A DNA stretch of 32,000 bases from Vibrio vulnificus CMCP6 (GCF_000039765.1 NC_004459.3:330001-362000), one strand, 5' to 3'; numbered from the stretch's first letter, positions 1 to 32,000 are shown. Translations and numbers: made by a program. Notes: a model not told the origin generated them from the letters alone.

Positions 1-639
1 GCAGAATTTGACTGGCGCTTAATTGCCGCTCTGGCGTACCAAGAATCACATTGGAATCCCCTCGCGAAATCGCCGACCGGTGTGCGCGGTATGATGATGC
101 TGACGTTGCCGACTGCGCAAAGTGTTGGGGTAAAAAACCGCTTAGACCCAGAGCAGTCTATCCGCGGTGGCGTTGAATATCTGCGTCGTATTGTCGCTCG
201 TGTACCTGAATCGATCCCTCAACATGAGAAAATCTGGTTTGCTTTAGCATCCTACAACGTTGGCTTTGGTCATATGATGGATGCACGCCGTTTAACCAAA
301 CGACAAGGTGGCGATCCAGATTCTTGGGGAGATGTGAAAGAGAGACTGCCGCTATTAAGACAGAAGAAGTATTTCAGCCAAACTCGCTACGGTTATGCCC
401 GTGGAGACGAGGCGAAAAATTACGTTGAGAATATCCGCCGCTACTACCAAAGCATCATTGGTCATGTGGGACAAAACTCTCTGATTGCGAGCGATCAAGA
501 GGGCGAAATTCAAGTGATCCCGCCACTCGAAAACAGTGAGCTAGTGGCAGCTAGCGACATTGACGCTGCAGAAAACGAAGCTCTGTCGCCAGATGTCGGT
601 GTCAGCCAAGCGACACTCACCACAGAAGTCCAACCTTAA
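1..639 (+). CDS. mltF: membrane-bound lytic murein transglycosylase F, C-terminal part (5' end outside window)
   Basis: Frame 1 is open from nt 1 ([34 protein letters not shown]...). It contains the SLT-domain catalytic E-S motif (YQES) and the SYNVG motif. Stop at 637-639. The ORF-track Met at 82 is internal. Confidence 0.85.
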
Positions 640-897
640 GAGCAGAAGTGGAGCGATTTTTGTAAAAGTCGATTGCTTTTTATCGGCAACTTTATCTAAA
701 ATCGCTCTTCTGAATTAAGCTAAGCGGACCACTTCGGTCGTTCTAAATCTTAGCGTCACTTTCCAAGCGTCAAGCTTGTACTGAAAGAGTTCATATTTAG
801 CCACCCCAAAGACTGCTCTTAAAGCCAAGGCTCTAAAGAATGCGGAGACGTTATCGTCGTCGTTAAGGGGATTATTTATCGTCAGTAGGAGGTCGTT

Positions 898-1035
898 GTG
901 TTAAGACGTCGCGTCCAATCCAAACGCCTGAACAAAACTGTAGCGGCTAACCGACGTAAACGTAAGTTAGCGAATACAAAAAGAAAAATTAGCGCTCGCA
1001 ATCGCATTTTTGTGCACCTTGTGAACCACGCTTAA
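898..1035 (+). CDS. candidate 45-aa highly basic small protein (below ORF-track size cutoff)
   Basis: GTG at 898 follows a perfect AGGAGG (887-892) with a 5-nt spacer. Translation is VLRRRVQSKRLNKTVAANRRKRKLANTKRKISARNRIFVHLVNHA*, with 16 of 45 residues Arg/Lys. TAA at 1033-1035 is followed by the hairpin at 1045-1074. No family recognised. Confidence 0.4.
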   Translation: MLRRRVQSKRLNKTVAANRRKRKLANTKRKISARNRIFVHLVNHA

Positions 1036-1044
1036 TTGATGAGT

Positions 1045-1074
1045 AAACATCTGCACCATGAAACGCAGATGTTT
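1045..1074. terminator. bidirectional stem-loop between the convergent small ORF and tadA
   Basis: AAACATCTGC (1045-1054) pairs with GCAGATGTTT (1065-1074). This gives a 10-bp perfect stem with a 10-nt loop. Confidence 0.5.
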
Positions 1075-1085
1075 GCTACTACTCT

Positions 1086-1631
1086 CTACTTTTCTTCCTC
1101 GTCCACATCTTCATGATCACTTTGAGTCTGCTGCTCCTTCTTCAACGCCTTGATCTCTTTTCGACGGCGCTTAAAAAAGGCCTGTAACTGCTCACGACAT
1201 TCCAACTCTAACAATCCTTTTTCGATGGTTGCGTAGTGATATGCCGCTTGACTAGAAAACAGATCGAGTACCGTCCCTGCCGCCCCCGCTTTCAAATCAG
1301 GAGCACCAAAGACAATGCGTTTCACACGGCTATGCAGCAGTGCGCCCGCACACATTGGGCAAGGCTCTAAGGTGACGTACAACGTGGTGTCAAGCAGACG
1401 ATAGTTACCCAGACTCTGCCCAGCTTGGCGTAAGGTCTGTATTTCTGCATGGGCCGTTGCATCATGTTGACCAATCGATTGATTCCACCCTTCAGCAATC
1501 ACTTCGCCATCTTTGACCAGTACCGCGCCAACAGGCACTTCCCCTTCACTTTCAGCAATCGCGGCAAGCTCAATCGCTCTGCGCATAAAAACTTCATCTT
1601 GAAGTGAAAAGGGTTGATGTGTCTCTGCCAT
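1086..1631 (-). CDS. tadA: tRNA adenosine(34) deaminase
   Basis: 181 aa, colinear with E. coli TadA. Carries the CDA zinc motifs HAE (TAHAEIQ) and PCPMCAGA, plus the basic C-terminal FFKRRRKEIK. Confidence 0.92.
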   Translation of the reverse strand: MAETHQPFSLQDEVFMRRAIELAAIAESEGEVPVGAVLVKDGEVIAEGWNQSIGQHDATAHAEIQTLRQAGQSLGNYRLLDTTLYVTLEPCPMCAGALLHSRVKRIVFGAPDLKAGAAGTVLDLFSSQAAYHYATIEKGLLELECREQLQAFFKRRRKEIKALKKEQQTQSDHEDVDEEEK

Positions 1632-1667
1632 GTTTACCTCTATCGTCTGGGTTGGGGATTATAGCGG

Positions 1668-2555
1668 TTATGCGGCTGCAGATAAATGTTGTGCCAGATG
1701 ATCCACCAGCAAACGAACTTTCGGCGATAAATGTCGATTGTGTGGATACAGCGCCCAAACCCCTTCACGATCATCACGAAAATGCGCCAGTACTTCGATA
1801 AGTCGCCCTGCGTGCAAGTGCTCATCAACGTAGTAATCCGGTAACTGAACCAAACCAATCCCTTTCAGAGCGGCATCCAATAGCACAACACCACTAGAGC
1901 AACGAATACGCCCATTCACTTTAATGGAACGACCTTGATGATTCTCTTTGAAACGCCAATGATCGTGGGTACCGATCAGGCAGTTGTGTGACGACAAATC
2001 CGATAACGTGTGAGGCATGCCATGCTGTTCAAAATATTCTGGCGTCGCACAAACATGCAGATGACGATCACTTAGTCGACGCGCCATGGAACTAGAATCT
2101 TCAAGCTGACCCAGCCGAACCGCGATATCCACACCCTGCTCAATCAAGTCGAGCTTTTGGTTGGTGAGCACTAACTCTAAATCAATTTTAGGGTAACGAA
2201 TCAGAAAGTCATTCAGCAACGGCGCGATCTTTTGCTCACCGTAAGTGACCGGGGCGGTAATTCTTAATTTCCCTTGTGGCGTCTGCTGCATTTGTGTCAC
2301 GGCTAGCTCCGCTTGATGAAGCCCTTCCAATATGCTGCGACAATGCTGAACGTAGATCTGCCCAGCCTCAGTCAGTGACACTTTTCTTGTTGAGCGCAGT
2401 AACAGCTTCACACCTAACCGCTCTTCCAGTTGTCCGACTCGGCGGCTCACATTTGCGACCGATGTTTCTAAGCGCGTGGCGGCCTGAGTGAAGCTGCCGC
2501 TTTCGGCCACCGCAACAAACTCGTTCACACCTTCCCAATGAATATTGGCCATCAC
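1668..2555 (-). CDS. LysR-family transcriptional regulator, divergent from frmA
   Basis: 295 aa. N-terminal LysR wHTH (FVAVAESGSFTQAATRLETSVANVSRRVGQLEERLG) and a typical substrate-binding domain length. AAGGAG-like RBS upstream. Shares a 149-bp divergent region with frmA. Confidence 0.9.
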   Translation of the reverse strand: MMANIHWEGVNEFVAVAESGSFTQAATRLETSVANVSRRVGQLEERLGVKLLLRSTRKVSLTEAGQIYVQHCRSILEGLHQAELAVTQMQQTPQGKLRITAPVTYGEQKIAPLLNDFLIRYPKIDLELVLTNQKLDLIEQGVDIAVRLGQLEDSSSMARRLSDRHLHVCATPEYFEQHGMPHTLSDLSSHNCLIGTHDHWRFKENHQGRSIKVNGRIRCSSGVVLLDAALKGIGLVQLPDYYVDEHLHAGRLIEVLAHFRDDREGVWALYPHNRHLSPKVRLLVDHLAQHLSAAA

Positions 2556-2692
2556 ACTTCTCCTTCACATTCATTATTACTCATGTGTAAAAGTCATTCT
2601 CAATTTAACAGGATTATAAAACAATTTGGAATGACTATACTGAAATTCTTGGTTCGGTGTGCCTATACGCCACCGCTTAGTTAGACGCTTAA

Positions 2693-3835
<1,143 letters not shown>

Positions 3836-3852
3836 CCCCTCCCCTATTAACA

Positions 3853-3874
3853 TTGGCGAGCTTCGGCTCGCCAA
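3853..3874 (+). promoter_or_regulatory. intercistronic stem-loop with a TTCG (UUCG) tetraloop between frmA and fghA
   Basis: TTGGCGAGC-TTCG-GCTCGCCAA forms a 9-bp perfect stem. It ends immediately before the fghA RBS (AAGGAG). Confidence 0.4.
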
Positions 3875-3884
3875 AGGAGCAAGC

Positions 3885-4730
3885 ATGGTTTTGACCCACC
3901 TTAGCCAATCAAAAGTTTTCCAAGGTTGGCACAAGCAGTACCAACATCACTCAAGCACGCTTAATTGCGAGATGCGATTTGCGATTTTTTTGCCTCCCCA
4001 AGCCACCAACCATCACAAAGTACCCGTCCTGTATTGGTTATCCGGCCTCACCTGTAGCGACGAAAACTTTATGCAAAAAGCGGCTGCATTTGAAAAGGCG
4101 GCAGAGCTAGGTATGGCTATTGTTGCCCCCGATACCAGCCCCAGAGGTGAAGGGGTCGCCGACGATCCCGATGGGCACTATGACCTTGGTCTTGGCGCTG
4201 GATTTTACCTTAATGCCACTCAAACGCCGTGGAAAAAGCATTATCAGATGTACGACTACATCGTGAGTGAGCTGCCTCAGTTAATTGAAGCTAATTTTCC
4301 TGTCACGGAAAAAAGGGCCATTGCAGGACACAGTATGGGAGGACACGGCGCTCTGACGATTGGGATTCGCAATCCAGAGCGATATTGCTCTATTTCCGCA
4401 TTCAGTCCAATTTGTCACCCCACTAAGGCACCTTGGGGGCAAAAAGCCTTTCGCCATTATTTAGGGGAAGAGACTGAACAATGGGCACAATACGATGCCG
4501 TTGAACTGCTCAAAGAGCATTGCCTTACACGCCCGTTGCTGGTCGACCAAGGTGCTGCCGACCCCTTCTTAGAAGAACAACTGCAAATTGAGACGCTGCA
4601 ACAAGCGTTACAAAACGCTCCTGCACATACTCAAATTCGCCTGCAGCCGGGGTACGATCACAGCTATTTCTTCATCCAAAGCTTTATTGCGGACCATCTC
4701 TCCTTTCACTGGCAACACCTTTGCGCATAA
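3885..4730 (+). CDS. fghA: S-formylglutathione hydrolase (esterase D family)
   Basis: 281 aa. Serine hydrolase nucleophile motif GHSMGGHGAL and esterase-D-like N-terminus (FQGWHKQYQHHSSTLNCEMRFAIFLPP). Directly downstream of frmA. Confidence 0.9.
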   Translation: MVLTHLSQSKVFQGWHKQYQHHSSTLNCEMRFAIFLPPQATNHHKVPVLYWLSGLTCSDENFMQKAAAFEKAAELGMAIVAPDTSPRGEGVADDPDGHYDLGLGAGFYLNATQTPWKKHYQMYDYIVSELPQLIEANFPVTEKRAIAGHSMGGHGALTIGIRNPERYCSISAFSPICHPTKAPWGQKAFRHYLGEETEQWAQYDAVELLKEHCLTRPLLVDQGAADPFLEEQLQIETLQQALQNAPAHTQIRLQPGYDHSYFFIQSFIADHLSFHWQHLCA

Positions 4731-4733
4731 CGT

Positions 4734-4761
4734 AAAAAAGCCTGCTGAAGCAGGCTTTTTT
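4734..4761. terminator. bidirectional rho-independent terminator (fghA / AbgT-family gene)
   Basis: AAAAAAGCCTGC-TGAA-GCAGGCTTTTTT. The stem is flanked by an A-run and a T-run. Confidence 0.8.
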
Positions 4762-4775
4762 CTTATCCAATGGTA

Positions 4776-6335
4776 TTACATTGTGTAGGTGTATGGCGCT
4801 TGAACACCCAGCGGAATACCCACTGCCCAGTAAGCAAGCAAGAAGATCGTCCAACCAATCAGCATCGCAATAGAGAATGGCATCATCAGTGATGCAAGCG
4901 TACCGATACCGGTTGATTTCACGTAACGTTGACAGTAAACAACAACGAGTGGGAAGAACACCATCAAAGGTGAAATGATGTTGGATACAGAGTCACCCAC
5001 ACGGTAAGCCGCTTGAGAAAGCTCTGGAGAAATACCCACAGCCATTAGCATTGGAACTAGGATAGGACCAATCAATGCCCACTTAGCCGATGCTGAACCG
5101 ATAAGTAGGTTCACTGACGCCGTCAGCAGAATCATACCAACGATGGTCGCTTCACCCGGCAGGTTCATCGCTTTCAGACCTTCAGCGCCGTAAAGCGCCA
5201 ACATGGTACCGATGTTTGACTGAGCAAATGCCGACAAGAACTGTGCACAGAAGAACGACATCACAATGTATGCGCCCATCGTCGACATTGTTGTTGCCAT
5301 CGCTTTGATGATGTCGTTACTGGATTTGAACGTGCCAGACACACGACCGTAGACATAACCAGGGATGATAAACAGGATGAAGATCAATGGCACAATTGAC
5401 TTCATGATCGGAGCAGAGAACGCCGTAATTTCACCATTTGGTGAACGCAGCGCTGAGTTTTCAGGCCAGATAGCCGCGATAAGCAGCGCAATACCTGCCA
5501 TCATCGCCCAACCAGCGTAACGGAACGCTTTCGATTCTAACTCGGTGAATGAACCAAGATCCGGTGCTTTTTCCGCATCGTCATCAATCGGAGTACTCGC
5601 TAGACGAGGCTCGATGATTTTCTCTGTCACATACCAGCCAATCGCAATGATGATCACCGAAGAAAGACCAGTGAAGAAAATGTTCGCCAGTGGGTTAACC
5701 ACGTATGCAGGATCCAGAACCTGAGCTGCCGTTTGTGTAAAGCCAGCCAATAGAGGGTCGATACCTGAAGGGATAAAGTTGGCCGAGAAACCACCTGATA
5801 CACCCGCAAACGCAGCCGCGATACCCGCAAGAGGGTGACGACCTGCCGCATGGAAAATGATACCACCTAGAGGAATAACCAGTACGTAGCCTGCATCCGC
5901 TGCGGTGTGCGATACGATCGCCACCAAAATCAGCATAGGAGTCAGAAGCTTAGCTGGCGTGAAATTCAGCATCTTCTTAAGGCCTGTGGTAATAAAGCCT
6001 GAAGAGTCCGCAACACCGACACCAAGCATCGCCACTAACACGATCCCTAGAGGTGCAAAACCAGTAAACGTGGTCACCATGTTTGCAAGGAAACTGGCTA
6101 ATGATTCACCGGTTAGAAGGTTTTTGATTGCAAGAGCGTCGCCAGTTCGAGGATTGATAAGATCAAACGAAACGTTTGACAAAAGTGCAGACGCAGCCCA
6201 AGTAATCACTAGTGCCCAGAAGAACAAAATCGCAGGATCTGGGATCTTGTTCCCTACCCTTTCGATGAAGTTCAAAAAACGATCCATACCGCTCGGCTTC
6301 GGCGATGGCGCTTGATTTACAGCTTGGTTACTCAT
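4776..6335 (-). CDS. AbgT-family (p-aminobenzoyl-glutamate / MtrF-type) transporter
   Basis: 519-aa polytopic membrane protein. The N-terminus FIERVGNKIPDPAILFFWALVI resembles the AbgT signature (ERxGNKxPxP). GGAG RBS. Confidence 0.8.
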   Translation of the reverse strand: MSNQAVNQAPSPKPSGMDRFLNFIERVGNKIPDPAILFFWALVITWAASALLSNVSFDLINPRTGDALAIKNLLTGESLASFLANMVTTFTGFAPLGIVLVAMLGVGVADSSGFITTGLKKMLNFTPAKLLTPMLILVAIVSHTAADAGYVLVIPLGGIIFHAAGRHPLAGIAAAFAGVSGGFSANFIPSGIDPLLAGFTQTAAQVLDPAYVVNPLANIFFTGLSSVIIIAIGWYVTEKIIEPRLASTPIDDDAEKAPDLGSFTELESKAFRYAGWAMMAGIALLIAAIWPENSALRSPNGEITAFSAPIMKSIVPLIFILFIIPGYVYGRVSGTFKSSNDIIKAMATTMSTMGAYIVMSFFCAQFLSAFAQSNIGTMLALYGAEGLKAMNLPGEATIVGMILLTASVNLLIGSASAKWALIGPILVPMLMAVGISPELSQAAYRVGDSVSNIISPLMVFFPLVVVYCQRYVKSTGIGTLASLMMPFSIAMLIGWTIFLLAYWAVGIPLGVQAPYTYTM

Positions 6336-6614
6336 GGTAACTCCATAATCAATGATGTTGGTGCCAATGGCTTCTTAAAATTATTGTTTCAGCCTATTTT
6401 TCAACGTTTGATTCTATTAAATCCGTTTAAGAAAAGCACAAGGTTCCGAAAGTTTTTCCATATTTGGAGACATATTTTGCAAAAACACAATCAATGTGCA
6501 ACAAATTAAATACAATCAAAAACCCTTTTTTGAAACAAAAACGACACCATATTGAAATACATCACGATAACAACTGAAGCACCTGCCACCATTTAACCAC
6601 TCAATATCAACTCA

Positions 6615-7031
6615 TCACATATCAAATTCGCTGTATTTGGAAATCATTGTTTTAAGCTCAATAGAGTGCGAATCACCTAGCCGATCCGTCCACGTAGTTT
6701 TTATCTCTATTGTTTTTAAGGCACCGGAAACACTACTGCTAGGAACATTCCAATACACGTTGTAACCACTAGCAACAGCAGAACTTCCCGCAGAGAAATC
6801 TGTCGAAAAGTCAGCCCCAGAAATAGATGACATAGCATCAGAAATACCACGTGTCCGAAACCATTCGAGTTTTTGTTCTGCTAAGTTGAGCGCCTCAATG
6901 CTCCTCTCAGCAAAATCAGCTTTACGCTCCATGTACACTTGAAGTTTTATCAACCCCAAGGCTCCGATACCAATAAGTAGAAAAGAGATCAGCACTTCTA
7001 TCAAACTGAAACCACTTTGCTTACAAATCAT
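6615..7031 (-). CDS. type IV pilus minor pilin, PilV-like (last gene of operon)
   Basis: Prepilin signal MICKQSG|FSLIEVLISFLLIGIGALG, with Gly-1, Phe+1 and Glu+5. Start chosen at Met15 of the ORF (7031), overlapping the upstream gene by 11 nt. Confidence 0.7.
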   Translation of the reverse strand: MICKQSGFSLIEVLISFLLIGIGALGLIKLQVYMERKADFAERSIEALNLAEQKLEWFRTRGISDAMSSISGADFSTDFSAGSSAVASGYNVYWNVPSSSVSGALKTIEIKTTWTDRLGDSHSIELKTMISKYSEFDM

Positions 7032-8319
7032 TCCAGCTCCCCTTCTCCCATGCGTAAAAAATAACGGGATCAACCACCTCTTCTATATTGTCTCTATTGA
7101 AAGCAAAGTTCAGTGAGTTTGCGAAGTAAGCTGCATAGCTTGGACTATCTAAAACTTGCCCTCCAGAGAAAGTGAATGCCCCTCTTTGAAAATAAACAAT
7201 TCGGTTTTTACTCAACCCTGTAAAGTGAACAACCTCTGCAAAATGATCTTTTGCTTCAAAGTTATCCCAAAGAGTATCTAAGTTAGTTGGTGCTGTTGTA
7301 TGAAGTTGATACAGCATTCCAGGAAACGTCATCGCGCCATGTGCAGCAAAAATGCCGTTGTGCACTAGTAATAAAACAGGATCCCCTCCCGAACTAACAA
7401 AAGCCTCGGAAATATGATCGATCCCACCTTTAATCGGGTTACCGTTTGAATCGGTTGGATAATTACCATTAATTTTTGTGGAAGACGTAAATTCACACGA
7501 ACCCGTTACCCATATTCTTCGCTTACCTGCGTTTATCTGATCAGCCACTTTTTTTCCACAATCCGTAACTATCTGATCCAACACGTTGTCAAAATTTACA
7601 GTGGCAAAGTTGAGATTAGTTTTTACGCTACTCCAATTGGATCTCTGCACTCTGAAAAGATCATAGAAAGGCTCCAGAGCGCCATCCTGAATAAAATCAT
7701 CACCATATCCAGTATCTGCGGAGATATTGGTCTTGTGCGAAGCTTTACAATCTTTAGATTTATGATTGAAGCCTTGATATGGAACACTGCCATGTATCAC
7801 GCCTTGGTTAGTGGCGCCTGATCTAGAGTGAAATGCACTTTTGTAACGGATTGCTGTACATTCCCATCCATCATCAAAATCACCAGGATCAGGTGTAGAA
7901 AAAGTAGCACTACCGTTGATATAGAGATCGGAGCTACTTTTCAGAGCACCGCTAGATGCACCACGACTCAGTTTAAGAGTTTTGCTTATCGTCGCATGTC
8001 CGCTAGAGGCTACTTTGCTCGTAATTTTATTGTTGCTATCGATAGCAAGATTAGACAGTCCTAATGGGTTTTTACACGTAGAAGGAAAAAGAGTAGTTGC
8101 AGCAAGAATATCACCTTGCTGTCTGACAAGCGCAAACGCGCACTCCAATCCCCCCTCCGCTTTCCAGTAACTTTGCCGTGACAATACCTCATTTTGCGCT
8201 CGTTTGATTTGATAAAGCAATGTTTTATAACTACCTAAAGTCGCCATGAGTGCAGCGATCAGCAATACACTCGTAACAAGCAAGGTCGTCGCACCTTGTT
8301 CACGATTTATCATTGCCAA
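7021..8319 (-). CDS. large PilX-N-like minor pilin / pilus-associated protein
   Basis: 432 aa. The N-terminus MAMINREQGATTLLVTSVLLIAALMATLG is typical of PilX_N-type proteins. Overlaps both neighbours, which suggests translational coupling. The rest is unrecognised. Confidence 0.55.
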   Translation of the reverse strand: MAMINREQGATTLLVTSVLLIAALMATLGSYKTLLYQIKRAQNEVLSRQSYWKAEGGLECAFALVRQQGDILAATTLFPSTCKNPLGLSNLAIDSNNKITSKVASSGHATISKTLKLSRGASSGALKSSSDLYINGSATFSTPDPGDFDDGWECTAIRYKSAFHSRSGATNQGVIHGSVPYQGFNHKSKDCKASHKTNISADTGYGDDFIQDGALEPFYDLFRVQRSNWSSVKTNLNFATVNFDNVLDQIVTDCGKKVADQINAGKRRIWVTGSCEFTSSTKINGNYPTDSNGNPIKGGIDHISEAFVSSGGDPVLLLVHNGIFAAHGAMTFPGMLYQLHTTAPTNLDTLWDNFEAKDHFAEVVHFTGLSKNRIVYFQRGAFTFSGGQVLDSPSYAAYFANSLNFAFNRDNIEEVVDPVIFYAWEKGSWNDL

Positions 8320-8987
8320 TTCCTCTGCGTTACTGAGAATGAAACGTTTTCTTTACTGGATGGGAGGTCGGTCAAGCGCGTAATCAATTCAATATCAAAA
8401 TAAGCTGACGTCGCACCACCACCCGCTATATTTTTCTGCACTACATTGAATGCCTCTACCTGGATCTGGCTAGCCACAAATAAAGAATTACAGGAGTTTA
8501 CAAATGAACCGGCAAAATTGCTCGCTTGAGCTGTCGTAATCAAATAATCTAACTCCTTTTCACATATTCTAAGAATGTGACTATCATTATCTCTTTGTTC
8601 ATAAACTACATTCTTATATAGCGGCGTTGCTCCAGACATTTTGGTAAAATAAGCGTAAGCAATTAACCCCTCATCTGCACTATTGTGTGAATAGATCACC
8701 GTGGTTGCCCCTGATAGTCTGACCGTTTGACCATTACTTCCATCATAGCCAGCTCTCAACATGTCTGAATGCATCATCTGCGTAACACTCCTTGTGTTTT
8801 GCAATAACATCAAATCTTTGCTGCGCTTCGCTGACGCATTTTGTCCTTGAATAAAAATCGAACCAACAACACCTAATGCAAACAAGCCAATAGTTGCGGA
8901 TATCATAAATTCGACCAACGAGGCACCTAACTGCCTCTTACGTTGAAAAGAAATTTGTTTAGCAACGAGGGTAGCCATAGTATTCAT
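8310..8987 (-). CDS. type IV pilus minor pilin, PilW-like
   Basis: Prepilin-like N-terminus ...KRQLG|ASLVEFMISATIGLFALGVV with Glu+5. Start is ambiguous (Met at 8987 or 8978). Overlaps the upstream FimT-like gene. Confidence 0.6.
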   Translation of the reverse strand: MNTMATLVAKQISFQRKRQLGASLVEFMISATIGLFALGVVGSIFIQGQNASAKRSKDLMLLQNTRSVTQMMHSDMLRAGYDGSNGQTVRLSGATTVIYSHNSADEGLIAYAYFTKMSGATPLYKNVVYEQRDNDSHILRICEKELDYLITTAQASNFAGSFVNSCNSLFVASQIQVEAFNVVQKNIAGGGATSAYFDIELITRLTDLPSSKENVSFSVTQRNWQ

Positions 8988-9471
8988 CACTCTGGTTATC
9001 ACTACATAGGCGGAAACGGGCAGAACGATTATGCGCAATTAACTTAATTGCTTTCGTAGATTCACCTGTAGGGTAAAAACGGATGTTGCCCTGACTAGGA
9101 CGGCCATAAACACCATCAAAACTGATCTGATCAGACGGGAACTGCGATTTAACTAATACTCCTTTGTAAGGAGCACCCGAAAGATTAAGCAAGACAGTAC
9201 CAATTCCTGGAGTTGCATTGTCAGTAAGTTCAATTTTCCAAGTCCCTAAACTATCCCCATTAGCTGCGATGGAAATATGTGCCCAAAGATTTTGTCGACG
9301 TAATACAGCCTCCGATTTTGCTTGGATAACAAAGCCATGCAATTCATTTCCTAGTCTCTGCATTTTGGTTGTATTCGTAACACCAGTAAAACTAGGTACT
9401 GCCCAAGCTAAAATTACAGCCAGTACAGCCACTGTAATTAAGAGCTCCAAAAGTGTGAAGCCGCGAGTCAT
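8959..9471 (-). CDS. type IV pilus minor pilin, FimT/GspH-like (first gene of operon)
   Basis: MTRG|FTLLELLITVAVLAVILAWAVPSF is a canonical class III signal with Phe+1 and Glu+5. Start chosen at Met15 of the ORF (9471). Confidence 0.7.
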   Translation of the reverse strand: MTRGFTLLELLITVAVLAVILAWAVPSFTGVTNTTKMQRLGNELHGFVIQAKSEAVLRRQNLWAHISIAANGDSLGTWKIELTDNATPGIGTVLLNLSGAPYKGVLVKSQFPSDQISFDGVYGRPSQGNIRFYPTGESTKAIKLIAHNRSARFRLCSDNQSDEYYGYPRC

Positions 9472-9573
9472 TTCCCAAATTCCTATGTAATCTATTGCTA
9501 AGCAACAATTCAACTTGCACCAATGCTAGCACCATAGAAAAATAGGAGGAAAATCAACGAGGAAGTGTTCGTG

Positions 9574-10008
9574 ATGATTCGAAATTTTCCCTGCAAACAC
9601 TACAATAAACACTCATCTGGTATGACATTGATCGAATTATTAATCGCAGTAGTCATCGTGGGGATCTTGGCAAGCATCAGCTACCCGAGCTACAAAAATT
9701 ATGTGATCGAGTCGCATAGAACAGTAGCCAAAGCAGATATGGCGAAAATTCAGTTGGAGCTGGAACGTAGCTACAATAGTGGTTATCAATGGACGCAAAT
9801 CCTATCCGGCAGCACTTGCCTGATATGTGACTCTCTCTCGGAGAGATATACATTTTCTGTTGCCAGTTCTGCAACCATTTCATATACCATTACAGCGACA
9901 GCGAAAACCGATAAAGGTCAAAGCAACGATCCTTGCCTAGCCAATGAAACGATAAAAAAAATGACGCTCGATTCAACCAACCAAGCAAAACCAACGGCTT
10001 GTTGGTAA
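9574..10008 (+). CDS. type IV pilin, PilE-like, divergent from the minor-pilin operon
   Basis: Prepilin motif SSG|MTLIELLIAVVIVGILASISYPSYKNY with Glu+5. C-terminal Cys pair (C123...C146 in ORF numbering). GAGGA RBS upstream of ATG 9574. An alternative GTG start lies at 9565. Confidence 0.75.
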   Translation: MIRNFPCKHYNKHSSGMTLIELLIAVVIVGILASISYPSYKNYVIESHRTVAKADMAKIQLELERSYNSGYQWTQILSGSTCLICDSLSERYTFSVASSATISYTITATAKTDKGQSNDPCLANETIKKMTLDSTNQAKPTACW

Positions 10009-10010
10009 CA

Positions 10011-10045
10011 AAAAAGCCCGTTTGGCATCACCAAACGGGCTTTGT
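10011..10045. terminator. bidirectional rho-independent terminator (pilE-like / dnaJ)
   Basis: AAAGCCCGTTTGG-CATCA-CCAAACGGGCTTT forms a 13-bp perfect stem. Confidence 0.8.
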
Positions 10046-10068
10046 CGTACTGAACTCTTATCGCATGA

Positions 10069-11214
10069 CTAGCTGGTCAAATCGTCAAAGAACTTCTTAA
10101 CACCATTAAAGAAGCCTTCTGATTTTGGTTTGTGCTTGGTGGCCGCTTCACCACAGCAAGACTCTTCAAACTCTTTCAGCAACTCTTTTTGACGTGAACT
10201 CAAGTTCACTGGCGTCTCGACCACAAGTTTCACAATCAAATCACCGATTGCGCCGCCGCGAACGCCTTTTACGCCTTTGCCACGCATACGGAACATGCGG
10301 CCCGTTTGGGTCTCTGATGGTACTTTCAAATTCACACGGCCATCGAGTGTCGGCACTTCCACTTCGCCACCCAGTGCCGCCATAGCAAAACTTACTGGCA
10401 CTTCACAGTAAAGGTTGTTGCCTTCACGTTCAAAGATGTGGTGCTCTCTTACGTGTACTTGTACATACAAATCTCCCGCTGGGGCGCCGCGCTCACCCGC
10501 TTCCCCTTCACCAGAGAGACGAATGCGATCGCCTGTGTCAACCCCTGCTGGAATCTTAACATTGAGCGTTTTGGTTTTCTGCTTGCGGCCTTGACCATGA
10601 CACACATTACATGGGTCTTTGATGATCTTGCCTTTGCCGTGACAGGTTGGACAGGTTTGCTGTACAGCGAAGAAACCTTGGCGCATCTGAACCTGACCAT
10701 GGCCATGACAGGTACCACAGGTTTCAGCTGAAGTGCCTTTCTTCGCCCCCGTGCCTTCACAAGTGTCACAATGAACCAATGTCGGAACTTCAATTTCCTT
10801 CGAGACGCCACGTACGGCTTCTTCTAGCGACAGTTCCATGTTGTAGCGCAGATCGGCACCACGCTGTGGACGAGCGTGACCACCACCACGGCGACCACCA
10901 CCAAAAATATCGCCAAAAACGTCGCCGAAGATGTCACCAAAGTCAGCACCACCGCCACCAAAACCACCGCCGAAGCCGCCACCGCCTTGTTCAAATGCAG
11001 CGTGGCCATATTGATCGTAAGCTGCTTTTTTCTGTGGATCGGTCAGAATTTCGTACGCTTCTTTTACTTCTTTAAACTTATCCGCAGCAGACTCGTCACC
11101 CTGATTGCGATCTGGGTGAAATTTCATAGCCAAGCGCTTATACGCCTTTTTGATGTCTCGCTCTGAGGCATCGCGGCTAACGCCTAATACTTCGTAAAAA
11201 TCACGTTTTGACAT
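10069..11214 (-). CDS. dnaJ: molecular chaperone DnaJ (Hsp40)
   Basis: J-domain with HPD (KFHPDRN), a G/F-rich linker, and four CxxCxGxG zinc-finger repeats ([32 protein letters not shown]). Start set at [12 protein letters not shown] (11214), Met6 of the ORF. Confidence 0.97.
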
Positions 11215-11423
11215 ATTGTTCGTCACCAATTAATTACTGCAAACGGTTGATTCCGCTTGGTGTTTGTATCGATATAGATAAAGGTTCGACGTTTGAAAAC
11301 AATGAAGTCCTTTATCTATAAGTACACAGGTATTTACAAACTTACGGGCGTAAGAGTTACCCCAAACGCCCGCAAACAGGAAGTTCAACACCAGATGGCG
11401 TATTGCCATCTGGTTAAACAAGA

Positions 11424-13334
11424 TTATTTCTTGTCGTCTTTCACTTCTTCAAACTCTGCATCAACAACATCGTCTTCTTGAGACTGAGCACCAGCTTCCG
11501 CTGAACCTTGTTGTGCTTGAGCTTGTTGCTGAGCGATTTCCATTAGCTTCTGAGCTGCAGCCATTAGCGCTTGGATTTTCGCTTCGATCGCTTCTTTGTC
11601 TTCGCCTTTACGAGCTTCTTCAAGTTCGCTGATTGCTGTTTCGATCTTCGCCTTCTCATCTGCTGGTAGCGCTTCGCCCGCTTCTTCTACTTGCTTGCGT
11701 GTACCGTGGATGATTTGGTCAGCTTGGTTACGTGCAGTTGCTAACTCTTCGAACTTTTTGTCCGCTTCTTTGTTTGCTTCTGCTTCTTGTACCATTTTCT
11801 CAATCTCAGCGTCGCTTAAACCGCCAGAAGCTTGGATAGTGATCTTCTGCTCTTTACCAGTCTGCTTATCTTTCGCAGATACGTGTAGGATACCATCCGC
11901 ATCAAGGTCGAAAGTGACTTCGATCTGTGGCATACCACGTGGTGCAGGGTTGATACCTTCAAGGTTGAACTGACCTAGCGACTTGTTGTACATCGCTTGT
12001 TTACGCTCACCTTGTAGCACGTGAATCGTTACCGCACTCTGGTTATCTTCTGCTGTCGAGAACACTTGGTTCGCTTTGGTTGGGATAGTAGTGTTCTTCT
12101 CAACCAACTTCGTCATTACACCACCCATAGTCTCGATACCTAGAGACAGCGGTGTTACGTCTAGTAGAAGAACGTCTTTAACATCACCTGCTAGTACACC
12201 ACCTTGAACAGCCGCACCTACCGCTACTGCTTCGTCTGGGTTTACATCACGACGTGGTTCTTTACCAAAGAACTCTGTTACTTTCGCTTGAACCATAGGC
12301 ATACGAGTCTGACCACCCACTAGGATAACGTCAGTGATGTCACCTACTGAAAGATCTGCATCCGCAAGCGCAACTTTTAGCGGCTCTAGTGAACGTTGAA
12401 CTAGGTCTTCAACCAGTGATTCTAGCTTCGCACGTGTCACTTTGATGTTCATGTGCTTAGGACCCGTTGCATCTGCCGTGATGTATGGCAGGTTTACGTC
12501 AGTCTGGTTAGTAGAAGACAGTTCGATCTTCGCTTTTTCTGCCGCTTCTTTAACGCGCTGCATTGCTAGTGGATCGTTCTTCAGATCGATACCTTGATCT
12601 TTCTTGAATTCTGCTACTAGGTAGTTGATTAGACGGTTGTCAAAGTCTTCACCACCAAGGTGAGTGTCACCGTTGGTTGCTAGTACTTCAAAGGTTTTCT
12701 CGCCTTCAACTTCATCGATTTCGATGATAGAGATATCGAATGTACCGCCACCTAGGTCGTATACTGCGATAGTGCGATCACCACCTTGCTTGTCTAGGCC
12801 GTATGCTAACGCTGCCGCAGTTGGTTCGTTGATAATACGCTTAACTTCTAGACCCGCGATACGACCAGCGTCCTTTGTTGCTTGACGCTGAGCATCGTTA
12901 AAGTATGCAGGAACGGTAATTACTGCACCTGTTACTTCTTCACCTAGGAAGTCTTCTGCTGTTTTCTTCATTTTCTTAAGAACTTCAGCAGAAACCTGAG
13001 GAGCTGCCATTTTTTGGCCTTTCGCTTCAACCCAAGCATCACCGTTATCTGCCTTCACAATTTTGTATGGCATGATTTCGATGTCGCGCTGAACTTCTTC
13101 ATCTTCAAAACGACGACCAATCAAACGCTTGATTGCAAATAGCGTGTTTTCTGGGTTTGTTACCGCTTGACGTTTTGCAGGTTGACCAACAAGAGTCTCA
13201 CCATCGGTATAAGCGATAACTGAAGGAGTTGTGCGCTCACCCTCCGCATTTTCGATTACACGTGGTTTGTCGCCGTCTAGTACAGCAACACAAGAGTTAG
13301 TAGTACCTAAGTCAATACCAATGATTTTACCCAT
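11424..13334 (-). CDS. dnaK: molecular chaperone DnaK (Hsp70)
   Basis: 636 aa. Hsp70 signatures [22 protein letters not shown] and [11 protein letters not shown]. Confidence 0.99.
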
Positions 13335-13378
13335 CTGGCTATCTCCAAATAAATTCTATTTTCTTTTGCTTTATCCCC

Positions 13379-13408
13379 TATATGGGGATCGACAATGGGG
13401 ATTCAACC
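13379..13408 (-). promoter_or_regulatory. sigma-32 heat-shock promoter, proximal (dnaK)
   Basis: Minus strand reads GGGTTGAAT-N13-CCCCATATA. The -10 fits the consensus CCCCATNTA exactly, and the -35 is TTGAA. It lies ~45 nt upstream of the dnaK ATG. Confidence 0.7.
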
Positions 13409-13454
13409 CTTACTCACAAAACCAAAATAAGTTGTGTGTTTCACTTATGCCTCA

Positions 13455-13486
13455 TAAATAGGGGCGTCAAAAACCTTTTCAAGGGG
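13455..13486 (-). promoter_or_regulatory. sigma-32 heat-shock promoter, distal (dnaK)
   Basis: Minus strand reads CCCCTTGAA-AAGGTTTTTGACG-CCCCTATTTA. The -35 matches CCCTTGAA, and the -10 is close to CCCCATNTA. Confidence 0.65.
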
Positions 13487-13535
13487 CAACAAGAAAAAAA
13501 GTGATATTTTTTTATTGGATTCGAGTCATCAGATG

Positions 13536-13557
13536 GCGGAGCCAATATCCGCTCCGC
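13536..13557 (-). terminator. GC-rich hairpin downstream of the zinc-cluster permease
   Basis: GCGGAGC-N8-GCTCCGC forms a 7-bp stem 18 nt beyond the permease stop. No clear U-tract, so this is tentative. Confidence 0.35.
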
Positions 13558-13574
13558 ACAATTGAAAGGATAAT

Positions 13575-14360
13575 TTAAGACGAGAGAGGACGAGAATCTG
13601 CGCGTTGAGAATATAAACTCGCTAGCTTAACCATCACGCCAACGGCGCCGACACCTGCCATGGTCAGCACAATACTGGGCCCGACCGGATAATCTCCCCA
13701 CAATGACATCAAAAAGCCCGTGCTCCCACCGACAATACCAAGGCTTATCGCCGCCCACCAATAGAGCGAAGTTCGAAAGAGCAAGGCAAACAGAGCGGGC
13801 AAAATGAGTGCGGCAAATTCAAGATAAACCCCTAGGTTGATCACCAAAGGCGGAACCGCCAAAGCAAACAGCAGATAGAATTTTGCCCCCTCCAACCAAT
13901 GAGAACGCAACCATTGCACCCAAAGCAAACTGAGCGTCACCATCAAAACCAACCCAACATCAGTGATGTCTGTCCATAGCAAGCGGCCACCCAGCAGCGA
14001 ATCAATCAACTCTTTACCATGTGCCTGAACGCTCACCACATTGATGGAAACGCACGCAGCAATGACATACAGCAGACCAATCATGGCTTCCAAATGCGGC
14101 GTCGCTCGATGCTCTAAATAGCTGAGTAACCCAGCCACTGGTAAAGTCAATAAATACGAAGCCAGTACTTTACTCAGCAAACTGGCTTCAAACCCCGCAT
14201 AGAGCTCTACGATGATCATCGCCAGTGCCGAGATTTGTGCCATGGCCAAATCAATAAAGACCACTCCACGGCGTAACACTTGCCTTCCTAAAATGATGTT
14301 ACTCACCAAAGCCAGTAACCCAATGGCCACTGGTGTCATTAGCCAGATGTGATCACTCAT
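13575..14360 (-). CDS. ABC-3 family metal (zinc) transporter permease, ZnuB-like
   Basis: 261 aa with ~8 TM segments. Colinear similarity to E. coli ZnuB: [21 protein letters not shown] vs [28 protein letters not shown]...D vs LFGDLLAV..ED, and YPVGPSIVL vs TPAGPSVVL. The ATGA start overlaps the upstream stop. Confidence 0.8.
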   Translation of the reverse strand: [261 protein letters not shown]

Positions 14361-15268
14361 GGCGCACTTCTCAACTGAAGCAGTTGCGCAATACTGTCAT
14401 CAATCAGCGCGATCAGATCACTGGCCTGCTCTCTTCCTCCAACACTTTGAGCCAACTGCACAATCGGCAACTGGCTTCGCTGGGCCAGCCAGTTGGCCGC
14501 ATCCACAGGTTGATGGCTGGAGTAGACGATACCACTCACCTGACTCAAATCGAGCTGATTCAACTTTTGCAGATGCGCCATCGTCGGTGGCAGTCCGGGC
14601 TTTGGTTCAAGATCTGCTACTTGTTCTATTCCCAACCAAGCATAAAGGTAGCGATAGGTCTGGTGGTAACCCACCACTTGCATATCTCGTAATGATCTTG
14701 CTTGCTCACGCCAAACGGACAAACGTTTTTGCCACGCATGACGAAACTTTACCCCCATCCCTTTATATAGGGACTGATTGTCTGGATCGATAAGCGCAAG
14801 CCTATCCGCTAACGCGCGAGACACCGCTGGCATATCGGCCAGTGCAAATTGGACGTGAGGATTACCGTGTGCGTGCACATCGCCCATAGCACGATCAAGC
14901 TGCTCATGTTTATCCAACATTTGCACATAGTCACTGACCCAAAACAGCCCCGTTTGCCCGTTTTGTACTTTCGGGTTGCGGCTTTGTCTTTGCAGTTCAG
15001 GTAGCCAACCGATCTCCAGCTCAGCGCCAGAACAGACCACCAGATCTGCACGGCGCATTTGTGCAATCAGTGATGGCCTAGCTTGAACATAGTGCGGATC
15101 TTGCATCGCCGTGGTTGCAGAGTAAATCCGGGCATCAGGCGCGTGCTGGCGGACCAAATCTGCCCAATCCGGCTGGCAGACAAAGACATTTAGCCCTGCG
15201 ATGCTCGGCATGCTCAAAAGTAACAGCGACAAACAAACACTAAAACGCATGAGCATGGTGCGCTCCAA
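14357..15268 (-). CDS. periplasmic metal (zinc)-binding protein, ZnuA/TroA cluster-9 family
   Basis: Signal peptide MLMRFSVCLSLLLLSMPSIAG. His ligand motifs DPHY and HAHGNPHV are typical of ZnuA-like SBPs. Start is ambiguous (15268, 15256 or 15250), and every option overlaps the upstream OMP gene. Confidence 0.8.
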   Translation of the reverse strand: MERTMLMRFSVCLSLLLLSMPSIAGLNVFVCQPDWADLVRQHAPDARIYSATTAMQDPHYVQARPSLIAQMRRADLVVCSGAELEIGWLPELQRQSRNPKVQNGQTGLFWVSDYVQMLDKHEQLDRAMGDVHAHGNPHVQFALADMPAVSRALADRLALIDPDNQSLYKGMGVKFRHAWQKRLSVWREQARSLRDMQVVGYHQTYRYLYAWLGIEQVADLEPKPGLPPTMAHLQKLNQLDLSQVSGIVYSSHQPVDAANWLAQRSQLPIVQLAQSVGGREQASDLIALIDDSIAQLLQLRSAP

Positions 15269-16418
15269 ATGACATCACGTATTGCAGGCTAAATAAGGTC
15301 TCATCACCATCAACGTTTTCTTCATAGGTCACCTGACCACGAATGCGACCAAAATGGGAAGCATGCCAATCCAGCGCGACATCCCACTCTTTCAGATCGC
15401 CACGAGAAAACTCACCATGCAAGTGATCACCATGAGCATGCACTTCTCCTTCCACAGTCCGCACTTCCCCATAACGTGTACTCATGGTCCAACTCGGATG
15501 GAATTGATAAGCCAGCTCCGCATACCAACCTTGTGCAGATTGCTCCGCTCCAGGCACACTCGCCATTGGCGGATCAAATCGATTGTCTAAATACCAAAAT
15601 TCACTGCTGGCTCTCAGATTGGTTTGACGATAGTTACCTTCCGGTGCCCATTTCCAAGTGAAATCCGTACCGTATAAATGACGCCCGGTTATCACGGGCC
15701 CATGCGAATGGCTCGCGTGATCATGATGATGGTCATGCGCACTGTGATCCGATGACTCTGAATGAACAAACTGACGACCATTGGCATTGTAAAGCGCGCT
15801 CACTCCCCAACGCCAACTGTGCTCCACACCTAAGTCTGCGCCAATTTGCACGTTCGCGGTATACACACCAACATTCACCGGATCGCTATACCCTGCATCC
15901 AAAGGTTTTCCACTTAATGCTTCGATGCTCGTCTGCAGATAAAAATCGGTCGGCGCTAACCAACTCATTTGAACGCCATCATCGAAATAGTGACCACCAA
16001 GAAATGCGCGATAAACAGCTGGGCGTTCGATAAATGCATCTTCATGCATGTGTTTATTGTTTAGGTAACCAATGTGAGAGAGTAATCTCCCCGCTTTCAG
16101 TTTGAATCCCAGCGGTAAACTGAGCGTTTCTATCCAAGCCTCTTCGAGCTCAAGCTCAGTTTCTCCCCCATGGCTCGCCAGTACCGTAACGAGCTGACCT
16201 TTGAAGTGATGATCAATGTTACTGCTTAGTACAAGCTCAGAATGACCAAGCGAAAATCCCTTGTCACGGCTTCCCCAATGGCGAGATTCATTTTGATAAC
16301 TGCCATCCAGAACGACGCCAATATCAATATTTGCGTTTACCGCTGAACTACTGATGAGCATGGCACCACACAAAAACAACCTACTCTTCTTTACTGCTGG
16401 GACTCTCACGACATCCAT
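15240..16418 (-). CDS. His-rich outer-membrane beta-barrel (porin-like) protein, first gene of the Zur-box operon
   Basis: Signal peptide ...LISSSAVNA|NIDIG. Alternating beta-strand pattern and a C-terminal aromatic residue (...HHAHAF). His-rich loop SESSDHSAHDHHHDHASHSHGP. Family not recognised by eye. Confidence 0.6.
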   Translation of the reverse strand: MDVVRVPAVKKSRLFLCGAMLISSSAVNANIDIGVVLDGSYQNESRHWGSRDKGFSLGHSELVLSSNIDHHFKGQLVTVLASHGGETELELEEAWIETLSLPLGFKLKAGRLLSHIGYLNNKHMHEDAFIERPAVYRAFLGGHYFDDGVQMSWLAPTDFYLQTSIEALSGKPLDAGYSDPVNVGVYTANVQIGADLGVEHSWRWGVSALYNANGRQFVHSESSDHSAHDHHHDHASHSHGPVITGRHLYGTDFTWKWAPEGNYRQTNLRASSEFWYLDNRFDPPMASVPGAEQSAQGWYAELAYQFHPSWTMSTRYGEVRTVEGEVHAHGDHLHGEFSRGDLKEWDVALDWHASHFGRIRGQVTYEENVDGDETLFSLQYVMSFGAHHAHAF

Positions 16419-16463
16419 CTCCGATTAATTAATGATAATACGTCTCAAAACTATTGAATGAGA

Positions 16464-16486
16464 CAAATGTTATGTTATAACATTTC
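16464..16486. promoter_or_regulatory. Zur box (zinc uptake regulator operator) in the divergent promoter region
   Basis: CAAATGTTATGTTATAACATTTC compared with the gammaproteobacterial Zur consensus GAAATGTTATANTATAACATTTC. Only two defined positions differ. It is centred between the OMP ATG (16418) and the lipoprotein ATG (16558). Confidence 0.85.
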
Positions 16487-16557
16487 ATAAATCAATCTAA
16501 CCTACTAAGTTTATTCGCTAGGTTTATTCCATCGTTCAAATGAAAGGACATCGTTAA

Positions 16558-17843
16558 ATGCAACCCCTGTTGACCACCAAAGTTACATACACCGCACTCT
16601 CTCTGGCCGTCATGCTGACACTCAGTGGCTGTAGCGAAGGCGAGAACAAAGCAGACCATCACAATCATCAAGATTCAGACCACACGCCATCCTCCATGAG
16701 CCGTTTGGTCGTCACAGAACAAGGCAGCACTAACCTCTACGTTCTTGAAGGCAAAAATTGGGCACCATTGGAACAATTCAATTTACAAAATACGCCATCT
16801 GGCCTGAAAACCAGCCCAGGTGGGCGCTACGCGTTGGCCCTGCAGCGCACTCAAAACCTCGTGGAAGTTCTCGATTCTGGTATTGAAGCAGAAGCGCATG
16901 GCGATCATTTCCATTTACACGTAGAGCGTCCGCAATTACTCACGACCCAGTATCAGGGCATCAAACCAACGCATTACGATCTTAGTGACGACGCTGCGGC
17001 GCTCTTTTTTGATGGCGACAGCAACAGCGGAGAAAACGCAGAGTTTCGAGTATTAAATGATGCCAGCATCGCCAATGGCACTGCCCTAGCTCATTACACC
17101 TTTGGGTATGCCGTGCACGGCACCGCGCAACTGTTTGGGGAACATGCGTTTACCGGTATGTCGACAATCGGCCAATCCCGCCGCTTTGCCAAAAGTCGTG
17201 GCTCTTGAACGACAACGGTGACCATTTTCACGAATTGAGCACCTCAACCGATGCGTGCCCCGCTCTTCACGGCAGTGCACAATCCAAAACACAAGTGGCT
17301 TTTGCGTGTAGTGATGGCGTGATCGTTGTTGATACACCCAATGCCACCCCGCAATTCACTAAACTCGCCAATCCGGCAGGTTTAGACACAGGATCTCGAT
17401 TTGGCACTGTGGTGGGTTTTGATGCTGCGGATAAACTGTTGTTTCTCACTCGTCAGGCTCAAGCCTTTTATCTCGCCCAAGGGGAGCTGAAAGAGGTCAA
17501 TTGGAAATCTTCTCCGGAGGAAGGCGCACTAGCTCATTATGCCGCTAACGACGCCTTGGTTGTGGTGAGCTCCAACGGCACATTGAAAGTGTTTAATGCC
17601 GCGGCGAATTTCATTCAAAGCCACAATATAACTTTATGGGAAACGCCACCAGCGTTGGCGGAAGGACAAAAAATTCAGTTAACGGGAGACAAACGTACAG
17701 GTCATCTTATTGTGAGCGATCCTGCCAATAACCAACTGCTAGAAATCGACCTTGTCAAAGAAGAGGTCCGTCAACATCCGCTTGGTTTTGTTCCTCACTT
17801 ACTCACTTGGGTAGGGACCGTAGAACAAGAACACCAGCATTGA
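16558..17843 (+). pseudogene. His-rich periplasmic lipoprotein, possibly an AztD/ZrgA-like zinc chaperone, split by a frameshift into ORFs 16558-17208 and 17205-17843
   Basis: Lipobox LTLSGC. His-rich N-terminus ADHHNHQDSDH. The GDHFH motif occurs in both halves (HGDHFHLH and NGDHFHEL). Frame 0 is already open from 17061, so the two ORFs overlap as frames of one gene. The total of ~428 aa fits a single protein. Confidence 0.6.
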
Positions 17844-17900
17844 TGCTTGACGCTTGATGTACTCAATGAGCAAAAGAGGGGGCATCATTTCAAAGTACAA

Positions 17901-17928
17901 AAAAGCGAAGCCGCTAGGCTTCGCTTTT
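17901..17928. terminator. bidirectional rho-independent terminator (lipoprotein gene / DAACS transporter)
   Basis: AAAAGCGAAGCC-GCTA-GGCTTCGCTTTT forms a 12-bp perfect stem. Confidence 0.8.
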
Positions 17929-17948
17929 GTTTCGCAGAAAAAGTGTGC

Positions 17949-19229
17949 TTACGCATTCGCTGTGGTTGAAGGCGCTGTTTGCGCTTCGTCCGCTTCCACA
18001 CCAATTTCCCCTTCAGATTTCGCAACGATGGTATTCACCGCGGTATCGCCTACTACGTTAGACGAAGTACAGAACATATCGTTGATACGGTCTACCGCGG
18101 CAATAATAGCAAGGCCTTCAGGTGGTAAACCAAGTTGATGAAGCAGTACACCCACCATCACTACGCCACCGCCAGGTACGCCACCAGCACCAATCGAAAG
18201 CAGAAGAATCGTCAAGCCCAGTGTGAAGATGTCTGCCGTGTTAATTGGCTGGCCAAATGCGTTTGCCACAAACATGGTCGCCAACGCAATGTAAATAGAC
18301 ACGCCTGACATGTTCATGGTCGCGCCCAGTGGCACACCAAAACCAGCCACAGACTTAGATACATTAAGCTTCTCAGTCAGGGTTCTCATGGTCACAGGAA
18401 TGGTTGCATTCGAACTCGCGGTCGATAACGAGAACAAGATCTGCTCGCGAGTCGCACGCAAAAATGCCTTGGGTGTGATCCCAGTAGTAATGCCCACCAC
18501 CATTGGGTAGAAGAAGAAGATCCAAAACACCAGCATGGCCACAACCAACGCGACATAGCCTGCAACCGACATCAGCGTGTTGGCATCCAAAGTCGCTCCA
18601 AGTTGAATCATCAGAGCAAACACACCGTAAGGCGCAAGGCTCATCACAAGGCCAACCAGTTTCATCATGATCTCATTGGCCATTTTGAAAGTACGGATAG
18701 CAGGGCCACCACGAGAATCCAGCGCTTGGATTGCCAAACCGGTCAAAATCGCCATAAAGATGATTTGCAGCATGTCACCATTGGCGAAAGCTTGCACTGG
18801 GTTGCTTGGCACAATGTTCACTACCAACGAAAAGATATCCGGTGTTTCCGTTGTGGTCAGTTTTACCGTTTCTGAAATGGTACCCGCAAGATGTGCATCC
18901 GCCCCTGGTTGGAAGATAAGACCAACTGTCAGCGCTGCCGCAATCGCAATAATGGTATTGATAATGTAAAGCGCAAAAGTTTTACCACCAAGGCGACCAA
19001 ACGCAGTAATGTCTTTTAGGTCAACAATGCCACACACAATCGAAACATAAACAAGTGGCACAACCAGCAGCTTGATTAGCGATACAAACATACCACCAGC
19101 GCCCTCTGCGGCACCCAGCAAATAAGTATCAAAGATAGTAACGCCACTAAAGAGATACTGAATAGCAGTACCGATAAGTAGACCAGCAAACAAGCCTACA
19201 AAAATCTTACTTGAAAGTGATTTATCCAT
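17949..19229 (-). CDS. dicarboxylate/amino acid:cation symporter (DAACS, GltP/DctA-type)
   Basis: 426-aa polytopic protein. DAACS-like motifs STASSNATIPV, GATMNMSG and AAVDRINDMFCTSSNVVGD. Confidence 0.85.
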   Translation of the reverse strand: MDKSLSSKIFVGLFAGLLIGTAIQYLFSGVTIFDTYLLGAAEGAGGMFVSLIKLLVVPLVYVSIVCGIVDLKDITAFGRLGGKTFALYIINTIIAIAAALTVGLIFQPGADAHLAGTISETVKLTTTETPDIFSLVVNIVPSNPVQAFANGDMLQIIFMAILTGLAIQALDSRGGPAIRTFKMANEIMMKLVGLVMSLAPYGVFALMIQLGATLDANTLMSVAGYVALVVAMLVFWIFFFYPMVVGITTGITPKAFLRATREQILFSLSTASSNATIPVTMRTLTEKLNVSKSVAGFGVPLGATMNMSGVSIYIALATMFVANAFGQPINTADIFTLGLTILLLSIGAGGVPGGGVVMVGVLLHQLGLPPEGLAIIAAVDRINDMFCTSSNVVGDTAVNTIVAKSEGEIGVEADEAQTAPSTTANA

Positions 19230-19457
19230 CCTTCACTCCAGAATGTTGTGTTTTTAATTTATGGTTTTGTAGTTAAAACCGCCTATATTTCAGACGGAGT
19301 TCGCACATAATACACACTTGAGTTACAAAATGAAGTATTTGTTTACAATAATGATACAAATTTCCAATCAGAAATTAATTTTCAGTTAAAGGAAAAGCAA
19401 AGAATAATCGACTAAATCAAAGGGTTGGTTTACTAGGTGCGGGGGCTTAGGAGACAT

Positions 19458-19481
19458 AAAAAAGAGCGGCAAAAGCCGCTC
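19458..19481 (-). terminator. rho-independent terminator of grpE
   Basis: Minus strand reads GAGCGGC-TTTT-GCCGCTC followed by TTTTTT. It lies 30 nt beyond the full-length (frame-corrected) grpE stop at 19511. Confidence 0.8.
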
Positions 19482-19554
19482 TGTGTGTTTGAATCGGTCT
19501 ATCAGTTCGCTTATTTCGCAACCATAACCATCGCAGGACGAATCACTCGACCAT

Positions 19555-20106
19555 TCAATTCATAGCCTTTTGCATCACGAACATCACGGTATTTGACTCG
19601 TGGTCTGGGCTTTCCTGAATCGACATCGCTTGATGCCATTCTGGGTTAAATGGTTGGCCTTCTGGATTGATTTCTTTCAAACCAAACTTACTGACCACAT
19701 CAACGAACGTTTTATGAGTCAATTCAACGCCTTCAAGCAGCGGTTTTACCGCTTCGCTTTCAGCGTCAGCCGCTTGAATCGCACGCTCTAGATTATCAAT
19801 CACTGGCAGCAGTTCTTCAGCAAAGCGATTCAACGCATATTTACGCGCTTTATCAATTTCTTGCTCAGTACGGCGACGCATGTTTTCCACTTCTGCTTTC
19901 GCACGTAGCACTGAATCTTGCTGCTCTTTCACACGCGCTTCGCTGGCTAATAAAGCGGCTTCCAGTTCAGCGATCTTCGCCGCTGATTCATCGGCCTCTT
20001 CGTTCCATTCGATATCAGCATCAGTGCCAACAGCTTCTACTTCTACTTCCGCAGCGTCTTGCTGTTTAAGCGCTTCTTCGTTGATTTTGTTTTCTTCGTT
20101 GCTCAT
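19555..20106 (-). CDS. grpE: nucleotide exchange factor GrpE, C-terminus truncated by a frameshift as assembled (intact frame continues to 19511)
   Basis: Start at MSNEENK (20106) with a GGAG RBS. GrpE core [43 protein letters not shown]. After ...VMFVMQK the ORF reads AMN*. The +1 frame encodes the conserved GrpE end [18 protein letters not shown]. Confidence 0.93.
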
Positions 20107-20251
20107 GATATCTCCAGAATTCAACTATTTGTCCTTAAAGCCCCTCACGTTTTATGGGCTTTATCTTCACAAAAATTCGCAAAGTTAGATAACTTGCCAT
20201 TATTATGGGGATGATGAATCCCGATTCAAGCCTCTTTAGTGCGGAAAAGCT

Positions 20252-21136
20252 ATGAAAAAACCATTTAACGTGATCGCCATTATCGGTAAGCCAAGAGATC
20301 AACAAGCGATTCAGACGCATCGTGACCTATATCATTGGTTGAGTTCACTCGGCTATCAGGTATTTATTGACGATCGACTTTCCGCCATTCTCAATGATGT
20401 TCCCGAAGAACACTTTTCTGGTTTGGTCGAGTTAGGTGAAAAAGCCGATTTGGCCATTGTCGTTGGGGGTGATGGCAATATGCTCGGTGCAGCCCGTATT
20501 CTCTCTCGCTTTAACACCCGTGTTATCGGGGTAAACAGAGGCAATCTTGGATTCTTGACCGACTTAAACCCTGAAGATTTCCAGCACTCTCTGGAAGCCG
20601 TTTTGGACGGAGCCTACATCGAGGAAGAACGATTTTTGCTTGAAGCAGAAATCCACCGCCATGGGCAAGTAAAAAGCCACAACGCCGCACTCAATGAAGC
20701 CGTGCTCCATCCGGGGCAAGTCGCGCATATGATTGAGTTTGAGGTTTACATCGATGAGAGCTTTGCATTTTCCCTACGTGCAGACGGTTTAATTGTCTCC
20801 ACACCAACAGGTTCAACCGCTTACTCGCTCTCTGGCGGAGGCCCCATTTTATCACCGAGCCTGAACGCCATTTCTTTGGTGCCAATGTTCCCTCATACAC
20901 TTTCAAGTCGACCATTAGTCGTGGATGGCAATCGCAGGATTAAACTACTGGTATCGCCAGACAACCGGGGAACGCAAGAAGTCAGCTGTGATGGCCAAGT
21001 CTCTCTTCCCGTTTCTCCCGGCGATGAGATTCATATCTATCAAAGCCCAAATCGACTTCGTCTGATCCATCCAAAAGACTACAGTTACTATCACGTCTTA
21101 CGTAACAAGCTTGGTTGGTCGAGCAAGTTGTTCTAA
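20252..21136 (+). CDS. nadK: NAD(+) kinase
   Basis: 294 aa. Contains the [11 protein letters not shown] motif and the NAD-kinase C-terminal domain ([17 protein letters not shown]). Confidence 0.95.
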
Positions 21137-21151
21137 ATCTCCTTCCTTAAA

Positions 21152-21175
21152 AGGGTTAAGGCGTACCTTAACCCT
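21152..21175 (+). terminator. stem-loop downstream of nadK
   Basis: AGGGTTAAGG-CGTA-CCTTAACCCT forms a 10-bp perfect stem. No T-tract follows. Confidence 0.45.
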
Positions 21176-21315
21176 CTGTACGATCATCAAAAAACACTCT
21201 TCCGACAAAGGAAATTCAACTTATCACCTTAGCTTTGCCTTTACATTTTCTTCTATGGAAACAGCACTCTATTGGTAAATAAAACCGCCTTCACATTTTT
21301 TCTCTTGGAGATCTT

Positions 21316-21335
21316 TACTGTATAAAGAAACAGTA
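21316..21335. promoter_or_regulatory. LexA (SOS) box 1 upstream of recN
   Basis: TACTGTATAAAGAAACAGTA fits CTGT-N8-ACAG exactly. Confidence 0.85.
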
Positions 21336-21337
21336 TA

Positions 21338-21357
21338 TACTGAATTTATATACAGTA
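21338..21357. promoter_or_regulatory. LexA (SOS) box 2 upstream of recN
   Basis: TACTGAATTTATATACAGTA reads CTGA-N8-ACAG, one mismatch from the consensus. It starts 2 nt after box 1 ends. Confidence 0.75.
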
Positions 21358-21383
21358 TTGTTCAGTTATACAGGTAAACCAAA

Positions 21384-23048
21384 ATGCTGGCTCATTTAAG
21401 TGTTAATAATTTTGCTATTGTTAAGTCTTTACAACTCGAGCTGTCAAAAGGCATGACAACCATTACCGGTGAAACCGGAGCAGGTAAATCCATTGCTATT
21501 GACGCACTGGGTCTATGCCTTGGTGGACGCGCAGAAGCCAGTATGGTGAGGCAAGGCGAGGACAAAACTGAAGTCAGTGCCGCCTTTCTACTCGACAACA
21601 ATCTTCACGCCACACGCTGGCTAGAAGACAACGAACTTTTAGACGGCAGTGAATGTATTTTACGCCGCATTATTACCAGTGAAGGGCGCTCTAGAGCCTT
21701 CATCAACGGCAGTCCGGTTCCCCTTTCTCAGCTAAAAGCATTGGGACAACTGCTGATCAACATTCACGGCCAGCACGCCCATCATCAATTGATGAAGAGC
21801 GAACATCAAATGGCCATGGTGGATCAATACGCTGGCCACCTCAACTTGCTGAAAAACACACGTGTCGCTTACCAAAATTGGCGCCAAGCAGATAATCATC
21901 TAAAACAGTTGCAAGAGAACAGCCTCCAAAACCAAGCTCAAAAACAGTTATTGGAATACCAAATAAAAGAACTCAATGAACTTGCGATTGGTGAAGAAGA
22001 ATTTACTGAGCTCGAACAAGAACACAAGTTGCTATCCAATAGCGGAGAGCTCGCCAGTACTTGCCAACATGCAATAGAACTTATCTACGAAGGCGAAGAC
22101 GTTAACGCACTCGGTATTTTGCAAAGCGCCAGCAATGCTTTGATTGAATTGGCAGAGCTAGACCCGAAACTCAGTGCTCTTCCTGATATGGTCGCCGAAG
22201 CGATCATTCAGCTTGAAGAAGCCAACAGTGAACTCAGAAATTACCTCGATCGTATCGATGTCGATCCAGCTCGTATGGCCTATGTTGAGCAGCGTTTTTC
22301 CAAGGTAATGTCCGTGGCTCGTAAACACCACGTTCAACCTGAAGAGCTTTATCAACATCATCAAGATCTGCTGCAACAAATAGAAGCGTTAGATTGCTCC
22401 GATGAAAAAATGGATGAGTTAGCCGCCAATGTGCAGGTTAAATACCAAGACTATCTTGAACAAGCGGAGAAACTGCATAAATCCCGCTGTCGCTATGCCA
22501 AAGAACTCAACAAGCTGATTAGCCAAAGTATGCATGAACTGAGCATGGAAAAGGCAGTCTTTAACATTGAAGTCAACAATGAAGGCACACATCCCTCGCC
22601 ATTAGGCTTAGACACTGTGTGCTTCTTGGTTTCAACCAACCCAGGCCAACCACTGCAACCTATTGCTAAAGTCGCTTCTGGTGGTGAGTTGTCGCGCATT
22701 TCTCTTGCCATTCAAGTCATCACGGCGCAAAAAGTCGACACACCTAGCCTCATTTTTGATGAAGTAGACGTAGGTATCAGTGGGCCAACAGCGGCGGTCG
22801 TCGGAAAAATGCTGCGTAAACTGGGAGAATCAACTCAGGTGCTATGTGTGACTCACTTACCGCAAGTTGCAGGGTGTGGTCATCAGCAAATGTTCGTGGC
22901 TAAGAACACCAAAAATGGCACCACAGAAACACAAATGCGCTTGTTAGACCAAAATCAGCGCGTGTCGGAGTTAGCACGCCTACTTGGTGGAAGCCAAATT
23001 ACTGAATCCACACTCGCCAATGCAAAAGAGTTGCTGATCGCAGCGTAG
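21384..23048 (+). CDS. recN: DNA repair protein RecN
   Basis: 554 aa. Walker [10 protein letters not shown], a long coiled-coil middle, SMC signature [12 protein letters not shown], and Walker [10 protein letters not shown]. Confidence 0.97.
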
Positions 23049-23069
23049 TTTAAGCCTTCTTCAACAATC

Positions 23070-23098
23070 AGCCAGGTTCCTTGAGCCTGGCTTTTTTC
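23070..23098 (+). terminator. rho-independent terminator of recN
   Basis: AGCCAGG-TTCCTTGAG-CCTGGCT followed by TTTTTT. Confidence 0.8.
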
Positions 23099-23226
23099 TT
23101 CATAAATGCAACTCATCTCAAAATTCGTTGTCTGATTCCTCAATACTCTCCACAGAGCTTTTTACATCTGAGCCGAGCTTGTTTATTATCGGTCGCAGTA
23201 TTTTTGAGGTTACTAAGAATTTAGCT

Positions 23227-23586
23227 ATGCAATTAAAGAAGTGGTTGGTTGCCTTACCATTGGCAATGACAATGCTGACAGGCTGCTCGGTGTTAGAAAA
23301 ACTGGTCTATCGTATTGATATCAACCAAGGTAACTACGTTGAACAACAAGCGGTTGATAAATTGAAATTTGGCATGACCAAAGCACAAGTGCGCTTTGTC
23401 ATGGGTTCACCGATGCTGATCGAAAATGGCTATCCAAATACTTGGTACTATATCTACCACCATACGGAAGGGCACAAAGAGTCTATCCAGAAAAACCTTA
23501 TCGTTAACTTCAACGATGATGGCACATTGGTGGATATTGCAGGAGACTTTCCTGCCAGTGATAGCTTTTTTGAAGGGCTCCGTTAA
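23227..23586 (+). CDS. bamE: outer membrane protein assembly factor BamE (SmpA/OmlA)
   Basis: Start at [20 protein letters not shown] (lipobox LTGC), which is Met34 of the ORF-track ORF. Contains the SmpA_OmlA core [33 protein letters not shown]. Confidence 0.9.
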
Positions 23587-23630
23587 GCGTTATAGAGTAC
23601 CTTCCGCATCCATTACGATGGTCCTATAAC

Positions 23631-23660
23631 AACAAACCCCGAGAATTCGGGGTTTGTTTT
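23631..23660. terminator. bidirectional rho-independent terminator (bamE / rnfH)
   Basis: AACAAACCCCG-AGAATT-CGGGGTTTGTT followed by TT. Confidence 0.8.
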
Positions 23661-23680
23661 AGCCAGTATTGAAGCTGAAG

Positions 23681-24034
23681 TTAGTCCGCTTTGCGCAGTG
23701 GGCTTGGTTTGCCTCCTGTGACAGGATCCGCCGCACCACTCTCTTTTGCTTGCTCAGCACGTTTACGACGAATCTCTTTGGGATCGGCCAATAAAGGACG
23801 ATAAATTTCAATACGATCTTTATCGCGCACCGTTGCATCTAATTTCACCAAACGGCTAAACACCCCAACCTTATTTTTGCCAAGGTCAATCTCGGGATAG
23901 ATCTCTAACACGCCAGATTGACGAATGATCTCTTCCACTGTCGCTTGTTGGTTCACCACAAGGGTTAATACACGTTGCTCCTGAGGTAAAGCATAAACCA
24001 CCTCAACGTGGATCATCTCAGATTCAATACTCAT
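23681..24034 (-). CDS. rnfH: RnfH-family ubiquitin-like protein (UPF0125)
   Basis: Colinear with E. coli RnfH/YfjF: EVVYALP...KNKVGVFSR...[22 protein letters not shown]. The ATGA start overlaps the ratA stop. Confidence 0.9.
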
Positions 24035-24462
24035 AAATACACCTGCTTCGCACGCTGAGTAAATGCATTGACCATATTATTGGTCAGCTCATTAAAGATT
24101 TTGCCAAAGGCGAGCTCAATCATCTTGCTTGAAAACTCAAACTCCAGCTTTAACTCAACTTTGCACGCTTGCTCATCTAAGGCAGTAAAGAACCACCCTC
24201 CTTTGAGGGTTTTAAAGGGGCCATCGACCAGCGTCATCATGATCGCTTCACCTGGAACAAGATGATTAGCGGTGGTGAAAGTTTTGCTGATACCCGCCTT
24301 TGCCACATCTACCGACGCGACCATATTGGAGTCCGACGCCTCGATCACTCGGCTCCCAGAACAACCTGGCAAAAATTCAGGGTACTTTGCCACATCATTC
24401 ACTAGGGCATACATCTGTTCTGCACTAAACGATACCAATGCAGACCGGGTGACTTGCTTCAT
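24031..24462 (-). CDS. ratA: SRPBCC-family ribosome association toxin RatA / CoQ-binding protein homologue
   Basis: Start at [24 protein letters not shown] (24462), Met27 of the ORF, with a GAGAGGAGAG RBS. Near-colinear with E. coli RatA (SRTALVPYSAEQMYQLVNDV...[10 protein letters not shown]...LVDGPFK). Confidence 0.9.
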
Positions 24463-24577
24463 AGACTCTCCTCTCACAGCTTTCATTTCAAAGCGCCAAA
24501 CAATTTTACTGTTATTCTGAGCCAGCGCAAACAAAAGCATTTCCTATCAAAGTTGCACACCGTATAATGGCATCACT

Positions 24578-25063
24578 ATGGCAAAGAAAAATTCAAAACC
24601 AAAAGCGGGTAGCAACACTATCGCGCTGAACAAAAAAGCTCGCCACGAATATTTCATAGAAGATGAGATTGAAGCAGGCATGGAGCTACAAGGGTGGGAA
24701 GTGAAAGCTCTTCGCCAGGGCAAAGCCAATATTTCTGAAAGTTACGTATTTATGCGTGACGGCGAAGCCTTCGTTAGCGGCATGACTATCACTCCTTTGA
24801 ATCAAGCGTCGACACACGTAGTAGCGAACCCTACCCGTGTGCGCAAACTGCTCATGAGCCGTCGTGAACTTGATAACTTACTCGGACGTATCAACCGCGA
24901 AGGCATGACATTAGCAGCACTTTCCCTCTACTGGGCTCGCTCATGGGTGAAGATCAAAATCGGTGTAGCAAAAGGTAAAAAGCTACACGATAAACGTGAT
25001 GATATTAAAGATCGCGATTGGCAACGCCAAAAAGCTCGCGTGATGAAGAGTTCACTGCGTTAA
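24578..25063 (+). CDS. smpB: SsrA-binding protein SmpB
   Basis: 161 aa. Typical SmpB sequence [32 protein letters not shown]. Located immediately upstream of ssrA. Confidence 0.97.
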
Positions 25064-25130
25064 ACTTAACCACTTAGACGCATACTACTGGACAGAAAAG
25101 GCTTTTCTGGTAGTATGCCCGAATTACCTT

Positions 25131-25497
25131 GGGGCTGATTTAGGATTCGACGGGAATTTTGCAGTCTGAGGTGCATGCCGAGGTGCGGTAGGCCTCGTTA
25201 ACAAACCGCAAAAAAATAGTCGCAAACGACGAAAACTACGCACTAGCAGCTTAATAAACTGCTCAGAGCCCTCTCGCCCTAGCTTCCGCTTGTAAGACGG
25301 GGAATCACGAGGGGTCAAACCAAATCAAGCTGGCGTGGATTCCCCCACCTGAGGGATGAAGCGTAAGATATAATTCAGGTTAGCTATTCATTCGCGTGTC
25401 GGTTCGCAGGTGGTAGTGAAATTAAAGATCGACTAAGCATGTAGTACCAATGATGAATGGTTTTCGGACGGGGGTTCAAATCCCCCCAGCTCCACCA
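25131..25497 (+). ncRNA. ssrA: transfer-messenger RNA (tmRNA, 10Sa RNA)
   Basis: 5' GGGGCTGATTTAGGATTCGACGGG. Internal tag reading frame GCA AAC GAC GAA AAC TAC GCA CTA GCA GCT TAA TAA (25222-25257) encodes ANDENYALAA. 3' tRNA-like end GGACGGGGGTTCAAATCCCCCCAGCTCCACCA. Confidence 0.97.
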
Positions 25498-25510
25498 AAC
25501 ATCAAAACGA

Positions 25511-25538
25511 AAGCGCTCGGAAGAGCGCTTTTTTTTTT
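25511..25538 (+). terminator. rho-independent terminator just after ssrA
   Basis: AAGCGCTC-GGAA-GAGCGCTT followed by a 10-nt T-run. Confidence 0.8.
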
Positions 25539-25625
25539 CGCCTGAAGCCTTATAGAACGGGCGCTCATCACACTTTCGGAAATCTGAATCGTTCGGAAGC
25601 GTTCGGTTGAAATCGGTGCAATCCG

Positions 25626-25709
25626 CCAACTTTTGTTCCCCGTTGCGTTCCCCAATTCCCCCAATTATATTGCTGGGGAACAGTTGGCGTCCCCGACTAT
25701 TTTGGGGAG
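25626..25709. promoter_or_regulatory. repeat cluster upstream of int (candidate integrase arm-type or operator sites)
   Basis: CCAACT(TTT)GTTCCCC at 25626-25641 is inverted to GGGGAACAGTTGG at 25675-25687. Direct copies occur as GTTCCCC (25635), GTTCCCC (25647) and TTCCCCC (25656), plus GTCCCC (25689) and GGGGAG (25704). Confidence 0.4.
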
Positions 25710-25725
25710 CACTAAAAGGATCTAA

Positions 25726-27084
25726 ATGATGGCTAGAAGAAACCCTGACAAAACTTATGATAAGGCATCTCTGCAAGACGGCAAGAAAGAACAACTCATC
25801 AGCGACGGTGATAATCTTTATCTTCGCTTGCGCTTGGGAAAAAATAAAAAGACGAAAAAATCTTGGCAATTCAACTATCATCATCCACTGACTAAAAAAC
25901 GCATCAAACTAACAATCGGAAACTATCCCGCACTTACACTCAAAGACGCTCGAAAGAAGGCGGAAAATTATCTAGAGTTACTTGAAAAAAACATCGATCC
26001 TCAAGAGTACGAGCGCACGGGTGGCATTAACGCAATTGATCCAGACAAGCGACTCTTTAAAGACGTAGCTGAAAAGTGGTTTGAAGAAAAAATATTGGCT
26101 GAAGACAAAAAGAAGCGACAAGAAAAAATTGACGATGCAAACAAGCGTGCGAAAGATGAAGGTCGAGAAAAAGCATCAGAACAAGAGCTTGAAGCAGTCT
26201 TGCGCGACATCAGATACTCAAAAGACATCCGAGGGCGCTTAGATAACCACATATTACCCGCTTTGGGCAATATACCGATCACTAAGATGGAGACCTATCT
26301 TGCTCAAGAAGCATTGCAACCCAGCTACGCGAAGGGTATAAACATGGACAAGATTTGTCAGATCTCTAGTCGCGTCATGGGGTATGCTAAAAAACTGGGC
26401 TATATGAAATCAAACCCGCTCAGTGACTTGAGTGAAGTGTTTGTGAACAAGCGCAAACAAAAGCAACCTTCAATCAAACCCGAAGGGCTAAGTGAGCTGA
26501 TGAAAGCAATGGGTGAGCGCAACATAACTAAAGTCACCCGCGCTGGTTTTGAAATGCAAATGCACACACTGGCACGAGCATCAGAGATAGCAAAAATGCG
26601 GTGGGACGAAGTCGATTTTGAGAATAACTTAATAAAAATACCGAGCTATCGAATGAAGCGCTTAAATGAGCATTTCATACCGCTGACTAAATACACGCGT
26701 GGCTTACTGGAGTACTTAAAACCGTTTAGCTCTCATCTTGAGTATGTTTTCCCCGCAGATCCACGCTCATCTCGACCGCACATGAATCAGCAGAGCATCA
26801 ACGCAAACCTAAAGCGAGCTGGCTTTAAAGGTGAACTTGTATCGCACGGATTCAGACACATGGGCAGTACTTTTTTGAATGACTCAAAAAAATACGGAGC
26901 GAATGAGAAGTTTGACGCTGACGTGATCGAAGCATGCCTTGCGCATTGCGATAACGACAAGATTCGTGAGATCTACAATAGCGCAGAGTACATCGAGATG
27001 AGACGAGAGATTCTCGAATTCTGGGGCGATTATATCGTCGAACAAACAGCTAACTATCACTCAATCGCCGCTCGCTTCAAGTAA
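25726..27084 (+). CDS. int: tyrosine-type site-specific integrase, P4-like (DUF4102-type arm-binding N-terminus)
   Basis: 452 aa. N-terminus DGDNLYLRLRLGKNKKTKKSWQFNYHHPLTKKRIKLTIGNYPALTLKDARKKA is a P4 Int arm domain pattern. Catalytic residues: R in LARASEIAKMRWDEVDF, HxxR in HGFRHMGST, H in CLAH, Y in IREIYNSAEY. AAAGGA RBS. Confidence 0.92.
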   Translation: MMARRNPDKTYDKASLQDGKKEQLISDGDNLYLRLRLGKNKKTKKSWQFNYHHPLTKKRIKLTIGNYPALTLKDARKKAENYLELLEKNIDPQEYERTGGINAIDPDKRLFKDVAEKWFEEKILAEDKKKRQEKIDDANKRAKDEGREKASEQELEAVLRDIRYSKDIRGRLDNHILPALGNIPITKMETYLAQEALQPSYAKGINMDKICQISSRVMGYAKKLGYMKSNPLSDLSEVFVNKRKQKQPSIKPEGLSELMKAMGERNITKVTRAGFEMQMHTLARASEIAKMRWDEVDFENNLIKIPSYRMKRLNEHFIPLTKYTRGLLEYLKPFSSHLEYVFPADPRSSRPHMNQQSINANLKRAGFKGELVSHGFRHMGSTFLNDSKKYGANEKFDADVIEACLAHCDNDKIREIYNSAEYIEMRREILEFWGDYIVEQTANYHSIAARFK

Positions 27085-27093
27085 CCTACACCA

Positions 27094-27118
27094 CAGCCCT
27101 CTCATGCTCAGAGGGCTG
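27094..27118 (+). terminator. stem-loop downstream of int
   Basis: CAGCCCTCT-CATGCTC-AGAGGGCTG forms a 9-bp perfect stem. No T-tract follows. Confidence 0.5.
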
Positions 27119-27160
27119 AATTCCCCCTTCCACCACTACACCCTTCAAAATAAACCTGTC

Positions 27161-27254
27161 TTTTATTATACATAACGCGCTTAATAAAATTACTTTTATT
27201 ATACATAGCACGCCCAATAAAACTTACTTTATTATACATAGCAACTTCATCAAG
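27161..27254 (+). repeat. three tandem direct repeats with 33-bp phasing (core TTTATTATACATA[A/G]C)
   Basis: Three copies: TTTTATTATACATAACGCGCTTAATAAAATTAC, TTTTATTATACATAGCACGCCCAATAAAACTTAC and TTTATTATACATAGCAACTTCATCAAG. The cores start at 27163, 27196 and 27229. Confidence 0.85.
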
Positions 27255-27548
27255 TTAACCAAATTAAAAATCTTTAATGTGAAAATCTTAAAAAACACTT
27301 TACAAACCATCTTTTCGATCATAACTTAATCAACTCGCACAACTGCGAAGCAAAAGCATTATAAAGTGCAGCAACTGCTTTTATAAAGTTGCAAACAAAT
27401 AATAAGCAAAATAACTTTAAAATAATATAACAACAAAGAGTCTATCGTAACTAGAAGTGCAGACAGCGTATCAGCACTCAGTACAACTGATTCACTAACT
27501 AATTATTTAAAACGAATGCTTTTGTTTGTTTGAAAGGCTTAGTAAAGA

Positions 27549-27809
27549 ATGAACGAACTACAATTTATGTCGCTAAAAGAAGTAATTGAACTTGTTACAC
27601 TAAAGAAAACTGCGATTTACGATAAGATAAAAAAAGGCGAATTTCCACCGCAAATTCGCATGGGCGGTAACACTATTGTATTCATCAAATCAGAGCTGGA
27701 ATTTTACTTAGCTAGTAAAATTCTTGAGAAAGATGAGAAAGAGACAGTACAAAAAATCTTAGAGAAGCGAGAAGAGACGTTTAAGCCGATTCTTGAGATG
27801 TATATGTAA
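27549..27809 (+). CDS. AlpA-family (prophage CP4-57-type, MerR-like HTH) regulator / putative excisionase
   Basis: 86 aa. MSLKEVIELVTLKKTAIYDKIKKGEFPPQIRMGGNTIVFIKSELEFYL matches the AlpA/HTH_17 pattern (L.l.ev....gvs..tiY..i..G.FP.p.k.g.r...W...ev..w). Confidence 0.8.
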   Translation: MNELQFMSLKEVIELVTLKKTAIYDKIKKGEFPPQIRMGGNTIVFIKSELEFYLASKILEKDEKETVQKILEKREETFKPILEMYM

Positions 27810-27822
27810 GATGCAAGATATT

Positions 27823-27852
27823 AAAAAGCCAGCTCATCGAGCTGGCTTTTTT
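27823..27852. terminator. bidirectional rho-independent terminator (alpA-like / hns-like)
   Basis: AAAAA-GCCAGCTC-ATC-GAGCTGGC-TTTTTT. Confidence 0.85.
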
Positions 27853-27861
27853 GTATGGTGA

Positions 27862-28365
27862 TTATAAACCGTACTTTTCGGGATGAGCAAGCATGTAATC
27901 TTTAACTTCTTCTTCGCTCATTCTGTAGTTATCTAGCTCACCGCTCTCTTTTGCAGCTCTGAAAACTTCTGGAGAGCGTCCTTTACCAGACCAGACGTGC
28001 TCTTCGTCATCTAAAACAATGCGGTATTGTGGACGTGTCGGTGCGTTCTTTCTCTCTTTGTTATTGCTAGTCTTTGTGCTTCTAGTGCGAGCTGCAACAC
28101 TCACTTTAAAGCGAGCAGCAATAGCTAAAGCAAACTCTTCTTTCGAGATAGACTCTTCTTCTAAATCGCGCTCAATGCTATCAATCAAGTCTTCGATCTT
28201 TTGCTTGCGCTCAGCCTCTTGCTTCTCTTTCTGCACTTGGACAGCTTCTGTCGCTGCTTTAGTGAATGCTTGAACAGCATCGCCCCCCAGTGAGGCAAGC
28301 TTTTCAGCTAGGTCTGGTGACTGTAGAAGCGCTTGCAATTGCTCGTTTGTTAGCTCTTTACTCAT
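27862..28365 (-). CDS. H-NS-family nucleoid-associated protein, island-encoded
   Basis: 167 aa. Helical, charged N-terminus consistent with a coiled-coil oligomerisation region. The C-terminal RPQYRIVLDDEEHVWSGKGRSPEVFRAAKESG matches the H-NS DNA-binding core (Y....G....TWTGQGRTPAVI). About 25 extra C-terminal residues follow. Confidence 0.75.
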   Translation of the reverse strand: MSKELTNEQLQALLQSPDLAEKLASLGGDAVQAFTKAATEAVQVQKEKQEAERKQKIEDLIDSIERDLEEESISKEEFALAIAARFKVSVAARTRSTKTSNNKERKNAPTRPQYRIVLDDEEHVWSGKGRSPEVFRAAKESGELDNYRMSEEEVKDYMLAHPEKYGL

Positions 28366-28680
28366 TGTTTTAGTGTCTACTTTTGAACTTCAATGTGTAT
28401 AATTTAAAGTAAATCAAAGAGCAAATAAAGCTCTCATTTAAAAATAATCAGTAATCACCATGTAAATTATTTACAAAACCTGCGCTTGGTGAGCACATTC
28501 TATTTTAAGAATATAAATAACCACTCTTCAATTTATTTAGAAATAAAAAGAAAACACCTCCCCCTCATTTTTTTATAAAAATAGACCCGCACTGCATTAG
28601 TTACTTTCTTTAAACGAATAATACATATGCATTAACACTGCATGTTTAAGTAGAAAATATGCATACACGTAGAATGACTT

Positions 28681-28737
28681 TTCGTGCATCGCACTTTGAC
28701 TGCTTACATGTAGTGCGAACAAAGCACGATGCACGAA
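28681..28737. repeat. large imperfect inverted repeat in the AT-rich hns-mob spacer (candidate oriT hairpin)
   Basis: TTCGTGCATCG-CA-CTTTG (28681-28698) pairs with CAAAG-CA-CGATGCACGAA (28720-28737). The stem is 11 + 5 bp with a 2x2 internal loop and a 21-nt apical loop. Confidence 0.6.
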
Positions 28738-29002
28738 GACCATTTTTTATTAAAATAATATATTTTATAATGATATTTCAATGGACATTATAATACATAC
28801 AATCTTATAATATAAGTACATAGTTAGTAACAAGCGGATACTGCTCTTCCCCATTTGTTCCAAATGGCTCGTTTGTAGCTTTAGCCTCCCCTTCAGTCGG
28901 TTGCGCTAACATGCTTCGCAGTTATCGCTAAGTCGCACGCTGTTGCTTACTAGATAAATAAGATAATAAAAATAAAATAATAATAAAAAGAGAAATAATA
29001 AA

Positions 29003-29755
29003 ATGAACTTATCATTAAAAGAAGAATTAAATAACACAATAAGAGAAATAGTAATCGAAACTAAAAGAGAAAATAAAGATAAACTAAGAGCGCTTATTGA
29101 GAAAACAGATTACAGCTTAGAAGAATTACAAGTTGTTGTACCTTCCCTACTTCCGCAATTTTCAAGCACATCTAAAATTACGCTAAGTTCTCATGCGCGT
29201 TTTTGTAATTGCATTGTAAAAAGTATTTACGCTAAAAATAATGCAGATAGCTTTAACGATGATGTTGTTACTGAATCACTTCGCATCCTGGACGCTGTAG
29301 AAAACGGCTTTAAAGAAGAGCGTAAAAAAACTAAAGACTTATACAATATTGCATTAAAAACACACATAACTGTAGAGCAGTACAAACGTTTCATAACCAG
29401 CAAGAAAAGTCACAACTATCGCTCTAACGCTGCTTTTCTTAGAGATGTAGCCTTGAACCAAGTCGAACCACGTCCGAACAATGACGAAGATTATTTGAAG
29501 TACTTTAAAGAAACCAAAGAGCTATCAAAATCACTTCAGGTGCTTGCAGAAGACATTGAAGATGCTGACAGCGCTAAGATAGCTAAACTAAGCAAATGCA
29601 TTAAAGAACTTAAGGAAAGCATTGATACTACGCGCAAGCTAGCAATAGACTCTCATTCATCAGCAACAGCTAAAGTACTAGCTTTAAAATACTTATCTTC
29701 GCGTCAATTGGATGAGCTATGCAAACAAAAGATACTAGAAGAAGCTGAATTATAA
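29003..29755 (+). CDS. hypothetical coiled-coil protein with a MobC/RHH-like segment (putative relaxosome accessory protein)
   Basis: 250 aa. The segment IALKTHITVEQYKRFITSKKSHNYRSNAAFLRDVALNQ (aa 116-153) has a ribbon-helix-helix / MobC-like pattern. The gene lies immediately upstream of the relaxase gene. Confidence 0.4.
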   Translation: MNLSLKEELNNTIREIVIETKRENKDKLRALIEKTDYSLEELQVVVPSLLPQFSSTSKITLSSHARFCNCIVKSIYAKNNADSFNDDVVTESLRILDAVENGFKEERKKTKDLYNIALKTHITVEQYKRFITSKKSHNYRSNAAFLRDVALNQVEPRPNNDEDYLKYFKETKELSKSLQVLAEDIEDADSAKIAKLSKCIKELKESIDTTRKLAIDSHSSATAKVLALKYLSSRQLDELCKQKILEEAEL

Positions 29756-29765
29756 AGCCTGAATT

Positions 29766-29787
29766 CCCTCCTTAAATATAAGGAGGG
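29766..29787 (+). terminator. stem-loop between the MobC-like and relaxase genes
   Basis: CCCTCCTT-AAATAT-AAGGAGGG forms an 8-bp perfect stem. The U-tract is weak, so it may only attenuate. Confidence 0.4.
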
Positions 29788-29842
29788 CTTATCTACATTA
29801 CTTATTACTTTCTCACTCACAATAATAATAAAGAGACAATAG

Positions 29843-31348
29843 ATGGTATTTACAGAATTAGAATGCACAAGAAGTCAACAGACAGCCAGGGACGCACAGA
29901 ACCTTATAGAGTACGGCGCTAAACAAAAAGATGCAGATAACCTCGTAAAATACGGTGCAGGTAAAACAAAACATGCTCCAGCATCAGAAGGTCACTCATT
30001 CTTCATCTGCGCTAACGAAATAGAGTCCATCCCAGTCAGCATGGGCGAACTGGCTACTGGCGCTGACTGGCACGATGCTATCACTGAGCTTCAAAGCTCA
30101 TACAGACATAATCCACACGTCAAACACCCCTTCCGACATTTCGTCATCTCTATAGACGAAGGAGAGCGACTTACAGACAAGCAATGGCGTAGAACAGTTA
30201 GAAAGACTATGAATCGTCTTGGTTACAAAAACGCACGCTACATCGCATTTAGACACGAAGATACTGATTCTCAGCACGTACACATAACAGTATCAACACA
30301 AGACTTGGAAACAAACAAAGTCATCAGCAACTGGATGTCTGTTGAAGCTGCACAAGAAATCATGCGCGAACAAGAAAAAGAGTTTGGATTAAGACAGCTA
30401 GAAAACTCATCAGAGATATTAGCTAAAGGCGAAGCAGTCGTTTCGGACAAGTACTCTCACTCAGTCAAGTTAATGATGAGACGGCTAATCGGATCAAGTA
30501 TTAAAGAGCTACCGATGCTAGTGCAAGCCAGGGCAAATAATCTAACAAAACTAGGTGTAAATGATGAGCACACTAGTAAAGCGAGCTTGGCTCTTTATCA
30601 AATAGCACTGCTAAGGAACGGCGTTGAGATAATACTTAAAGAAGACAGAAACAACGAAAAATTTATCGGTCTTGTTTACAAATACAATGACTTCATCATA
30701 CCCGCCTCAAAACTCAGGAGCGGTAACAAATTCACGCTCGGCGGTTTAATCAAATCTGGTGTTCTAGCAAGTGATGCAAACATGATAAGTAGTTATGACG
30801 AGTCACAAGTTGAAAATTACGAAATTAGAGAAATGTTTGAATCGCAGAAAGATTTTGCAGAGCAAAGATTTGAAACAGTAAGAAAAGACGCTGAAGCACA
30901 TGCTGATAAAGTAAAGAAGCAAGCTGAAGAGTGGGATAAGCACATGTTTAACTGCTTCATTATCTCGTGTAGAAAGCAGCACCAAAAAGCGATGGAAGAT
31001 GCTATCGACTTTTGGCTCTATCATGGCAAGCGCATCAACAAACGCGACAAAGCTTTCGTTCACGCAATTTACGAACAAGAAAAAGGCATTTACTCAGCAT
31101 CTAAGACGCTAAGTAAATTCTTCTATCACCTGCTTCTAATCTTGTTCGAACTGAACAAGAAAAATCACTGGGAATTGAAAATCACCCCTGTCGCGACACA
31201 TGAAGATCAAGAGCTAGCAATTAACCAAGCTATTGAAAACATAGAAAAAGCGTATGAAAACGAAGGTATCTTTGCTGACAATAAAAAGCAGAATAGAAGA
31301 CATAACACTAGGAATAAATCAAAAGATATCGCTGAAAACACATATTAA
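29843..31348 (+). CDS. relaxase / mobilisation nuclease (MobA/VirD2 family, PF03432-like N-terminal domain) with an unknown ~330-aa C-terminal region
   Basis: Histidine triad AFRHEDTDSQHVHITVS (H138, H145, H147; HxDx(n)HxH). Preceding FRHFVISIDEGERLTDKQW block. Candidate catalytic Tyr in NLIEYGAK / NLVKYGAGK near the N-terminus. Confidence 0.8.
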   Translation: MVFTELECTRSQQTARDAQNLIEYGAKQKDADNLVKYGAGKTKHAPASEGHSFFICANEIESIPVSMGELATGADWHDAITELQSSYRHNPHVKHPFRHFVISIDEGERLTDKQWRRTVRKTMNRLGYKNARYIAFRHEDTDSQHVHITVSTQDLETNKVISNWMSVEAAQEIMREQEKEFGLRQLENSSEILAKGEAVVSDKYSHSVKLMMRRLIGSSIKELPMLVQARANNLTKLGVNDEHTSKASLALYQIALLRNGVEIILKEDRNNEKFIGLVYKYNDFIIPASKLRSGNKFTLGGLIKSGVLASDANMISSYDESQVENYEIREMFESQKDFAEQRFETVRKDAEAHADKVKKQAEEWDKHMFNCFIISCRKQHQKAMEDAIDFWLYHGKRINKRDKAFVHAIYEQEKGIYSASKTLSKFFYHLLLILFELNKKNHWELKITPVATHEDQELAINQAIENIEKAYENEGIFADNKKQNRRHNTRNKSKDIAENTY

Positions 31349-31351
31349 TTT

Positions 31352-31379
31352 AAAAAAAGAGGGCTGAAGCTCTCTTTTT
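31352..31379 (+). terminator. rho-independent terminator of the relaxase gene
   Basis: AAAAAAAGAGGGC-TGAA-GCTCTCTTTTT. The stem has one G-U pair. Confidence 0.7.
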
Positions 31380-31535
31380 ATTTTAATAATACAAACAACA
31401 AATAGCTTATTATTTAAAACCACCAAGCTAAATAGTAATTTTAATATAAATACTTGCATTATAATTGATATTATAAATTTAAATGCTACAATTAAAACAC
31501 AATAATAATAAATATAATATTAAAGAGATAATAAT

Positions 31536-32000
31536 ATGAGCATTTTTAAAAAAATAAATAATGAGTTAACTTATAACGTTACAGTCACACCTAAACAAAA
31601 GAAATCTCCCCTTCCTCGATTTCAGAAAAACAAAAGCGGCAAGATGCTTTACATCATTGTCCGAGACCCTGAGTCGACAAACTCAAGTGGCAACGCAACG
31701 CATGTAACATTAATAAAGCTACCAATAACAGCTCCTGCATGTCCTCGCTCAATAAAAGACTTAATTGCAAAGTTCGGTACTGAAGAAGCTAAATCTGGAA
31801 AGTACGAAATCACGGAGCACAACTTTGAAGAAATCATGTCTCACTTTAAACCAGCTAATGCGCTATACAAGAAGTACAGAAAAGAAGAACTGCATGAAAA
31901 GCAAAGTGTTGTTATCAATGAAGATAAACACTCTCTTTGTGCAATAGCTGCGAAACTGCATGAAGCTGTAGAGATGTTTGACGAGCTAGAAAGTGAGGAT
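31536..32000 (+). CDS. hypothetical protein, 5' part (ORF open to the window end, so absent from the ORF track)
   Basis: ATG at 31536 follows AAAGAGATAATAAT. 155 codons run without a stop: MSIFKKINNELTYNVTVTPKQKKSPLPRFQKNKSGKMLYIIVRDPESTNSSGNATHVTLIKLP...HEAVEMFDELESED. No motif recognised. Confidence 0.55.
   Translation, partial: MSIFKKINNELTYNVTVTPKQKKSPLPRFQKNKSGKMLYIIVRDPESTNSSGNATHVTLIKLPITAPACPRSIKDLIAKFGTEEAKSGKYEITEHNFEEIMSHFKPANALYKKYRKEELHEKQSVVINEDKHSLCAIAAKLHEAVEMFDELESED

Follow-up and report, generated by a model that had tools for sequence, protein, structure and literature searches.

CP4-57, the cryptic prophage of E. coli K-12 from which the Pfam AlpA family takes its name, encodes an AlpA regulator that activates intA and thereby triggers excision, and phage satellites of the P4-like and PICI kinds, which measure ~10-15 kb, are defined by psu, delta and sid or by packaging and capsid-remodelling genes. 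SGI1 and the Vibrio MGIs are chromosomal IMEs of Vibrio and its relatives that use the T4SS of a helper (IncC plasmids or SXT/R391 ICEs) and count yicC among their targets. Other integration sites of these elements are trmE or dusA, not ssrA (PMC7449626, PMC8409611). The ssrA hotspot is that of VPI-1 in V. cholerae and VPaI-2 in V. parahaemolyticus, neither of which is described in PMC2491623 or PMC12082036 as encoding a relaxase; in V. cholerae it is occupied in all non-pandemic strains examined and constitutes a hotspot for defence islands. PIMEs, which are defined by a replicase co-occurring with trbJ and trbL and which have been reported in Vibrio species too, in the characterised cases excise and replicate, with an IncP plasmid as the helper that mobilises them (bioRxiv 10.64898/2026.01.12.698999). 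Finally, the EARL/ROD21-like islands are AT-rich (35.7-39.2% GC) and combine an integrase and an RDF with an H-NS homologue of their own; relaxases occur in certain EARL clades, and ROD21 has been reported to be transferable by conjugation (PMC7074111).

The window analysed here, a 32,000-nt stretch of the Vibrio vulnificus CMCP6 genome, closes with 6.5 kb that probably form the left arm of a 35.1-kb IME at the ssrA 3' end of a V. vulnificus CMCP6-type genome. The earlier note on this DNA had already proposed an IME, and the proposal gains support from att repeats, from an integrase and a relaxase backed by HMMs and from the lack of a T4SS. An integrase is accompanied by direct repeats at a defined target (Pfam domains, 15-nt repeats and empty sites), and the element brings its own relaxase (PF03432, 83 bits, with an invariant Y37 and HxDx4HxH motif) along with an oriT predicted from a 122-nt block. 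T4SS and coupling-protein families found no match in Pfam, NCBIfam or PHROGs among the ~36 island ORFs, about a dozen of which are without any annotation, and the same three collections returned no phage structural module in the window or the remaining island, so that the note's statement that conjugative pore, T4SS and phage structural genes are missing holds for the window and for the whole island alike. Composition likewise bears out its description of an AT-rich final 6.5 kb with nearly pure A/T stretches: GC amounts to 37.6% in the whole island versus 46.5% in the core part of the window, the profile drops from ~0.46 to 0.32-0.41 beyond 26500, and near-pure A/T tracts are seen (e.g. 28950-29002). 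From its sequence we infer that the island can be mobilised, and it is a well-built but fairly ordinary case of an already known kind of element.

The integration target, ssrA, lies outside the island proper and encodes the tmRNA at 25131-25497 (+) (ARAGORN; Rfam RF00023, 252.9 bits). Core synteny had been said to stop at the CCA end of the tmRNA (25497); that end is confirmed, and the island junction falls 3 nt past it, where identity with the empty ssrA sites of L033, L040 and L041 ends. The attL core, a 15-nt direct repeat CCAGCTCCACCAAAC at 25486-25500 (+), was defined by its counterpart at attR and by empty-site comparison. Walking a near-identical contig past the window end led to attR, where the same 15 nt of the ssrA 3' end recur 35,086 bp downstream of attL, as the earlier note had anticipated; the two repeats regenerate the tmRNA 3' end, and in L042 an exact 12-nt repeat plus AAC at attR is followed by native post-ssrA sequence. 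In related genomes, ssrA is empty or differently occupied, with empty sites in other V. vulnificus strains, contrary to what would be expected if these genes resided at the locus in every relative. The native ssrA terminator is replaced by an island-supplied hairpin plus T-run at 25504-25537 (+) (inverted repeat I9), a position at which different islands at ssrA each bring a hairpin of their own. Three GTTCCCC motifs at 25635 (+), 25647 (+) and 25675 (-), forming a cluster at 25635-25681, are candidate arm-type integrase-binding sites by virtue of their enrichment near the att ends: the island contains 8 copies versus 1.6 expected, and all but one of the eight are no more than 250 bp from an att end; sibling island L035 shows the same layout, as does attR of L043-L045. 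Past attR lies a HipA/HTH islet bearing 108-bp repeats of its own, and a second integrase island comes next at ssrA in L045.

The recombination module opens with a P4-type tyrosine integrase of 452 aa at 25726-27084 (+), recognised by PF00589 (70 bits), PF13356 (65 bits), PF22022 and the NCBIfam PRK09692 integrase domain (290 bits). It is followed by the phased repeats to which the earlier note had drawn attention, three copies of TTTATTATACATA spaced every 33 nt at 27162-27240 (+) (a 33-nt unit present ~2.5-2.8 times in repeat analysis), of which the sibling L035 has two at identical spacing; a further copy with 1 mismatch occurs ~150 bp upstream of rep, where ~0.3 such matches would be expected by chance, and the repeats are possibly an operator or iteron-like site. 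Next comes an AlpA-family HTH protein of 86 aa at 27549-27809 (+) (PF05930, 42.5 bits), carried in identical form by several Vibrio species and probably an excision activator or recombination directionality factor. The profile matches uphold the original integrase and alpA calls. Between the convergent alpA and hns genes, the inverted repeat I3 (27818-27856, strandless; 18-nt arms, 89% complementary) is a probable bidirectional terminator.

The hns gene, at 27862-28365 (-), encodes a 167-aa H-NS-family protein with the C-terminal DNA-binding domain. Support for this earlier call is marginal, in that PF00816 scores 26.7 bits vs a cutoff of 25.6 and covers residues 112-143; a GKGR motif occupies the position of the H-NS Q/RGR loop, database sources label the protein H-NS family, and the sibling island encodes a version with 94% identity. 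In Pfam, the N-terminal oligomerisation domain PF22470 has no match in the protein, whose N-terminal half yields weak matches to unrelated families, none near cutoff. The protein probably tempers expression of the AT-rich island DNA. The placement of such a gene between recombination and mobilisation modules had not been recognised as that of a described island family; EARL/ROD21 (PMC7074111) provides a precedent, while the Vibrio family itself does appear to be unnamed.

Just upstream of the mobilisation genes, a non-coding block of 122 nt at 28826-28947 (+) hardly varies among 5 loci in which the genes on either side share 76-95% identity. Where the genomic context differs, homology sets in at this block, and plasmid P2 matches it at 72% over 107 nt in the equivalent position; its conservation makes it the best candidate for the oriT of the island, and PLSDB contained no conjugative plasmid resembling it. 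The ORF at 29003-29755 (+), always directly upstream of the relaxase, encodes a 250-aa all-helical protein of a Vibrionaceae-only family, which judged from position alone is a putative relaxosome accessory protein. The label "RHH/MobC-like" given to it in the earlier note found neither HMM nor fold support: Pfam and NCBIfam revealed no MobC, RHH or ParA signature, the best profile match was a weak one to Tn5252_Orf10 (E = 0.047), and an AF2 model (pLDDT 70) had no fold match in Foldseek or PDB profiles. The relaxase assignment, HxDx(n)HxH triad included, is supported. The 501-aa protein at 29843-31348 (+) is a MobA/VirD2-type, MOBP-like relaxase (PF03432, 83 bits), in which Y37, H99 and the triad H138-x-D140-x4-H145-x-H147 are invariant or nearly so in distant relatives, thereby displaying the N-terminal Tyr plus HxDx(n)HxH of MOBP relaxases within its PF03432 domain. 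The nearest NCBIfam model is TraI_MobP (NF041893), at 69.9 bits and below the cutoff of 250, and MOBP typing by MOB-suite applies only to a 43%-identical plasmid relative.

At 31536-32000 (+) the window end cuts an ORF of 259 aa, complete at L001 11694-12473, which had been taken for the start of the cargo. It is instead conserved backbone that accompanies the relaxase, its counterparts being 88% identical (sibling island) and 69-89% identical (L008 and L009), and an 85-aa HTH gene always comes next; the variable cargo begins ~0.8 kb past the window end. The prediction that cargo, perhaps for defence, would lie beyond 32000 proved accurate, since an OLD nuclease, PDC-S42, a PD-Lambda-2-like beta/cII cassette and an AAA_35 pair are found there, and the payload is mainly anti-phage defence, with umuDC and a ParE-like toxin as further cargo. 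The far end of the island carries a CyRepA1-like gene (E = 5e-42, 144.6 bits vs a cutoff of 200), the product of which also matches phrog_4913 'replication' (109 bits) and has a homologue on plasmid P2; it is probably a replication gene.

These components can be arranged into a life cycle in which AlpA would turn on or direct Int-mediated excision to a circle, which the CyRepA1-like protein may replicate, and the relaxase, probably aided by the 250-aa protein, would nick oriT within 28826-28947. A single strand would then leave via a co-resident conjugative element, through its coupling protein and type IV secretion system, and in the recipient Int would put the circle back into ssrA. The H-NS-like protein would probably damp expression of the AT-rich DNA.

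A second V. vulnificus strain and one more Vibrio assembly have the same backbone at ssrA with different cargo, and backbone proteins 75-95% identical occur in V. parahaemolyticus, V. alginolyticus, V. harveyi, V. diabolicus and Photobacterium damselae; the element belongs to a Vibrionaceae IME family with swappable cargo that apparently has no name. Since a backbone at one site in several species with differing cargo requires recent movement, this distribution argues against the unlikely alternative that the island is what is left of an integrated mobilizable plasmid or IME, decaying and immobile, fixed at ssrA and kept only for its defence cargo. Some island copies may be decaying, because IS3 fragments lie inside the cargo and one strain has lost the start codon of the 250-aa gene to a 59-bp deletion; in the same direction point the presence of the exact relaxase protein on only a few contigs and the absence of the predicted attP junction from public metagenome and viral collections, the latter result being uninformative. 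However, the backbone ORFs are all full length with invariant catalytic residues, and the att repeats and arm-site clusters are undamaged at either end.

It is also conceivable, if highly improbable, that the 35 kb are a stack of at least two separate islands at ssrA, with only the left 7 kb going with the relaxase. The site does gather tandem elements, as the islet after attR and the second island of L045 illustrate, and a segment from mid-orf259 to the 85-aa HTH gene recurs, as does umuDC separately, in strains with other flanking genes; yet no further att core turned up in a search of the 35 kb between attL and attR, the sibling island combines the right-arm genes orf236, orf86, orf110 and orf78 with the left arm, and the two outer ends bear arm-type sites that share one motif. 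Barely plausible, in turn, is a phage satellite, P4-like or PICI-like, moved by the hijacked capsid of a helper phage and not by conjugation. A P4-type integrase with AlpA at ssrA recalls CP4-57 and P4-like elements, the large replication protein matches a phage PHROG, and homologues of P4 cII and beta are present, but the cII/beta cassette, which many unrelated islands also carry, is portable cargo, the PHROGs search revealed no capsid-hijacking, size-determination or packaging genes in any ORF, 35 kb is ~3x the size of P4 or PICIs, and a complete relaxase and oriT module would be of no use to such an element.

Considered as an IME, the island resembles CP4-57 and the other int/alpA elements of P4 type in its target (the ssrA 3' end), its integrase class and its AlpA regulator, whereas CP4-57 is a prophage remnant devoid of relaxase or oriT. 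SGI1 and the MGIs use different mobilisation proteins or mimic the oriT of the helper, and the present analysis found no sequence relationship between them and the island. VPI-1 and VPaI-2 reside at the same hotspot in the same genus and differ from it in cargo and backbone (PMC2491623, PMC12082036). With PIMEs (bioRxiv 10.64898/2026.01.12.698999) it has in common int and alpA at the left end, mobilisation genes and a large, immune-rich accessory region, to which a probable replication gene of its own may be added, and a PIME-like life cycle of excision, replication and helper mobilisation is what we propose for it. It differs from them in that no trbJ or trbL homologue was found in any island ORF, a luxR-family regulator is lacking, hns is present and the relaxase is of a different lineage; its Rep may differ as well, being CyRepA1-like by profile match where PIMEs have repA or repC. 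EARL islands resemble it in being of the excisable type, in targeting a tRNA-class gene, in their integrase, RDF and island-encoded H-NS homologue and in their low GC content, yet they occur in Enterobacteriaceae, integrate at tRNA-Asn instead of ssrA, have no reported replication gene and possess unrelated integrase and relaxase lineages (PMC7074111); unlike their H-NS homologue, that of the island matches the C-terminal domain only.

Among plasmids, a related relaxase (43% identity) occurs only on P2 of V. parahaemolyticus CHN25 (NZ_CP010886.1), which is classed as mobilizable and its relaxase as MOBP. P2 differs from the island in being a free 83-kb circular replicon with proteins 27-43% identical to those of the island, and the 25 kb of it that were examined showed no integrase. 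It shares an AlpA-like gene, the homologue of the 250-aa protein, the oriT-block match in its proper place, the Rep-like homologue and defence-like cargo, and is a free-plasmid cousin of the island family.

The reading of the DNA behind the tmRNA gene as a mobilizable genomic island, put forward in the earlier note, is supported by our analysis with two corrections: the 250-aa ORF upstream of the relaxase gene shows no RHH or MobC signature, and orf259, a 259-aa ORF starting at 31536 that had been taken for the beginning of the cargo, is part of the backbone module. The element is well delimited, and its excision and transfer are predicted from its sequence. The tmRNA gene lies at 25131-25497 on the forward strand (Rfam, 252.9 bits), and the window agrees with the empty site up to the CCA end plus AAC and diverges afterwards; GC content is 0.32-0.41 beyond 26500 against about 0.46 before, and 37.6% for the whole island against 46.5% for the core part of the window. 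A repeat of the ssrA 3' end had been predicted downstream of the window, and it is there: absent from the first 15.8, 21.1 and 29.5 kb of the island, it was reached on the fourth step of a walk along a near-identical contig (L001, L016, L029, L042), where attR reads CCAGCTCCACCA followed by native post-ssrA sequence and ends 35,086 bp past the tmRNA gene, the direct repeat at the island ends being 15 nt long (CCAGCTCCACCAAAC). A search for attR in umuDC-bearing loci of other strains (L010-L015) returned none; these loci have in common with the island only the stretch from mid-orf259 to an 85-aa HTH gene and, separately, umuDC, and therefore could not define the island end. By exact-sequence lookup, the island proteins are AAO08896 to AAO08919 of V. 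vulnificus CMCP6 and occur also in a few near-identical strains. Over the 7 kb compared, locus L005 matches the window at 100% identity, and L001 is 99% identical except for a 59-bp deletion in the hns-mob spacer.

The ssrA gene is known as a universal hotspot: in V. cholerae defence islands sit there, and in V. parahaemolyticus it is the site of VPaI-2 (PMC12082036, PMC2491623). When its occupancy was compared in ten V. vulnificus strains with identical SmpB (L032-L041), three had an empty site, with a 580-aa acyltransferase gene directly after ssrA; the other occupants are a HipA/HTH pair, type I restriction-modification islands (including that of YJ016), a BREX island and, in strain FORC_036 (L035), a sibling of the CMCP6-type island. 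The V. vulnificus ssrA locus is a highly polymorphic hotspot, found empty or with HipA, either of two type I restriction-modification islands, BREX or the present island family, and those islands that have an integrase each carry a different P4-type enzyme and bring their own replacement terminator hairpin. Behind attR lies a second islet, of HipA/HTH type and without an integrase, which is flanked by its own 108-bp repeats containing the same 12 nt, so that ssrA here carries a tandem array. This toxin-antitoxin islet of 2.5 kb (L042 1900-3728, with repeats at island +35,075 and +37,561; also L032 10909-13509), whose direct repeats consist of the last 12 nt of ssrA and the native terminator region, stands alone at ssrA in some strains and follows the 35-kb island in the CMCP6-type contig.

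Of the five protein assignments made at first reading, Pfam backs the integrase, AlpA, H-NS and relaxase and leaves the RHH/MobC-like label of the 250-aa ORF without support. The tyrosine integrase carries an arm-binding domain (PF00589, PF13356, PF22022), AlpA matches PF05930, and the H-NS C-terminal domain (PF00816) is a marginal hit (26.7 bits; cutoff 25.6). The phased repeats reported between these genes are real (TTTATTATACATA, three copies at 33-nt spacing, 27162-27240), and a near-perfect copy of the 33-nt repeat, of which about 0.3 matches would be expected by chance, lies some 150 bp upstream of rep. There are eight copies of the heptamer GTTCCCC in the island, whereas shuffled sequences lead one to expect 1.6; seven of the eight lie within 250 bp of the island ends, three near attL (window 25635, 25647 and 25675) and four near attR, and the same layout is found in the sibling island and in the attR regions of three other strains. 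These clusters fit the pattern expected of arm-type sites for the N-terminal arm-binding domain of the integrase and are candidate sites, and their presence at both ends speaks for an attP with its two halves intact. AlpA would act as an excision activator or recombination directionality factor (RDF), a role that we assume from the CP4-57 and Vibrio Vef precedents. The predicted attP junction (…GAGTACGCCAGCTCCACCAAACATCAAAACG…) was not found in metagenome and viral collections, which says little.

The mobilisation module includes a relaxase of the MobA/VirD2 type (29843-31348, 501 aa; PF03432, 83 bits). Its alignment with relatives down to 20% identity shows no variation at Y37, H99, H138, H145 and H147 and hardly any at D140. 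Its nearest NCBIfam model is TraI/MobA(P), with a score far below cutoff, and its full-length family is small, with six representatives (50% level) at E <= 1e-30 among 1.84 billion proteins, while the nuclease domain has 132 at E <= 1e-10 in the same search. Vibrio olivae and Vibrio sp. EA2 have the same module in other surroundings, the homology beginning at window 28805-28826 and comprising a non-coding block, the 250-aa ORF, the relaxase gene, orf259 and the HTH gene. Within the non-coding block, the 122 nt at 28826-28947 are almost invariant in five loci where the flanking genes are only 76-95% identical; this stretch is the best oriT candidate. A DNA search of the mobilisation module against plasmids gave no match, and the oriT candidate resembles no conjugative plasmid; the short block alone gave a weak match, to plasmid P2. 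Neither the relaxase nor the Rep-like protein gave anything useful when compared by sequence with solved structures.

The 250-aa protein (29003-29755, + strand) belongs to a family confined to Vibrionaceae (58 clusters), and its AlphaFold model, built from 18 sequences, is wholly helical with a mean pLDDT of 70. Pfam, NCBIfam and PHROGs gave no support for a MobC or RHH identity, nor did a scan restricted to the core segment, the AF2 model, a Foldseek search of the PDB (no match, best E = 1.9) or PDB profiles, and this identity was rejected. Public records name it 'chromosome partitioning protein ParA' or 'chromosome segregation ATPase', and neither a P-loop nor a ParA domain is detectable, so that the ParA name looks like a propagated error. 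Solely from the position of its gene, we propose a putative role as relaxosome accessory factor. The 59-bp deletion of L001 (~9170, corresponding to window 28952-29035), seen in one strain, takes out an AT-rich tract together with the start codon of this gene, whose next in-frame ATG gives a 239-aa product.

The left arm of the island measures 7.1 kb, lies inside the window except for its last 0.7 kb, and runs attL, int, the 33-nt repeats, alpA, hns (on the opposite strand), the non-coding block, the 250-aa ORF, the relaxase gene, orf259 (L001 11694-12473) and an 85-aa Xre-type HTH gene. The variable middle holds PDC-S42 (PADLOC, 104 bits) accompanied by two small ORFs, and an OLD-family nuclease ('Old' in PADLOC, 186 bits) whose partner has 114 aa. 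IS3 fragments and umuDC are found there as well, together with a four-gene cassette (for an HD hydrolase, an M78 peptidase, a Beta protein and a cII-like/sce7726 protein) and an AAA_35 protein paired with a DUF676-ATPase. The right arm consists of a gene-free 2 kb with a 77-bp tandem array, orf236, orf612, a ParE-like toxin with small ORFs, orf86, orf110, orf78, a gene for an 832-aa protein and attR. No island ORF matches T4SS, coupling-protein, capsid or packaging families, except for a 72-aa ORF with a weak likeness to a tail-protein fragment.

For the 832-aa protein, matches were found to CyRepA1, a family of plasmid-replication proteins (E = 5e-42; 144.6 bits, under the curated cutoff of 200), and to a phage 'replication' PHROG (109 bits). 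In two related loci (L044, L045) rep has neighbours of 100% identity, but Rep itself is a 30%-identical allele, a case of the replication gene being swapped modularly within the island family; that allele (5000-7650, against L042 5174-7672) encodes 874 aa, and orf86, orf612 and orf236 there are 99-100% identical. The 77-bp array, which lies outside the window about 25.0-25.8 kb past the tmRNA end (L042 13440-14257), between the variable cargo and orf236, varies in length, with about 11 units in L042, 13 in L046, 15 in L048 and 19 in L044. Each unit begins with the near-palindrome TCCCATGCGTGGGA, no match to the array was found in Rfam, plasmids or phages, and it could bind protein in the manner of a centromere or of iterons.

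The FORC_036 sibling shares this backbone, with protein identities of 81% for int, 99% for alpA, 94% for hns, 76% for the 250-aa ORF, 95% for the relaxase, 88% for orf259, 86% for the HTH protein, 94% for orf236, 98% for orf86 and 78% for orf110, and carries different cargo (DUF4238, an HNH protein and an nSTAND1 protein). V. parahaemolyticus, V. alginolyticus, V. harveyi, V. diabolicus and Photobacterium damselae have backbone proteins that are 75-95% identical; one backbone at one site, with different hosts and cargo, is the trace expected of a recently mobile element. The sole related plasmid, P2 of V. parahaemolyticus CHN25, is typed as mobilizable with a MOBP relaxase, and its relaxase is 43% identical to that of the island. 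It also has an AlpA-like gene and homologues of both the 250-aa protein and the Rep-like protein (E = 1e-30 for the latter), and at the position equivalent to that of the oriT block its sequence matches this block at 72% (E = 0.03). P2 looks like the free-replicon cousin of the family.

Among known systems, PIMEs resemble the island in combining int, alpA, rep and mob with immune cargo, but are defined by trbJ and trbL, both of which the island lacks, and their Rep and regulator families differ from its own. EARL/ROD21 offers the precedent of an AT-rich excisable island with an H-NS homologue beside integrase and RDF, and relaxases occur in some of its clades; its site, however, is tRNA-Asn in Enterobacteriaceae, whereas that of the present island is ssrA. 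No paper naming the present Vibrio island family was found in the literature. A speculative reading, which we consider rather unlikely, is that the island represents an uncharacterised Vibrionaceae 'integrative plasmid' lineage, which would combine AlpA/Int excision, CyRepA1-like replication, the conserved 77-bp array next to orf236 as a centromere- or iteron-like maintenance or copy-control site, a divergent MOBP-like relaxase with a new all-helical accessory family for mobilisation, H-NS silencing, and recognition of the helper by protein compatibility as opposed to oriT mimicry.

These findings outline a route by which anti-phage defence genes may travel between Vibrio species, human pathogens included: the defence cargo is interchangeable, and a compact backbone (int, alpA, hns, oriT, relaxase … rep) delivers it to ssrA, a universal site. 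In general terms the principle is not new, IMEs, ssrA defence islands and island-borne H-NS all having been described before, and the CMCP6 genome has been public for two decades. The family can serve as a tractable model for how relaxase-bearing islands choose a conjugative helper, for whether post-excision replication raises transfer, and for the role of an element-encoded H-NS on an AT-rich island.

Several further observations concern the cargo and its distribution. PADLOC scores the four-gene cassette (island +16.6 to +19.5 kb; L022-L031) as beta (162 bits), cll (71 bits) and capP-like (103 bits), with PD-Lambda-2 B and C weaker. The cassette was seen in ten or more unrelated island contexts, of which some have other integrases, with an identical cII-like protein in all of them. 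By source names, this protein and 90%-level relatives of the cassette proteins extend to Vibrio, Photobacterium, Salinivibrio and Pseudoalteromonas, and the cassette is a candidate defence unit of high portability. The stretch from mid-orf259 to the 85-aa HTH gene and, separately, umuDC (L001 11819-12936 and 20201-21506) recur in L010, L011 and L014, where they bracket other defence cargo (AbiV/Mrr/AAA_13, DndB-like and AAA_15), and in L010 the left neighbour, in the place of the relaxase gene, is a CoA-disulfide-reductase-like gene; the pattern looks like either a hotspot for the exchange of cargo or another element with modules in common. RefSeq names from Marinomonas gallaica are attached to several of the backbone and cargo proteins, beside consecutive V. 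parahaemolyticus accessions (HCH09335xx), pointing either to transfer beyond Vibrionaceae or to a mislabelled or contaminated assembly. In the core part of the window, the interval 6000-9500 has a GC content of 0.40-0.43 against 0.46-0.50 around it.
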